Shown here piece after piece: positions 1-64,000 of a DNA stretch of 64,000 nucleotides. Source of the stretch: Planctomycetota bacterium (GTDB taxonomy: Bacteria > Planctomycetota > B15-G4 > SIAN01); the NCBI GenBank assembly GCA_031409275.1, contig JANNXA010000022.1:160001-224000 (forward strand), written 5' to 3'. Every line of letters begins with the position of its first letter. Within the stretch, counting starts at the first letter, position 1. The translations under genes were made by a program, and so were the position numbers. The notes beneath the pieces were generated by a model that was not told the origin of the DNA, did no database searches, and was given only the letters and a program-made list of their open reading frames with translations.

Positions 1-201
1 CCCGCGTTCCTCACCAACCTCTGTCACCAGTTCCTTGCGCATGGCGTTGAACCGGAAGGGGAGCTTCTGCTCGATCCGGGCGAGGACGTCGTGGTCGAGC
101 GTCACTCCTTCGCCGCGGTGCGGCGCATGGTCGGCGATGGGACGATCCGCCACAGCCTCGTGCTCACCGCACTCGCTCGCGTCCTCGACCTGCGCGGGTG
201 A
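1..201 (+). CDS. NUDIX hydrolase (ADP-ribose pyrophosphatase-like), C-terminal fragment; 5' end outside window
   Basis: Frame 1 reads PAFLTNLCHQFLAHGVE...LDPGEDVVVE...GTIRHSLVLTAL with TGA at 199-201, matching the typical NUDIX C-terminus (NPAFxxN..H.FLA, LDxGEDI). Not in the ORF track because it has no start. Confidence 0.7.
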   Translation, partial: PAFLTNLCHQFLAHGVEPEGELLLDPGEDVVVERHSFAAVRRMVGDGTIRHSLVLTALARVLDLRG

Positions 202-369
202 CCCGCTACCGCGCAACCGTTTCGTAGCGCGCGCGCCAATCGTTTTCCTGGCCTGCGCAATCGTCGATCACGAGCACCCAGTCGCGCCATCGCCCGTGTC
301 GATCGATCCCGAGTCGCCGCTCTCCGCCGCATCTCCGTGGCGGTCGCGGCAGCCGGGAGTGCCGTTCGT

Positions 370-1731
370 ATGCAACTGGGACTGCGCGCAAAGTTCGGGC
401 TCGGAATCGGTTTCCTCTCGCTGGCCGCGTGCGGCGCGAAGGTGAAAAGTCCGAGTCGTGTTCCTTACGTCGAAGTCTGGCCGCTCGCCCAGTTCGGCGA
501 TCTCGAGCAGGACTACGGCGCCTCGCTTGCGCTGGCGGACAGCGACGCCGACGGTGACCGCGAGCTGATCGTTGGCGCCCCCGCCCGCGATCCGGCGATG
601 GACGGGGTCGTGCTGTTCGTCTCGCTCGGAACGTTGACGGTCGTGAATGCGGTGCTGCCGTGGCGCCCGTCCGGCGACGACTCCGCTCATCACGACGAGT
701 TCGGCCGGAGCCTGGTCTGGGGCGACTGGAATCGAGATACGCGCCTCGATCTGGCCGTCGGCGATCCTGGGGCCGACGTCGGCAACGTCGGGAACGCCGG
801 CGAGGTGTGGGTCTTCTTCGGGCCGATCGACTCGGCGGTGGCGACGCGGATCTCGAGCAGCGTGCCCGCCAGCGGCGCCCGGTTCGGAGAGACGCTGGCC
901 GCCGGCGACTACGACTTCGATGGTTACCAGGACCTCGCGATCGGCGCCCCGCATCCGGCCGATGTCGCGGTGGATGCCGATGGTCCCTCGCTCGAAGTGC
1001 TCTACGGTCCCGATTTCTCGCGCCGCGAACGCTGGGAAGCGGGCGGTGCCGGCGGTTCCTTCGGCGCGGCGTTGGTGAGCGTTCCGCAGCCGGGTGGCGG
1101 CGCGGCGCTGGTGGCCGGTGCGCCGGAGTTCGCGCACGCCGACGGAGCGCAGGGCGGCCTGTTCGCGTGGGAGCGCTTCGTCGACGCGTCCGCGCGTCGA
1201 GTCGGCTCGCCGCGCGCCGCCGACGCCGAGCTTGGCCGTGCGGGCAGCTACGGCGATTTCGATGGCGACGGGGACGGCGAACTCGCCGTCGCGGCATTGG
1301 CCGGCCGTGGCGCGGTCTACTTCTTCGAGCGCGACCAGTTCCGCGAACAGGGCCGCCTCACGCTGCCATCGGTCCTCACCGCACGCGCGGGTGCCCCGCT
1401 CTTCACGACGCCCGACCTCACCGGCGACCACGCCGAAGAACTGCTCCTGCTTTCCGCTCGCGCCGAGGACCCGGCGGCGCTGCTCTTCTCGCCCGGTCGC
1501 GGGCTCGCGCACCTCGCGCTCGATTTCGCGGCGGCTTCGGCGATCTCCGCCAACTTCGACTGGGACGACGCGCCCGAGCTCCTGCTCGCCACGCCCACCG
1601 GCTTGCGATCGGGTGGCGGTCTCTCGCAGCTCAGCCTCGTCGATGTCAGCTGGCAGGACGTGCATTCGCTCGCGTCGCCGAGGCCGGCTCCGATCGTGAT
1701 CCCCGGCATCGCCGCGCTGCGCGAGCGCTGA
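370..1731 (+). CDS. FG-GAP (integrin alpha-like) repeat lipoprotein
   Basis: Lipobox-like LAAC after a hydrophobic stretch. Repeats include YGASLALADSDADGDRELIVGAP, FGRSLVWGDWNRD, FGETLAAGDYDFDG and GDFDGDGDGE. Start set to ATG 370. Confidence 0.8.
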   Translation: MQLGLRAKFGLGIGFLSLAACGAKVKSPSRVPYVEVWPLAQFGDLEQDYGASLALADSDADGDRELIVGAPARDPAMDGVVLFVSLGTLTVVNAVLPWRPSGDDSAHHDEFGRSLVWGDWNRDTRLDLAVGDPGADVGNVGNAGEVWVFFGPIDSAVATRISSSVPASGARFGETLAAGDYDFDGYQDLAIGAPHPADVAVDADGPSLEVLYGPDFSRRERWEAGGAGGSFGAALVSVPQPGGGAALVAGAPEFAHADGAQGGLFAWERFVDASARRVGSPRAADAELGRAGSYGDFDGDGDGELAVAALAGRGAVYFFERDQFREQGRLTLPSVLTARAGAPLFTTPDLTGDHAEELLLLSARAEDPAALLFSPGRGLAHLALDFAAASAISANFDWDDAPELLLATPTGLRSGGGLSQLSLVDVSWQDVHSLASPRPAPIVIPGIAALRER

Positions 1732-1746
1732 GACGATCGGCGCGAG

Positions 1747-2567
1747 TCAGCGGTCGCGGCGCCGCAGCGCGCCGAGCACGCAGCAGACGACGAACAGGCC
1801 CGCGAGCGCCAGCACCACCGCGCCACCGGTCGGCACGGTGAACCAGGTCGAGAGGAGCAGCCCGAACACGCCGCCGAGCAGAGCGATGGCGATGCTCGCC
1901 GCGACGTGACCGCGCAACGTGGTCGCGATCTGGCGCCCGGCCGCCGCCGGGATCACCACCCACGCCTCGACCAGCAGCGCGCCGACCACTTTGAGGCTCG
2001 CCACGATGGTGGCCGTCAGCAGCAGCACGAAGAGGTAGTCGAGCCGCGTGCGCTGGCTTGCCGTGGTTGGCGCGACCGCAGGCGCGACACTGTCGAGGAG
2101 CAGGGCGTTGTAGTGGCGCGCCAGGAACGCGGCCGCGATGAGGAGCAGCGCGCCCAGCAGCGCGAGGTCGCCGTTCGTCACGGTGAGCAGGCTGCCGAAC
2201 ATCAGCGCTTCGATCTGGTGGACGTTGAAGCGTTGCGTCACCGCGACGAGCAGGCAGATCCCAAGCCCCAGCGTGAACGCGACGAAGACGCCGATCAGCG
2301 TGTCCGCCGGAAGCGCCGCGCGCCGCTTGAGCCACACCATTCCCAGCGCCGCCAGCAGGCAGAAGCCGAACATGCCGCCGTACGGCGCGGCGATCGGTTC
2401 CCCGAGCGCCAGCCCGATGGTGAGTCCGGTGAGCGCCGCCTGGCCGAGCGCGGTCGACAGGAAGGCGAGCCGCCGCGCGACCACGAGGTGCGACAGCGTG
2501 CCGAGCAGCGGCGCCAGCAGCAGCACGGCGGCGAGTCCGCGTTGCAGGAACGGGAAGTCGAGCCAGT

Positions 2568-2571
<4 letters not shown>
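1747..2571 (-). CDS. Metal ABC transporter permease (ZnuB/FpvE-like)
   Basis: Highly hydrophobic; RRLAFLSTALGQAAL, LMFGSLLTV, LKVVGALLVEA..VIPAAAG motifs of the ABC-3 family; 4-bp overlap with the ATPase gene. Confidence 0.9.
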
Positions 2572-3196
<625 letters not shown>

Positions 3197-3200
<4 letters not shown>

Positions 3201-4144
3201 TGTTTCTGCGCCGCGGGCTTCAACGCGCGCACGATCGTCGCGGCGTTCTGAGCCATCTCCTGCTCGAACTTCTCATCGGTGTAGTCGCCCGTCGCGACGT
3301 GCGAGAGGAGGAACACGTCGGCCTGCGCCGACTGCCGCACCACGTCGAGCAACGCCGGCGGAAAGCTCTCCTCGCTGAAGAGGACGCGCAGCTGCCGGTC
3401 GCGCAGCTCGGTGATCGCGTGGCCGAGTTCGAGCGCCGACGGGACCAATCCGTGCGCGGGCTCGATCACGACGGCGACTTCGATCCCGAACTCCTGCAGC
3501 AGGTAGGCGTAGCCATCGTGAACGGTCGCGACGCGCGCCGCTTCGACGTCGGCGAGCTCGAGCGCTGCCGCCGCCTTGATCTTGCGCAGCTTGCGGGCGT
3601 ACTCGCCGGCGTTCTTGCGGAACAGCGGCGCGAGCTCGGGGCGCAGCTCGCTGAGCGCGTGCTCGATCGCGTAGGTCTGCTGGATGGCGTTCGTGAACGA
3701 GAGGAAGGTGTGGCTGTTGATCGCTTCGCCGTGTGCGCCGTGCAGGGTCGGCGTCGCGTCGCTGGGTCGGATGCGCAGCAACCGGCCATTGCCGGAGGCG
3801 ACGATCATCGGTTCGAGGAAGTCGTCATGGCCCAGTCCGTTCACGACCACGGCATCGAGGTCGGCGAGCTTCGCGATGCCGGCGGCGCGCGGCTGGTAGT
3901 TCCCGGCGTCGACGTCGCCTGGCAGCAGCGGGCGCACTTCGACGTCGCTGCCGGCGACCACGGCGCGCGTCCATGAGTAGTAGGGATGGAGCGTGACGCC
4001 GACCTTGAGCGGGGCTGCCGTGCGCGGCATCGGTTGAGCGGGCAGAGCGGACGCCGGAGGAGCCTGCGCTGCCGCCTCGGCGGTTGCCGCGATGAGCCAG
4101 CAGAGGAGGGTGGCGCAGACGTCGCGACGATCGAGGCGAATCAT
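3197..4144 (-). CDS. Metal ABC transporter substrate-binding protein (cluster A-I, FpvC-like)
   Basis: Signal peptide; GVTLHPYYS, NGLGHDDF, NSHTFLS, VHDGYAYLLQEFG, EPAHG, LSH motifs resemble Pseudomonas FpvC as I recall it. Confidence 0.88.
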
Positions 4145-4854
4145 GGAGAGCGCTCCGGCGGCGACGATTCGTTGGTTCGAGCCGATGGACCGATGAGGAC
4201 CTGCCGCAATCCGTGCAGCGCTGGATCGGCGAGGAATCCCTCCGGCAGCGCGCTGGCGCCATCGGTCGCGATCCAGAAAGAGACGTGAAGCAGCGTGCCG
4301 TCGCGCAGCCGCCGATGCTGCTCGTCGAGCGCGACGGGCACCCGCGGGTCGCGGCCCTCGAGCTCTCCTGGCTGCGGCTCGAGGATCTGCAACAGGAGCG
4401 CGCCAGCCGTCGCTCCCGCGGCGGGTCGTCCGATGTACTGCCAGGCGCCGGCGCGCTGCTCGCGGGCGAAAGTCGCGTCACGCTTCGCGGCAGCGCCCGC
4501 GAACGGCTCGATGCCATCGGCCGCGAGGGTCGCGACGTCGGGCCATGCGCCGACCTCGTCGCGCAGGCGCAGCAGTTCGAGGGCGGCCTCGTGCAGCTCA
4601 CGAACCGCGCGCTGCGCCGAGCCCGGCAGACCAGCGAAGAGGCGCTGCCAAGGCTGCTCGGTTGCGGCGTTGTCGGCGCCGCCGAGCGCTTGGTTGCCGC
4701 GGCCGATCCAGAGCAGCGCCACGACGGCAATCGCAACCGCGGCCCGCACCACCGCCGCCGTCTCGCCACGCCGGTCGGGCGGCGTCACGGTGACGAGTCG
4801 CGAGTCGTCGCCTTGCTGGCCGCGGTTGGCGTTCGTAGCGTCGTCCACAATCAT
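4141..4854 (-). CDS. Membrane-anchored protein, DUF6162/FpvK-like
   Basis: VTPPDRRGETAAV followed by one TM helix, then AALELLRLRDE..WPDVATLAADGIEPFA; 4-bp overlap with the SBP gene; ATG 4854 in frame with the 4141 stop. Confidence 0.6.
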   Translation of the reverse strand: MIVDDATNANRGQQGDDSRLVTVTPPDRRGETAAVVRAAVAIAVVALLWIGRGNQALGGADNAATEQPWQRLFAGLPGSAQRAVRELHEAALELLRLRDEVGAWPDVATLAADGIEPFAGAAAKRDATFAREQRAGAWQYIGRPAAGATAGALLLQILEPQPGELEGRDPRVPVALDEQHRRLRDGTLLHVSFWIATDGASALPEGFLADPALHGLRQVLIGPSARTNESSPPERSP

Positions 4855-4929
4855 GCTCGAGCAACGAAAGTCGTGGCGGGATCGGATGGCGTGCGGCGCA
4901 GACGTTAGCTCCACGTCGAGGGGACGCGC

Positions 4930-5721
4930 GTGAGCGATCCGCTGCCCCCGCCGGCGCTCTCCGTGCGCGAGCTGCTCACGCTGAACGCGGCGGCGACGGC
5001 GACCCAGCTTCCGGCGCTGCTGCTGCTCACGCTGCTCTTCAGTGCGCCCAACGGCTGGCTCGACTGGCGCGATGCTGAACAGCTCGCGACGGGCGCCAAG
5101 GAGCACCTCTCGCCGTGGTGGCTCGGGCTCGCCGTCGCGCTCGCGACTGACACCGTACTGCAGGGCATGGCGAGCGGACTCGCGTTGCGCCGCCTGGCCG
5201 GGGCCCCCGCTTCGCTCGCCGAAGCGTTTTCTCTGCCGATCCGCCAGCTGCTGGCGCTCCTGGTCATCGCGCTGTCGCTGGCAGCGCTGGCGCTGGTGGC
5301 CGTCGGGTTGCCGGGCGCGCTCTACTCGGCGCAACCCAACCTCTCCACTCTGGTGGTCTTCGCCGCCGGCGCGATCGTCACGCTGATCGCGTCGTCGGGG
5401 TGGCTGCTGGCAGTGCCGCTGGTGATGGCGGAGCGGCTTGGCCCGCTCGCCGCCCTCGCACGCAGCTGGCAGCTCACCAACGGGGTGCGACGCAAGTGCT
5501 TCGTGCTGCGCGCGCTGCAGGGCGTCGCCGTCATCGCCGCCGCGCAGTCGGGGGTCGCGCTGGGGGAAGCTTCGGCGGAAGGCGGCGGCGTGCTGTTCGC
5601 ATTCGCGCTGCGCGTCTTCGCGACCGCGCTCCTGATCCTGTTGCCGACGGTGACCTACGTGCGGCTGCTCGCGGTGCGCGGTGAAGCGCTGCCCGAGAAA
5701 CTCGAGGAGCTGTTCCGATGA
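4930..5721 (+). CDS. Hypothetical integral membrane protein (about 5-6 TM)
   Basis: Hydrophobic helices; PLVMAERLGPLAALARSWQLT motif typical of the glycerophosphodiester-phosphodiesterase membrane-domain-like family; overlaps the next start. Confidence 0.7.
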   Translation: MSDPLPPPALSVRELLTLNAAATATQLPALLLLTLLFSAPNGWLDWRDAEQLATGAKEHLSPWWLGLAVALATDTVLQGMASGLALRRLAGAPASLAEAFSLPIRQLLALLVIALSLAALALVAVGLPGALYSAQPNLSTLVVFAAGAIVTLIASSGWLLAVPLVMAERLGPLAALARSWQLTNGVRRKCFVLRALQGVAVIAAAQSGVALGEASAEGGGVLFAFALRVFATALLILLPTVTYVRLLAVRGEALPEKLEELFR

Positions 5722-6539
5722 GCGAGGCGGCACGCCGAGATGGCTCGCGCTACCACGTCAGCGACGAGGAGAAGGCGCGATTCGCGGCCGACGGCTGGGT
5801 CCATCTGAAAGGGGTCCTGTCGGTCGAGGAGCTGGCGGCAGTCGCCATCGACTACGAGCGCTTCCTGCGTCGCGAGATCGCGGTCGCCGGCAAGGACTTC
5901 TGCGACATGTCCGGCGACTACGACAAGCCGGTCGAGTCGTTTGCGATCGTGAACGTGATGCTGCCACGCCGCTACCACCCCGCCTGGCAGGGCAGCCTGT
6001 ACGAACAGCGCGCCCACTCCATCGCCGAGCAGCTGCAAGGGCCGGGGATGGCGCTCGACTACGACCAACTCCTGGCCAAGCGTCCGCAGCGACCGGACGC
6101 GGTCTTCGCCTGGCATCAAGACCTCGCCTACTGGCCGACCGATACGCCGGATACGCGCACCGCCACCTGCTGGCTCGCGCTCGATGACTCGACGCCCGAG
6201 AACGGCTGCATGCGCTTCGTTTCGGGGACGCAGGCGGCGCCGCTGCGCCCCCACCGGCCGCTGCATGGCGACCGCTCGAAGTCGCACACGCTGGTGACCG
6301 ACCTCGTGAAGGGCGATCGAGTGACGCTGGCCCGCCTCGCGCGCGGTGACATCACCGTTCACGACGAGCGGGTGCTGCACGGGTCGGGCGGCAACGCGAG
6401 CAGCGGATGGCGTCGCGCCTACATCGTCGCCTTTCGCAGCGCCGCCACCGTCGCCGAGGAGCGCCGCCGCGGCTTCACCCACTCGCACAACGACGAGGCC
6501 AACGTGCTCGATCGCGTCGGGTTCGCGCAGGGGCGCTGA
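5718..6539 (+). CDS. Phytanoyl-CoA dioxygenase family (Fe/2OG) protein
   Basis: F..DGW, WHQD (HxD), [15 protein letters not shown], distal HGSGGN...RRA. Confidence 0.9.
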
Positions 6540-6569
6540 GCCAGCGGCGGCAGCGCGCCAGCCGTTGTC

Positions 6570-7325
6570 TCACGCGCGGCTGCGTGCCCCGATGGCGACG
6601 GCGATCGCGACAACGACCAGCACCAGCGCGAAGCTGCGCTGCAACGCCGAGGCGGCCATTCGCGGTGCGACGACCACGCCGAACGCGCTGCCGACGCTCC
6701 CGACCGCTGCGACGAGGCCGACCAGCGCGAGGTCGATCGTGACGCCACCGCGAGCGTGGTGGGCGGCGAAGGCCACGCTCGAGTTGATCGCGATCACCAC
6801 CAGGCTCGTCGCTGCCGCGCGCGCGATCGGAAGGCCGCCGAACAGCAACATCGCCGGCACCAGCAGGAAGCCGCCGCCGACCCCGAGGAACCCGGTCAAC
6901 ACCCCCACTCCAACGGCGGCGCTGACGGCCTTGGCCGGCTGCCAGGCGGTTGGATCGCCCGGGACTTTCGGGGCGACGGCACGACGCCACAGGGCCACCG
7001 CCGCGCTGGCAACCAGCGCCGAGAAGGCGAGTTCCGTCGCGCGCTCCGGCACCGCGGCGTGGAGGCGCGCGCCGATCGGAGCGCCGAGCGCGCCGACTGC
7101 CGCGAAGAGGAACGCGATGCGGAGGTCGACGAGTCTCCGGCGCGCTTGCATCAAGGCGCCGACCGCGCTGATCAGCGCGACGATCACCAGCGATTCGACC
7201 GTTGCCTGATGTGGCGTTCGGTGGAGCAGCAGCGTCAGCAACGGAACCGTGAGGATCGAGCCGCCCGACCCGAACAGGCCGAGGCTGACTCCGACGACGG
7301 CGGCGCCGATCCAGGCGGCGATCAT
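6570..7325 (-). CDS. Sulfite exporter TauE/SafE family
   Basis: Duplicated G-rich motifs [14 protein letters not shown] and [13 protein letters not shown], plus AAATSL; ATGA overlap with the upstream gene stop. Confidence 0.9.
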
Positions 7326-8623
7326 CGCCGCGGAGCCGCGCAGCCTCCGGCCGAGCAGCCCCCACCCTCCGCGGTCGCGGACATCGGCGCGGCGCTCGAG
7401 CGATTCCATGGCATGCGCGCCAACAGCAGCCCCATCCCGCACCAGTCGGTGATTCCGGCGAAGAGGAGGCCACCGCCGACGAACGCGGCGAGACCGACGA
7501 ATGCCGGATGGAGCAGCAGCGCCAACACGGAGGAGAGCAGGACGAGGCTGCCGGCGACGATTCGCACCTGCCGTTCGAGCGAGAGGCGCGCCCGCCCCTT
7601 CACGGTGTCAACGCCCGCGGCGCGCAGCGCTTCGAGCCCTCCTTCGACGACCGTCGTTCCGCCGACGCCGAGCGCCAAGAGCCGCTCCTGCGCCTGCGCT
7701 GCGCGAGCGCCGGTTCGGCAGAGCAGCAGGCGTGGCGCTGCCACTTTGCGGATCTCGTCGATTCGCCCTTCGAGTTGATCGAGCGCTACCAGGCGCGATC
7801 CGTCGACATGCTCCGTCTCGAATTCGGCTCCGCTGCGCACATCGATCACGCTGTGGGCGCTGCCGTTGGCGATGCGTGCCACGAGTTCGGCTGCCGGAAG
7901 CGAGGCGGCGATGGGCGCGCCGTCGCGATTCAGCGCCAGCAGCAGCTCCATGTTCGCGGGACGCGGCGGCCCCGGCCCCGCCAGCGCCTTCGCGAAGGCG
8001 TCGCGGTCGGCGTGGGCCAGCCAAGGATTGTCGCGCCTCTGTCCACCCAGGGTGCTCTCGATCCGGCCGTGGTAGTCGTGGCCGGGAAACAGGCGGGTGG
8101 TGTCGGGCAGTTCGCGCAGCAACCGCTGCAACGTGTCGAACAGGACGCGTGCGTCGCCCCCGAGGAAGTCGGCGCGCGCGATGGTGTCGATCAGCAACGT
8201 GTCGCCGGCGAAGAGCGCGTCGCCAATCACCAGCACGAGATGATCTTGCGTATGACCGGGCGCGTGGAGCACCCGCACGCGCTGCTCACCCAGCGGCAGT
8301 TCCTCACCGTCGGCCGGCATGCGCGTCACTCCGCGATGAGCCGCCAGCGGATGGGCAACGCGGGTCGCTTGCAGTCGGATCGCGAGGGAGGCCGATCCGG
8401 AGGGGTGATCGGCGTGGGTGTGGGTGTCGACGACGAAATCGACCGTGAGCTGGTCGCGGTTCACTCGATCGACGATCGCATCGACGAGATCGAGATGCGG
8501 GTCGACCACGAGCGCGCGTCGGGAAGGCGCGTCCGCGACGAGCCAGCTGCGGCACCCTTGCGGGTGGAGGAACGGGACGACGACGAGGTGGCTCGCGGAA
8601 CGGGTGGGCGCATCGAGTTTCAT
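7322..8623 (-). CDS. Persulfide dioxygenase-like MBL hydrolase + rhodanese + YgaP/DUF2892 membrane domain fusion
   Basis: THTHADH, PGHT, GDTL and PGHDY (ETHE1/MBL); IDVRSGAEF and CRTGAR (rhodanese); LERQVRIVAG...GITDWCGMGLLLARMPWN (YgaP); RBS CAGGAG upstream of ATG 8623. Confidence 0.88.
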   Translation of the reverse strand: MKLDAPTRSASHLVVVPFLHPQGCRSWLVADAPSRRALVVDPHLDLVDAIVDRVNRDQLTVDFVVDTHTHADHPSGSASLAIRLQATRVAHPLAAHRGVTRMPADGEELPLGEQRVRVLHAPGHTQDHLVLVIGDALFAGDTLLIDTIARADFLGGDARVLFDTLQRLLRELPDTTRLFPGHDYHGRIESTLGGQRRDNPWLAHADRDAFAKALAGPGPPRPANMELLLALNRDGAPIAASLPAAELVARIANGSAHSVIDVRSGAEFETEHVDGSRLVALDQLEGRIDEIRKVAAPRLLLCRTGARAAQAQERLLALGVGGTTVVEGGLEALRAAGVDTVKGRARLSLERQVRIVAGSLVLLSSVLALLLHPAFVGLAAFVGGGLLFAGITDWCGMGLLLARMPWNRSSAAPMSATAEGGGCSAGGCAAPRR

Positions 8624-8663
8624 GACGGGCTCCTGCGGGTGGACGAGTCGCTCTTCCGGCAGG

Positions 8664-8691
8664 AGAGAGGCACGTTCCACGCCAGCGTTCC
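8664..8691 (-). promoter_or_regulatory. Candidate ECF-sigma promoter (GGAAC-N16-CCTCT) for the dioxygenase-tauE unit
   Basis: Minus strand reads GGGAAC GCTGGCGTGGAACGTG CCTCTCT within the 112-bp gap between the sigma and MBL genes. Confidence 0.3.
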
Positions 8692-8735
8692 CGCGGAGGA
8701 GCGCGACGCCACCCGCACGCGCGGGCGGCGCGCCG

Positions 8736-9551
8736 CTAGGAGGTGGACGCTCCTTCACGCAGTTCGCGTGCGAGCCAGTCGCGCAGCGGCTGGGGGAGTT
8801 TTCCTTCGCCAAGCTCGCGGCACAGCTCCTGCCCCCAGTCGAGCGAGGCGAAGACCGTCGCGCACCGCTCGCAGACGAGCCCACGCGGGAACTCGAAGGC
8901 GACCCCGCGATCGAGTGCCTCCTGCTTGGCGCGCAGCAAGTCGAGGCAGAGCTGGCGCTCGTATCGCGGCGGTGCCACCGCCTCCCGTGGCAGCACCGCC
9001 TCGAGTGCCGCGCGCAGCCGCAATCGGGCGCGATGGACGCGCGTGCGGACCGTGGCGGGCTCGATCCCGAGCAGCGCCGCCACCTCGCTCACCTCGAGTC
9101 CGACGATCTCGCGCAGCACCAACGGCAGCCGGAAATCGAGCGGCAACTCCGCGATGGCCGCCTCGAGTTGCTGCTTCGCTTCGCGGCGGACGGCCGCGGC
9201 GACCGGAGTCGAGTCGTCGGGAACCGTTCCGAGCAGCGGTGCCGCGAACAGCGCCTCCGGATCGAGCGGCGCGAGTTCCGTCGGAGCCCCGGCGCGCGGG
9301 CGGTGCATGCGCTGGCAGGCGCGAGCGGCGATCGACCAGAGCCACGTCGCCGGCGATGAGCGCCCTTCGAAGCGATCCCACGCGCGCCACGCCTGCAGGA
9401 AGGTCTCCTGCACCAGCTCACGCGCCTGCTCGTCATCGCCGCAGAAGCGCCGACCGAGTGCGTAGAGGCGGCTGCCCTGCTCGTCGACCAGTCGCGGCAG
9501 CGCTTGCGCGCGCGGGTCGCCTGCGCGAACGGGTGGCGACGTCTCGCTCAA
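8736..9551 (-). CDS. ECF RNA polymerase sigma factor with Cys-rich C-terminal extension
   Basis: Region 2 ELVQETFLQAWRAWDRFEGRSSPATWLWSIA; region 4 LREIVGLEVSEVAALLGIEPATVRTRVHRARLRL; tail C...CERC...C; TTG start overlaps the upstream TGA. Confidence 0.9.
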   Translation of the reverse strand: MSETSPPVRAGDPRAQALPRLVDEQGSRLYALGRRFCGDDEQARELVQETFLQAWRAWDRFEGRSSPATWLWSIAARACQRMHRPRAGAPTELAPLDPEALFAAPLLGTVPDDSTPVAAAVRREAKQQLEAAIAELPLDFRLPLVLREIVGLEVSEVAALLGIEPATVRTRVHRARLRLRAALEAVLPREAVAPPRYERQLCLDLLRAKQEALDRGVAFEFPRGLVCERCATVFASLDWGQELCRELGEGKLPQPLRDWLARELREGASTS

Positions 9552-11164
9552 GAGCCGAGGTGATCGATGCGCAGCACGGCGAAGCGCGTCGCGTCGTCCG
9601 CGCTCGCGCCAAGCAGCCCCCACGTGGCGAGCCCATCGTCGGAGCGCGCGTCGAGCAGCAGCAGCGCCAGTCGCGCGAGCCGCTGCTTCGAGGGCACGAA
9701 GAGCGTCCCCGCGGGCAGCTCGCCCTGCCACGCTCCGTCGCTGCCGCCCCACTCGATGAGTCGATGACCCTGGAATGGCCGTTCCGATTCGCGGCGATCC
9801 CGGATCACCATGGCGGTTCCGCGGGCCGGAGCCGCCGCCGCGAAGCGCTCGACCACGAGGCCGTGGCGGCGCAGCAGCTCTTCGAGCTCCGCGCTCGCAC
9901 CCGGAATCGCGAAACCGGCGAGAGGCAGCGCGAGCGGCTCCAACCCCCCGAAGCTCACCTGCGCCGGAAGCACCACTTCACGCACGACACCGGTGTCGAT
10001 GACCCGTTCGAGTCCCGTCACGGCGTCGGGCTCGCTGCGGCACTCACCGACCAGCACGCGGTCGTTCGCGCGCGTCACGGTCAGCTTGCCGCGTCGGGGC
10101 ACGGCCGCGCCGCCCGCCCGCTCGATCCCGTCGGCGTCGGCGTCACGGCGAAGCTGCGCGATGGTGTCGGCACGCGCTGCGGAAAAGCGCAGCGCCGCCC
10201 GCACGAAGGCGCCAGTCACCTGCACGCGCCGCTCGAAGGTCTCGTGGCTGTAGGCCTCCGAAAGGAGCGTGAGGCGGTTGCAGAGGCCGAAGTAGTTGAT
10301 GCCGTAGCGCCCGCGGTGGTCGAAGGTCGCCCAGCCGAGTTCGGGCTGCTTGGAATCGACGAAGTCGCCGTAGTCGTAGGTGGCGAATCCGGCGCCCGCC
10401 ATCGTCGCGCGCAAGGCCGGCAACAGCGTTCCTTGCGCGAACGCCAGCATCTTCGGTTCGGTCGCCGGATGGAGCGGCGGGGCATAGGTGAGGTCGTAGC
10501 CGTGGAAGCTGCCATCGGTCGTGTGCAGATCCATCACCAGCGCGGCGTCGAGCGCGTTCACCGCAGCGATCAGCCCGCGCGTCTCGGGCGCTTCGAGCTT
10601 GATGAAGTCGCGGTTCAGGTCGAGCTGCTGTCCGTTGGCGCGTTGACCGACGCCTTCGACCGGCCCGTTCTGGTCGGGGCGATTCTTGCGATCGATGGCG
10701 TCGTTGCCGTCGGGGTTGTAGTTCGGCACGAACGCGATCACCAGGCGCGTCAGGAGCTCGGTGTGCTGGCCCGCCGCGAACTCGCGCAGGAGCTCCTGCA
10801 CCGCCTCTTTGCCCTCGACCTCGCCCGCGTGGATGTTGGCGCAGACCAGCACGGCGAGCTTGCCGCTCGCGCGCGCGATGGCCAACGTCGGGCAGGGCGG
10901 CTCGGCCACGAGCACCAGCGGCACCGCGCGCCCTTGCGTCGATGTCGCGATCTCGAGGCGCACGAGGCGTGGCGAGGCGGCGACGCAGGTCGCCACGAAC
11001 CGCTCGACCTCCTCGCTCGTCGAGGTGCGCGTGAAGCCGGACGCCTCGGCCACGGTGCGTGGTAGTGCGGGTGGCGGTCCCGGCGACGCGTCCTGCTGCG
11101 ATGCGCGCGCGAGCGACGCGGACAGGAGGAGAGCGAGCGGGGCCAGCAGCCGGCGCGGGCTCAT
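9548..11164 (-). CDS. M14 family zinc carboxypeptidase, secreted
   Basis: Signal peptide; IHAGEVEGKE (HxxE), YNPDG, DLNRD, DLH. Confidence 0.9.
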   Translation of the reverse strand: MSPRRLLAPLALLLSASLARASQQDASPGPPPALPRTVAEASGFTRTSTSEEVERFVATCVAASPRLVRLEIATSTQGRAVPLVLVAEPPCPTLAIARASGKLAVLVCANIHAGEVEGKEAVQELLREFAAGQHTELLTRLVIAFVPNYNPDGNDAIDRKNRPDQNGPVEGVGQRANGQQLDLNRDFIKLEAPETRGLIAAVNALDAALVMDLHTTDGSFHGYDLTYAPPLHPATEPKMLAFAQGTLLPALRATMAGAGFATYDYGDFVDSKQPELGWATFDHRGRYGINYFGLCNRLTLLSEAYSHETFERRVQVTGAFVRAALRFSAARADTIAQLRRDADADGIERAGGAAVPRRGKLTVTRANDRVLVGECRSEPDAVTGLERVIDTGVVREVVLPAQVSFGGLEPLALPLAGFAIPGASAELEELLRRHGLVVERFAAAAPARGTAMVIRDRRESERPFQGHRLIEWGGSDGAWQGELPAGTLFVPSKQRLARLALLLLDARSDDGLATWGLLGASADDATRFAVLRIDHLGS

Positions 11165-12015
11165 GCGCGGCTCGCGAAGAGCAGCGTGCGCAGGCCGTTG
11201 CGTTCCTGGCGGACGTGGTCGATCTCGATGCGGGGGAACCCGGCCAAGGTGAGCGCCTCCTTCAGTCCATCGAGCGGGAGCCAGCGCGCGAAGTCGAGCG
11301 TTCCGGCGAAGGGGTTGTCGGGCTGGTCCTCGCGGAAGCGTCGGAACGCGAAGCGGCGTCCCCCCGCCTCGTAGCTCTCGGTGGCCTGCTCAGGCGCGGC
11401 GATCGAGGTGTCGAGCATCATTCCATCGCGCACCAGCTCACCGAGCGCCAGCAGATGGGCGACCGGATCACGCAGGTGGTAGAGCACTCCGACGTGATGG
11501 GCGACGTCGACCTGCAACTCTGGCGGCGGCGTCGCGCGGCTCTCGACGTCCCATGGGAAGACGGTCGGGTGGACGCCGAAGAAGGCGCAGCGCACGATCG
11601 TCTTCACCACGTTCTCGACGCGCGCATCGATGGCGGTGACGGCTTTCGCGCGCTGGCACAAGGCGATGGTGTGAATCCCCTCGAAGCAACCGATCTCGAG
11701 CACTCGCTTGTCGGCGAGGTGGAAGCGCGCGTCGAACTGCACGATGCGCGGATCGGGAATCGGCTGCGGCGACTCGCGTTTGCCCTCTTTCGCCGGGCAG
11801 CCGAAGCGGCGTCCGTGGCCATCCGCGGTGAAGCAGTTCCAATCGAGCAGCGTGTTCAGCCGGTCGAGTTCGCCGTCGGAGAGGCGATCGACGAGCGGCG
11901 CGGCCACGCGCCCCTCGGTGAAGCCGCTGCGCGGGAAGCTGGCGCGAAACCTCGCCTTGGCGGCCGCGCGCGCGGCGCTGCGGTCGAATCGTTCGAGCAA
12001 CCAGCGGGCAAGCAT
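11161..12015 (-). CDS. Class I SAM-dependent methyltransferase
   Basis: VLEIGCFEG (motif I), AIDAR, GVLYHLRDPV; start ATG 12015. Confidence 0.85.
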   Translation of the reverse strand: MLARWLLERFDRSAARAAAKARFRASFPRSGFTEGRVAAPLVDRLSDGELDRLNTLLDWNCFTADGHGRRFGCPAKEGKRESPQPIPDPRIVQFDARFHLADKRVLEIGCFEGIHTIALCQRAKAVTAIDARVENVVKTIVRCAFFGVHPTVFPWDVESRATPPPELQVDVAHHVGVLYHLRDPVAHLLALGELVRDGMMLDTSIAAPEQATESYEAGGRRFAFRRFREDQPDNPFAGTLDFARWLPLDGLKEALTLAGFPRIEIDHVRQERNGLRTLLFASRA

Positions 12016-12029
12016 CGAGGGCCTCCGGA

Positions 12030-13223
12030 TCAGCGGCGTCGCAGCGCCTCGGTCGGCGCCAGGCGCGCCGCGCGCCAGGCCGGCACGGCGCCGCCGAGCA
12101 GCCCGAGCGCGAGTGCGAAGGTGATGGCACCGCCAAGCACCGGCAGCGTGACGCGGAAGGCAAACGCGACTTCGGTGAAGGTCGCGAAGTTGGTGGTGCC
12201 GGTCTCGATGCCGTTGATCGGAAGCGCCAGCAGGCACCCGACCGCTCCGCCGATCAGGCCGAGCACCAGCGCCTCGAACAGGAAGGAGAGGAAGATCGGG
12301 AAGGGCCGGAAACCCAGCGACAGGAGGATTCCGATCTCGTGCGTTCGGCTGGCCACCGCCGACAGCATGGTGTTGGTGGCGGTGAAGGTGGCGGCGAGCC
12401 CCATGATCACCGACAGCCCGATGCTGAGCGCGAGCAGCGTGGTCGCGAGCGCGCCGGTCATCGACTCGAGGTACGCGCGCTCGGTGAAGACCTTCACCTT
12501 CAGGTCCTGGTAGGTCGACCCGTCGGCGAGCATCGCGGCGAATGCGTCGTATTCGTCGCCGACGATCTCGGGATTGAGCTTCGCCACCACGCGATTGGCC
12601 ACCGGTCGCTGCAGCGCGACGAGCATGCGCTCGAAGTCGCCCCAGATCTCCGACTCGAAGGGGCCGTCGCATTCGAAGATGCCGACCACGCGAAACGGCG
12701 TCGTGTTGAGCTGGACCACGTCGCCGAGCCGGCAGTTCTCGATGCGATCGACGAGCTTGCGCCCCACCACGACCTCGTCGGCGCCGAACTGCAGCGCGCG
12801 CCCCTCGGTGAAACGGAACGAGTCCCCGCGAATCGCGAGGCTCGCCGCCTGCACTCCGCGGATCGGGACGTTGGTCTCGCCGCTGCCGTCCGCCTTGTTG
12901 CGTCGGACGGCGAGGTAGCACTCCATCGCCGCGAGTGGCGCGCCTTCCGGGCCGCCCGACTTCGCGATCTGCGGAAGGGTCTTGATCAGCCGATCACACG
13001 TTTCGCGCGTGATCCCGCTTTCGCCTTCGCTGGTCGCCCCCTGGCGCAGGAAGACGGCGACATCGTCACGGCCGTTCTGGACGAACAGCGAAGTGAAGCC
13101 GGCTCGCAACGCCAGCACTCCGGCCAGCACGGCGACCGTCGCCCCGATGCCAAGCACGGTCAGCAGGGTCGCGCTGCGGCGGACGAAGAGGCTGCGCAGG
13201 GTGTAGGAGAGTGGTACGAGCAT
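12030..13223 (-). CDS. ABC transporter permease (MacB/FtsX family)
   Basis: N-terminal TM, periplasmic domain, NTMLSAVASRTHEIGILLSLGF, C-terminal PAWRAARL. Confidence 0.92.
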   Translation of the reverse strand: MLVPLSYTLRSLFVRRSATLLTVLGIGATVAVLAGVLALRAGFTSLFVQNGRDDVAVFLRQGATSEGESGITRETCDRLIKTLPQIAKSGGPEGAPLAAMECYLAVRRNKADGSGETNVPIRGVQAASLAIRGDSFRFTEGRALQFGADEVVVGRKLVDRIENCRLGDVVQLNTTPFRVVGIFECDGPFESEIWGDFERMLVALQRPVANRVVAKLNPEIVGDEYDAFAAMLADGSTYQDLKVKVFTERAYLESMTGALATTLLALSIGLSVIMGLAATFTATNTMLSAVASRTHEIGILLSLGFRPFPIFLSFLFEALVLGLIGGAVGCLLALPINGIETGTTNFATFTEVAFAFRVTLPVLGGAITFALALGLLGGAVPAWRAARLAPTEALRRR

Positions 13224-13226
13224 CGG

Positions 13227-14393
13227 TCACTCCACCGATCGCAGCGCTTCGACCACGCGAAGCGCGCGTGCGCGAAGCGCCGGCATGACGCCGGCGACGA
13301 GGCCGATGGCGAGCGTGAGCCCGGTGGCCAGCAGCAGCGTCTCCGACGTCACCTCGTAGCCGGGGAACATGCTGCCGAGCGCGGCGCGCAGTCCCGGCTC
13401 GCTCAACTTCGCCAGCGCGATGCCGCCGAAGCCGCCGATCCCGCAGAGCAGCAGCGACTGGGTCAGCATCATCCCGGCGACGCTGCCGTCGGTGAAACCG
13501 ACCGCCTTCAGGATGCCGGCGTCGTGCAACTGTTCGCGGAAGGCCATCAGCATCGTGTTGATGCAGGCGAGCACGATCGCGATCAGGACGCCCCCGCCGA
13601 TCGCCGAGACGAAGAAGGGTACGTTGCCGACCATCGAGACGAACTGCGCCTGGAACTCCGCCTCGGTGCTGCAACTGACGCGCTGCGGCCCGTTCTCGAA
13701 CAGCTGCTCGACCGATGCCGCGATCGCGACCTGGTCGGCATCGGGGGCGGTGCGCAGGAAGTAGGTGCCGGTGCCGGGCGCTTCGCCGAACGACGCCTTC
13801 ACCGTCTCTTCGAAGTAGTTCCAGTGGAAGAACATCGTGTTGCCGTCGACGGCGCTCGAGGTGGGCTCGTAGATCGCCCGGACGGTGAACTCCCACGCGC
13901 CGCCGTCGGGGGCCGGGAAGATCGTCGCCAGCAACGGCACTGTCTGGCCGACCTTCCAGTCGAACTGCTTCGCGAGCGAGCGGCCGACCAGGCAGCCGCG
14001 TCGATCGGCGGCGACGTCGGCCCAACTGCCCTCGACCAGCGACACTTCCGGATACAGGTCGTTGAGCTGGTCCATGTCGACGGCGAACTGCGCGAAGAAG
14101 GCGTCCTCGTCGCCGTAGCGGCCGCCGAACCACTGCCATTTGCAGAGGGTCTGGACCCCTTCGACAGCGGCGATCTTCGCCTGGTAGCTCTGCGGCAGGT
14201 CGACGAAGAGGCTCACGGCGGATTGCACGACGAGGCGATCGCGCTTGGCACCGCGCACGCCGGCGTCGAGCGCGACGACCAGCGAGCGCAGCATGCAGAG
14301 CAGGAACAGCGCCACCACCAGCGAAGCGATGGTGAGACCCGAGCGAACCTTGTGCTTGCCGAGGTAACGGCGAACCAGGCGGAAGGAACTCAT
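13227..14393 (-). CDS. ABC transporter permease (MacB/FtsX family)
   Basis: RSGLTIASL; INTMLMAFREQLHDAGILKAVGF; C-terminal PALRARALRVVEALR. Confidence 0.92.
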   Translation of the reverse strand: MSSFRLVRRYLGKHKVRSGLTIASLVVALFLLCMLRSLVVALDAGVRGAKRDRLVVQSAVSLFVDLPQSYQAKIAAVEGVQTLCKWQWFGGRYGDEDAFFAQFAVDMDQLNDLYPEVSLVEGSWADVAADRRGCLVGRSLAKQFDWKVGQTVPLLATIFPAPDGGAWEFTVRAIYEPTSSAVDGNTMFFHWNYFEETVKASFGEAPGTGTYFLRTAPDADQVAIAASVEQLFENGPQRVSCSTEAEFQAQFVSMVGNVPFFVSAIGGGVLIAIVLACINTMLMAFREQLHDAGILKAVGFTDGSVAGMMLTQSLLLCGIGGFGGIALAKLSEPGLRAALGSMFPGYEVTSETLLLATGLTLAIGLVAGVMPALRARALRVVEALRSVE

Positions 14394-14397
14394 GCGC

Positions 14398-15108
14398 TCA
14401 GGCCCGACCGGCGACGACGGGGTTGGTCTCGATCCGGCCGAGCTGCCCCTTGTCGAGGTGGACGATCATGCTGGCGCGCGCCGCTGCGAACGGGTCGTGC
14501 GTCACCATCAGGATGGTCTTCTTGAACTCCTGGTTCAGGCGCACCAGAAGGTCGAGCACGTCGCCGGCCGACTTGCGGTCGAGATCGCCGGTGGGCTCAT
14601 CGGCGAGGATCACTTTCGGGTCGCTGGCGATCGCGCGCGCGATGGCGACGCGCTGCTCCTGACCACCCGAGAGTTGTTGCGGACGATGCTCTTCGCGGCC
14701 CTCGAGCCCGACCAGTTTCAGCGCGAAGCGCGCGTGGTCGCGCCGCTCCTTCTTGGAGAGGGGCGTCAGCGTGAGCGGCAGTTCGACGTTCTCCTGCGCG
14801 GTCAGCACCGGGATCAGGTTGAAGCCCTGGAAGACGAAGCCGACGTTGGCCGCGCGCCACCGCGCGAGTTCGCCGGAGGAGAGCTCGGAGAGGTTCGAGC
14901 CTGCCACGACGAGCTGTCCGTCGTCGGCCTGGTCGAGCCCGCCAATCAAGTTGAGCAGCGTCGTCTTGCCCGAACCCGACGGCCCCATCAGCGCATAGAA
15001 GCGCCCCTCGTCCATCGTCAGGTCGAGTCCGTCGAGCACGGTCAGCGTCTCGCCGCCGCGCTGGTAGCGCTTGAAGACTCCGCGCGCCGAGATCATCGGA
15101 TTGCTCAT
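14398..15108 (-). CDS. ABC transporter ATP-binding protein (LolD/MacB type)
   Basis: GPSGSGKTT, LSGGQEQRVAIARA, ILADEPTGDLD, VTHD. Confidence 0.95.
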   Translation of the reverse strand: MSNPMISARGVFKRYQRGGETLTVLDGLDLTMDEGRFYALMGPSGSGKTTLLNLIGGLDQADDGQLVVAGSNLSELSSGELARWRAANVGFVFQGFNLIPVLTAQENVELPLTLTPLSKKERRDHARFALKLVGLEGREEHRPQQLSGGQEQRVAIARAIASDPKVILADEPTGDLDRKSAGDVLDLLVRLNQEFKKTILMVTHDPFAAARASMIVHLDKGQLGRIETNPVVAGRA

Positions 15109-16541
15109 GGCTGCTCCTTCGACTTCGCTTGCACCCGATCCCCGTCGGCGAGGTCCGCCGGCGGGTCGACCACCACGCGATCACGCGCGGCAAGTCCCTT
15201 GGTCACCAGTACGCGCCCGCCGCTCGGTTCCCCCGCGGCGACTTCCGTTCGCTGCACTCGATCGCCGCGCACGACCCACACCACGAGCGCCGCGCCGTCG
15301 CGCTGCAGCGCTCGTTCCGGGACCAGCACGCCGACGATCGGTACGGCGCCTCCCGCGGCCGGGGCCGGCGCATCCTTCGTTCGAAACACGACGCGTGCCC
15401 CCATCTCGGGGCGCAGCTTCGCGTCGGGCGCGGCGAATCGCACGCGCACTTCGATCGTCGCCTTGCTTCGACTCGCGGTCGGCCAGATCCGGGTGACCTC
15501 GCCGTCGTATCCCTGCTCCGGCCACGCATCGAGGAAGATGCTGGCTGGCGCGCCGACCGTGACGGCGTTGATGGTCCGCTCCGGCATCTCGACCTGCACT
15601 TCGAGCGACGCGAAGTCGACCATGGTCGCCACCGAGCCGCGGCTGTTGGCTCCCTGCGAGTTGGGTGAGACGACCTCGCCGACTTCGGCGTCCTTCAGCA
15701 CGACCACGCCGTCGAAAGGGGCGCGCACTTCGGTCTTGTCGTAGGTTGCCTGCGCCTGGTCGCGCTGCGCGGAGGCGACCGCCACCCGCGTGAGCACCTC
15801 GGCCGCGAGCGACTCCTGCACGGCGACTTGCCGCTCTCCCTGCACGATCGCCGATTGCGCGGCGGCGAGCTGAGCGACGGCGGCACGCTCCGCGGCGGCG
15901 GCCCGCGCCGCCTCGGCGCGCGCATCATCGAGCCACTGCTGGCTCTCGATGTCGTCGGCCACCATCTTCTCGGCGCGAGCGAGCCGTTGTGCCGCCTGCG
16001 CGCTCGTGGCGCGCGCCTCATCTTGCTGCGCGGCGGTGGCGTCGCGAATGCGCTCGAGGCGCTCGATGTCGCTGCGAGCGGCGGCCAACTCCTGCTCGGC
16101 GCGGGTGACGGACGCCTTCGCGCTCGCAAGCTCGGCGGTGGCATGGGCGAGCGACGCGCGGTACTCGTCCGAGTAGAGACGGGCGACCACGAAGCCCTTC
16201 TTGACGACCATTCCTTCGGTCACGTTCATCTCGACGATGCGGCCCGGCGCATCGGCGGAGAGCGCGGCGCGTTTGCTGGCGACGACGTAGCCGTTGGCCG
16301 AGGTCCCGGCGACGGCGCTCGCGGCGAGCGGCGTCGGGGCGAGGGCCACGGCGATCTCGACTTCCGGCAGGCGCACGCGATCGACCCACTGGCGCAACCG
16401 CGGCCAGAACAACGCGATCCCGCCGACGAGCAGCAGCAGCCCGACGATCCTGGCGCCGGAGCCGCCGCGACGCGGTGGTCGGCCGGTTCCTGCTGCGCCC
16501 GCGTCCTGCTTTCGCTCGATCCGCAACGGACTGAGATCCAC
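15105..16541 (-). CDS. Efflux periplasmic adaptor subunit (HlyD/MacA family)
   Basis: TM anchor, lipoyl half-motifs (GRIVEMNVTEG; VRAPFDGVV..K.AEVGEVV), long coiled coil, LRPEMGARV; RBS GGAGG upstream of GTG 16541. Confidence 0.9.
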   Translation of the reverse strand: MDLSPLRIERKQDAGAAGTGRPPRRGGSGARIVGLLLLVGGIALFWPRLRQWVDRVRLPEVEIAVALAPTPLAASAVAGTSANGYVVASKRAALSADAPGRIVEMNVTEGMVVKKGFVVARLYSDEYRASLAHATAELASAKASVTRAEQELAAARSDIERLERIRDATAAQQDEARATSAQAAQRLARAEKMVADDIESQQWLDDARAEAARAAAAERAAVAQLAAAQSAIVQGERQVAVQESLAAEVLTRVAVASAQRDQAQATYDKTEVRAPFDGVVVLKDAEVGEVVSPNSQGANSRGSVATMVDFASLEVQVEMPERTINAVTVGAPASIFLDAWPEQGYDGEVTRIWPTASRSKATIEVRVRFAAPDAKLRPEMGARVVFRTKDAPAPAAGGAVPIVGVLVPERALQRDGAALVVWVVRGDRVQRTEVAAGEPSGGRVLVTKGLAARDRVVVDPPADLADGDRVQAKSKEQP

Positions 16542-16633
16542 GACGCAAAACCCTCCGCCCAAGACGAGCGGCGCACGTTAGCAGCCGGCTCAAGAAGTCG
16601 ACTCGCGCGGGCCGCGTCGCGAACCGCTGCCGC

Positions 16634-18124
16634 TCACGGCTGCTTGCGCAGTTCCTTGTCCTTCAGGCCCGGATGGTCGGCGGGGATGCGCGTGGCGCGG
16701 AACAGCGCATGCGGCGGTGCGGGCTGTCCCTCACCGGGGTCGGCGTCGCCGAACGGATGGAGGTACTCCCACACCATCGTGCCGTCTGCCTTCACCTCGA
16801 AGACGCGACCGCTGGCGCCTTCGCAGATCAGCGTGTGGCCGTTGCGCAACCGCTGCGCGCCGGAGATGAAGTTCGAGAAGAAGTCGCTCTTGGTGGGCGC
16901 CGTGTAGCTCCAGACCGGCGCCGCCGGTCCGGCCGCGACGAGTGGCTCGAGCAGGAGACCGCCATCCTTCTGGCGCGGCAACTCGAGCTCGATCACGGCC
17001 GAGTAGTTGCCGTCGGGTCGACCCGCGCCGTTGTTGTAGATCAACAGGTGTCCGGCGCCGGGGAAGCCGGACGGGATGAAGCGCGCGTTGTGCTGAAAGA
17101 AGAGCGTCTGGTCGCTCTTGCCGCCGGCGCCGTAGTTCTTCGGATTCCCCCAACGCCACAGCAGGTCGCCGCCCTTGCCGCTGAGGCCGCCTTCGCTGCC
17201 GGCCGCTTCGTCGGAGGTCGTGCTGTGGTCGAGGATCCAGACCTCGCCTAGATGCGGCGAACTCAGCACGATCTGGTCGTGCTCGACGTCGTAGTGGATC
17301 GCGTTGGTATGCAGCCAGTCCGCCTGCAGCTCGCCGGCGGCCGGCTTGGCGTCGATGTAGCCGAGCTTCTGCAACTCGGCGATGTCGGCGTCGCTGGGCA
17401 GCTCTCGGCGCAAGTCGCAGTTGAGGTCGAGTCGCTCGGGATGACTTGCGACATCGCCGTAGTTGGCCGCATCGGGATCGACATCCTGGATCAGGTGATC
17501 CCATGCGTGCCATTGCCAGATGATCTCGGCGCCATCCTTCCCGCTTGGCTCGATCTCAAAGACGCAGTCGCTCCAGATGCCGTTGAGCCCGACGTGCGCG
17601 GGATGGCGACCGGCGGCGATCGCCTCGGAGCGCGTCTTGTACTCCCATGCGATGAAGAGGATCGTCCCATCGGGGGTGAGCGCGATGTCGTGGTGCTGCA
17701 GCGTCTCTTCGCTGGCGAACTTCCAATCCCACACGACGCTGCCGTCCCAATCGAGTTCCTGCAGCCGACCGCAGGCACCTCCTGCCTTGAAGCGCTGGAT
17801 GCCCGGCTCCTTGCTGCAGCGCAGCAGATGGCCGTTGTCGAGCAGGTACTCGCTGCCTGGCATGAAGCCGGTCTTCCACTCGTGCGCCAGGTTCCCTTCG
17901 AGATCGACAAGGCGAATCGTCTTGCTGCGCAGCGGCGCGATCAGCGTGTAGCCGGGAGTGGCCTCCGCCGTGCGCAGCGCGAGTCCGCGCGGGCGACTCG
18001 CCGGCGGCTCGCCGGGCGGGGCGCCGCCGGGTGGCGGTGGCGGCGCGCCTTGCGCCACGACGACGCTCGCCAAGGTCGAGAGGGTCGCGCAGAGGTGCAG
18101 CAGTCGGGTGGCGATCGAAGTCAA
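16634..18124 (-). CDS. Aryl-sulfate sulfotransferase (ASST)-like beta-propeller protein
   Basis: ATPGYTL, QHHD, DWLHTNAI, QHNA, ISGAQRLRNGHTLICEG motifs. Start is uncertain (TTG 18124 chosen, ahead of a signal peptide). Confidence 0.85.
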   Translation of the reverse strand: MTSIATRLLHLCATLSTLASVVVAQGAPPPPPGGAPPGEPPASRPRGLALRTAEATPGYTLIAPLRSKTIRLVDLEGNLAHEWKTGFMPGSEYLLDNGHLLRCSKEPGIQRFKAGGACGRLQELDWDGSVVWDWKFASEETLQHHDIALTPDGTILFIAWEYKTRSEAIAAGRHPAHVGLNGIWSDCVFEIEPSGKDGAEIIWQWHAWDHLIQDVDPDAANYGDVASHPERLDLNCDLRRELPSDADIAELQKLGYIDAKPAAGELQADWLHTNAIHYDVEHDQIVLSSPHLGEVWILDHSTTSDEAAGSEGGLSGKGGDLLWRWGNPKNYGAGGKSDQTLFFQHNARFIPSGFPGAGHLLIYNNGAGRPDGNYSAVIELELPRQKDGGLLLEPLVAAGPAAPVWSYTAPTKSDFFSNFISGAQRLRNGHTLICEGASGRVFEVKADGTMVWEYLHPFGDADPGEGQPAPPHALFRATRIPADHPGLKDKELRKQP

Positions 18125-18296
18125 CTTGGAACTCCAGCGAAGGGCACGGTCACTCCGGCCATCTTGTCGAGGCGCCCACGCGCGGTGAAGGGCGCGCTCG
18201 AACCCGACTTCATCCGCGAGTCCCGCTACGATCTCGCGCTCCCGTCGATCTTGGCCTCCGCGGAGCTTCACGGTGCCGGCACGTTCCACTTGTCGA

Positions 18297-20426
18297 ATGG
18301 CCCTGCTCCTCGCACTCGGCGCCACCAGTTGCGTCGGATCGAGCGGTCAGCGCCAGAAGAGGCTCGCGCCCGGCAGCGCGCTCCTCCACCAGGCCTCGCG
18401 CCTCTTCGACGGAAAGAGCGGCGTCGAGGTCGGTTGGGAAGCGGCGTTGTCGCGCCTCGCCGAAGCGGACGTCGTGTTCCTCGGCGAGACGCATCTCGAC
18501 CGCCTCACCCACGACGCCGAACTCGAGTTCCTGCGCGAACTCACCGAGCGTCGCGACGGGCAGACCGCGCTCGCGCTCGAGATGTTCGAGCGCGACGTGC
18601 AGCCGTTCCTCGACGAGTACCGGGCCGGCCGCATCGACGAGCGCCTGTTCCTCCAGCATTCGCGGCCGTGGGGCAACTACGCCACCGACTACCGGCCGCT
18701 GATCGAGTTCTGCAAGGCCGAGCAGCTGCCGATCATCGCGTCGAACCTGCCCGCCGAGCTGCGCCGCAAGCTCGGCCGCGGTGGTGCTGAAGCGCTCGCG
18801 GCGTTGACTCCCGACGAGCGCGCGCTGGTGCCGGAGCCGCTGTTCGAGAACCGTCCGGACTACTGGAAGCGCGTCGACCACGTCACGCGCGGTCACGCCG
18901 CCATGGGGATCGTGCCCGCCGAAAGCCGCCTCTTCGACGGGCAGAACCTCTGGGACAACACGATGGGCGACTCGATCGCGCGCGCGCGCGCGGCCGACCC
19001 CGAGCGCCAGGTGATCCACGTGAACGGCGGCTTCCACAGCGACTATGGCGACGGCACCGTCTGGCAGCTCCTGCAGCGCGCGCCCGCCACCGCCGTCGCG
19101 ACCGTTCAGATCGTCGCCACCACCGACCTCGCCGACGTCCGCGTCGACGTCGCGACGCCGCGCGCCGATTTCGTCCTCTTCGTCGAGGCGCGCGCGAAGG
19201 CGGCCGAGGACGGTGTGGCCGCGGTGAATGTCGCGCGTGAGCACGGATGGCGCTTGTCGCGACCGGCCGGCGCGAGCGCCCCGGTCCCGTTGCTGATCTG
19301 GCTTTGCGACGACGGTCAGGAGAGCGCCGCCGCCCAGAAGCTGTGGCAGCCGGCGATCGGCGACGGCGCCGCGCTGCTCACGCTCGATCCCTCGTTCCCC
19401 TACCTCGGCGCCGATGGCAGCAAGCACGGCCGCTGGTTCTTCCCGGGATCTGCCGACAGCGGCGGCGGGCTCGCGACGAGCGCGCTCGACCGGATCTTCG
19501 AGGTGGTCGCGCGTGAGGACCTCGCGGCCGGTCTCTCGCTCGATCGCACACGCATCGTCATCGCTGGAGAAGGCGCCGGCGCGACGATGGCGCTGCATGC
19601 GGCGCGCTACCTCGGCGACGAAGCTTTCTCGACACTCGCCTTCGAACCGCGCGCGAAGAGCGAACTCGCCGAGATGATCGCCCCGCTCTCGCTGTCGGCG
19701 GGTCGGACCACCCGAAAGGTGGCGATCCACTCCAGCGAGGCGGAGGCGGCGAGCTGGCGTGAGCTCACCGCGGGCGATGGCGAGTTGCGCCTCACGACGG
19801 AAGTCGTCGCGCAGCCCGACGCACCGGCCGCGCGCGATGCCGCGCAGGTTGACGCAGTGCGCGCGGCGCTCGGCCTCGCCGCCGCTCCCGAGAGCCGCGC
19901 GGCCGCGGCCGTGATCGAGCAGGCACCCGTGCATCCGGCCGGCGAACTCGTCGCGCGGCAGCTCGCGCGCCGCGTGCGCGCCGCGCAGCTCGCGCAGCCC
20001 CCTCCCATGGCGATCACCGCCGCCGCGTTCGCCGATGGGCAGCGCCTGCCGCGGTCGAGCGGCGCGTTCGGTGGCACCACGATCGTGGTCCTGCCGGCCG
20101 ACGTTGCCGATGGCGAGTGGGCCGCCTGGAAGGCGCTCGAATCACCCGATGTGCTGCAGGCGAAGAGCCGCTTCCATCGGCTGCGGATCGCGCGCGGAGA
20201 CGGGGACGAGTCGCCGCGCGCGGTGATCGAGAAACTGCGCGCCGAGAATCCGCAGCGGCGCGACTTCCTGCTGGTGCCGGCCGAATTCTGCGTCGACGAC
20301 GCCGCGCTCGAGCGGCTGACTGCGGCCATCGGCGCGCTCGCCGACGAACTCCATCTCGAGCTGCTGCCGGGGCTCGGCGCACTGCTGCCGGTCGGTCCGC
20401 CGGCTCCGGCTCCCGCGCCGCATTGA
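18297..20426 (+). CDS. ChaN family (haem/iron-associated) lipoprotein with a C-terminal alpha/beta-hydrolase-like extension
   Basis: Lipobox-like ATSC; DVVFLGETH, LALEMFERDVQ, YRPLIEF, QNLWDNTMGDSI, HVNGGFHS. The extension carries LDRTRIVIAGEGAGATMAL. Confidence 0.8.
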   Translation: MALLLALGATSCVGSSGQRQKRLAPGSALLHQASRLFDGKSGVEVGWEAALSRLAEADVVFLGETHLDRLTHDAELEFLRELTERRDGQTALALEMFERDVQPFLDEYRAGRIDERLFLQHSRPWGNYATDYRPLIEFCKAEQLPIIASNLPAELRRKLGRGGAEALAALTPDERALVPEPLFENRPDYWKRVDHVTRGHAAMGIVPAESRLFDGQNLWDNTMGDSIARARAADPERQVIHVNGGFHSDYGDGTVWQLLQRAPATAVATVQIVATTDLADVRVDVATPRADFVLFVEARAKAAEDGVAAVNVAREHGWRLSRPAGASAPVPLLIWLCDDGQESAAAQKLWQPAIGDGAALLTLDPSFPYLGADGSKHGRWFFPGSADSGGGLATSALDRIFEVVAREDLAAGLSLDRTRIVIAGEGAGATMALHAARYLGDEAFSTLAFEPRAKSELAEMIAPLSLSAGRTTRKVAIHSSEAEAASWRELTAGDGELRLTTEVVAQPDAPAARDAAQVDAVRAALGLAAAPESRAAAAVIEQAPVHPAGELVARQLARRVRAAQLAQPPPMAITAAAFADGQRLPRSSGAFGGTTIVVLPADVADGEWAAWKALESPDVLQAKSRFHRLRIARGDGDESPRAVIEKLRAENPQRRDFLLVPAEFCVDDAALERLTAAIGALADELHLELLPGLGALLPVGPPAPAPAPH

Positions 20427-20441
20427 GTCGCGCGCGCGACG

Positions 20442-21749
20442 TCAGGCCAACAGCTCGCGGACGATCGCGCCCTCGGGATCGACCAGCGTCGCCGGACGCC
20501 GCGACGTCGCCTGGAAGCGCTTCGTTCCGTCGATCCGCAGCAGATGGGCCAAGGTGGCGAACAGGTCTGGAACGGTGACCGGCCGCGCGACGATGGACTC
20601 TCCACGATCATCCGTGCTGCCCACCACGGTGCCCGCCTTCACTCCGGCACCGGCGAGCAGCGCGCAGTAGTTGTGTGGCCAGTGGTCGCGGCCGCGGCGC
20701 GCGCTGATGGCCGGCGTCCGGCCGAACTCGCCCATGCAGACCACCAGGGTCTCCGACAACAGCCCGCGCTGTTCGAGGTCGTCAAGCAACGTCGAGAGCG
20801 CCGGATCGAGCTCGCGGCAGAGCGCCTCCGTCTTCGGGAAGTTGTCGATGTGAGTGTCCCACCCGTCGAAGTGGATCTCGACGGCGCTGACCCCCTCCTC
20901 GAGCAGGCGGCGCGCGAGCAGAGCGCCCTGACCAACCGTCGAGGGGCCGTACGCCTCGCGCAAGCGATCGGGCTCGGCGTCGAGGTTGAAGGCGCGACTG
21001 CGAACGCTCTCCATCAACCGGCGGGCACGCCGCTGCTGCTCGCGGTTGCTGTTCACCTCGACCTCGGCGCCGCGGCGCGCGTAGTCGGCGTCGAGCAGTT
21101 CACGCAGCGAATCGCGCCGATCGGTGCGAATCGCGTCGAGCGGGCGCGCCGCGGCGAGGTTCGCGACCGGGCTGCCGGGGCGGGCCACGAGGAACGGGGC
21201 GTGCGCTACTCCGAGGTAACCAGCCGAGCCGGGCGCGCCGTTGATCTGCACGAAGCTCGGCAGCTCGGCGGCGGGGTCGCCTAGTTCGTGTGAGACGACC
21301 GAGCCGAAGGTCGGAAAGGCGACGCTGGGGTTGGGCGTGTAGCCGGTGTGCAGCAGCAGCCGCGCGCGGGCGTGGCTGCCCTCCTTGGAGTGGAGGCTGC
21401 GGATCACCGCCAGTCGATCCGCACGTTCGCGCAGCTGCGGCAGGTGCTCGCTGAAGCTCCAGCCGGCGCGATCGGTGGGAAGCGCGCGAAACGGCCCGCC
21501 ATTCACGGTGCCGGGCTTGGGGTCGAACGTGTCGAGCTGGCTCGGGCCGCCTTCCAGCCAGATCAGGATCAAGCGCCGCGGCGTGGGCGCGTCGCCGAGC
21601 GCTGCTTCTTGAGCGCACGCGTGGCGCTGCAGCAATCCGAGCAGTCCGGAGCCGATCGATGCGGCACCGATTCCGCCGGCGAGCTGCGCCAGCAGCGCAC
21701 GCCGAGTCAGCTGTCCGGTCCAACGCGCGGATGGCAGCGAGGAGCTCAT
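20442..21749 (-). CDS. DUF1501 family protein
   Basis: Tat-like TRRALL; WLEGGPSQLDTFDPKP, GWDTH, MGEFGRTP, GRDHWP. Confidence 0.93.
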   Translation of the reverse strand: MSSSLPSARWTGQLTRRALLAQLAGGIGAASIGSGLLGLLQRHACAQEAALGDAPTPRRLILIWLEGGPSQLDTFDPKPGTVNGGPFRALPTDRAGWSFSEHLPQLRERADRLAVIRSLHSKEGSHARARLLLHTGYTPNPSVAFPTFGSVVSHELGDPAAELPSFVQINGAPGSAGYLGVAHAPFLVARPGSPVANLAAARPLDAIRTDRRDSLRELLDADYARRGAEVEVNSNREQQRRARRLMESVRSRAFNLDAEPDRLREAYGPSTVGQGALLARRLLEEGVSAVEIHFDGWDTHIDNFPKTEALCRELDPALSTLLDDLEQRGLLSETLVVCMGEFGRTPAISARRGRDHWPHNYCALLAGAGVKAGTVVGSTDDRGESIVARPVTVPDLFATLAHLLRIDGTKRFQATSRRPATLVDPEGAIVRELLA

Positions 21750-23611
21750 GGATTGGTGTGGAACTCCGCGCTGTTCACCAGGGCCCAGTAGAGATCGTCG
21801 GCTGAGGCGCGCGGATGGGCGGCATCGAGCGCCGCCACCAACGCGCGCGCTTCCTCGGGCTGCGGAGGTCGCGACAACGTGGCGAGGAACCACGGCGTGA
21901 TCCGTTCGACCTCGCTGTGGCGCGCATCGAACAGCGCGTGCAGGGAGGCATCGTCACGCAAGGCGGCAGGAATGACCGCGGCGTCGCCGTTGCGCAGCAG
22001 CAACGCCAGCGGGATGTTGACCTCCAGCGTGCGATCGTTGGCGTCGGCGCGGCCGGGCGAGCAGCGCTCGAGTTCGCGCAGCAGCTGGGCGCGCTGCTCG
22101 TCGAGGTGCTCCGCGGCGATGTCCGCGTTCCCGAGCCGAAGCACGGTGTTGGCGAGCTGCTCTGGCGTGAAGCTGCGGCGCGGATGGGCGGCGAACCAAC
22201 GTTCGCTGCGTGCGCGCGCCTCGGAGTCGGCGCCAGACGCCGCACCGAGCGCGTAGGCGCGCGTGCGTGCCACCACGCGATAGAGCAGGCGAACGTCGCC
22301 GCCTTGTTCTGCGAGCGCCGCCGCGAGCGCAGCGTGCAGCTCCGGCAGGATTCGATCGGAGCCATCCGCGAGGTCATCGACCGGATCGACGAGTCCGTGG
22401 CCGAGCAGGAGCGAGACGATGCGATTGGACTGCGCCAACGTGAACCAGCGGTTGCCTGGCGCGATGATCCATTCGGCGAGCGCCGCGCGACGCGACTGTC
22501 CGCGCTGCGCTTCGTACGGGGCGTCATCGAGATGCGCCGCGACGCCAAACTTCTCGCGCCGTTCGAGGTAGCGATCGAGCAGGTCGCGTGCGTCGCCAGG
22601 GAGTCGTCCGCGCAGCGACTCGAGCGCTTCACCGTCGGCGAGGAAGGCGAGGATCGGCCGCTCGCCCCCGACGCTCTCGCGCAGCAAGGCACGCAATTGC
22701 GCGACTGCCGCCAACTCGGCGGGCGTCCGGCGCTGCGCGGGGCCCTCGGCGCCCGCGCGCATCGACGGCTTGTCCATCGAGGAGGCGCCCGCCTCGAGTT
22801 CCCTCAGTCGATCGGCGAGGTCCCATTCGGGCGAACGGTCGATGACGCGGAAGCCCGGGCCGCCGATCTCGGAGAGCAGGCCGTGGTCCCCGCGCATCTC
22901 GACGAAGAACCCTACGAAACGGTTGAACTGCTCCCGCGTCCAGTGGTCGTAGGGATGGTCGTGGCACTGGGCGCACTGGATCTGGAGGCCGAGGAACGCG
23001 CGTGCAGAGACGCCAGCAAGCGTCTCGATCGAATCGCGAAAGCTGATCGGGAACGCGAAGGCCCCGGGCGTGCGGGCCGCGCCGGACGCGGCGATCAGCT
23101 CGGTCGTGAGCTGTGGGAAGGTGATGCCCTCGCGGAATCGCTCGGCCAGCCATGGCCTCAGCCAGCGCGTGGTCTTCTCGGCGTCCTTGCCGGCCTCGCC
23201 CACCAGCAGTTCGTTCCATTGGAACGAGAGCTCATCGGCGAATCGCGGGTCGGTGAGTTGCGCCTCGATCTCTTCGGCGCGTCGCGTCGCCGCCGGACGC
23301 GCCAGGAACCGCGCGATCTCCGCCGGTGTCGGCGCGCAGCCGCGCAAGTCCAGGCTCAGGCGACGCAGCCACGTCGAGTCGTCGAGCGGCGTCGCGGCGA
23401 CGAGCCCCTGCTCCTCCCACGCCGCGGCCACCATCGCGTCGAACCGCGTCACGAGCGCGTCGACCGCGGTCGACGGCGGCGCCGCGTCGGGCGCAAGCGA
23501 TGGCGACGCCGTCGCGACGGTCAACGCGAGGGACACCGCGGCGGCAAGGGCAGAAAGACGACTAGGCCAGGCACGCAACCGAACCACTCCTGCAACGACG
23601 AGGCGCTGCAA
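21746..23611 (-). CDS. DUF1549/DUF1553 domain protein
   Basis: WLRRLSLDLRG..PT, FLGLQIQCAQCHDHP, GHGLVDPVDD, DLYWALVNSAEF. The true start is probably a little downstream of 23611. Confidence 0.9.
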   Translation of the reverse strand: MQRLVVAGVVRLRAWPSRLSALAAAVSLALTVATASPSLAPDAAPPSTAVDALVTRFDAMVAAAWEEQGLVAATPLDDSTWLRRLSLDLRGCAPTPAEIARFLARPAATRRAEEIEAQLTDPRFADELSFQWNELLVGEAGKDAEKTTRWLRPWLAERFREGITFPQLTTELIAASGAARTPGAFAFPISFRDSIETLAGVSARAFLGLQIQCAQCHDHPYDHWTREQFNRFVGFFVEMRGDHGLLSEIGGPGFRVIDRSPEWDLADRLRELEAGASSMDKPSMRAGAEGPAQRRTPAELAAVAQLRALLRESVGGERPILAFLADGEALESLRGRLPGDARDLLDRYLERREKFGVAAHLDDAPYEAQRGQSRRAALAEWIIAPGNRWFTLAQSNRIVSLLLGHGLVDPVDDLADGSDRILPELHAALAAALAEQGGDVRLLYRVVARTRAYALGAASGADSEARARSERWFAAHPRRSFTPEQLANTVLRLGNADIAAEHLDEQRAQLLRELERCSPGRADANDRTLEVNIPLALLLRNGDAAVIPAALRDDASLHALFDARHSEVERITPWFLATLSRPPQPEEARALVAALDAAHPRASADDLYWALVNSAEFHTNP

Positions 23612-23653
23612 TAGACGCTCCCGCCGCCGCCGTCAACCTTCGCGCGACGGCGC

Positions 23654-23662
23654 TGCTAGGAT
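23654..23662 (+). promoter_or_regulatory. Extended -10 (TGcTAGGAT), 7 nt before the sulfatase ATG (leaderless-type)
   Basis: TG-N-TANNNT at 23654-23662, ATG at 23670, no Shine-Dalgarno. Confidence 0.5.
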
Positions 23663-23669
23663 CCGCGGA

Positions 23670-25106
23670 ATGAGACTCCCTTCGGCGCCTCCGTCGTGGC
23701 TCGCGGCTGCCGCCATCGCATTCCACCAGGAAGCGATACCGGTGCCGCCTCCTGCTGCACCGCAGCGACTCGTCGTCGTGACCCTCGATACGGTCCGCGT
23801 CGATCGCCTCGGCTGCTACGGCTACTTCCGCGACACGACTCCGAACCTCGACCGCTTCGCGACGGATGCGCTGCGCTTCACACGCTGCCAGGTGCCGATC
23901 GCGCAGACGACTCCGAGCCACACCTCGTTGTTCACCGGCGTCGGCCCCTTCGAGCATGGCGTCACTTCGAACCACGCGCGGCGCTCCAACGAGGAACCGT
24001 CCGAGATCGGGCTCGAGACTTCGGCGACGTTGCGCACGCTCGCCGAGTCGTTCCAGCAGCGCGGCTTCGCGACGGGGGGCTTCGTCACGGCGACGCCGGT
24101 CAAGCGTTTCACCGGCCTGGCAAAAGGCTTCGACGAATGGAGCGAGCCGGAGCGCGGTCGCCGCATCGGACACGAGGCGATCCGCGACGCGTTGGCCTTC
24201 CTCGACCGTCATAAAGAGGAGTCGATGTTCGTCTGGGTCCATCTCTACGACGCGCATGAACCCTACACCGCGCCGACCCCGCCAAAGCAGTTCCTGTCGC
24301 GCTACTCGAGCGAGCCGCGCCTCCTCGATTGGCTCGCCGCGCGCAACTTCCCGAGCCGATCGGCTGATCTCGAGGCGCACGGTCGCGATGTGATCTCGAC
24401 ACAGAACGACTACGACGGCGCGCTGCGCTTCATGGACCAGCAACTCGGTGTGCTACTCACCCGGCTCGAAACCGAGCCGCTCTACAGCTCCACCACCGTC
24501 GTGTTGGTCGCCGACCATGGAACGGCACTTGGCCAGCACGATCACGTCGGTCACGGGATCTGCTGGGAAGAGCAGCTGCAGATCCCGCTTCTCGTTCGAG
24601 TTCCCGGACTCGCGCCAGGCGTGGTCGACGAGCCGCTCTCGACGCTCGATCTCTGGCCCACTCTGTCGGCGCTGGTGCCGGGACTCCTCGACGCGGCATG
24701 GCTGCCGCAGTGCCGCGGTGCCGACGTGCTGTCACCCGACCACACCCCGGCGCCGCGGTTTGCGATTTCCGGTCGTGACTCGAGCCTCGCTTCCGTGAGA
24801 GCGGGGCGCTTCAAGCTGATCCGCGACGAGCGCCGCGCGACGCAGCTCTTCGATCTCGACGCCGATCCCAACGAAACCAAGGATGTCGCCGTCGACCACC
24901 CCGACGTCGTGCAGCGGCTCAGCGCGCTGGTCGCGGACGAGGTGGCGCGCCAGAAGCGTGCACACGCGCTGCACCGCAGCCCGTCGGGCGAGTCGGGCAG
25001 CGTGGATCCGAAGCTCCTCGAGGAGCTGCGGGAGCTCGGCTACGTAGGCGCCGACGCGGGCAGTGCGGACGAAGAGGGCGGCGGCGATCGGCGCCGTCCA
25101 CGCTGA
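23670..25106 (+). CDS. Sulfatase-like hydrolase (alkaline phosphatase superfamily)
   Basis: VTLDTVRVDRLGCYG, TPNLD, TTPSHTSLFTG, HLYDAHEPY, ADHG, LFDLDADPNE, C-terminal LRELGYV. Confidence 0.9.
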   Translation: MRLPSAPPSWLAAAAIAFHQEAIPVPPPAAPQRLVVVTLDTVRVDRLGCYGYFRDTTPNLDRFATDALRFTRCQVPIAQTTPSHTSLFTGVGPFEHGVTSNHARRSNEEPSEIGLETSATLRTLAESFQQRGFATGGFVTATPVKRFTGLAKGFDEWSEPERGRRIGHEAIRDALAFLDRHKEESMFVWVHLYDAHEPYTAPTPPKQFLSRYSSEPRLLDWLAARNFPSRSADLEAHGRDVISTQNDYDGALRFMDQQLGVLLTRLETEPLYSSTTVVLVADHGTALGQHDHVGHGICWEEQLQIPLLVRVPGLAPGVVDEPLSTLDLWPTLSALVPGLLDAAWLPQCRGADVLSPDHTPAPRFAISGRDSSLASVRAGRFKLIRDERRATQLFDLDADPNETKDVAVDHPDVVQRLSALVADEVARQKRAHALHRSPSGESGSVDPKLLEELRELGYVGADAGSADEEGGGDRRRPR

Positions 25107-25115
25107 GCCGCAGTT

Positions 25116-27302
25116 TCAGCGGCCGTCGCGGCGAGGGACGCGCCGCTCGTACTCCGGCAGTTCGAGCAGCTTGGGATCGAGTGCCTTGAGCGCGACGTCG
25201 AGCAACTGCGCCGACTCCGCTGGCCCTCGCTGCTGGAGACGCGCCAGCACCATCTTCGCGGTGTCGACGGGAGAGAGGTTCAATCCGTCGAGCGTTGCAG
25301 CGGATGCCGGCGCACGCGTGAAGCAGGCGATCAGCTCAGTCACGGCGGTTGCGTCGTCGTCGCGCTCGAAGGCGATGCGCGCGCGGCCCGCCATGGCGAG
25401 CGCGATGAAATGGTCCGCGGCGCCACGCTCGTCCGGCAGCCGCGCGATCGCCGCTTCGTACCACTCGATCGCCTGCGTGTAGGAGGCGAGCGCGGCCTCG
25501 GCGTCGCCGGCGCGGCGCTCGAACTCGGCGGCCACCATCGCGCCATAACCCGCGAACGAATTCAGCGCCGCCGAAGGCTCTTCGCGCGCGAGCCATTCGC
25601 GGTAGGTCGCCACGATTCCGGCCGGACCGCGCTCGTCGAGCGCGCGCGCCCGCAGCCGTGCGTGGAGCAGATCGGAATCGGGGAAACGGGCCAGTCCTTG
25701 GCGGAGGAAGTTCTGCGCCGGCTGCTTGGCGCCGAGCCACTGCAGCACGTCGTAGTGGCCCGCGATGAGATCGTCCCGGCCCAGCGGATGGCGCGCCATC
25801 GCGGAGTAGGCCGCATTCAGCTCGGCGAGCCAGGCGGGCGGCCATGGCGTCTTCTGACGCAGCGCCTCGCCCAACGCCTGTTCCCGCGAACGCGCGAACA
25901 GCTCGAGCACCGCGAGCGCTTCCGGACGGCTCGGATCGTCGGGAGCGCCCGCGACGATCGCGGCGACCGCGTGCTGACGTGCGTCGGTTTCATCTCCGAG
26001 TTCGCGTGCGGTGACGGCGAGCGTCGTCTCGACCCGATGACCGTGGGCGCCGAGCTCGGCGGCTCGACGCACCGTGCGCTGCGCGTCGGCGAGCACGAGC
26101 TTCGCGAAGCGATCGTCCTCGGTTCGCGTCGCGAGGTCGACCATCGCTTCGCCGAGCTCCAGAAGCGCCGTGGCGTCGCGCCCGACGAGGAGCGCGTCCT
26201 GATCGGTGAGCCGCTGCTGCCAGAGCTGCGCGCGCGCCGCGACCGCGGCGGGATCGGGGGGCAGTGTCCACGCCGCGAGGTCGATCAACGTGGTCGCGGT
26301 CGCGAGCCCCTGATGGACGACGGAGAGCGTGCGCGCGCGGGACGAGCTGGCGCCCAACCGATCGAGCGCCCCCACCAGCGCCGTGCGCTGTGCCGCGTCA
26401 ATGGGGCCCGACAACGCCTCGGCGATCAACGGCACCGCTTCAGGCGCGGTGCTGCGGGCGAGCCCGTCACGAGCCTGCGACGCCAGCGACTGGTCGAACG
26501 AATGGAGCGCGAGCCGCAGCAATTCGACCGGCGCTGCGGCCGGATCGGCGAGCGCCGCCGCGAGCAGCGCCTGGCGCGCCTTCGCGTCGCCCTTCTGCCA
26601 CGAGCTCTCCACGGCCACACGATCGGCCTGATCGCGGCTGGTCACGCGCTCGACGAGCGACCGGTCGCCGCGCACGATCGGTCGCGGCGGCGGACGCTTG
26701 ACGATCGTGGTCGCGATCTGGTCGAGCACCGACTGCACGTCCCACGCGTAGAAGACGTCGTGGAGCTCCGTGCCGTCGACCTCGACCGCGACATGACGCG
26801 GCGCGACGCGCTGCCCTTCGAAGAACTTCTCGAACAGGAACGGCTCGATCGCGATGTGCTCGCCGCAAGTCACGCTGCCGAAGCGCGGACAGAGGATGCG
26901 CTGGCCGGACTCGTCGTAGTCGCGCGGCGTGTGGCGGTAGGTGGAGGCGATGACGCAGACGTAGGGCTCGTAGAGCTTCGCCGCGTCGGGAATTCGGTAG
27001 CGGATGCCGGCGTAGTGCTCGCTGGCGATCTCTCCGTCCATGTTGACGCAGATCAAGATCGGCTTGCCGCTCTCCTTGGCGACCGCCAACGCGTCCTCCC
27101 AGGTGCGCTGGAACGCGATCAGGCACGGCCGCTTCCAATCTTCCGCCGACGGGGCGGGCCAGGTCTGCTCGCGGCTCTGGCCATTGGCCGGCGGCGGCGT
27201 CGCCTGCGCGCGGAGCGGAGAGCCGAGGGCCAGCGACAGCGCGAACGCGAGCGCGATCACAGCCGTGCGACGGAACGAGCGGACAGCGGGCGATGCAGCC
27301 AT
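25116..27302 (-). CDS. Secreted protein with a thioredoxin-like N-terminal domain and HEAT/TPR-like helical repeats
   Basis: Signal peptide; WEDALAVAKESGKPILICVN (thioredoxin_7-like start); CPRFGSVTCGEH; Ala/Leu-rich helical C-terminal region. Confidence 0.6.
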   Translation of the reverse strand: MAASPAVRSFRRTAVIALAFALSLALGSPLRAQATPPPANGQSREQTWPAPSAEDWKRPCLIAFQRTWEDALAVAKESGKPILICVNMDGEIASEHYAGIRYRIPDAAKLYEPYVCVIASTYRHTPRDYDESGQRILCPRFGSVTCGEHIAIEPFLFEKFFEGQRVAPRHVAVEVDGTELHDVFYAWDVQSVLDQIATTIVKRPPPRPIVRGDRSLVERVTSRDQADRVAVESSWQKGDAKARQALLAAALADPAAAPVELLRLALHSFDQSLASQARDGLARSTAPEAVPLIAEALSGPIDAAQRTALVGALDRLGASSSRARTLSVVHQGLATATTLIDLAAWTLPPDPAAVAARAQLWQQRLTDQDALLVGRDATALLELGEAMVDLATRTEDDRFAKLVLADAQRTVRRAAELGAHGHRVETTLAVTARELGDETDARQHAVAAIVAGAPDDPSRPEALAVLELFARSREQALGEALRQKTPWPPAWLAELNAAYSAMARHPLGRDDLIAGHYDVLQWLGAKQPAQNFLRQGLARFPDSDLLHARLRARALDERGPAGIVATYREWLAREEPSAALNSFAGYGAMVAAEFERRAGDAEAALASYTQAIEWYEAAIARLPDERGAADHFIALAMAGRARIAFERDDDATAVTELIACFTRAPASAATLDGLNLSPVDTAKMVLARLQQRGPAESAQLLDVALKALDPKLLELPEYERRVPRRDGR

Positions 27303-27430
27303 GGCGAACTCTTCGGGGTGTTCGTGGCGGTGGAGCGAAGCACGGCAGAACCATAGCGCGGCGAGCTCATCGGTCGGGTGCGAGCGGGGGCCGCTATCCT
27401 GCCCCGCTTCCCGTTTCGGAGCCTGTTGCC

Positions 27431-28420
27431 GTGAGCGCCACCGCCCCACTCGTCGAGCGCCTCGCACCACTGCGCGTCGTCTTCGACGACGTCCTGCGCG
27501 AGGTCGGCGGCGTCATCGTCGGTCAGCAATCGCTGCTCCAGAAGATGGTCATCGGTCTGCTCGCCGATGGCCATGTCCTGCTCGAGGGGGTCCCCGGCCT
27601 CGCCAAGTCGCTCGCCGTGCAGACGCTCGCGCAGGCGCTCGGCGGCACCTTCCGGCGCATCCAGTTCACCCCCGACCTCTTGCCCGCCGACCTGCTCGGC
27701 ACGCAGATCTTCCAGCCGAAGAGCGGCGAGTGGCTGGTGCGCGAGGGGCCGATCTTCGGCCACTTCGTGCTGGCCGACGAAATCAACCGAGCGCCGGCCA
27801 AGGTGCAGTCGGCGCTGCTCGAAGCGATGCAGGAACGGCAGGTGACGCTCGCCGGTGAGACGCGTCCGTTGCCGGAACCGTTCCTGGTGCTCGCCACGCA
27901 GAACCCGGTCGAGCATGAGGGCACCTACTCGCTGCCCGAGGCGCAAGTCGATCGCTTCATGCTGAAGCTGGTGCTCGACTACCCGAGCAAGGACGAAGAG
28001 GTCGCCATCGTTGATCGCATGGCGCGCACCGGCAAGAAGCCCGCGGCGCGTGCCGTGACGAATCCGCAGGCCGTCCTCGAGGCGCGTGCGCTGCTGGATG
28101 AGATCCACCTCGAACCGCGCCTGGCGCGCTACCTCGTCGACCTGGTCGGCGCCACGCGCCGGCCCGACACCGTGGGCCTCGCCGCGCTCGCCAAGCTCGT
28201 TGCCTATGGCGCTTCGCCGCGCGCGACGGTGGCGCTGGCGCAAGCTTCGCGAGCGCACGCGTTCCTCGCCGGCCGCGACCACGTGACGCCGCACGACGTG
28301 AAGTCGCTCGCGCTCGACGTCCTGCGCCATCGGATCAGCCTTCACTTCGAGGCGGCGGCGGAAGGGGTGACTGCCGAGCAGGTCGTCGTCGCCGTCCTCG
28401 CCCGCGTCCCCGTCCCGTAG
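27431..28420 (+). CDS. moxR: MoxR family AAA+ ATPase
   Basis: HVLLEGVPGLAKS, RIQFTPDLLPAD, LADEINRAPAKVQSALLEAMQE, ATQNPVE, GASPRA. Confidence 0.95.
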   Translation: MSATAPLVERLAPLRVVFDDVLREVGGVIVGQQSLLQKMVIGLLADGHVLLEGVPGLAKSLAVQTLAQALGGTFRRIQFTPDLLPADLLGTQIFQPKSGEWLVREGPIFGHFVLADEINRAPAKVQSALLEAMQERQVTLAGETRPLPEPFLVLATQNPVEHEGTYSLPEAQVDRFMLKLVLDYPSKDEEVAIVDRMARTGKKPAARAVTNPQAVLEARALLDEIHLEPRLARYLVDLVGATRRPDTVGLAALAKLVAYGASPRATVALAQASRAHAFLAGRDHVTPHDVKSLALDVLRHRISLHFEAAAEGVTAEQVVVAVLARVPVP

Positions 28421-29352
28421 TGCACCTGATGGCGATCCAGAGCGCCCCGCCGGATGACGCCGAGCTCGCGCGGCTGTTGCGCGAGGTGCAGCGCATCGAA
28501 GCGGAAAGCGGTCGCGTGGTGGCGAGCCTGATGTCGGGCGCGTGGGCGTCGCGCTTCCGTGGCCAAGGGCTCGAGTTCGAGGAGGTGCGCGAGTACATCG
28601 CCGGAGATGATCCGCGCGCGGTCGACTGGAACGTGACGGCGCGCTACGGACGGCCGTTCGTGAAGCAGTTCGTCGACGAGCGCGAGCGGACGCTCCTCTT
28701 CCTGCTCGACCGATCGGCCTCGATGGAAGGCAGCACGTGGGCCGGGCGGCCGCGCGTGGCAGCGGCTCGCGTCGTCGCCAGTCTCGCGCTCGCGGCCTGC
28801 GCCAACCACGATCGAAGCGGATTGCTGGCGTTTGGCGCTCGGGTCGATGCCGTCGTGCGCCCGCAAAGTGGTCGCGCGGCCGCGCTGCGGCTGGTGCGTG
28901 ACACGCTGGCCTTGCCCGCCGAGCGTGGCGCCGCGGCACTGCCGTCGGCGCTCGCGCTCGCCACGGCACGCTTCCGGCCGGGCGCGATCGTCGTGCTCTT
29001 GTCGGATTTCGCGGACGAGGGCTGGCGCGATGCCGCCGCGCGCTGCTCGCAGCGCCACGACGTGGTCGCCGTGCGTCTCGCCGCCGATGAGTTGCCGCCG
29101 GCCGCCGCGGGTCTCGTCGAGCTTTGCGATCCCGAGTCCGGCCGGCGTGAAGTCGTCGACTGCGCGAGTGCGCGAGTGCGAGCCGCGGCGCAGTCGCGCT
29201 CGCTGGCCGCCCGCGAGCAGTGGCACGCGTTGGCGCGGCAGGCGGGCGTCGATCGACTCGAACTGCCGGTCGCGCCAGGCACGGCGCACGCGCTCTCGGC
29301 ACGGCTGTACGGCTTCTTCATGGGGCGCTCGGTGCGGACCTCTCGGCGATGA
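28420..29352 (+). CDS. DUF58 family protein
   Basis: GQGLEFEEVREYIAGDDPRAVDWNVTAR, LDRSASM, LLSDF. Confidence 0.93.
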   Translation: MHLMAIQSAPPDDAELARLLREVQRIEAESGRVVASLMSGAWASRFRGQGLEFEEVREYIAGDDPRAVDWNVTARYGRPFVKQFVDERERTLLFLLDRSASMEGSTWAGRPRVAAARVVASLALAACANHDRSGLLAFGARVDAVVRPQSGRAAALRLVRDTLALPAERGAAALPSALALATARFRPGAIVVLLSDFADEGWRDAAARCSQRHDVVAVRLAADELPPAAAGLVELCDPESGRREVVDCASARVRAAAQSRSLAAREQWHALARQAGVDRLELPVAPGTAHALSARLYGFFMGRSVRTSRR

Positions 29353-30257
29353 GCCCCGCGGCCCTGCTACTCGCTCTCGCGGTGCTGGCGCGCGTGCAGG
29401 GCGAGGTCGCGATCGTGGTCGAAGTGCCGGCGCAACCCGTTGCGCCGGGCGCACCGTTCGAGATCAGCGTGCATCGCGACTGGGATGCGGCGCTCGTCCC
29501 GGCTCCGTTCGAGGAAGGCGCGCTCACCGGCAACGGGCTGGTGGTGCAGCTCCAGGAGGTGATCCGCGGCGGCAGCTCGCTGCGCGTCGAGGAGCACCGT
29601 CGCTATGTCGCGCAGGCGCATTCGCGGCGTCAGATCGCGCTCGATTCGGTGGTCGCGCGCGCCACGAGCAGCGATGGCCGAGTCTCATTCGAGGCGACGG
29701 CGCTGCCGCGAGTGATCGCTCTTGCCCCGACGCTGGCGGCGGACGACGCGTCGCCGCTCGAGTGGCCGGCCGATTTCGCGACTCCGGCCGCGCGCGCGCG
29801 ACGCGACGACTTCCCGAGCCTCGGCTCCTGGATCGTCGCAGCGCTCGCACTCCTCGCGACGCTCGTGGCCTGGTTGGCAGCGCGCGGCCGCGGTGCGGCA
29901 GCGCCGATGGCGGCGGCGCCGATGGCGCGGGGTCGACTCGCGGCCCTGGCGCTCGCGGAAGAGCCGACCCGCGGCGGCGCCGCTCGCCGCGAACTCTGCG
30001 CCGCAATCGCCGACGTGGTTCGCGCCACCCTCGAAGAGGAGCGAGCGATCCCCGCCTCGAGGCGGACGCGCGAAGAGGTGATCGACCTCGCACGATCGGC
30101 CGCGCTGCCGTCCGCAGCGCAGCGCGTCCTCTCGGAGCTGCTCGAACGCGCCGACGCCGCCAAGTTCAAGGCCGCGGCGCCGAGCGAGCCGGAGCGCCTC
30201 GCACTGATCGAACTGGCGCAGCGCTTCCTCGGGCTGCTGCCCGCGGAGCGTCCATGA
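29349..30257 (+). CDS. Bat-operon accessory membrane protein (DUF4381-like)
   Basis: Signal peptide, beta-rich domain, one TM, then RRTREE...ADAAKF; overlaps both neighbours. Confidence 0.65.
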   Translation: MSPAALLLALAVLARVQGEVAIVVEVPAQPVAPGAPFEISVHRDWDAALVPAPFEEGALTGNGLVVQLQEVIRGGSSLRVEEHRRYVAQAHSRRQIALDSVVARATSSDGRVSFEATALPRVIALAPTLAADDASPLEWPADFATPAARARRDDFPSLGSWIVAALALLATLVAWLAARGRGAAAPMAAAPMARGRLAALALAEEPTRGGAARRELCAAIADVVRATLEEERAIPASRRTREEVIDLARSAALPSAAQRVLSELLERADAAKFKAAAPSEPERLALIELAQRFLGLLPAERP

Positions 30258-31231
30258 GCGGCCTCTTCCCGCCGTGGAGCGAGCTGCAGTTCGCGACGCC
30301 GCACGCCGCGTGGCTGCTGCTGCTCGTGGCCGCGCTCTCCTTGCAAGGCGTGGTGAGCCGCCCCACCGCGCTGCCGCGCGCAGCTCCCGCTCTCGTGAAT
30401 GCGATCGCCTTGCCGGGCTCGTGGCGTCGACGTTGCGCCGCGCTGCTGCCATCGCTGAGGTGCGCGGCCTGGCTCCTGCTGGTCCTCGCCGCGATGCGGC
30501 CGGTGCGGCGCGTGGCGCTGCCGCAGTCGATCGAAGGGATCGACATCGTGGTGGCGCTCGATCTCTCGTCGTCGATGGCCGCAGAAGACCTGGCGCCGGG
30601 TGAAACGCGCCTGGCAGTGGCGAAGCGGGCACTCGACGACTTTCTGCGGCGACGACCGGAGGATCGCATCGCTTTGCTCTCGTTCGCGCGCTGGCCTGAC
30701 CTGCTGGTGCCGTTGACCCGCGACCATGCAGCGCTGCGCGCGAAGCTGGAGGCGTTGACGCTCGTCGAGCCGGATGGAGCGGAGGACGCGACCGGAATCG
30801 GGACCGCGCTCGCGCGCGCGCTGCAGTTGCTCGAGAAATCGGCGGCGCGCTCGAAGGTGATCGTGCTGCTGACCGACGGCGTCGAGAACGTGGCGACGGC
30901 GCAGACCCCCGACGAGATCGCTCCGCTGCATGCGGCGCAGCGAGCGGCGCAGTCGGGCGTGCGCATCGACCCGATCGTCGTCGGCCGTGGTGACACCGAT
31001 ACGCGCGAGGTCGAGGCGGTCGCTTCGCGCACCGGCGGGACCTGCTTCACCGCGCGCGATGCCGCGGCGGTCGCAGCCGTCTGCGCCCAGATCGATGGAC
31101 TCGAGCGCACGCGGCTCGAAGCTCCGCGCTGGCACGTCGAGGAGTGGTTCGCTCCGTTCGTGGCGGTCGCATTGGCGCTGCTGCTGGCCGCTCGCGCGAT
31201 GGCGGCGTCGGGTCTCGAGGTGTTGCGATGA
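30254..31231 (+). CDS. VWA domain protein, BatA-like
   Basis: N-terminal FATPHAAWLLLL, LAAMRP, MIDAS DLSSSM, TGIGTAL, LLTDG. Confidence 0.88.
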   Translation: MSGLFPPWSELQFATPHAAWLLLLVAALSLQGVVSRPTALPRAAPALVNAIALPGSWRRRCAALLPSLRCAAWLLLVLAAMRPVRRVALPQSIEGIDIVVALDLSSSMAAEDLAPGETRLAVAKRALDDFLRRRPEDRIALLSFARWPDLLVPLTRDHAALRAKLEALTLVEPDGAEDATGIGTALARALQLLEKSAARSKVIVLLTDGVENVATAQTPDEIAPLHAAQRAAQSGVRIDPIVVGRGDTDTREVEAVASRTGGTCFTARDAAAVAAVCAQIDGLERTRLEAPRWHVEEWFAPFVAVALALLLAARAMAASGLEVLR

Positions 31232-32958
31232 GCGCGAGCGAGCTGCTGCTTTCGCCCCAATCGTGGCCACTGCCGCTGGCGGTCGGAGTGGTCGGCTGGC
31301 TGCTCGAAGTGGCGGAGCGCCGGCGCGAAGCGCGTCGGTGCGCGGCGCTCGGCGAAGCGCCTCCCACGCGACGTCGCGGCCTCGCCACGCTGGCGATGGT
31401 GCTGGCGGCGTCGGCGTTCCTCGAACCCGCCCGCGGTCAGGGCGAAGCTCCCCTATCGGCGCGTCCCGACCTCGTCGTCTGCCTCGATGTTTCGCGATCG
31501 ATGCTGGCGACGGACGCCTCCCCGAGCCGGCTCGCGGCGGCCCAGGCCGCATTGGTGAAGATGGCGACAGCGGGGCAAGGCGAGCGCCTGGCGCTGGTCC
31601 TTTTCGCGGGGGTGGCGCAGCTGGCCGTACCGCTCACCGACGATGCCGCTGCATTCGCCGAGCAGGTGGAGGTGGCGAGCCCCGATCGGGTCGCGCGCGG
31701 CGGCAGCGACCTCGCGGCCGCGATCGACGTCGCGCTCGTGGCGCTGCGCGCCGCGGAGTCGCGCGGCGGCGCGATCGTGCTGCTCACCGATGGCGAGGAT
31801 CTCTCGCGCGCGGTCGCCGTCGCCGACGCCGCGCAACGCTGTCGCGAACGCGGAGTGGTCCTCCATGCGGTCGGTTTTGGTTCGCCTGAAGGGCGCAAGA
31901 TCGCGCTGCCCACTGCGCAAGGAGAGCGCTTCCTCGTTGACCGCGAGGGACGCGAAGTGATCTCGCGGCTCGATGAGCCGGGGCTGGCGTGGCTCGCGGA
32001 GGCGACCGGCGGGAGCTACGTCGCGGCGAGGGAAACGGACGCGCCGCTCGACGCCATCGTCTCGAAGATCCGCCGTTCGTCGCCACCGCGGTTCGACGCC
32101 TCGGCGGCTGCGGTGCGGCCGCTGTTCCAGTGGTTGCTGGTCGCCGCGCTGCTGCTCGGGACGATCGACGAAGCGGCGAAGAGGATGCGCCGCAAGCGGG
32201 CCGTGGCCGTTGGCCGAGCGGGATCCTATCTGGTCGCGCTGATCGCGCTGGTGACGAGTTCGATGGTGGCATGCGCGCCGCAGCAACGCGTGACCTCGCT
32301 GCCCGGTGACGATCTCGCGACCGCGGCCAGCGAGTGGCGTGCGGCGCTCGCGGCCGAGGTGGCGGGAGATGCCGAGGCCGCCGCGTCTCACGCGGAACTC
32401 GCCGCGATGCGTGGCGCAGCGGTCTACCGCGACGACGCGCGTTTCCTGATCGCCGCGCTCGACTTCCGGCGCGGCGAAGCGCTTTCGAGACGGGCGTTGG
32501 CGCCTCATCACGATCTCGAAGCGGCCCGCGCCGGCCGCGAGGCGTTGGTCGCCGCGCTCGCCGACTTCGCCGCGTTGGCCGCCACCGATTCCGAGGTGGC
32601 GCGCCGCAACGTCGAGCGTTGCCTGCTGCGCATCGAGGCGCTCGACCGCCTGCTGGTGCCGCCGGTCGAACCGCCGCTGGTCGACGAGACGCGTCGCCTC
32701 GCTGCGCCGGTGGCTCTGGACTCCACCACTGCCCTCGATCCGACCGCACCGCCCGACGAGCCGAGCGCCGAGCTCGCCGCCGATGAGATCGTCGATCCGG
32801 TCGAGCCGCCATCGCCATTGCCGCCGCAACTCGCCGAGCTCGATCCGGTCGCGTTGGCGCAGTTGTTCGAGCGGCTGGCGGAGAAGGAGGCGGCGAAGCG
32901 CGCCGCGCGCTCGGAACAGCGCGCACGCCAGAACGCCGACGTGGAGCGCGACTGGTGA
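31228..32958 (+). CDS. VWA domain protein, BatB-like, with a BatC-like TPR/acidic C-terminus
   Basis: MIDAS DVSRSM, PSRL, GGSDL, LLTDGED, SRLDE; ARRNVE and terminal VERDW as in BatC. Confidence 0.85.
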   Translation: MSASELLLSPQSWPLPLAVGVVGWLLEVAERRREARRCAALGEAPPTRRRGLATLAMVLAASAFLEPARGQGEAPLSARPDLVVCLDVSRSMLATDASPSRLAAAQAALVKMATAGQGERLALVLFAGVAQLAVPLTDDAAAFAEQVEVASPDRVARGGSDLAAAIDVALVALRAAESRGGAIVLLTDGEDLSRAVAVADAAQRCRERGVVLHAVGFGSPEGRKIALPTAQGERFLVDREGREVISRLDEPGLAWLAEATGGSYVAARETDAPLDAIVSKIRRSSPPRFDASAAAVRPLFQWLLVAALLLGTIDEAAKRMRRKRAVAVGRAGSYLVALIALVTSSMVACAPQQRVTSLPGDDLATAASEWRAALAAEVAGDAEAAASHAELAAMRGAAVYRDDARFLIAALDFRRGEALSRRALAPHHDLEAARAGREALVAALADFAALAATDSEVARRNVERCLLRIEALDRLLVPPVEPPLVDETRRLAAPVALDSTTALDPTAPPDEPSAELAADEIVDPVEPPSPLPPQLAELDPVALAQLFERLAEKEAAKRAARSEQRARQNADVERDW

Positions 32959-34508
32959 CCCTGCTCTCGCTGCTCCTGGGGTGCGTGCTCTTCGCGGTCG
33001 ACGACGAAGTACCGCTCGCGGCGCGCTTCGTCGTCGCCCGCGAAGTGGCTTTCGTCGGCGAACCGATCGAGGTGAGCCTGCGCCTCGAATGGGATGAGCG
33101 CTGGTTTGCAGCGCGCGCGCTTCAGCCATTCCTGCAGCCGCTCGACTTGCCGCTCGAAGCGGAGGTGGCGGCGTTGAGCATTCGCCCTGACGCGTTGGCG
33201 CGGCCGGGACGCTGGCGCACCGCGTCTTCGAAAGCCGCGTCGTCCTCTCGAACGCTCGTCATGAACGGCGAACGGATCGCCGTCGAGCTGGCCGGCGCGC
33301 CCGACGCGGAAGGCCGCGTTGCGGTCGAGCTGGCGCGCACCTTCCTGCCCACGCAGGCGGGACGCTTCGTTCTTCCCGCAGCGACGCTGCGTTTCGCCAC
33401 TGCGTCGCGCTTCGACGTCGACCTGCTTGGGAGTCGGATCGCGCTCGACCGGCAAGAGCGGACGCTCGTCGTCGATGCGCGCGTGATCGAGGTGATCGAG
33501 CCTCCGGCGGAAGGCCGCCCCGCCGCCTTCGCCGGCGCGATCGGGCGCTTCCGCGTGACGGCGAGCGCGACGTCGCTCGACGTCGAGGCCGGTGCGACCC
33601 TGCGCTGCACGGTTCGCGTCGAGGGCGAAGGCAATTTCGAGCGGATCGCCGCCCCGCGCTTCGAGGCGACGGGATTCGCGTTGCTGGGCACGCTGGCGCG
33701 TGTGAGCGAGAGCGGCGTCGAGTTCCACTACGACGTTGCCGCGGCGCAGCCCGGCGCGTGGCGCTTGCCCGCGTTCGAGCTCGTCGCGCTCGATCCAGGA
33801 CCGCCGGCGACCTACGTCGAGCTCGCGACCGACGCGATTCCGGTGACGGTGCGCGCCACCGCTGCAAGCGAGGCGGCCGCTGCCGCCGCGACCGAAGCCG
33901 CGAAGCTCCGGGACCAGGCGCGCGCAGAGCTCGCGCTGCTCGCTCCGTTGCGCGCCGTCGAGCGCGGCGAGGGGCTCTACTCGAGCGTCGTTGAGCGGAC
34001 CGATCTTGGCTTGCGTGCATGCCGCGACGGCGACTTCGCCGCGGCCGAGCAGTGGTTCCGTGCCGCGCTCGCCGAAGCGGACACGGCGGCGCCGGCGCTG
34101 CGCTTCAATCTCGGCCACGCCCGCTTCGCGCGCGGCGACGTGGTCGGCGCGCTGTGCGAGTGGCTGCAGGCGGCGCCAGCGTTGGCCGGCGACTCCGGAC
34201 TCGACGCGAACGTGGCATTGGCCGCCGCGCGACTCGATCTGCCGGCGCCGACGCGCGAGCGATTGGCGGCGCGAGTACGCGACGGCGGCGTCGGCCGCGG
34301 CAGTCAGGCGCTCGTGGTGACGCCAACGGCGCTGCTCGCGGAGCCGACGGCGAAAGCGGCGACCGCCGCGCAAGGCAACTTGCTGCCCCCCGGCACGCTG
34401 CTCACGCTGCTGGCACAGGGGGTGCGCTACGTCGAGGTGAGTGACGGTGCCGCGCGCGGCTTCGTCCCGCGCGCGGCCATCACGCTGCTCGATCCCTCTC
34501 GCGAGTGA
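32955..34508 (+). CDS. BatD-like protein with a BatE-like TPR and SH3 C-terminus
   Basis: FVGEPI, PPAEGRPAAFAGAIGRF, VEGEGN; TPR ALRFNLGHA; SH3-like GARGFVPRAAI. Confidence 0.75.
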   Translation: MTLLSLLLGCVLFAVDDEVPLAARFVVAREVAFVGEPIEVSLRLEWDERWFAARALQPFLQPLDLPLEAEVAALSIRPDALARPGRWRTASSKAASSSRTLVMNGERIAVELAGAPDAEGRVAVELARTFLPTQAGRFVLPAATLRFATASRFDVDLLGSRIALDRQERTLVVDARVIEVIEPPAEGRPAAFAGAIGRFRVTASATSLDVEAGATLRCTVRVEGEGNFERIAAPRFEATGFALLGTLARVSESGVEFHYDVAAAQPGAWRLPAFELVALDPGPPATYVELATDAIPVTVRATAASEAAAAAATEAAKLRDQARAELALLAPLRAVERGEGLYSSVVERTDLGLRACRDGDFAAAEQWFRAALAEADTAAPALRFNLGHARFARGDVVGALCEWLQAAPALAGDSGLDANVALAAARLDLPAPTRERLAARVRDGGVGRGSQALVVTPTALLAEPTAKAATAAQGNLLPPGTLLTLLAQGVRYVEVSDGAARGFVPRAAITLLDPSRE

Positions 34509-34523
34509 CGCGAACGCGGCGGC

Positions 34524-35402
34524 TCACACGTCGCAGAGGTCGATCGCCTCGCGCAGCGAGGTCATCGCATCGCGGCGCGGGATGAACTCCTGCCCCATCC
34601 AACCCTTGAAGCCCGTCTCGACGATGGCGCGGCAGATCGCCGGGTAGTGGAGCTCCTGGGTGTCGTCGATCTCATTGCGTCCCGGCACGCCGGCGGTGTG
34701 GTAGTGGCCGATCGAGGCGTGGTGGTCCTTGATGGTGTGGATCACGTCGCCTTCCATGATCTGCGCGTGATAGATGTCGTAGAGGATCTTCATGCGATCG
34801 CTGCCGACGCCCTGCACGATGTCGAGCCCGTAGCGCATGCGATCGAAGGCGTAGTCGCCGTGGTCGACTTTGCTGTTCAGGATCTCCATCACCAGCGTCA
34901 CGCCGTGCTTCTCGGCGAGCGGCGCGACGCGGCGCAGGCCGGCAATGCAGTTGGCGATCCCTTCGGAGTCGGGCTGCCCGCGCTTGTTGCCCGAGAAGAT
35001 CACGATCGACGGGACGCCCGCCTCGGCGCACTTGGGGATCAGCGACTCGGACTGCGCGACCAGCTCGTCGTGCTTCTCTTTGCGGTTCCACGCATCGCCG
35101 ATCGAACCGATCCCGATGGCCACCGCGCAGGTCAGGCCGTGCTTCTTCACCGTCGCCCAATCGTCGGGGCCGAGGATCTCGACCGAGCCGATGCCCATCG
35201 CGGCGGAGTTTCGCGCCAGCTCGTCGAGTTCCATCCCGCCGAAGCACCAGCGCGCCACCGAGTGGTGCAAGCGGTTGCGGCGCGCGGTGGGCGGCGTCGC
35301 CGTATTCACCATGTCCTGCGCGCGGGCGCGCGGCGTCAGCAGATTCGAAGAGGCGAGCGCGAGCGAGGCGCTCGAAAGCTTGAGGAAGTCACGGCGATCC
35401 AT
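34524..35402 (-). CDS. Hydroxypyruvate isomerase family (TIM barrel) protein with a Tat signal
   Basis: MDRRDFLK; EILNSKVDH, LYDIYHAQIMEGD, HYHTAGVPGRNE, GQEFIP; RBS AAGGAG. Confidence 0.9.
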   Translation of the reverse strand: MDRRDFLKLSSASLALASSNLLTPRARAQDMVNTATPPTARRNRLHHSVARWCFGGMELDELARNSAAMGIGSVEILGPDDWATVKKHGLTCAVAIGIGSIGDAWNRKEKHDELVAQSESLIPKCAEAGVPSIVIFSGNKRGQPDSEGIANCIAGLRRVAPLAEKHGVTLVMEILNSKVDHGDYAFDRMRYGLDIVQGVGSDRMKILYDIYHAQIMEGDVIHTIKDHHASIGHYHTAGVPGRNEIDDTQELHYPAICRAIVETGFKGWMGQEFIPRRDAMTSLREAIDLCDV

Positions 35403-35493
35403 GGCGTCTCCTTGACGGGCCGAAGGTCGGCGAAGGAGGCGCATCGTAGTGCCGCCGCGACGAGGACGCGATGCGCCTCGTCGCGCGGCGCCG

Positions 35494-35958
35494 TCACTTC
35501 TTCTTGGGCGGGACCGGCTTGGGGCCGAAGCGCGGGTTGCCGGCCGCCAGCGCGGTCGGAACGGCGATGGACGCGGAGACCTGGTGGAACTCGCTGTCGG
35601 TCGCGGTCACCTTCAGGCTGGTCGCGTTCCCAGGCATCTTCGTGAAGCAGAGCTGCTTGCCGTTGGTCACGTCGCTGGACGACAGCCCCTTCTTGCCGAC
35701 CAGCCAGAGGGTGATCTGGAGCGGGTTCTTGAAGATGACGTTGCCATCGACGGTGTACTCGTAGGAGTACCCGAGCAGGTCGGCCGCGCCGTCGGGATCG
35801 ACGATGTTGAAGCAGAGCGCCGGCTTCCCGTTCACCGTCGTCGAAGAGGCGGTCACCGTCGGCGGGGAGTTCGGGGTGTCGTCATCGCCGCGCGCGGCAG
35901 CTCCGAGCGAGAGCAGCCCCAGGGTGGTCACGGCGGAGAGGATCTTCTTGCCAGTCAT
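35494..35958 (-). CDS. Hypothetical small secreted beta-rich (Ig-like) protein
   Basis: Signal peptide MTGKKILSAVTTLGLLSLGAAARG; NSPPTV, DPDG, VTATD; codon and amino-acid usage look coding. Confidence 0.7.
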   Translation of the reverse strand: MTGKKILSAVTTLGLLSLGAAARGDDDTPNSPPTVTASSTTVNGKPALCFNIVDPDGAADLLGYSYEYTVDGNVIFKNPLQITLWLVGKKGLSSSDVTNGKQLCFTKMPGNATSLKVTATDSEFHQVSASIAVPTALAAGNPRFGPKPVPPKKK

Positions 35959-35965
35959 GGCGGTT

Positions 35966-36014
35966 TCCCTTGCCCGAGGACGGTTTCGTGTCACCCGCAA
36001 GCGCGGGCAAGGGA
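35966..36014 (-). promoter_or_regulatory. 11-bp perfect inverted repeat covering the RBS of the 35958 gene
   Basis: tcccttgcccg (35966-35976) and cgggcaaggga (36004-36014), 27-nt loop. Confidence 0.45.
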
Positions 36015-36092
36015 TTGCATCGGAACGAGAGCGGCTCACTTGAAGCGCGCGCTGGACGAATTCAGTCGGTCGCTTTTTTCCGCAGCCGCGGA

Positions 36093-36524
36093 TCAGCCGC
36101 TCGCCTTCGCGCAGTGGCGGTCGAAGGCGGCGATCAGGTTGCGCGCGACGTCCTGCGGGCCGCGCCCCTCGATCTCCTGGCGCGCCACGTAGTGAACCAC
36201 CTTGCCGTCTTTCAGCAGCGCCATCGAGGGCGAGCTCGGCGGCAACGGCTTGAAGTGGTCGCGGGCGCGCGCGGTGGCCTCGGCGTCCTGGCCCGCGAAG
36301 ACAGTCGTGATCGCATCGGGGAGCGTCGAGTGGCTCAGCGCGAGCGCGATGCCGGGGCGAGCCGTGCCGCCGGCGCAGCCGCACACCGAGTTCACGATGA
36401 GGAGCGTCGTCCCGGGTCGCTTGACCGCGGCGTCGACCTCGGCTGCGCTGCGCAGCTCCTTCACTCCAAGACGGGTCAGCTCGGCGCGCAAAGGCGCCAC
36501 GAGCGCTTCTTCGTACATCGGCAT
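36093..36524 (-). CDS. BrxA/BrxB family bacilliredoxin (YphP/DUF1094)
   Basis: NSVCGCAGGTARPG, TVFAGQD.EAT, PPSSPSMALLKDG, IEGR. Confidence 0.93.
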   Translation of the reverse strand: MPMYEEALVAPLRAELTRLGVKELRSAAEVDAAVKRPGTTLLIVNSVCGCAGGTARPGIALALSHSTLPDAITTVFAGQDAEATARARDHFKPLPPSSPSMALLKDGKVVHYVARQEIEGRGPQDVARNLIAAFDRHCAKASG

Positions 36525-36560
36525 GGTCAAAAAGTCCTCGCGCGGCGGGCCAACGTCGGC

Positions 36561-38237
36561 TCACGGTTGCGCGAGGCGATGGTAGCGACCGCCTGGCAGC
36601 GGACCGTGGTGGGTCGTGCGACCGTCGGGCCAGCGCACGGTCACCTGCTCGGCCGCGCCCGCGTCGCGCAGCGCGAAGAGCAGGCGCGTGTCGTGGAAAG
36701 CGCCGTAGCTCGAAGTGCCTCGAACCTCCTCGACCTCGCGATGGCCCGCCGCTTCGACGGTGATGCGCGCCCCGATCGCCTGGCGGTTGCTGCCACGGCC
36801 GGCGAGTTCGAGGCCGATCCAGGCCGGGCCGTCGGCGCCGACGCGCGTCCGGTTCTCGAGCAGCGCCGGGCCGCGCTCCCAATGGGCGACCACGGCGTCG
36901 AGGTCGCCGTCGTTGTCGAGGTCCCCCACGGCGAGCCCGCGTCCGACGTAGCGCCCGGCGAAGTAGTCGCCGGCGACGTCGTTGCGCGGCGCGAATCGGC
37001 CGCCGCCCTCGTTTCGGTAGTAGTGCGGTGGCTGACGAAACGTCTGCGCCGGTTCGAGCAGGTGGATGTTGTCGCAGACGTGACCGTTGGCGATCAGGAC
37101 GTCCGGGTCGCCATCGAGATCGGCATCGAAGAACTCGCAGCCGAACCCGACCCATAGGAACGAAGGCGGGCCGAGCCCGCTCGACTCGCTGCGATCCTCG
37201 AAGGTGCCGTCGCCGAGGTTGCGATAGAGGGTGTTCTGCTCGAAGTCGAGGTTGGTGACCAGCAGGTCGAAGTCGCCGTCAGCATCGACGTCGCCGAAGT
37301 CGCAGCCCATCGCCGCCGTGGAAAGCCCCGAGCGATCGACGGCGACGAACGCCTCGGCCGCGACGTCGCGGAAGCGTCCGGCCCCGTCGTTGCGCCACAG
37401 GAAGTTGGGCGTCGAGTCGTTCGCGACGAACCAGTCGACATCGCCATCGCCGTCGTAGTCGCAGAGCACGCTGCCGAGTCCAGCGCCGCCGCACCCAGCG
37501 ATGCCGGCCTGCGCGCTGATGTCGACGAGGCGGCCGTCGTCGTTTCGATAGAGGACGTCATCGGCGGGCGGGAACTCGTCGGGGTGGCAGAAGCTGCGGT
37601 ACTCCTCGCCGCGATCGAGCGGACCGCAGCCGCGGTGGTCGTAGTCCTCATGGACATAGTTCACGACGTAGAGGTCGAGGTCGCGGTCGCCATCGAAGTC
37701 GAGGAAGGTCGCCGCGGTCGACCAGGCGCCGCTAGCGCCGCCCCACTGCGCGGTCGCATCGACGAAGCGGCCGCCGTCGTTGCGCAGGAAGCGATTGGCT
37801 CCGACGTTGCACAAGTAGAGGTCGGGGTCGCCGTCGCCGTCGAAATCGGGACAGGCCGCCGCGTAGGTGTAGCCGTCGAGCCCGATCCCCCCATCGGAGA
37901 CCCCGCTCGCGTCGGTGACGTCGCTGAAGCGCCAGAAACCGTCGTTGCGGAAGAGGCGATCGCGGAAGTCGCTGTCGCCGCGGTAGCCAGGTAGCGCCGC
38001 TCCCTGCGGCAGGAAGAGATCGAGGTCGCCGTCGCTGTCGTAGTCGAGGAGCGCGACGCCGCCGCCGGTGATCTCCGTGAGGTGCTTCTTGCCGCTGCCG
38101 CCCCACTGCGGAACGAAGTCGACCGCGCCGAGATGCTCGACGAAGAGCGGCGGCTTCGATGCGCTCGGCGCCGGCGCGTCGCCGCAACGAGCGGCGACGA
38201 GCAGCACGACCGCGAGGCGCCTCAAGAGCCGCTCCAC
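36561..38237 (-). CDS. CRTAC1 family protein (FG-GAP/VCBS repeats + ASPIC/UnbV)
   Basis: GGGVALLDYDSDGDLDL, many DxDxDG repeats, GRGLAVGDLDNDGDLD, SNRQAIGARI, VRWPDG. Confidence 0.9.
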   Translation of the reverse strand: MERLLRRLAVVLLVAARCGDAPAPSASKPPLFVEHLGAVDFVPQWGGSGKKHLTEITGGGVALLDYDSDGDLDLFLPQGAALPGYRGDSDFRDRLFRNDGFWRFSDVTDASGVSDGGIGLDGYTYAAACPDFDGDGDPDLYLCNVGANRFLRNDGGRFVDATAQWGGASGAWSTAATFLDFDGDRDLDLYVVNYVHEDYDHRGCGPLDRGEEYRSFCHPDEFPPADDVLYRNDDGRLVDISAQAGIAGCGGAGLGSVLCDYDGDGDVDWFVANDSTPNFLWRNDGAGRFRDVAAEAFVAVDRSGLSTAAMGCDFGDVDADGDFDLLVTNLDFEQNTLYRNLGDGTFEDRSESSGLGPPSFLWVGFGCEFFDADLDGDPDVLIANGHVCDNIHLLEPAQTFRQPPHYYRNEGGGRFAPRNDVAGDYFAGRYVGRGLAVGDLDNDGDLDAVVAHWERGPALLENRTRVGADGPAWIGLELAGRGSNRQAIGARITVEAAGHREVEEVRGTSSYGAFHDTRLLFALRDAGAAEQVTVRWPDGRTTHHGPLPGGRYHRLAQP

Positions 38238-39451
38238 GCGGCGAGTTGCGCCGCGAAGGCCGAGTCGTCGACTTCCGGGTGCGCGCGCTGCCAGTCGTTG
38301 AGGACGACGCGCAGGAACTGCTCCTTCGCCGCGGGCGAGGACCAGCGGATCGCATCGATGGCGCGCTTGGAGGCGGGGAGATCGCCGAGGCCGGCGCACG
38401 CACGCGCTTCGAGCGGAAGCACGACCGACGGCGCCGCGGCGGCCGCGGCCAGCGCTCGGATCCGCTCGAGCGCTTCGTGGAACTGCGCCTGATCCAGCAG
38501 GAGTCGGGCGAGCCGCTCCAATCCGCCAAGGTACTCGGGCCACGCAACGACCAGCTCACGGCGCAGCGCGAGCGTCCTCTCCACGTCGACGCGATGTCGC
38601 TGCGACGTGTGATCCTTCAGCGCGCGCAGCAGCTCATGGCGACGCCGCTCGCGAGCGGCTCGATCGACGTCGCCGTCACGGGTCGCGAGCTGCGCCGCGA
38701 GCAGGTGCGCGCGCGGCTCTTCGGGGTCGAGCGTCAGCGCTTCCGCAACGGCGGCTTCGGCCGCGGAAAAGTCGCTCGCCTCGAGCAGGAGTTCGCCGCG
38801 CGACAGAAGGAAGTTGGCGCGCGTCCCTGGCGGCAGACCGGCGACGGCGAGCGCCTTCGCGTAGCCCTCCAGCGCTTCACCGCGCTTCCCGTTGGACGCC
38901 GCGATGGCGGCAAGCGCTGCGACCGCGAGCGTTCCGCGGCCCGGTTCCGCGCGAACCTGCGGCGCCGCGAGCGCCTCGCGCAACAGCGCCTCCGCCCGCG
39001 CAAGATCGCCAAGTTCGCGTCGAGCGATTCCCTCGCCGCAGGCGGCCATCGGGTCATGCGGATCGACCAGGCGAGCCAGCCGAAACTGCTGCACCGCCGC
39101 GCCGAAACTGCCGCGGCCGTGTCCTTCGAGCAGCAGGAAGCCATGGTCGAGGAGCGCGGGAAGGCAGGCCGGGTCGGCCACGAGCGCCGCTTCAAACAGG
39201 CGGGCCGCCTCGACCACGTCGTCTCGTTGCAGTGCCGCGAGCCCTTGCTGATGCAGCGCGCGCGCCGCCGCCGCGTCGCCCGATCGCGGCGGTGCGAGCG
39301 GCGCATCGAGGATGCTCTCCTCGGTGCGTTCGATGCCAGGCGGTTTCGGTGCGTCAATCGCCGCGTGGTCGCAGGCGATGGCCGCGAGCGGCAGCCACAG
39401 CGCCGCGCCACCAAGCGATCGCCGCCGCCTGGCGCCGCGATTCCAAGTCAC
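38222..39451 (-). CDS. Tetratricopeptide repeat lipoprotein
   Basis: Lipobox-like AIAC; repeated AL..DP TPR motifs; GTG start overlaps the upstream TGA. Confidence 0.75.
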   Translation of the reverse strand: MTWNRGARRRRSLGGAALWLPLAAIACDHAAIDAPKPPGIERTEESILDAPLAPPRSGDAAAARALHQQGLAALQRDDVVEAARLFEAALVADPACLPALLDHGFLLLEGHGRGSFGAAVQQFRLARLVDPHDPMAACGEGIARRELGDLARAEALLREALAAPQVRAEPGRGTLAVAALAAIAASNGKRGEALEGYAKALAVAGLPPGTRANFLLSRGELLLEASDFSAAEAAVAEALTLDPEEPRAHLLAAQLATRDGDVDRAARERRRHELLRALKDHTSQRHRVDVERTLALRRELVVAWPEYLGGLERLARLLLDQAQFHEALERIRALAAAAAAPSVVLPLEARACAGLGDLPASKRAIDAIRWSSPAAKEQFLRVVLNDWQRAHPEVDDSAFAAQLAAWSGS

Positions 39452-41691
39452 TGTCTGGGCCTCGCGACCGTTCGCAGCGTGGCGCTGCCTTCGTCGACTT
39501 CGACGATCGCGTCGACCGGCACCGCTTCGAAGCGCTGCGTCTTCCCGGTGCGTGGCCACGCGACTTCGAGCGCGAGGATGCTGGTGGCATCGCGCAGACC
39601 GAATTCCGCCTGCAGGCTGTTGCCGCCGAAGCTCGAGTTGCCGCCCACCCACTGATGGACGGTGCGCGGCCCGGTCGGCTCCTGGAACGTCACGGCGAGG
39701 CGCGCACCGATGCCGAAGCGGTTCGACTCGCGGCCGATCAGGCGGACCGTGAGCCAGTGCTGGTCGTTGCCCGGATTGCGGAACAGCGCACTCCCGAACG
39801 CGTCGTCGCGCAGCACGCCGCCGATCACGACGAAGAGATCCTCGTCGCCGTCGCCATCGAGATCGCCGATCGCGACGCCGTGCCCCTTCTGGAGGTGGCC
39901 GGTGCCGCTCGCCGTGGTGACGTCCTGGAAGCGGCGTCCCCCCTCGTTGCGCAGCAGCACGTTGGGCCAGAGCGAGGCGAATTCGGGGTCGCCGGTGGCC
40001 AGGTAGAGGTCGGGCCAGCCGTCGTGGTCGAGATCGCCGAAGTTCGACCCCATCGGGAAGGCGACTCGCGCGAGTCCGCGCTCCTGGGTCACGTCGCGGA
40101 AGCCGCCATGGCCGTCGTTTTCGTAGAGGCGCTGCGTGTCGGCGCCGAGGCGGCGCTCGCGAAACCACGCCGCCATCTCGAGCGGACGCGTCGCAGGCGT
40201 CGCGTAGCAGCTCACATAGAGGTCGGGCCAGCCGTCCTGATTGGCGTCGAAGAACCAGCACGAGAAGCTCTTGATCGGCTCGGCGACGCCAAGCTGCGTC
40301 GCGACGTCGATGAACTTGCCGTCGCCTTCGTTCCGGTACAGCCGATTGCGTCCACCGAGGTTCGAGACGTAGAGATCGGGATCGCGATCGCCGTCGTAGT
40401 CGCAGAAGGCGGCGCCTTTGCACAGCGCGTCGTTGCGCACTCCAGCGCGGTCGGTGATCTCCTCGAAGGTGGCGTCGCCGCGATTCTTGAACAGACGGCA
40501 CGGATAGTCCTCGGCCGAACCGGCGCCGAGGCTCTCGTAGCCGAGGAAGAGGTCGAGGTCGCCGTCGAGGTCGATGTCCGCGGTTGCCGACACGAGGCTC
40601 GGCGCCGAGATCTCGATCCCCGCTTCGCGCGTGCGATCGACGAAGGTGCCGTCGGCCTGCTGGATCAGCAGCGAGTTCGGCAGCTCGCCATGGCGATGGA
40701 TCCACGCCCCGCGCTGGACCAGCAGGTCGAGCCGGCGATCGCCATTCCAGTCGTGAGCGAAGCACTGGAACCCGCCGAGCTGGCCGGCGAGTCCCGCAGC
40801 CTCGGAGCGGTCGACGAAGGTGCCGTCGGGTTGCTGCACGAAGTAGCCGAGCGGATCCTCCGGCGCGGAGGAGGTCACCACCACGTCGAGCCGCCCGTCG
40901 CCGTCGATGTCATCCATGACCGCGCCGCCGGCGAGGCCGCAGGTCGCCAGGCCGAGCTCCTGCGCAGCGTCGGCGAAACGGGCGAACGGCGCCTCGGACT
41001 CGAACGCCGCCGCCGGCAATCGCCACGCTACGGGCAGCGCGTCGGGCCAGCTGCCGAGCGTCATGTGGGCGATGTTGAAGAGCCAGAGCGAACGCAGGTC
41101 GCCGGGGTCGGCCCGCAGCAGCGGCGCGAGCAGCGCGATGGCCGCTTCGCTGCCGCGGCGATCCTGGTGCAGCGCCGCCGGTGCGAACGGGACGATGCAG
41201 CTTTGCGGTCCATGCGCGGTGACGCAGTTGTCGCGCTCCGCCTGGCGCAGCGCGACGATCGCGAGCTGGCGCGTCACCGCGATCTCCGCCTCGACGGCGC
41301 CCGCCGCTTGCGCGGCCCGTCGGCACGCGTCGTACTCGCGGCGCGCGCCATCGAGGTCGCCATCCGAGAGCAGCGCGTCCGCCAACGCGTAACGCAGGTC
41401 GAAACGCACGTCGTCTCCCGCGTCTGCGGGCAGCTGCGCGAGTCGCGCCGGCAACTCGCGCAACGCGGCGCGTCCGTAGAGGAGCGCATCGCTCTCGCGC
41501 AATCGTGCGCCGAGGTCGCGCAGCAGCACCGACTTGCGGTCGGTGAGCGGCGGCAACGATGGATCGCGCTGACGCGGGCGACGCATGCCGCACGTGTCCT
41601 GGAGCGGGATGGAAAGCGGCGGCTGCTGTCCCGGCAAAGGATCTGCGATCGACAACGACGCCGCCCCAAGCGCCAGCCGGGCGAGCTTCAT
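39448..41691 (-). CDS. CRTAC1 family protein with a helical N-terminal domain
   Basis: ERDNC...SCIVPF, WLFNIAHMTLG, DxDxDG repeats, GHLQKGHG, ESNRFGIGARL, GGNSL. Confidence 0.9.
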   Translation of the reverse strand: MKLARLALGAASLSIADPLPGQQPPLSIPLQDTCGMRRPRQRDPSLPPLTDRKSVLLRDLGARLRESDALLYGRAALRELPARLAQLPADAGDDVRFDLRYALADALLSDGDLDGARREYDACRRAAQAAGAVEAEIAVTRQLAIVALRQAERDNCVTAHGPQSCIVPFAPAALHQDRRGSEAAIALLAPLLRADPGDLRSLWLFNIAHMTLGSWPDALPVAWRLPAAAFESEAPFARFADAAQELGLATCGLAGGAVMDDIDGDGRLDVVVTSSAPEDPLGYFVQQPDGTFVDRSEAAGLAGQLGGFQCFAHDWNGDRRLDLLVQRGAWIHRHGELPNSLLIQQADGTFVDRTREAGIEISAPSLVSATADIDLDGDLDLFLGYESLGAGSAEDYPCRLFKNRGDATFEEITDRAGVRNDALCKGAAFCDYDGDRDPDLYVSNLGGRNRLYRNEGDGKFIDVATQLGVAEPIKSFSCWFFDANQDGWPDLYVSCYATPATRPLEMAAWFRERRLGADTQRLYENDGHGGFRDVTQERGLARVAFPMGSNFGDLDHDGWPDLYLATGDPEFASLWPNVLLRNEGGRRFQDVTTASGTGHLQKGHGVAIGDLDGDGDEDLFVVIGGVLRDDAFGSALFRNPGNDQHWLTVRLIGRESNRFGIGARLAVTFQEPTGPRTVHQWVGGNSSFGGNSLQAEFGLRDATSILALEVAWPRTGKTQRFEAVPVDAIVEVDEGSATLRTVARPRQ

Positions 41692-41716
41692 CGAGAGCGG
41701 TCGCAAGCGCGGCGGC

Positions 41717-43675
41717 TCAGCGAATCGTCAGGTCGACGCGATTGGTGATGGCGCCGGCTTTCGGCTTGTAGCGGTCGACCACCAGCGATTGCAGGTAGAC
41801 GTCGATGCCGATCAGCGAGGAATCGTCGGGAACGTCGAGCGCGAGCGAGCGCGCACCCGTCGCGTCGACGGCTCCGATGTCGAGCAGCAGCGCGAGGCCG
41901 AAGTCGATGGTGAAGGTGCCAAACGGCGCGAACGGCAGGCTGCCGATCGCCGTGCTGCCGAAGAGCCAGGCGTCGCTCCCCTGCGTTCCCGTGGTGTCGA
42001 ACTGCAGCGTCGTGTTGATGATCGGCTCGCCGCGGACCAGCAGCGTGTAGGGAGGCACGCCCCACAGTTCGAGGTCGGCGACGTCCCATTCGATGTCGAC
42101 GCCGTCGGCGGCGCCGGTCGCGCTGCCCACCAGTCGCACCGAGAGATTCGCGAGGTCGCCCCAGATCAGCGTCGGAGCGCCATCGATGGCCGCTCCCTTG
42201 CTCACCAGCGCGCTCACCTCGCGCCACGCGGCCGGGTCGGGGACCGCAAGCACCGGGATCGCGCCACCCGCGCTGCCGACGATCGGCACCACCGTGTTCC
42301 AATCCTGCGAGGTCGAACCGGGCGCCGAGAAGGTGCCGTCGACGGACGCTTCGAGCCGATAGGTGTCGTCCTGGATCGGGCCCGTCGTCCGGTAGCGCAC
42401 CCGAACCACGATCTGCTGCAGCAGCCCGCGCGGGGTCGCGTCGAATCCGGCAAGGCGCAACTCCTGCGAGCCGGCCGGGACGAGCGCGCCGACGTCATCC
42501 TGAACGAACGCGGAAGTGCCATTGCGCGCGCCGCCCCCAAGGTCGGTCGCGCTCGACGCCGTCCGCGTGCCGAGGCGCTGCACGAATCCGAAACGACGCG
42601 TCTCGCCGTCACCGTCCGCGGTGACGCCGCCGAGTCCCTGCCACACCTTCTCTTCGTGCAGGTCGTAGCCGCGCTTCTTCGGATGGATCGCGTCGAGCCC
42701 GAAGAAGCTGCAGATCAGGTCATCCTCGCCGACGATCGTGCCGGACACCGGATCGAGGTGCTCGTAATCGGGCCACACCTCGGCGATGGCGACGCGCCGC
42801 CGTTGTCCCCACGCCACGTCTCGCAGCACCTGGTTCCACACCGCGCCCCACTCGTTGTGGAAGGCGTTGTTGCCGCCTTTGTTGTCGTAGACCGTGTTGA
42901 GGATCACGTCGACGTCGGGCAACTCGGTCTGCAGGGTGGAGAGCAGTTCCTGCACGTTCTGGCGGGCGGCGACCAGATTCGCCGCGGTCCTGGCGTGGTC
43001 CCCGTCATCAGCGAGGAAGTCGTTGCCGCCGATCGAGATCGTGACCAGCTGCGCGTTGGCGGCGATGGCGTCGAAGAGGTTGCCGCTCTTGCCCGGATCG
43101 AGCAGATCGAAGGTCGTGTAGCCCAGCACGGCTTCCTTCTGGAGCCGCGCGCTGCCGGCGCGATCGAGTTTCGCGGTAGTGAGCGGCGTCACGTAGTCGT
43201 TCTTGCCGCCGACCGAGTCGCACAGGTTGAAGCCGAAGGCGATCGAATCGCCGAGCGCCACGTGCAGCAGCGGGGCCGCGCCGCTCGACGAGCGCAAGTG
43301 GCCGACCAGCAGGTCGAGCAACGCGGGCCGGCGGCGCCCCTGCGGATAGTCGGGGATCGGATCGGCGTCGCCGCCAAGATCCTGGTAGGCGAAGCGCCAG
43401 TCGGCGCCGAGCGCCACGTCGAGCAGGTACTTCGAGCCGTTGATCGGGTTGAAGGAGAAGGCGCCGTCGGGACCGGTCACCACCGTCACGTCGAAGGCGC
43501 CGTCGTCGCCGTAGAGCGTGACGGAGCGTCCGGCCAGGAGCGGCTCGCCCGGATCGAGGAGTCCATCGCGATCGAGGTCGTGGAAGAGTGCTCCGTCGAT
43601 CGCCTGGCCCTGCACCGACGGGGTCAGCAGGGTCCCGACGATCAGAAGGGGAAGCGTACGGGGGATGAGGGTCAC
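41717..43675 (-). CDS. Secreted SGNH/GDSL hydrolase with an SdrD-B-like N-terminal domain and a C-terminal beta domain
   Basis: FHDLDRDGLLDPGEP (SdrD-B-like); ALGDSI, IGGND, DAIHP (SGNH blocks); RBS GAGGA. Confidence 0.85.
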   Translation of the reverse strand: MTLIPRTLPLLIVGTLLTPSVQGQAIDGALFHDLDRDGLLDPGEPLLAGRSVTLYGDDGAFDVTVVTGPDGAFSFNPINGSKYLLDVALGADWRFAYQDLGGDADPIPDYPQGRRRPALLDLLVGHLRSSSGAAPLLHVALGDSIAFGFNLCDSVGGKNDYVTPLTTAKLDRAGSARLQKEAVLGYTTFDLLDPGKSGNLFDAIAANAQLVTISIGGNDFLADDGDHARTAANLVAARQNVQELLSTLQTELPDVDVILNTVYDNKGGNNAFHNEWGAVWNQVLRDVAWGQRRRVAIAEVWPDYEHLDPVSGTIVGEDDLICSFFGLDAIHPKKRGYDLHEEKVWQGLGGVTADGDGETRRFGFVQRLGTRTASSATDLGGGARNGTSAFVQDDVGALVPAGSQELRLAGFDATPRGLLQQIVVRVRYRTTGPIQDDTYRLEASVDGTFSAPGSTSQDWNTVVPIVGSAGGAIPVLAVPDPAAWREVSALVSKGAAIDGAPTLIWGDLANLSVRLVGSATGAADGVDIEWDVADLELWGVPPYTLLVRGEPIINTTLQFDTTGTQGSDAWLFGSTAIGSLPFAPFGTFTIDFGLALLLDIGAVDATGARSLALDVPDDSSLIGIDVYLQSLVVDRYKPKAGAITNRVDLTIR

Positions 43676-43798
43676 GGAAGTTCCTCGAGGAGGGGCGGCG
43701 AGGTGACGGGAGAACGCGGCCGGGACGATCGCCGAGAATGATCGCGACCGGGCGCGGACGGCGGAAGGGTGTGCTTGCGGCGGGCCTCGCCGGCGACG

Positions 43799-44725
43799 TC
43801 ACTCCTTCGCGGCGCGCTCGGAGGTGGCCGTGTACTTGCCGAGCTTGGCGACGTAGTGCTTCTGGTTCTTCGCGAACCACTTGTCCCAGTCGCGCTTCTC
43901 GTCCCGACTCCAATCTGGCAGCGCGTCGGCGCCCTGCTTCAGCGCGGACTTCGCCAGCGCATCGCGCAGCGTCGGGCCGGTCGGGTCGGGGCCACCGAAT
44001 CGGCCCTCGCCGATCGGCGCGACGCCAAGTCGCTCCACCACGATCTGCGCGCCCTTGCGCGCGCCGTGGCGCAACAGCCCATCGACCGTCGCCTGCAAGA
44101 GCGGTTCGTTCCAGCGCGAAAGCGTCGGCAGCAGTTCGCCCAGCGCCGCCACGCCGCGGTCATCCGCAAGCGGCGCGAGCGCGTTCACGACTTCGAGCGC
44201 GAGGCCGTTCAACTCTGTCCGTCGCTTGTTCCGTTCGATCGCCTTGGGGTCCTCCGGCTCGGTCGCGCCGCCCGCACCACCGCCCGCACCACCGCCCGCA
44301 CCACCGCCCGCACCACCCCGCCCGCCGCCCCAATCGCCACGGCCGTAGGGCATCTTCGCGAGTTCCTTCGACGTGGCCTCGAGCGCGCCGATCAGCGCTG
44401 GAATGGCGACGTCGGCGTGCATCTTCGCCAGTCGCTTCGCCGCTTCGGTTCCGACCGCCGCGGCTTCGTCATCGAGCGCACTCGCGACGAGCTTGGCAGC
44501 GTCGAGCGACGGGCCGAACGGCCGCGCGGCGTCAAGCTCCGCGAGCTGGCCGATCGCTGCGCTGCGGTCGAACAGGTCCTTCGACTTGAGCCGAGCCGCG
44601 AACTCTGCGAGCGCCGATGCCTCCGCTTTCTGATGCACGGCGCACGGCGCCGTCGGCTTGCAGTCGGGGCACTCCTGCGCGCTGCCAATCCACGCGAGGC
44701 AGAGGGTGAGCAGCCAAGCGAACAT
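43799..44725 (-). CDS. Secreted HEAT-repeat protein with a Gly-rich insert
   Basis: Signal peptide, CPDC..PC..H, HEAT-like helices, C-terminal WDKWFAKN; RBS AAGGAG. Confidence 0.7.
   Translation of the reverse strand: MFAWLLTLCLAWIGSAQECPDCKPTAPCAVHQKAEASALAEFAARLKSKDLFDRSAAIGQLAELDAARPFGPSLDAAKLVASALDDEAAAVGTEAAKRLAKMHADVAIPALIGALEATSKELAKMPYGRGDWGGGRGGAGGGAGGGAGGGAGGATEPEDPKAIERNKRRTELNGLALEVVNALAPLADDRGVAALGELLPTLSRWNEPLLQATVDGLLRHGARKGAQIVVERLGVAPIGEGRFGGPDPTGPTLRDALAKSALKQGADALPDWSRDEKRDWDKWFAKNQKHYVAKLGKYTATSERAAKE
44270..44317. repeat. Tandem repeat, 4 exact copies of the 12-bp unit GCCCGCACCACC (encodes GGAG x4)
   Basis: Direct reading of the sequence. Confidence 0.9.
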
Positions 44726-44850
44726 CGCGATCTCCTTCGCAGAGCCCCGCGCGCAGCGGCGCAACCAGCCGACTCGCGACGATAGCCCCGTGCGCGGCGC
44801 GCCGCGGCGTCAACGAAGGAGCGGTGCAGCGAATGACGAAAGGATGACGC

Positions 44851-46923
44851 TCACCAGATCTTCACTTGCTCCTTTTCGTCGCGCCACATCGGCGCGCCTG
44901 GCGCGACCGCGAACGCCTGATGGAACTGCGGCACGTTGGCGAAGGGGCCGTTCACCCGCCACTTCGCAGGCGAATGGACATCGGAGAGGAGCTGCTGGCG
45001 CAGCCGCTCGTCGCGTTGGTGGCCGAGCCATCCGAGCGCATAGCCGAGGAAGTAGCGCTGCACCGGCGTCAGGCCCGCGATCGACTTGCCTTCGCGGTAC
45101 TGCGCCGTCTTCTTGAAGGCGTCGAGTCCCAGCACGACGCCGCCGAAGTCGGCGATGTTCTCGCCGAGCGTCGCTTCGCCGTTGATGAACAACCCGGGCA
45201 GCGGCTCGTACGCCGCGAACTGCTTCACCATCACCTGCGCGCGCGCGTTGAATTGCGCTGCATCCTCCGCCGTCCACCAATCGGCGAGATTGCCGGCGAT
45301 GTCGAACTGCCGCCCTTCGTCGTCGAAGCCGTGGGTGATCTCGTGGCCGATGGTGCTGGCGCCGGCGTAGCCGTAGACGAGCGCATCGTCGGCGTCTTCA
45401 TCGCGCAGCCCGGGGATCAGGAAGATCCCGGCCGGCAGCACGATCTCGTTGTTCGACGGGTTGTAGTAGGCGTTGTAGGTCTGCGGCGTCATCTCCCACT
45501 CGTCGCGATCGACCGGCTTGCCGAACTTCGCGACGTCGCGGCCGAACTCGAAGCGCGCGGCGTTCATCATGTTCTGCGCGAAGCTCTCGCGCCCGACGAC
45601 CAGCTTCGTGCAGTCCTTCCAGCGGTCGGGATAGCCGACCTTCTTCTTCATCGTGTCGAGCTTGGCGAGCGCCTTCTCCTTGGTGGCCTGGCTCATCCAG
45701 TCGAGGTGGAGGAGGTGCTCGCGATAGGTGGCGCGGATCGATTCGACGAGGTCGACGTAGCGTTGCTTGGTGCGCGCCGAGAAGTAGTCGCGCACGAAGA
45801 GGCGCCCGACCACCATCCCCATCGCCCGTTCCTGCGCATCGAGCACACGCTTCCAGCGCGGTCGCTGCTCCTTCGCGCCTTGCAGCGTGCGTCCGTAGAA
45901 GGCGAAGTGCTCGACGTCGAAGTCGCGGCTGAGGTAGGCGGCGAACTCGTGCAGCAGGTGGACGCGCAGGTAGTCCTGCAGCAGCGCAAGCGGCGTCGCC
46001 TGCAGCAGCGCGTCGACCGCCACGAAGAACTCAGGTTGTCCGACGATCACGCTGTCCGCTGCGGCAAGGCCGTGCACGTCGAGCAGCGCGCGCCAGTCGC
46101 AATGCGGCGCGTACTCGCGGAACAGCTCCACCGACATCTTGTGGTAGTTCGCATACGGGTCGCGCAGCGCCTCGAGCGGCTTGCTCGCCTGCGCCAGCGC
46201 CGTCTCGAACGCCAGGATCGCCGCGCCGGCGCTCTCCGCCTCCGCAGCCGGTCGTCCGAGGAGCGTCAGGAGGCGCGCGACGTGATGCGGATACTCGGCG
46301 CGCACAGCCGCGACGCCGGGTTCGTCGTTGAAGTAGTAGTCGCGTTCAGGCAGGCCGAGACCGCCCTGCGAGAGTTGCACCGCGATCACGTCGCTCTGCT
46401 TGGCGTCCTGGCTGATGCCCAGCGACCAGAACGCTTCGACGCCGATCTGCTGCAACTCGTTCGCGAGCGTCACCACGCCGGTCGCATCGCGCAGCGCATC
46501 GATCTTCGCGAACAGCGCGGCGAGCGGCGCCGCGCCCTCGGCGTTGATCCGTGTTTCGTCCATCGCGACGCTCCAGAAGTCGCCGAGCTTCTGCTCGTCG
46601 CTGCCAGGGGCACCGTTCGCGCGAGTCGCCTGCTCGTTCAACGTCCGCTTGATCGCGTAGAGCTCCTCGTTCACGAGGTGGCCGATGGTCCACGCCGCTT
46701 CGCTCGGCGGAATCGGGTTGCGCTTCATCCAGCCGCCGTTGGCGTACTGGAAGAAGTCGACGCCGGGATCGACACTCGGGTCGAGGTTGGTCGCGAGCAG
46801 GTCGGCCGTGGCCAAAGTGGCGGTCTCCGTCGCGGCGCGATTCCCCACCGCTCCCGAATCGGGGGCGCCGCAGCTTGCGGCCAGTCCCAGCAGCGGCAGT
46901 TCGAGAGGCAATCGGCGACGCAT
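44851..46923 (-). CDS. M13 family metallopeptidase (PepO/neprilysin-like), lipoprotein
   Basis: DFFQYANGGW, NAYY, IGHEITHGFDD (HExxH), GENIAD, HSP; lipobox-like AASC. Confidence 0.95.
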   Translation of the reverse strand: MRRRLPLELPLLGLAASCGAPDSGAVGNRAATETATLATADLLATNLDPSVDPGVDFFQYANGGWMKRNPIPPSEAAWTIGHLVNEELYAIKRTLNEQATRANGAPGSDEQKLGDFWSVAMDETRINAEGAAPLAALFAKIDALRDATGVVTLANELQQIGVEAFWSLGISQDAKQSDVIAVQLSQGGLGLPERDYYFNDEPGVAAVRAEYPHHVARLLTLLGRPAAEAESAGAAILAFETALAQASKPLEALRDPYANYHKMSVELFREYAPHCDWRALLDVHGLAAADSVIVGQPEFFVAVDALLQATPLALLQDYLRVHLLHEFAAYLSRDFDVEHFAFYGRTLQGAKEQRPRWKRVLDAQERAMGMVVGRLFVRDYFSARTKQRYVDLVESIRATYREHLLHLDWMSQATKEKALAKLDTMKKKVGYPDRWKDCTKLVVGRESFAQNMMNAARFEFGRDVAKFGKPVDRDEWEMTPQTYNAYYNPSNNEIVLPAGIFLIPGLRDEDADDALVYGYAGASTIGHEITHGFDDEGRQFDIAGNLADWWTAEDAAQFNARAQVMVKQFAAYEPLPGLFINGEATLGENIADFGGVVLGLDAFKKTAQYREGKSIAGLTPVQRYFLGYALGWLGHQRDERLRQQLLSDVHSPAKWRVNGPFANVPQFHQAFAVAPGAPMWRDEKEQVKIW

Positions 46924-47045
46924 GAGTGGACTCCATGGGGAGCAGCGCAACGGCGGCGATGGTAACTCCGCAATGCCGGCGCCTCGACCGGGCCGGCTCG
47001 ACGTACGATCACCGGTCGGTTCTTTCCATGCGAGGCGACCCTGCG

Positions 47046-50000
47046 ATGGCTCGATCCGCGAGACGTTCCCGCGACGAATGGCGCCGCCTCTTCGCGATCG
47101 CAGCCCTTGGCGTCGGCGACCCCGATCGTGGCGCCCTCGCGCCGCCCGACTTCCAGCGCGAAGTGCTGCCGCTCCTCGCCGATCGCTGCTTCCGCTGCCA
47201 TGGACCCGACGAAGGCGCGCGCAAGCGCGGTCTGCGGCTCGACACGGCGGAGGGAGCTCGCGCGTTGCTGAAAAGCGGTCGTCGCGCCATCGTTCCAGGG
47301 GATCTGGCCGCAAGCGAAATGGTCCGCCGCATCACCAGCGAGGACGATCGCCGCGTGATGCCGCCCGCCGACTTCGCGCGACCGCTCGCCGAAGGGGAGC
47401 GCGACCTGTTGCTGCGCTGGATCGAAGGCGGTGCCGACTACGCCACGCACTGGGCCTTCGTGGCGCCGCATCGCGCGCCTCTGCCGGCCGTGCTCGACGC
47501 GGGGTGGTGTCGCGACCCGCTCGATCGATACGTGCTGGCGCGATTAGAAGCTGACGCGCTGGCCCCTGCGCCGGAAGCGGATCGCTCGACGTGGCTGCGC
47601 CGCGCGTCGCTTGCGCTCACCGGCTTGCCCCCCACCCTCGAAGAGCTGGCGGCGTTTCGCGCGTCGACCGCAGCGGATGCCTTCGAGCGCGAAACGGATC
47701 GACTGCTGGCGTCGTCGGCCTACGCCGAGCGGATGGCGGCGGACTGGCTCGATGTGGCCCGCTTCGCCGACACCTTCGGCTACCAGAGCGATTGGGACTG
47801 CAACACCTGGCCGTGGCGCGATTGGCTGATCGGCGCGTTCCAGCGCGACCTGCCCTTCGACGAGTTCATCGTCGAGCAGATCGCCGGGGATCTCCTCCCC
47901 GGCGCAACGCGCGACCAACGCCTCGCCACCGCGTTCAACCGTCTGCACCGTCAAACCAACGAAGGCGGTTCGATCGACGAGGAGTTCCGTCAGGAGCATC
48001 TGGCCGATCGCGTGTCGACCTATGCCACCGCCTTCCTCGGCCTGACGGTCGAGTGCGCTCGCTGCCACGACCACAAGTACGACCCGATCGGGCAGGCCGA
48101 CTTCTATCGGCTCGGCGCCTTCTTCGGCGCGATCGATGAAGCGGGTACCTATGCCTATTCGACCGGCGCGATCCCGCGGCCGGTGCTGCGCCTGCCGAAC
48201 GTCGAGCAGGAGGCGGAGCTCGCGCGGCGCGACGCGGTGGTCGCCGAAGCGACGGCGCTCTACGAGCAGGCGGTGGTCGCCGCGCGGAGCTCGAGTCGCG
48301 AGCGGATCGCGGCGCTGCCCGCGCTGCTGGTCGCACCGCCGGTGCGCCACGAGCCGCTCGATGGCGGCGCGCCCGGTCCGAGCGGCTCGGCGACGGCGCT
48401 GGCCGGCGACGACGGGCCGACCTTCGGCGACCTGCCGCCGTTTCGGCGCTGCGACCCGCTGAGCGTGCGACTCGCCGTCCTGTGCCCCGACGTGAAGGCG
48501 CGCGCGACGATCCTGCACACCAGTAGCTTCACGATCGAGAGCGATCAGCAGGGGTATCAGCTGCTGCTGGAAGAGGGGCACCTCGCCTGGCAGGTGCTCC
48601 ACCTGTGGCCCGGCTCCGCGGCGGCGATTCGCACGCTCGAACCCTTCCCGCTCGCCCGATTCGTCGACGTCGTCGCCACCTACGACGGCTCGTCGCGCGG
48701 CGGCGGTCTGCGCCTCTACTTCGACGGCGAGCCGGTCGCGACCGAGATCGTGCGCGACCATCTCGACGGCGCAGCGACCGTTCGCACGCTTCAGATCGGC
48801 CACCGCGATCGCGACGTCGGACTTGCGGGAGGCGTGGTCGACGAGTGGATGCTCTTCGATCGCGCGCTGACCGAGATCGAGGTCGCCGAGCTGCACGCGC
48901 CGGGCGCCTTCGCGGCGAGTCGGGAGGCGCTGCAGGCTGCCGAGATCTCGCCCGCGCGAGACGAACTTGCGGTCGCGCTCGACGCCAACGTCGCGAGTGC
49001 GTTCGCCTTGCTGCGGGCCGCGCGCGCGGCGCAGCAGGAGCTGCTCGAGTCGCTCCGCGAAGTGATGGTGATGGAGGCGAGCGACCATCCGCGACCGACC
49101 TTCGTCCTGACGCGTGGCGCGTACGACCAACCCGATCGCTCGCGGCCGCTGGCGCCCGATGCGGCGATTCCGGCGTTGCTCGCCTTCGATCCGACCTGGA
49201 CGCACGATCGGCTCGGCCTGGCGCGCTGGACGATCTCGCCGCAGAACCCGTTGCCGGCGCGGGTCGCCGTGAACCGCCTGTTCGCGCTCTGCTTCGGGCG
49301 CGGCCTCGTGGACACGCAGGAGAACTTCGGGACGCAGGGCGCGCGGCCAAGCCATCCCGAGCTGCTCGACACGTTGGCGGTCGACTTCGTCGAATCGGGT
49401 TGGCGGGTGAAGGCGATGCTCAAGCGCCTGGTGCTGTCGGCCACGTTTCGGCAATCGTCGGTGGCGACGGCGACGCAGCTCGACCGCGATCCGCTCAACC
49501 GGCAGCTCGGGCGCGGGCCCTCGATTCGCCTTTCCGCCGAGATGATGCGGGATCAGGCCCTGCTCGCCGCGGGGCTGCTCGTCGAGCGCCTCGGCGGTCC
49601 GAGCGTGAAGCCCTGGCAGCCGCCCGGTCTGTGGGAGGAGGCGGGCGCGACGGGCGCCTACCAGCCCGACGTCGGCGCGGACGCCCATCGCCGCGGCCTC
49701 TACACCTTCCGCAAGCGAACGGCTCCCCCGCCGAATCTGGTGCTGTTCGACGCGGGCAGCCGCGAGCAGTGCCTCGCTCGCCGCCAGCCAACGCAGACGC
49801 CGTTGCAGCAGCTGGTGGTGTGGAACGATCCGGTCTACTTCGAAGCGGCGCGCGCGTTGGCGCAGCGCGTCGCAAGCGAGGGCGTCGAGCTCGACGGCCA
49901 GCTCGTGCGAGCGTTCGAGCGACTCGCGTCGCGCGCGCCGACGGTGGCGGAGCTCGAGTCGCTGCGATCGCTCCATGAAAGTCAGCGGCGGGCGCTGCTG

Positions 50001-50129
50001 GCGGATCCGGCGGCGGCCGCGTTGCTGCTTCCCCCCGAACCGGGCAGCGCGGTCGACCCTGCCGTCGCCGCTCTGGTCCTCTGTTGCTCGACGCTGTTGG
50101 CAAGCGATGCCGTGATGAGGGTGCGATGA
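47046..50129 (+). CDS. Planctomycete cytochrome c + DUF1549 + LamG + DUF1553 protein
   Basis: CFRCHG (CxxCH), HWAF, CARCHDHKYDP, LamG-like VVATYDG..LYFDG, PSHPELLD, RLSAEMMRDQAL, TPLQ. Confidence 0.92.
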   Translation: MARSARRSRDEWRRLFAIAALGVGDPDRGALAPPDFQREVLPLLADRCFRCHGPDEGARKRGLRLDTAEGARALLKSGRRAIVPGDLAASEMVRRITSEDDRRVMPPADFARPLAEGERDLLLRWIEGGADYATHWAFVAPHRAPLPAVLDAGWCRDPLDRYVLARLEADALAPAPEADRSTWLRRASLALTGLPPTLEELAAFRASTAADAFERETDRLLASSAYAERMAADWLDVARFADTFGYQSDWDCNTWPWRDWLIGAFQRDLPFDEFIVEQIAGDLLPGATRDQRLATAFNRLHRQTNEGGSIDEEFRQEHLADRVSTYATAFLGLTVECARCHDHKYDPIGQADFYRLGAFFGAIDEAGTYAYSTGAIPRPVLRLPNVEQEAELARRDAVVAEATALYEQAVVAARSSSRERIAALPALLVAPPVRHEPLDGGAPGPSGSATALAGDDGPTFGDLPPFRRCDPLSVRLAVLCPDVKARATILHTSSFTIESDQQGYQLLLEEGHLAWQVLHLWPGSAAAIRTLEPFPLARFVDVVATYDGSSRGGGLRLYFDGEPVATEIVRDHLDGAATVRTLQIGHRDRDVGLAGGVVDEWMLFDRALTEIEVAELHAPGAFAASREALQAAEISPARDELAVALDANVASAFALLRAARAAQQELLESLREVMVMEASDHPRPTFVLTRGAYDQPDRSRPLAPDAAIPALLAFDPTWTHDRLGLARWTISPQNPLPARVAVNRLFALCFGRGLVDTQENFGTQGARPSHPELLDTLAVDFVESGWRVKAMLKRLVLSATFRQSSVATATQLDRDPLNRQLGRGPSIRLSAEMMRDQALLAAGLLVERLGGPSVKPWQPPGLWEEAGATGAYQPDVGADAHRRGLYTFRKRTAPPPNLVLFDAGSREQCLARRQPTQTPLQQLVVWNDPVYFEAARALAQRVASEGVELDGQLVRAFERLASRAPTVAELESLRSLHESQRRALLADPAAAALLLPPEPGSAVDPAVAALVLCCSTLLASDAVMRVR

Positions 50130-51532
50130 ACCGCCGCCATTTCCTCGCGAGCTCCGCGCTGGCACTCGGCCGCGTCGCGCTCGGCTCGATCGTTGGTGCA
50201 GGCAAAGCGACGGCCGGCACCGTGTCGTCGCAGCTCCCCCACTTCCGACCGCGGGCGAAGCGGGTGATCTACTTGTTCCAGTCGGGCGGTCCTTCGCACC
50301 TCGAGACCTTCGACTGGAAGCCGCGCCTGCGCGAATGGAACGGCCAGCCGCTGCCCGACTCGGTGCGCCGCGGCCAGCGCCTGACCGGGATGAGCGGCAA
50401 TCAATCGCAGCTGCCGCTCGCCGGCTCGTTCACCGACTTCCATCCGCACGGCCGATCGGGGTTGATGATCAGCGACCTCCTGCCGCACACGGCGGCGCTC
50501 GCCGACCAGCTTTGCGTGGTGCGCACCATGCACACCGAGGCGATCAACCACGATCCCGCGATCACCTTCTTCTGCACGGGCCATCAGCAGCCCGGCCGCG
50601 CGTCGATGGGTTCGTGGCTCTCGTATGGACTCGGCAGCCTGAACGAGGACCTGCCGGCGTTCATCGTGCTGGTATCGAAGGACGCACCGCGCGATCAACC
50701 GCTCTATTCACGCCTTTGGGGCAGCGGGTTCCTCAGCAGCGAGCACGGCGGAGTGCAATTCCGTGCCGGCGCGGAGCCAGTGCTCTACCTCGCCGACCCG
50801 CCGGGCGTCTCGTCGCAGGCGCGGCGCGCGATGCTCGACACGCTGCGCCAGCTTGACGGCGAACAGCAGGAGCGGACGCAGGATCCTGCCATCGCCGCGC
50901 AGATCGCGCAGGCCGAGATGGCGTTTCGCATGCAGACCAGCATTCCCGAAGCGACCGCGACTGCCGGCGAGCCCGACGAAGTCTTCGAGCTCTACGGCGA
51001 GGCGGCGCGAACGCCAGGAACCTACGCCGCCAACTGCTTGTTGGCGCGCCGACTCGTCGAGCGCGGCGTGCGCTTCGTGCAGCTCTTCCATCAGGGTTGG
51101 GATCAACATGGATCACTGCCCGGCGGGATCAGCCACCAATGCAAGACCACCGATCAGGCGTCCGCCGCGCTGGTCACCGACCTGGCGCGCCGCGGTCTGC
51201 TCGAAGACACGCTGGTGGTCTGGGGTGGCGAGTTCGGACGCACCGCCTACTGCCAGGGACGCATGAGCGGCGGCGATTACGGGCGCGACCACCACCCGCG
51301 TTGCTTCTCGATCTGGATGGCGGGCGGCGGCGTCAAGGGAGGTCATGCGCACGGCCAGACCGACGAACTCGGCTACAACGTCGAGTCGGATGGCGTCCAC
51401 GTCCACGACCTGCATGCGACGATGCTGCATCTGCTCGGCATCGACCACGAGCGCCTCACTCACCTGTTCCAGGGCCGCTACTTCCGCCTCACCGACGTCG
51501 CGGGTGAAGTCGTGCACGACCTGATCGCGTAG
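50126..51532 (+). CDS. DUF1501 family protein
   Basis: MNRRHFL; AKRVIYLFQSGGPSHLETFDWKP, GWDQH, WGGEFGRT, GRDHHP. Confidence 0.95.
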   Translation: MNRRHFLASSALALGRVALGSIVGAGKATAGTVSSQLPHFRPRAKRVIYLFQSGGPSHLETFDWKPRLREWNGQPLPDSVRRGQRLTGMSGNQSQLPLAGSFTDFHPHGRSGLMISDLLPHTAALADQLCVVRTMHTEAINHDPAITFFCTGHQQPGRASMGSWLSYGLGSLNEDLPAFIVLVSKDAPRDQPLYSRLWGSGFLSSEHGGVQFRAGAEPVLYLADPPGVSSQARRAMLDTLRQLDGEQQERTQDPAIAAQIAQAEMAFRMQTSIPEATATAGEPDEVFELYGEAARTPGTYAANCLLARRLVERGVRFVQLFHQGWDQHGSLPGGISHQCKTTDQASAALVTDLARRGLLEDTLVVWGGEFGRTAYCQGRMSGGDYGRDHHPRCFSIWMAGGGVKGGHAHGQTDELGYNVESDGVHVHDLHATMLHLLGIDHERLTHLFQGRYFRLTDVAGEVVHDLIA

Positions 51533-51539
51533 CCGCCGC

Positions 51540-51941
51540 TCAACCGCCCGCCCGCTTCACGGTGAAGCCGCGCGCGACGAGCTCCGCTTCCACGCGATCG
51601 CGCTGATCGCCCTGCAGTTCGATCACGCCGTCGCGCAGCGTCCCGCCGGTGCCGCAGCGCTGCTTCAGCGTCTTGGCCAACGCGGCAAGTTCGACGGCGT
51701 CGAGCGGCACTCCAGCGACGACGGTGACCGTCTTGCCGCCGCGCTGCTGCGTCTCGCGGCGAAGCACAACGATGCCATCCCCGCGCGTGGCCGCTGGCGG
51801 CGCCGCCGCGGCACGTCGTCCGGCGCAGCGGCAGCTCGCCACCGGTTGCGCGCAGCGGGGGCAGACGCGACCGAGGCCGCTGATGTAGACCACGCCGCCG
51901 GGGGGTCGGGCGCCACCGCCTCCCTTCGCGCCATTGCTCAT
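51540..51941 (-). CDS. yciH: Translation initiation factor SUI1 (YciH)
   Basis: CPRC...CRC, RGGKTVTVV, LKQRCGTGGT, IELQGDQRD, KRAGG. Confidence 0.9.
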   Translation of the reverse strand: MSNGAKGGGGARPPGGVVYISGLGRVCPRCAQPVASCRCAGRRAAAAPPAATRGDGIVVLRRETQQRGGKTVTVVAGVPLDAVELAALAKTLKQRCGTGGTLRDGVIELQGDQRDRVEAELVARGFTVKRAGG

Positions 51942-51949
51942 CGAAGGGC

Positions 51950-52660
51950 TCAGCGAAGCGCCGCGTAGACGCGATGCACGTCGTCGTTCTCGTCGAGCGC
52001 GTGCAGGAATGCCACGACCTCGGCGTGCGCCTCGGCGGCAAGTTCGACGTTCTCCTTCGCGACGAAGCCGAGTTCGGCGACGGTGACGGTCCAGCCCGCC
52101 TTCTGCAGGTTCTTGGTGACCACATCCACGTCGCCGCGGTCGGTGACGAAGTGACCGCCGCTCTGGCCGGCGGGCGTCTCCTCGAGCGGCTCGACGTTCT
52201 GCGCGCCGACCTCGATCGCGACCGATTCCAAGTCCTGGCCGCCGGTCGGGTGGCTCGCCTCGATCAGGCCGACGTGATGGAAGAGGAATCCCACCTTCGC
52301 CCCCATCTGTCCGTCGCGGAAGAGGACGCGGATCTCGGGGACGGTGCGATTGCGGTTGTCGGAGTAGCACTCCACGATGACCGGCACCTGGTGCGGCGCG
52401 TAGCCCTCGAACGTCAGCAGTTCGAGGTCGACCTTCTCGCCGGTGAGTCCCGCCCCCTTCTTGATCGCGCGCTGGATCGTGTCATTGGTGACCGAAGCCT
52501 TGCGCGCCGCCTCGACGGCCAGAGCGAGGCGGGAGTTGAGCGTCGGGTCGGGGTTGCCCGCCTTCGCCGCGACGGTGATCTCGCGGACGAGCTTGGTCGA
52601 GACCTTGCCGCGCTTCGCGGCGTTCACTTCGCGCTTCTTCAGCAACCACTGCCGTCCCAT
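51950..52660 (-). CDS. YebC/PmpR family protein
   Basis: KLVREITVAAK.G.PDP..N.RL, IQRAIKKG, EGYAP, DNRNRT, LDENDDVHRVY; RBS GGAGG. Confidence 0.92.
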   Translation of the reverse strand: MGRQWLLKKREVNAAKRGKVSTKLVREITVAAKAGNPDPTLNSRLALAVEAARKASVTNDTIQRAIKKGAGLTGEKVDLELLTFEGYAPHQVPVIVECYSDNRNRTVPEIRVLFRDGQMGAKVGFLFHHVGLIEASHPTGGQDLESVAIEVGAQNVEPLEETPAGQSGGHFVTDRGDVDVVTKNLQKAGWTVTVAELGFVAKENVELAAEAHAEVVAFLHALDENDDVHRVYAALR

Positions 52661-52730
52661 CGTGCTTCTCTGCCTCCGTTGGCCGACTTCGCGAAGGCGG
52701 GAGGATAAGCGTCGGCCTATTCTCTGCGCC

Positions 52731-53270
52731 ATGCCACCTCGCACCGAGTTCCTGCGCGCACTCCTGCGGCTGATCCTCCTGGCGGCGCTCGCCAGCGCGC
52801 CGATCTTCCTGTTCGCCGAGGGCTTCTCCGCGCAGAGCGCGCTGCGCGTCGCGGCCTCCAATGGCGTCGCGGCGCTGCTCTGCGCGGTGCTCTTGCGTCA
52901 GGTCGGCCGCGGCCACGAAACGGCGATCGCGCGTTGGCTGGTCGGCGGACTGCTCGCGCTCGTGGTCGGCCTCGCCAGCAGCAATGGCGAAGCGATCCAC
53001 GTGAACGTCGTCAATTTCGTGCTCGTGACGCTGCTGGCGAGCGTGCTGATCGGCACGCGCGGGCTGCTCCTGGTGGCGGCCATCAGCGCGGTCGCGATGG
53101 CGGCGATCGCGTGGCGGCAGGCGGTGGCGCCGCCGGGCGAAGAGATCGCCGAGGCGCGCCTCGAGGCGATCGCCCAGTTCCTGCCGACCTACGCGGTGAT
53201 CGTGGCGATCTTGTGGCGGCGCGAGCGCGCGGACACGGGGCTCACCAGACCGTCGGCGCGTAATCCTTGA
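52731..53270 (+). CDS. Hypothetical membrane protein (about 5 TM)
   Basis: Hydrophobic helices; -10-like TATTCT 7 nt upstream; 3' end overlaps the convergent SDR gene. Confidence 0.65.
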   Translation: MPPRTEFLRALLRLILLAALASAPIFLFAEGFSAQSALRVAASNGVAALLCAVLLRQVGRGHETAIARWLVGGLLALVVGLASSNGEAIHVNVVNFVLVTLLASVLIGTRGLLLVAAISAVAMAAIAWRQAVAPPGEEIAEARLEAIAQFLPTYAVIVAILWRRERADTGLTRPSARNP

Positions 53271-54768
53271 GGAAGAGCCCGCTCACGTGGCTGCCCGTCA
53301 GGAAGCCGCTGATGATCGGGTCGCACACGCGCGCGGCCCCGTCGACGATGTCGAGCGGCGGCTGGAAGCCCTCTTCTTCCTTGCGGCGCGCGATCTCGAC
53401 CGGGTCCTCGTCGGTCACCCAACCGGTATCGACGCTGTTCATGTGGATGCCCGACTTGCGGTAATCGACCGCGCACGTGCGGGTCATCATGTTGAGCGCC
53501 GCCTTCGCCATGTTCGTGTGCGGGTGCTTGTCGGTCTTCGTCCCGCGGCCGAACTGCCCTTCCATCGCGGAGACGTTGACGATGTGCTTGTCGGCGCTCG
53601 CGACGCGCTCCATCAGCGGCTTGAGTCGCGCGTTCAGCACGAAGGGCGCAATCGAGTTCACCAGCTGCACTTCGAGCAGCTCCGGCGTCGCCACCTCGTG
53701 CAGGCGCAAGCGCCAGCTGTTCACCTTGCGCAGATCGACCTGCTGGCGATCGACGTCGTAGGCGTGTTCCGGAAAGAGCGCGAGATCGGGCTTCTGATCG
53801 TCGGGGTGTAGCGCGATCTGCGACAGCTCGGCGGCCGCCGCGTGGTCGAACCTCAGCGCGGGCGCGTGGTCGCCCGGCTTCGTCGGGGCGACTCCACCGA
53901 GCAGCGCGCGCGGCGCTTCCGCCAGCGCCTCCGCCGCGCCGCGTTCGAGCGCCAGCAGGTGCGCGTACCAGGCCGGCGGGCGACGCACCGTCTGGCAGGC
54001 GTTGTTGACGATGAAGTCGAGGCGATCGAGCGATTCGAGAAGGTGGTGGCAGAGCCGCTCGACGCTGGGCGTGTGGCGCAAGTCGAGCCCGAAGATGCGC
54101 AGCCGATCGCGGAACGAGTCGAATTCGGGAAGTTGCGCGTAGCGCGTCGCCGCGTCGGCGGCGAAGCGGGTCGTGACGATCACGCGCGCACCGCAGCGCA
54201 GCAGCTTGAGCACGATCTGCTGACCGATCTTGACGCGGCCGCCGGTCACCAGGGCGACGCGGCCGGTGAGGTCGCAGAGCTCACCGCGCTTGGCGTGGTT
54301 CAGGTCGCCGCAGGCGCCGCACATCGAGTCGTAGAAGAAGTGGATCTGCGTGTAGGGCGTCTTGCAGATGTAGCAGAAGCGCGGCGTCTCGAGCCGCGCG
54401 CCCGAAGGTGGCGGGTCGTTGCGAGGCGTTGGCGCGCTGCCGACGCGCGCCGGCAATGCATGCCGGGGCAGCGCTGCGTGGCCCTCCTTGTCGGCGAGGC
54501 GCGATTGACGGAGCGCCGCTTGATCGAGCGCGGCGCGATCGCGTTGACGCCGCTCCCAATGGTCCTGCTTGCGCAGCGCGCGCCGATGGCGGCGGCGCTC
54601 CACCTCGCTCGGGTCGGCGAGCCGCCCGCAAGCCGCGAGCAACTGCTTTCGCAGCTCGAGCGGCACTGCCGTGAGGCTGGTGCGGTCGCTGCCGAGGCGC
54701 TCGAGCTGCGCGATCAGGGCGACCCAATCGGGATCGGGGGCGGCAGTCGGTGTCGGATCGGCGCTCAT
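53242..54768 (-). CDS. SDR family oxidoreductase with an N-terminal Cys4 motif
   Basis: CYIC..CGAC; ALVTGGRVKIG, VNNA, IVNVS, HTNMAKAALNM, DTGWV. Confidence 0.88.
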   Translation of the reverse strand: MSADPTPTAAPDPDWVALIAQLERLGSDRTSLTAVPLELRKQLLAACGRLADPSEVERRRHRRALRKQDHWERRQRDRAALDQAALRQSRLADKEGHAALPRHALPARVGSAPTPRNDPPPSGARLETPRFCYICKTPYTQIHFFYDSMCGACGDLNHAKRGELCDLTGRVALVTGGRVKIGQQIVLKLLRCGARVIVTTRFAADAATRYAQLPEFDSFRDRLRIFGLDLRHTPSVERLCHHLLESLDRLDFIVNNACQTVRRPPAWYAHLLALERGAAEALAEAPRALLGGVAPTKPGDHAPALRFDHAAAAELSQIALHPDDQKPDLALFPEHAYDVDRQQVDLRKVNSWRLRLHEVATPELLEVQLVNSIAPFVLNARLKPLMERVASADKHIVNVSAMEGQFGRGTKTDKHPHTNMAKAALNMMTRTCAVDYRKSGIHMNSVDTGWVTDEDPVEIARRKEEEGFQPPLDIVDGAARVCDPIISGFLTGSHVSGLFLKDYAPTVW

Positions 54769-54828
54769 GAAGGGGCAAGAGGTTAGCGCCGCGGACCGTC
54801 GCCTGCGGCGCAGCGCTATCGTCGCGGC

Positions 54829-55296
54829 ATGTTTGATCCCCAGCACGCCCTGCTCAGCAAGCTGCTTGCGGCCGTCGCCGCCAGGCTCGACGTCGACCCG
54901 GCCGACCCGACGGCGTGGAGCGAGGCCGCCGCCGCGCTCGAACCGACGCGCGCCGCCGAACCGGACGTCGCCCGCGTCGTCGATGCAAAGGATCAGGCCG
55001 GTTTGAAGACGCTGCTCGCGGAGTGGCTGGCGGGGACGCGCCTGCTCCCCGAGCAGGATCGCGGCGTCCTCCACAGCGCGCTCAAGGCGTTCAAGAAGAG
55101 CCTCAAGCTGATGCGCCTCGACGACGAGTCGCGCATCGGCGGCGGCGCGATGAGCAGCGGCCACAAGTCAGGCATCGTCGGCATCCGGCCTCCCGATCGC
55201 TTCGGTCGCGAAGTGTGGGACGAGCTGGTGCGCACCGGCCGCTTGAAGGGTGGACGCGGTGGCGTCTACGAGATGCCGCCGACTCCGATGCCGTAA
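54829..55296 (+). CDS. Hypothetical protein
   Basis: Coding-like composition (KAFKKSLKLMRLDDES, WDELVRTGRL); -10-like TATCGT 6 nt upstream. Confidence 0.75.
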   Translation: MFDPQHALLSKLLAAVAARLDVDPADPTAWSEAAAALEPTRAAEPDVARVVDAKDQAGLKTLLAEWLAGTRLLPEQDRGVLHSALKAFKKSLKLMRLDDESRIGGGAMSSGHKSGIVGIRPPDRFGREVWDELVRTGRLKGGRGGVYEMPPTPMP

Positions 55297-55317
55297 CCGG
55301 CGGTCGCGGCCTCCACG

Positions 55318-56781
55318 GTGGAAAGGAGTCCGAAGTTGCGAATGGTGTCGCTCCTCGCCGTTCTGGCGGCTGCTGCGTTGCCAGGCCGCGTGCGACCGTC
55401 CGGGCTGCTGCAGGACGCCGCCACAGCAGCGTCCGTCGTGGGGATCGAGTGTCGTGGCGCCGTCGATGGCGTGCTCGTCGAAGGAGAGCCGCCGTCGCTG
55501 CTCGTGCATGGCGTCGCGCCGCACGAGCGGATCAAGGTGCACGCGCTGCGTTGCCTCGAGCGCTGGGAGTCGATCGCCGGGGAATGGCGCTCGCGGGCGG
55601 TCACGCTGCACAGTTTCGCTTCCTTCGATGCGGACGCTGCCGGGGCCGTCGAAGTCGATTCCAGCGCGCCGATCGCCGGAACCTGGCGTGTCGCCGATCC
55701 GCTCGGCCTCTTCTGGTCGGGACGGCCAGTCGGCGCGGACGCACCGTTGCCGACGGAACTCGTCGCCCGTCGAGCGCCCGACGCTGGCGCGGTCGAGTTC
55801 GCGCTCGAACGCAGCGGCAAGTTCGTCGCCCGATCGCGTGTCAAGCTCGTCGCCGGCGGCGGCGAGCTCGACTGCTGCGACGTGCGGGAAGGCGCGCTGG
55901 CCGGAGCCTACGCCCATCCGCCGGGCGACGGCCCCTTCCCCGTGATCATCGTCCTGCACGGCAGCGAAGGCTCGAGTCGTGACGCGGCGCGCGCGTCGGC
56001 GCTGCGCTTCGCGGCCCGCGGTTTCGCCACCTTCGCGCTCAGTTACTTCGCGCGTCCGTGGCTCGCGATCGAGGGGGTCGCGACTGATGCGGTGAACGTC
56101 CCGATCGAATGCATCGAGCAGGCGCGCGATTGGCTCGAAGCGAACTCCTCAGTCGCCGACGTCGATCGCATCGGGCTCTATGGAGTCAGCAAGGGGGCCG
56201 AACTCACCCTGGTCGCGCTCAGCGAGTTCGACTGGCTGCGCGCCGGTGTGGCGTGCGTTCCATCCGACGTCGTCTTCGAGGGCTACGGCCGCGCGCCGCA
56301 CGACGGTGAGCTGTGCTCCTCCTGGACGGTGGCGGGGCGATCGCTGCCCTACGTCTCCTACCTGCCCTTCGACGCCTACCTGGCCGCGCATCCTGGGAAC
56401 AACGCGGCGAACTGGCACGCCGCGTCGCGCGAGGCGGCCGGTGCGGCGCGCGCGGCGGACGCGCGCATTCCGGTCGAGCGCATCGCGGTGCCGCTGCTCC
56501 TGCTGGCCGGCGGCAAGGACGAGGTCTGGCCGTCCGCCGCGATGGCGCGATCGGTCGCGGCGCAGATGGAAGCGGCCGGCTCCGGCGACCGCGTGGTGCT
56601 CCGTGTCTTCGAGCAGGCCAACCATCAGATCGCAGGCACGGGCGCCGAGCCGGTCTTCCTGCACTCCACGGCGCCGCGCGGGGAGCACGACGCCGATCCG
56701 CTCGACGTCGGCGTCGCCACCGCGGCCGCCTGGCGCGCAACGATCGCGTTCCTGCGAGAAGAGCTCGGCGCCGAGCGGTGA
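55318..56781 (+). CDS. Acyl-CoA thioester hydrolase/BAAT-like alpha/beta hydrolase
   Basis: LHGSEG, GVSKGAE (nucleophile elbow), IPVERI, GGKDEVWPS, ANH; start uncertain. Confidence 0.85.
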   Translation: MERSPKLRMVSLLAVLAAAALPGRVRPSGLLQDAATAASVVGIECRGAVDGVLVEGEPPSLLVHGVAPHERIKVHALRCLERWESIAGEWRSRAVTLHSFASFDADAAGAVEVDSSAPIAGTWRVADPLGLFWSGRPVGADAPLPTELVARRAPDAGAVEFALERSGKFVARSRVKLVAGGGELDCCDVREGALAGAYAHPPGDGPFPVIIVLHGSEGSSRDAARASALRFAARGFATFALSYFARPWLAIEGVATDAVNVPIECIEQARDWLEANSSVADVDRIGLYGVSKGAELTLVALSEFDWLRAGVACVPSDVVFEGYGRAPHDGELCSSWTVAGRSLPYVSYLPFDAYLAAHPGNNAANWHAASREAAGAARAADARIPVERIAVPLLLLAGGKDEVWPSAAMARSVAAQMEAAGSGDRVVLRVFEQANHQIAGTGAEPVFLHSTAPRGEHDADPLDVGVATAAAWRATIAFLREELGAER

Positions 56782-56899
56782 GCGGCTCCTCGCGGCGCCG
56801 CTCGGCCGACGCGACGGATCTGGGCGTCCACTCACTACTCTGGTCGCCGTTCAAGAACTTCAAAGGGCCGCGGCTCGCGGCTCTCAGTCAGGAGATCCC

Positions 56900-57676
56900 A
56901 TGACCGATCCGCGATTCAAGAAGCCCGCCGACATCCTCGCTCGTCGGGAGTTCCTCGCTGTCGCAGCGGCGGGCGCTGCGCTGGCTGCCGCCACGCCGGC
57001 GTTGCAGGCTGCCGCCGCGGCCGTTCCGGCGCCCCCGAAGACGCCGGCGATTCCGGCGGTCGCGCGGCCGCGCGCCACGATCGAGCTGCCGCCGCTTCCC
57101 TACGCCGAGAACGCCCTCGAACCGGTCATCTCGGCGCAGACGATCGGCTTCCACTACGGCAAGCACCACCGCGCGTATGTCGACAACGTCAACAAGATGG
57201 TGGCCGGAACCGACCTCGAGAAGGCCTCGCTCGAGCAGATCGTCGCGGCGGCGGCGGCGGGCGGCCCCGACAAAGCGGGCCTGTTCAACAACGCCGCACA
57301 GGTATGGAACCACACGTTCTATTGGAACAGCCTGACCGCTGGCGGCGGCGGCAAGCCCGAGGGCGACTTGCTGGCGAAGATCGAGGCGTCGTTCGGCACC
57401 TTCGAGAAGCTGAAGGAAGAACTCGCCAACGCGGGCAAGTCGCAGTTCGGAAGCGGCTGGGCCTGGCTCGTGCAGGACGGCGCGACGCTCAAGGTGATGA
57501 AGACGGCGAACGCCGAAACGCCGATCACCAAGGGGCTGAAGCCGTTGCTCACGCTCGACGTGTGGGAGCACGCCTACTACCTCGACTACCAGAATCGTCG
57601 CCCCGACTACCTCGCGGCGCTGATCGACAAGCTGGTCTCGTGGAAGTTCGCCGCGGCCAACCTCGCGAAGAGCTGA
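56900..57676 (+). CDS. sodB: Fe/Mn superoxide dismutase (Fe-type signature) with a Tat-like leader
   Basis: LPPLPY, HYGKHH, FNNAAQVWNH, FGSGWAWL, DVWEHAYY; RBS AGGAGA. Confidence 0.93.
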   Translation: MTDPRFKKPADILARREFLAVAAAGAALAAATPALQAAAAAVPAPPKTPAIPAVARPRATIELPPLPYAENALEPVISAQTIGFHYGKHHRAYVDNVNKMVAGTDLEKASLEQIVAAAAAGGPDKAGLFNNAAQVWNHTFYWNSLTAGGGGKPEGDLLAKIEASFGTFEKLKEELANAGKSQFGSGWAWLVQDGATLKVMKTANAETPITKGLKPLLTLDVWEHAYYLDYQNRRPDYLAALIDKLVSWKFAAANLAKS

Positions 57677-57730
57677 CGCTCGCCGTCGAGCGGATCGGCT
57701 GGACGAGCGATCGCGCGATCCGTCGCCGGC

Positions 57731-57756
57731 CCCGTCGGTGCCTCCGCACCGGCGGG
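57731..57756 (+). terminator. GC-rich hairpin between sod and ppa (possible terminator or stabiliser)
   Basis: cccgtcggtgc-ctcc-gcaccggcggg forms an 11-bp stem with one G-U pair; the U tract after it is weak. Confidence 0.35.
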
Positions 57757-57841
57757 TTCGGCCGTTGCTCAAGTCCGTGCGGGCCGGCTCCGCGCGGCGG
57801 TGACTTCGGCGCGCAGGGCATCCCAGCCGATCAGGACTCCC

Positions 57842-58381
57842 ATGAGCCTCCACAACGTCACCGCAGGCGCCGGCGTACCCGACGAGTTCCACGTGATCAT
57901 CGAGATCCCGATGAACGCGGACCCGATCAAGTACGAGGTCGACGAGGCGAGCGGCGCGCTCTTCGTCGATCGCTTCATGAGCACGGCGATGCACTACCCG
58001 TGCAACTACGGCTACATCCCGCAGACCAAGGCCGATGACGGCGATCCCGTGGACGTGCTGGTGATCACGCCGGTCGCGTTGCTGACCAGCGTCGTCGTGC
58101 GCTGCCGGCCGATCGGCATGCTGCAGATGGAGGACGAGGCGGGCGGCGACAACAAGCTGCTGGCCGTGCCGGTCACCAAGGTGCTGCCGCTCTACGCGCA
58201 ATGGCAGGAGCCCGAGGACTTGAACCCGATGCGCTTGCACGCGATCCAGCACTTCTTCGAGCACTACAAGGACCTCGAACCGGGCAAGTGGGTCAAGGTG
58301 AGGGGGTGGAAGAGTTCGCTCGAGGCGAAGGCCGAAGTGATCGCCGGCATCGCGCGCTGGAAGGCGACGCACGGAGGCTGA
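57842..58381 (+). CDS. ppa: Inorganic pyrophosphatase (family I)
   Basis: IKYE, VDRF, YPCNYGYIP, DDGDPVDVLV, DEAGGDNK, HFFEHYKDLE. Confidence 0.96.
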   Translation: MSLHNVTAGAGVPDEFHVIIEIPMNADPIKYEVDEASGALFVDRFMSTAMHYPCNYGYIPQTKADDGDPVDVLVITPVALLTSVVVRCRPIGMLQMEDEAGGDNKLLAVPVTKVLPLYAQWQEPEDLNPMRLHAIQHFFEHYKDLEPGKWVKVRGWKSSLEAKAEVIAGIARWKATHGG

Positions 58382-58390
58382 GCGCGCGTC

Positions 58391-58930
58391 TCAGCCCATC
58401 ACCCGCAAGTACTGCGACCACGGTCCGACCGCGGACTTCCAGCGCTTCGCCAGCGTCCGCTCGATCTGCACCAGGTGGTTCAGGTCATGGGCGACCCAGG
58501 TTGCGAGCAGCTGTCCAAGCGTGACCGTTCCCAGCGCCGGATGGAGGCCGCGTCGATCGAGGTCCGCCGGCGCCAGCGACAGCGCGGCGAGTGCCGCGAG
58601 GCTCTCGCCACGCCGCTGCGCGAACTCGTCCAGAAGCGCTTCGATCGCCTGCGGCGGCGCGCGCAACTGGGCGAAGCGATCGAACGGCTCGAACGGAACG
58701 CTCTCAGCATGCTCGAGCAGATGGCGCGCGCGCGGGATCCAGTCGCTCTTCTCGCCGTGGATCAGGTGGCCGACGACGACGCGCGGGCTCCAGGTGCCCG
58801 CCCCCTCGTCGGCGTCGAGCCAGACTGCCGGCACTCCTCGCAGCAGCGCATCGACCACCCGCGGCGTCCGCTCGAGCAGCGGCACGCCCTCGTCCAGTCG
58901 AAACGCTGCGAGCGAGGGTGGCGCGCTCAC
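58391..58930 (-). CDS. DinB/YfiT family protein
   Basis: LERTP, WSP..VVGHL, HPALG.VTL, HDLNH (metal-binding His set). Confidence 0.88.
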   Translation of the reverse strand: MSAPPSLAAFRLDEGVPLLERTPRVVDALLRGVPAVWLDADEGAGTWSPRVVVGHLIHGEKSDWIPRARHLLEHAESVPFEPFDRFAQLRAPPQAIEALLDEFAQRRGESLAALAALSLAPADLDRRGLHPALGTVTLGQLLATWVAHDLNHLVQIERTLAKRWKSAVGPWSQYLRVMG

Positions 58931-61674
58931 TGCACCGCGATCGCGGCGGGGTTGCTCGCCACCAGGCGGTTGCGCACGTACTTCAGGCTGTAGACACGGA
59001 GCGTGAAGGTGCTGCCGCTCGCGCCGGTCGGGATCGTGTCGGTCGCTTCGTAGCGTCCGAACTCGTCGAGCACGTCGATGAGCAGCACCTCGAAGAGCGG
59101 CATTCCGTCGACGTCCACCAGGATCAGGAGGAACGGCGCGCCCGTCTCGCCGCCCGTGATCGTCGCCGTGCAGGCATCGCCCTCGTTGGGATCGGTCGGC
59201 GACACGCTGAAGGTCAGCGGCACCGAACCGTAGGCGCGCACGCGGCCGGCATCGACTCCGATCCCGCTGTTGTCCTCGCTTGTCGCTCCGACCACCAGGT
59301 CGAAGCGCCGATCGCCGTCGAGATCGACCTCCCCCATCAGGCTCGCGCCGAAGGTGGTGCCCGCGATCCCCTCGACCGCCTGCAGCAGCGACCCATCGAC
59401 GCCGGAGCGCAACTCCGCCACATCGAGCCCGCGCCAGGAGAGCCAGTAGTCGGGGACGCGATCGCCATCGCGATCTTCGGCGCGCGAGAAGGCCGCGATC
59501 TCGCCGGTGGCGCCCGCCGGGGCGTTCATGCGGTAGATCAGCGAGCCGGTCGCGCCGGAGACGATGCGTGCCACGCGGTTGCGCGCGTCGTTGCCGATGC
59601 CGAAGTCGTCGAGGCCATCGCGATCGATGTCGCCGACGTTCGCGACGGTCGCGCCGACGCGGTCGACCGTGCCGTAGTTCACGGTGCGCAGCGTCGAACC
59701 GTCGGCGCCTGAAAGAAGCTCGGCGCTCGCGAGCCCGGGCACCCCGACCAGCACATCGTCGAGACCATCTCCATCCTGATCGCCGACGTTGGCGAGCGAC
59801 GCGCCGAACTCATCCGCCGCCGCTCGCGTCTCGTCCCACAGGAGTCCGCCGTCGCTGCCGCGGCGCGCGGTCACGTGGCTCGTCCCCGGCCCGCCGATGA
59901 AGAGGTCGCCGCTGCCGTCGCCATCGAGGTCGCCGGCCGCCGACAGCGCGGCGCCATCGCGGCCACCGAGCGTCGCGCCATCGATCGTCACGATCGTCGC
60001 GCCGGTCGCGCCCGAGACCACGCGCACGCCGCCGGTATCGGTGGCGCCGGCATTGAAGTCGGGTTGTCCGATGGCGAGGTCATCGATCGCGTCACCGTCG
60101 ACGTCGCCGAGCGAGGCGAGCGTGGCGCCGAAGTTCGCATTGCCCTGGTTCGGGCCGGCGACGGTGCGCAAGGTCGCACCGGTGCGCCCCGACGCGATCT
60201 GCACCGAGCCGCCCGTGAAGCTGCCCGGCCGATCGCCCGGAACGCCGATCGCCACGTCCGGCAGCGCGTCGCCGTCGGCATCCGCCGCCACGCACACTGC
60301 GCTGCCGCTGCGCGAAGAGGCGCGAGTGCCGTCCTTCACCCAGCGCGCGGTCGCCAACGTTCGCCAGGAGGCGCGCTGCACGGCCTTCCAGGCATTGATC
60401 CGGCCACCGGTGGCGCACTTCGAGGAGAGGGTGGCGAGCGGATCGACCGAGTCGACGATCCAGTCCTTGATCTGCTGGCCGTCGGCGCTGCCTCCCACCC
60501 ACGCGAGCAGCGCGGCGAGCCCGGTCGCCGTCGGCGCCGCGTAGGAGTTGGCCGAGCCGACGCTGTAGCCGCCGCCGAGCGTCGTGCTCTGCAAGTTGTT
60601 GCCTGGCACGAGCACGTCGAGGCTCACCTTCCCGAAGTCGGAGAAGCTGGTGAGCGCATCGTTCTCGTCGGTCGAACCGATCGCGAGGATCTCGGGCAGG
60701 TCGAAGCAGACCGGGTAGCTCGCCTTGTTGTCGAGGTTCTGCGCCGAGTTCCCGCCCGGCACGATCGCGAGGTGGCCCGCATCGCCCGCGAGGTCGAAGG
60801 CGTCGTAGAGCGTCTGCGAGAAGCTCGGGCTCGTGTAGCTGTGGTTCGACACGACCGCGCCATGCGCCACCGCGTAGTCGAGGCACGTGATCGCCTCGGC
60901 GAAGGTCCCGCTGCCGGCCGCCGAAAGGAACTTGCAGCCCATGATGCGGGCGTTCCAGGCCACGCCGGCGATGCCCTGGCCGTTGTCCGGCTCGGCCGCG
61001 GCGATGCCGGCGACGAACGTGCCGTGGCCGTTGTCATCCATCGGATCGCCATCGACGTTGACGGCATCGATGCCATGCACGTCGTCGATCCAGCCGTTGG
61101 CGTCGTCGTCGATTCCGTTCCCGGCGATCTCGCCCGGATTCACCCACGCCTTGTTGGCGAGGTCGGGATGGGTGTAGTCGCAGCCGGTGTCGACGGTCGC
61201 GAGGATGACGCCCGCGTCGCCGCGCGCCATGTCCCATGCCTCGAACAGATCCATGTCCGAGTCGTTCGCCTGCCCGAGGTGCCATTGCAGCGGGACGAGC
61301 GGGTCGTTGGGGACGCCGGTCGGCTGGACGCGGAAGTTCGGCTCGGCGTAGCGGACGAGACCCGACTCGTTCAGCTTGCGCAGCGTGGCGGCGAGGTCGC
61401 TGCCCGGGGCGAGCCGCAGGCGGAAGAGCTGACCGTGCCACAGCTCGTCGTCGCTGATGGCGCCCGCGAGCCCGCGCACCGCGGCGCGCAGCTGCGGCGA
61501 CGCGGCCTCATGCCCGCGCCACAGAACCTGGTCGGGCACGATGTCGCCGACGAGCGGCGTGTGGCCGTCCTGGAAACGGGGTCGCGCCGTCTCCTCCGCC
61601 GAGCGCGCGAAGAGGCTCGGCGCAGCCGCGATCAGCAGCGCGAAACGGGGGCAACGGAAGCCGGCGTTCGACAT
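58927..61674 (-). CDS. S8 (subtilisin-like) peptidase with FG-GAP repeats and a C-terminal beta domain
   Basis: YAEPN, TVDTG (Asp), HGTFVAG (His), GGN, NSYAAP (Ser); repeats such as GDVDGD and GDLDGDG. Confidence 0.9.
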   Translation of the reverse strand: MSNAGFRCPRFALLIAAAPSLFARSAEETARPRFQDGHTPLVGDIVPDQVLWRGHEAASPQLRAAVRGLAGAISDDELWHGQLFRLRLAPGSDLAATLRKLNESGLVRYAEPNFRVQPTGVPNDPLVPLQWHLGQANDSDMDLFEAWDMARGDAGVILATVDTGCDYTHPDLANKAWVNPGEIAGNGIDDDANGWIDDVHGIDAVNVDGDPMDDNGHGTFVAGIAAAEPDNGQGIAGVAWNARIMGCKFLSAAGSGTFAEAITCLDYAVAHGAVVSNHSYTSPSFSQTLYDAFDLAGDAGHLAIVPGGNSAQNLDNKASYPVCFDLPEILAIGSTDENDALTSFSDFGKVSLDVLVPGNNLQSTTLGGGYSVGSANSYAAPTATGLAALLAWVGGSADGQQIKDWIVDSVDPLATLSSKCATGGRINAWKAVQRASWRTLATARWVKDGTRASSRSGSAVCVAADADGDALPDVAIGVPGDRPGSFTGGSVQIASGRTGATLRTVAGPNQGNANFGATLASLGDVDGDAIDDLAIGQPDFNAGATDTGGVRVVSGATGATIVTIDGATLGGRDGAALSAAGDLDGDGSGDLFIGGPGTSHVTARRGSDGGLLWDETRAAADEFGASLANVGDQDGDGLDDVLVGVPGLASAELLSGADGSTLRTVNYGTVDRVGATVANVGDIDRDGLDDFGIGNDARNRVARIVSGATGSLIYRMNAPAGATGEIAAFSRAEDRDGDRVPDYWLSWRGLDVAELRSGVDGSLLQAVEGIAGTTFGASLMGEVDLDGDRRFDLVVGATSEDNSGIGVDAGRVRAYGSVPLTFSVSPTDPNEGDACTATITGGETGAPFLLILVDVDGMPLFEVLLIDVLDEFGRYEATDTIPTGASGSTFTLRVYSLKYVRNRLVASNPAAIAVQ

Positions 61675-61738
61675 CGATTCGCTCCAGCAGAAGCAGCAAC
61701 GGTCGTACGGCTGACGATGCTCACCGCGCGCGCCGCAC

Positions 61739-61768
61739 TTGACAAGCCCCGGTCGCCGTCCGCAGTCT
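61739..61768 (+). promoter_or_regulatory. Sigma70-type promoter of topA (TTGACA-N18-CAGTCT)
   Basis: Perfect -35 at 61739-61744; weak -10 ends 7 nt before ATG 61776. Confidence 0.5.
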
Positions 61769-61775
61769 CGCCGGA

Positions 61776-64000
61776 ATGGGAAAGCCGCTCGTCATCGTGG
61801 AATCACCGGCCAAGGCGAAGACCATCGCCAAGTTCCTCGGCAAGGACTGGGTGGTCGAAGCGTCGATCGGCCACGTCCGTGACCTGCCCTCGAACGCCTC
61901 CGAGATCGCCCCGGCGCTGAAGAAGGAGGCGTGGGCGCGACTTGGCGTCGACGTCGACCACGGCTACGCCCCGCTCTACGTCGTGCCGGCCGAGAAACGG
62001 GGCAAGATTCGCGAACTGAAGAGCCTGCTGAAGGACGCCAGCGCCCTCTACCTCGCCACCGATGAGGACCGCGAAGGCGAGGCGATCTCGTGGCACCTGC
62101 TCGAGCTGTTGCAGCCGAAGGTGCCGGTCAAACGGATGGTGTTCCACGAGATCACGAAGGCGGCGATCGACGCCGCGCTCAAGAACTGCCGCGACATCGA
62201 CACGAGCCTCGTCGACGCCCAGGAGGCGCGACGCATCCTCGATCGCCTCTACGGCTACGAGGTGAGCCCGATCCTCTGGCGCAAGATCGCGCCGCGCCTC
62301 TCGGCGGGGCGAGTCCAGAGCGTCGCCACCCGCCTCATCGTCGAGCGCGAGCAGGAGCGCATGGCGTTCCGTTCGGCCGACTGGTGGAACGCCCTGGTGA
62401 CCCTCGAGCGCACGGCGATCGCGTTCCCGGCGCAGGTGATCGCCGTGGATGCGCGGGTGCTCGCGCAGGGGCGCGACTTCGGCAGCGACGGCAAGCTGCT
62501 GGCCGGCCGCAACGTCCTCGTGCTCGACGAAGCGGGCGCGAAGCGACTCGCCGAGGGGCTCGCCGGCAGCGTGCCGATCACGCGGAAGGTCGAGCAGAAG
62601 GACTACGGCTCCTCGCCCAAGCCGCCGTTCACGACGTCGACGCTCCAACAGGAAGCGGGACGCAAGCTCGGGATGACGGCGAAGCGGGCGATGCAGGCCG
62701 CGCAACGTCTCTACGAAGGCGGATTCATCACCTACATGCGTACCGACAGCATCGCGCTCTCGGCGCAGGCGCTGCAGGCGGCGCGCACCCTGGTGGGCGC
62801 GCGCTACGGCGCCGACTACCTGCCGCGAACGCCGCGCACCTGGGACGCCAAGTCGCGCAACGCCCAGGAAGCGCACGAGGCGATCCGCCCGGCCGGCGAG
62901 AGCTTCCGCGATCCCGACGAGGTCGCGCGCGAGACGCCGGTCGACGAGGCGCGCCTCTACGACCTGATCTGGAAGCGGACGGTGGCGTCGCAGATGGTGG
63001 ACGCTCGCCTGCGCAGCGTCGCTGCGACCTTCGACGCCCCGCTGCGCGGCGGCGGCAAGGCGGAACTCGTCGCGCGCGGTCGCACCACCTTGTTCGATGG
63101 CTACTTGCGTGCCTACGTCGAAGGGCGCGATGAAGGCGAGGCGAGCGGCGCCGAGCGCGGGGACCACGACGAGGCGGTGTTGCCGCCGCTGCAGCAGGGC
63201 GATGAAGCGTTGGTGGTGCGTGCCGAGCCGGCCGGTCACTCGACCAAGCCGCCGGCGCGCTTCACGGAAGCGGGTCTGGTCCAGAAGCTCGAGGAGCTTG
63301 GGGTCGGACGCCCGTCCACGTACGCCAGCATCATCGGCACGATCGTCGATCGTGAGTACGTCGTGAAGCGAGGCGCGGCGCTCGTCCCGACCCCGCTCGC
63401 GTTCGCCGTCGTCAGCCTGATGCTGGCGCTCGAACCGACGCTCGTCGACTACTCGTTCACCGCCGAGATGGAGAACGAGCTCGACGCGATCGCGCGCGGC
63501 GAGTCGAAGCGCAATGACTTCCTCGAACGCTTCTATCGCGGCGACAAACCGGGCCTGAAGGCGATCGTCACCGATCGGGCTGCCGCGATCGATCCGCGCA
63601 AGGTCGGCACGATCCCGATCGGCATGAAGGATGGCGTCGCGATCTCGCTGCGCGTCGGCCGCTACGGCCCCTACATCGAGCACGGCGACCTGCGCGCGAG
63701 CGTCCCCGAAGGGCTCGCCCCCGACGAGATCACCGTCGACAAGGCGCTCGAACTCATCGCCACGGCCAGTCAGGCCGAGGAGCCGATGGGCCAGTCCACG
63801 GACGGCCAGCCGGTCTTCCTTCGCACCGGCCGCTTCGGCCCCTACGTGCAGCTTGGACTCGATCCCGAGGAGGGCGACGACAAGGCCGCGAAACCCAAGC
63901 GCGCGTCGCTGCTGCGTTCGATGAACCCGAAGAGCCTCTCGCTGGAGCAGGCGCTGCAGCTCCTGTCGCTACCGCGCGCGGTCGGGCTCGATGTCGATGG
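61776..64000 (+). CDS. topA: Type IA DNA topoisomerase I, runs off the window end
   Basis: MGKPLVIVESPAKAKTI, GHVRDLP, ATDEDREGEAI, SAGRVQS, ITYMRTD, AQEAHEAIRP, GVGRPSTYA, GRYGPY repeats. Absent from the ORF track because there is no stop codon in the window. Confidence 0.97.
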   Translation, partial: MGKPLVIVESPAKAKTIAKFLGKDWVVEASIGHVRDLPSNASEIAPALKKEAWARLGVDVDHGYAPLYVVPAEKRGKIRELKSLLKDASALYLATDEDREGEAISWHLLELLQPKVPVKRMVFHEITKAAIDAALKNCRDIDTSLVDAQEARRILDRLYGYEVSPILWRKIAPRLSAGRVQSVATRLIVEREQERMAFRSADWWNALVTLERTAIAFPAQVIAVDARVLAQGRDFGSDGKLLAGRNVLVLDEAGAKRLAEGLAGSVPITRKVEQKDYGSSPKPPFTTSTLQQEAGRKLGMTAKRAMQAAQRLYEGGFITYMRTDSIALSAQALQAARTLVGARYGADYLPRTPRTWDAKSRNAQEAHEAIRPAGESFRDPDEVARETPVDEARLYDLIWKRTVASQMVDARLRSVAATFDAPLRGGGKAELVARGRTTLFDGYLRAYVEGRDEGEASGAERGDHDEAVLPPLQQGDEALVVRAEPAGHSTKPPARFTEAGLVQKLEELGVGRPSTYASIIGTIVDREYVVKRGAALVPTPLAFAVVSLMLALEPTLVDYSFTAEMENELDAIARGESKRNDFLERFYRGDKPGLKAIVTDRAAAIDPRKVGTIPIGMKDGVAISLRVGRYGPYIEHGDLRASVPEGLAPDEITVDKALELIATASQAEEPMGQSTDGQPVFLRTGRFGPYVQLGLDPEEGDDKAAKPKRASLLRSMNPKSLSLEQALQLLSLPRAVGLDVD

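Follow-up and report, generated by a model that had tools for sequence, protein, structure and literature searches.

The window is a stretch of 64,000 nucleotides from a Planctomycetota bacterium, and the locus considered here contains an ECF sigma factor gene followed on the same strand by two genes with sulfur-related predicted products (PDO, persulfide dioxygenase; ZAS, zinc anti-sigma):

6570..7325, minus strand: TauE/SafE sulfite exporter, 251 aa (Pfam TauE, E 6e-43), with an ATGA overlap with the PDO gene
7322..8623, minus strand: PDO-type MBL, rhodanese (CRTGAR loop) and YgaP/DUF2892 membrane domain, 433 aa (Pfam, fold search)
8736..9551, minus strand: 271-aa ECF sigma factor ending in a fused ZAS-derived tail (ORF, Pfam/NCBIfam)
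9015..9173, minus strand: sigma4 domain, residues 127-179 (Pfam)
9300..9488, minus strand: sigma2 domain, residues 22-84, holding the conserved C37 and C79 (Pfam)
9548..11164, minus strand: M14 peptidase upstream of the sigma gene, at the end of an ABC-exporter run (Pfam)

The domain content of the sigma factor is that of an ECF (group 4) protein, with sigma2 and sigma4 present and sigma3 absent (r2 and r4_2 both pass the Pfam cut-off; TIGR02937 scores 80 bits against a cut-off of 42.9). Within sigma2, C37 and C79 are each found in 66/77 dereplicated relatives, both being missing in nine and a single one in four. The sigma ORF starts at a TTG codon, in a 4-base overlap with the stop of the upstream peptidase ORF, and the gene is inserted in the ABC-exporter run directly behind the run's last gene. 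No sigma-70 promoter or terminator patterns were found in 6300-9800, and transcription of the sigma gene is probably supplied by the upstream run.

An earlier note on this DNA had described an additional Cys-rich C-terminus of about 80 aa, no separate anti-sigma gene nearby, and a PDO/rhodanese fusion followed by a sulfite exporter downstream on the same strand, and this description holds. The extension is an 87-aa tail (residues 185-271) that carries the quoted LCLDLLRAKQEALDRG...VCERC...ELC, and among the adjacent genes there is no separate anti-sigma gene, because the flanks are the peptidase on one side and the PDO fusion on the other. Pfam and solved-chain matches agree on the downstream genes. 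The product of 7322..8623 has the Pfam domains Lactamase_B, Rhodanese and YgaP-like_TM, its closest solved chains in a fold search were 4ysb, 9rhq, BpPRF 5ve3 and ETHE1 4chl, and the MBL ligands and the rhodanese Cys are in place (HTHADH, PGHT, GDT, GHDY and CRTGAR are all in the sequence). We therefore assign it as a putative persulfide dioxygenase-type enzyme, with predicted persulfide-to-sulfite activity.

The tail and its four cysteines lie at the following positions:

8739..8999, minus strand: His-less ZAS-derived tail, residues 185-271, with three predicted helices (alignments, hhalign, model)
8946-8948, minus strand: tail C202
8871-8873, minus strand: tail C227
8862-8864, minus strand: tail C230
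8820-8822, minus strand: tail C244

When tail homologues were scored for Cys conservation, as the earlier note had proposed, these residues stood above chance. All four are invariant in 72/72 rows of a tail-driven alignment, the four-Cys pattern is found in 113/116 loci, and, among more distant relatives taken as 50%-cluster representatives, 92 of the 106 in which the positions are covered have the complete set. Among distant relatives, C230 (137/139) and C202 (109/113) are the most conserved tail cysteines, while C227 is substituted in 14/138.

Pfam gave no match to residues 185-271 and identified zf-HC2 in 0/13 tails. Profile alignment points to a ZAS ancestry. Compared with the Nitrospira ZAS domains, which are separate proteins of sister sigma factors and are zf-HC2 by Pfam in 12/12 cases, hhalign returned 89.5% (E 2e-6, 77 columns), with the four cysteines in register and a 5-residue gap that takes out the His helix. 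A mixed ZAS set gave 88.3% and Myxococcota ZAS 74.8%, each with the second half of the tail alone aligned, and the Cys-x10-LD of the tail is in register with ZAS. The HxxxCxxC motif is absent from the tail, residue 223 (where the His is expected, four before the CxxC) being Arg, and a His occurs at this position in just 4/113 relatives. The suggestion that the tail resembles a ZAS domain minus its His is thus borne out, and from these alignments the tail is a His-less derivative of ZAS, which may bind zinc and would inhibit its sigma factor. C244 was considered as a substitute for the lost His and rejected, because the sister ZAS domains of Nitrospira and Myxococcota carry the His and an invariant C244 together; a further point against it is that C244 sits 14 residues past C230 along one predicted helix.

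The earlier note knew of no description of such an arrangement, but sigma-ZAS fusion has been noted for ECF270s2, and the sigma-ZAS fusions at 10/10 Myxococcota loci have the His intact. For Nitrospira, a search found no longer proteins containing the ZAS, and no fused zf-HC2 occurred among the best 120 relatives of a Nitrospira sigma factor.

The tail family is mostly found in Planctomycetota, and its members are linked to sulfur genes, as the earlier note had anticipated. In 23/37 lineages such a gene is found no more than 3 kb from the sigma gene, compared with 1/49 control ECF loci, where the neighbour profiles were derived from the same loci and the controls came from other phyla; 27/37 lineages qualify when DUF442-like genes, a class that entered the census post hoc, are counted. 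Sulfur-gene neighbours were found at 0/45 other ECF-like genes of this genome. Six adjacent genes had been labelled 'Tll0287', a clustering artefact; five of them were scanned and resemble DUF442/TIGR01244, at scores under the curated cut-off. The adjacent cassettes vary between lineages in content and orientation, and in the remaining 10/37 lineages the 3-kb surroundings are free of sulfur genes, with RND efflux genes in their place in three and thioredoxin in one.

RND efflux targets in several lineages, the Cys-rich nature of the tail and the finding that the SigR regulon can be activated by zinc limitation (PMC4960319) would all fit a metal sensor as in CorE/ECF238, with the sigma factor switched by metal binding or loss. 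We consider this very unlikely, as the ~20-aa ECF238 tail contrasts with a ZAS-derived tail of 87 aa, and as the scan of neighbour clusters (81/96 recurring clusters scanned, singletons mostly outside the scan) showed no recurrent family for metal resistance. The CorE analogy drawn in the earlier note is weak. The peptidase gene that precedes the sigma gene in the window could be read as a sign that the cysteines are structural and that the sigma factor is liberated by regulated proteolysis of the tail, as a review lists, without experiment, for fused ECF270 (ECF270*, PMC8999054 Table). This appears highly improbable, since a peptidase lies beside the sigma gene in only 3/116 loci, all from a single lineage, there is no membrane segment for intramembrane cleavage, and the loss of the His speaks against a purely structural zinc site.

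A conserved motif, GGGAAC-N12/13-CGTGTCTC, precedes the adjacent cassette in 35/40 lineages (leave-one-out), irrespective of cassette content or orientation, and is also found before cassettes outside the training set (L027, L142, L159, L161 and L210). Upstream of the sigma gene itself it occurs in 0/67 lineages; the sigma factor is not autoregulated, and control would therefore be post-translational. In the window the motif lies at:

8664..8692, minus strand: predicted cognate ECF promoter, -35 GGGAAC, -10 block CGTGCCTCTC (family motif)

This site ends 40 bases upstream of the PDO start and, at 24.5 bits, is the top site genome-wide, the runner-up scoring 19.9. A whole-genome motif scan found no regulon past the local cassette, and this genome seems to have a one-operon regulon. 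The exact motif pattern was matched in 1/10 other genomes, all of which are 72-98% complete.

In 27 of 37 motif-bearing adjacent cassettes, a set picked for such neighbours, the leading gene is PDO, rhodanese, YeeE/YedE, YgaP or Prx-TauE; in another 6 it is DUF442-like. This distribution, together with the apparent single-operon regulon, argues against the alternative that the same tethered switch is triggered, like RsrA, by disulfide, oxidant or electrophile stress in general and that sulfur genes are just frequent targets. We judge that alternative unlikely, with several observations in its favour. Trigger cysteines of the RsrA type are retained; peroxiredoxin and AhpD-like genes are other targets in the family and compatible with general thiol stress, thioredoxin and RND efflux genes occur as well, and sulfane sulfur itself provokes disulfide stress (PMC9163753); and in four genomes where the sigma gene has no adjacent PDO, the distant PDO clusters have no sense-strand motif (0/4). 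In one genome (G415) the strongest distant motif site leads to an RND operon. On the side of the sulfur reading, another genome (G083) shows a regulator swap: a 59%-identical PDO-rhodanese-YgaP gene and TauE are accompanied by a divergent ArsR-family gene, with the motif absent.

The model of the full sigma factor (pLDDT 92, pTM 0.85) is in the closed form, a compactness that may be an AlphaFold habit for free ECF sigma factors. Its core resembles sigma factors in anti-sigma complexes (4cxf, target TM 0.76, rmsd 4.1; 5wuq, 0.75) and fits RNAP-bound sigma factors far more poorly (rmsd 24-28). A fold search with the tail-only model returned generic helical chains (best Z 5.6) and no ZAS chain among the matches; separately, an ESM Atlas match of a zf-HC2 cluster (0.81) was recorded as a lead only. 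The closed model, the descent from an anti-sigma domain and the absence of an autoregulatory site leave hardly any credence for a tail that is required for activity or non-regulatory, with control coming from elsewhere, even though activity does depend on the tail in CorE and on part of the extension in ECF41.

In a tree of the sigma core only, the tail family forms its own clade (support 100/99), groups with Nitrospira sigma factors (96/92) and, together with these and the Myxococcota fusions, is split from the rest (98/93). Clustering with Nitrospirae/Deltaproteobacteria sigma factors that bear soluble or fused ZAS is characteristic of ECF270, and the Nitrospira and Myxococcota sigma/ZAS comparison set appears to fit ECF270, as judged from the group's description rather than from group HMMs and in a tree without named ECF270 members. 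The canonical ZAS of ECF270, at +1 or fused, is absent here, the fused domain being ZAS-derived but His-less. Placement in a characterised ECF group with another stimulus, which would have spoken against the earlier proposal, was not found.

Taken together, these results suggest a likely one-protein switch for sulfide detoxification, because the sigma factor has its own Cys-rich inhibitor domain and adjoins genes with a conserved predicted promoter. The architecture, the conservation, the ZAS homology, the sulfur-gene linkage and the motif are the established part of this reading. On balance we favour a self-inhibited sigma factor that is released by sulfane sulfur and drives PDO-rhodanese-YgaP and TauE, in which the nature of the trigger, any binding of zinc and the release step are inferred. 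In the closed form the tail would act as a clamp on sigma2 and sigma4, and it would likely keep the sigma factor inactive until the cysteines of the tail are modified by persulfide or polysulfide. C202, C227 and C230, which occupy the positions of RsrA C11, C41 and C44, may form a three-thiol site that either binds zinc, leaving a fourth position open, or carries no metal, and C244 with C37/C79 of sigma2 is a possible second site. Sulfuration would lead to a C202-C230 or C202-C227 bridge and release the clamp; the most conserved pair, C202/C230, matches the main trigger disulfide of RsrA, C11-C44 (PMC4960319). The freed sigma factor would then transcribe PDO-rhodanese-YgaP and TauE from the predicted GGGAAC/CGTGCCTC promoter. 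The inhibitor is tethered, and the sigma factor would therefore reset upon reduction, once PDO and rhodanese convert persulfide to sulfite for export by TauE. A narrower proposal, to which we give slightly less than even chances, is direct sulfane-sulfur sensing, whereby the His-less tethered anti-sigma domain would be a persulfide-selective Cys switch replacing ArsR-type repressors at Planctomycetota sulfide-detoxification operons, possibly with the second Cys site locking the tail onto the sigma factor.

Sigma-ZAS fusion is already known; what is new is the His-less fused form with its sulfur-gene context and predicted promoter. To our knowledge, bacterial sulfane-sulfur sensors have so far been mainly repressors, or an activator (BigR, SqrR, CstR and FisR). 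Literature searches turned up no report of a sigma factor acting as sulfane-sulfur sensor, and a planctomycete ECF classification (2020) may already define the group. If correct, our reading would give the ECF270 neighbourhood its first function, and separate ZAS, fused ZAS and fused His-less ZAS would form a natural series for studying ZAS stimulus selection. With a promoter prediction, a set of targets and cysteines known by position, the family is testable with one gene and one reporter, and an activating, non-autoregulated single-gene switch could become a reactive-sulfur biosensor.

Several known systems resemble this one in part. CorE/CorE2 (ECF238), ECF287 and ECF288 are also one-component ECFs with Cys-rich C-terminal extensions. 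ECF238 differs in its short tail, which activates with metal, and in a linker CxC that the present sigma factor lacks, its stretch from residue 80 to residue 201 being free of Cys; ECF287 comes from actinobacteria, and ECF288 comes from firmicutes and has a CGxxGxGxCxC motif that is missing from the present protein. SqrR, CstR and FisR are persulfide-sensing regulators of the same kinds of gene as those downstream of our sigma factor. BigR/Blh (PMC5823870) likewise controls a sulfur dioxygenase, a DUF442 or rhodanese sulfur transferase and membrane exporters. None of the four is a sigma factor, unlike the present protein; they are DNA-binding repressors or, in one case, an activator.

Membership of ECF29 (PRK11922; S. 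meliloti RpoE8, PMC6180224) was suggested by the best NCBIfam match (123.7 bits against a cut-off of 204) and the shared -35 GGGAAC, and was rejected because two trees speak against it and the tails do not align significantly (1.5%). ECF29 and the present family also both lack a separate anti-sigma and have a tail Cys equally spaced from sigma4. ECF29 is nevertheless a separate clade with a -10 of GCATCCAA as against GTCTC(T/C)A here, has a short tail with one Cys, and is predicted to be autoregulatory, whereas our sigma gene has no upstream motif; neither the ~30-aa tail with its RCE/D motif nor the CATCCAA -10 was found.

The closest sigma factors are those of ECF270, for which the group's description (Casas-Pastor et al. 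2021, PMC7826278) gives a soluble ZAS at +1, or a fused one in subgroup ECF270s2, and taxa including Nitrospirae, Deltaproteobacteria and one planctomycete genus. The sigma core clusters with Nitrospira sigma factors that are paired with a ZAS and with the sigma-ZAS fusions of Myxococcota, and the tail family has C37, C79 and its fourth tail Cys in common with these relatives. In contrast to them, the separate clade described here has lost the ZAS His and its helix and has a conserved gene context and promoter, neither of which features in the available part of the ECF270 description (PMC7826278). SigR-RsrA, a CHCC-type ZAS system (PMC4960319), shares the N-terminal Cys and CxxC, solubility and a likely thiol-triggered release. 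RsrA is a separate protein in which His37 is one of the zinc ligands, and the response under its control is one of thiol reduction (PMC4960319), whereas the tail described here is tethered, His-less and adjoins sulfur-oxidation genes.

In the window, the ECF sigma gene encodes a protein whose C-terminus (residues 185-271) extends beyond sigma4 and has no Pfam match, bearing out the extra tail described in an earlier note.

9551-8736, minus strand: ECF sigma gene, 271 residues
residues 22-84 of the sigma: sigma2 domain (Pfam)
residues 127-179 of the sigma: sigma4 domain (Pfam)

The gene is followed, after 112 bases, by one encoding a 433-aa MBL-rhodanese-YgaP protein and then by TauE, the latter two overlapping by ATGA, which agrees with the same-strand PDO/rhodanese fusion and exporter that had been claimed. 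The nearest solved relatives of the MBL protein are 4ysb, a persulfide dioxygenase, 9rhq, BpPRF, a PDO-rhodanese fusion, and human ETHE1. Two cysteines spaced five residues apart lie in the flexible C-terminal tail of the PDO fusion (7322-7360, minus strand, and locus L236, 1438-2865) and also in the orthologue of genome G083; this tail is possibly a sulfur-carrying arm. The sigma gene closes a minus-strand run (9548-16562) of an adaptor, an ABC ATPase, two FtsX/MacB permeases, a methyltransferase and an M14 peptidase; outside the window's own lineage this linkage was not seen. At 1747-4144 (minus strand), and at locus L101 too, there are ORFs for a permease, an ATPase and a binding protein, judged by eye to resemble a Zn/Mn uptake system.

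A tail search found 96 tail-bearing proteins among 502 candidates; its closest matches with a name are labelled planctomycete, which makes a planctomycete host probable. The tail cysteines, whose conservation was the point to be checked, were all invariant in an alignment of 72 sequences (the query and 71 matches, leaving out fragments and near-copies). Among the 143 matches from a profile search of 1.8 billion representatives, C202 was kept in 109/113, C227 in 124/138, C230 in 137/139 and C244 in 126/134, and all four were retained in 92 of 106 of these distant relatives. The sigma2 cysteines C37 and C79 are each present in 66 of the 77 relatives left after dereplication and tend to disappear together. 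Of 401 Planctomycetota genomes, 25 carry the tail, and at least ten full-length loci were found among the 80 matches listed across all genomes (eight Planctomycetota, one Acidobacteriota and one Gemmatimonadota). A second tailed-sigma copy in genome G284 (contig C11; L208 and L232) is apparently frameshifted and adjoins a broken DUF442-like gene, and the 745-aa protein P0122, a tailed sigma followed by an apparent outer-membrane efflux protein, may reflect read-through or an assembly error.

We assembled 116 loci with the tail: the window, 10 loci of the all-genome scan, 2 and 23 from further searches, and 80 of 166 metagenome matches. They represent 77 lineages at 80% identity, 37 of them flanked by 3 kb or more in each direction. 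The proposed linkage to sulfur genes held among these homologues: a PDO-type MBL, rhodanese, TauE, YeeE/YedE, YgaP or SQR-like gene lay within 3 kb of the sigma in 23 of 37 lineages (22/34 at 70% and 20/29 at 65% clustering) compared to 1 of 49 tail-less ECF control loci with 3-kb flanks (70 loci in all), a contrast that is somewhat inflated because the neighbour-gene profiles were built from the same tail-bearing loci and the controls come from other phyla. The lineages are not independent, yet their cassettes differ in content, order and orientation. None of the 45 other ECF-like genes of the window's genome had such a sulfur gene within 5 kb. Some adjacent genes had been labelled Tll0287, a label we dropped since they match DUF442/TIGR01244, below the cut-off. 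DUF442 is a sulfur transferase domain according to the consulted parts of PMC9163753 and PMC5823870, and counting DUF442-like genes post hoc raises the linkage to 27 of 37. Of the remaining ten lineages, three carry RND efflux operons and a fourth a thioredoxin gene; a trigger of general thiol stress would suit such neighbours, and we consider it unlikely.

Upstream of the cassettes adjoining the sigma we found a predicted promoter motif, GGGAAC(C/G)-N11/12-CGTGTCTC(T/C)(A/C)A, which under leave-one-out scores 12 bits or more in 35 of the 40 lineages selected because a cassette of this kind is next to the sigma. Without this selection it directly followed the sigma in 35 of 73 lineages; it preceded the sigma gene itself in 0 of 67. 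It is likewise present upstream of cassettes that are convergent or lie farther away and were absent from training. The predicted site at 8664-8692 scores 24.5 bits, the highest of 38 sites above 14 bits in the window's genome, and 23.9 by leave-one-out, a close relative having been in the training set. None of the 38 sites belongs to the DUF442-like gene (contig C24, about 46931-47503) or the second MBL-rhodanese gene (contig C7, about 66232-67257) of that genome. Nor is the motif confined to the tailed family: scores of 12 bits are reached in 26 of 207 control regions, where the top matches are ECF29-type GGGAAC/GCATCCAA sites (ECF29 motif as excerpted from PMC6180224), and 6 of 13 Nitrospira loci have weaker matches. 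Since sigma-type motifs follow the tailed family, the pattern supports direct control of the adjoining cassettes from the predicted promoter. In four genomes where the sigma lacks an adjacent PDO, no sense-strand site was found at PDO clusters elsewhere, and the claim is therefore limited to a local regulon, leaving room for other targets. A full Prx-PDO-rhodanese-SQR-TauE-rhodanese/YgaP cluster at L256 (genome G415, contig C1) has no motif. Genome G083 carries a 59%-identical operon without the motif, with a divergent ArsR-family gene bearing C-terminal cysteines, a swap that fits equivalent roles for this putative regulator and the tailed sigma.

In sigma-core trees, from which the tail was left out, the tailed family forms one side of a branch with support of 100/99 and joins tail-less Nitrospira sigmas (99/94 in one tree, 96/92 in another). 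Together with Myxococcota sigma-ZAS fusions, these groups stand apart from ECF29-like and other sigmas (98/93; unrooted, 45 chosen rows). A separate small ZAS gene directly follows the Nitrospira sigma in 12 of 13 loci, and zf-HC2 was found in all 12 proteins. The tail aligns with this ZAS over 77 columns (hhalign, 89.5%) with all four cysteines in register and a five-residue gap at the His helix. Because of these sister groups and this alignment, the tail is, judged from sequence, a ZAS derivative, and the earlier description of a ZAS-like tail lacking the His is supported: the tail lacks the HxxxCxxC motif of ZAS domains, and a His four residues before the CxxC occurs in only 4 of 113 members. 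The fusion has an intact His at 10 of 10 Myxococcota loci, which were picked with the Nitrospira ZAS profile; here only the second half of the ZAS aligns with the tail (74.8%). At four of these ten loci (L272, L273, L280 and L281, in G419, G487, G556 and G520) the neighbours include DUF302, rhodanese, YgaP or thioredoxin, and two of the four have a related site of 14-15 bits; the wider ECF270-like group may have a thiol- or sulfur-related role in common. ECF29-like tails gave no significant alignment to the family tail; their single cysteine (loci L043-L100) is as far from the sigma4 end as C202 is.

A tail-only model, consisting of three short helices, matched no ZAS structure in a fold search. 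The full-length model (pLDDT 92, pTM 0.85) fits closed sigmas of anti-sigma complexes, not RNAP-bound sigmas; beside this predicted fit, a non-inhibitory tail is the least credible reading. Release of the sigma by proteolysis seems improbable. In the consulted part of PMC4960319, RsrA binds zinc through C11, H37, C41 and C44, and its oxidation to a C11-C44 or C11-C41 disulfide releases the sigma. C202, C227 and C230 take the positions of C11, C41 and C44, and the two best-conserved tail cysteines correspond to the C11/C44 pair. These cysteines could alternatively make the tail a metal sensor, which we regard as improbable. We moderately favour a sigma held closed by its own tail that would open upon sulfuration of the C202, C227 and C230 thiols, transcribe PDO-rhodanese-YgaP and TauE, and be reset by reduction.

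Title-level literature listings returned no ECF or anti-sigma system tied to sulfane sulfur, persulfide dioxygenase or rhodanese. Sigma-ZAS fusion is already noted in ECF270s2 and ECF48/52/53 in the sources as excerpted. An ECF26 sigma regulates a sulfite oxidoreductase, and ECF270 has a main-text mention in a review. The supplement of PMC7826278, as far as consulted, describes ECF270 as going with a soluble ZAS, which 60% of subgroup s2 carry as a fusion, and as having no conserved context or promoter. Compared by this description, the Nitrospira and Myxococcota sigma/ZAS set agrees with ECF270. New for the tailed family are the sister-group evidence, the regulator swap and the link to ECF270.
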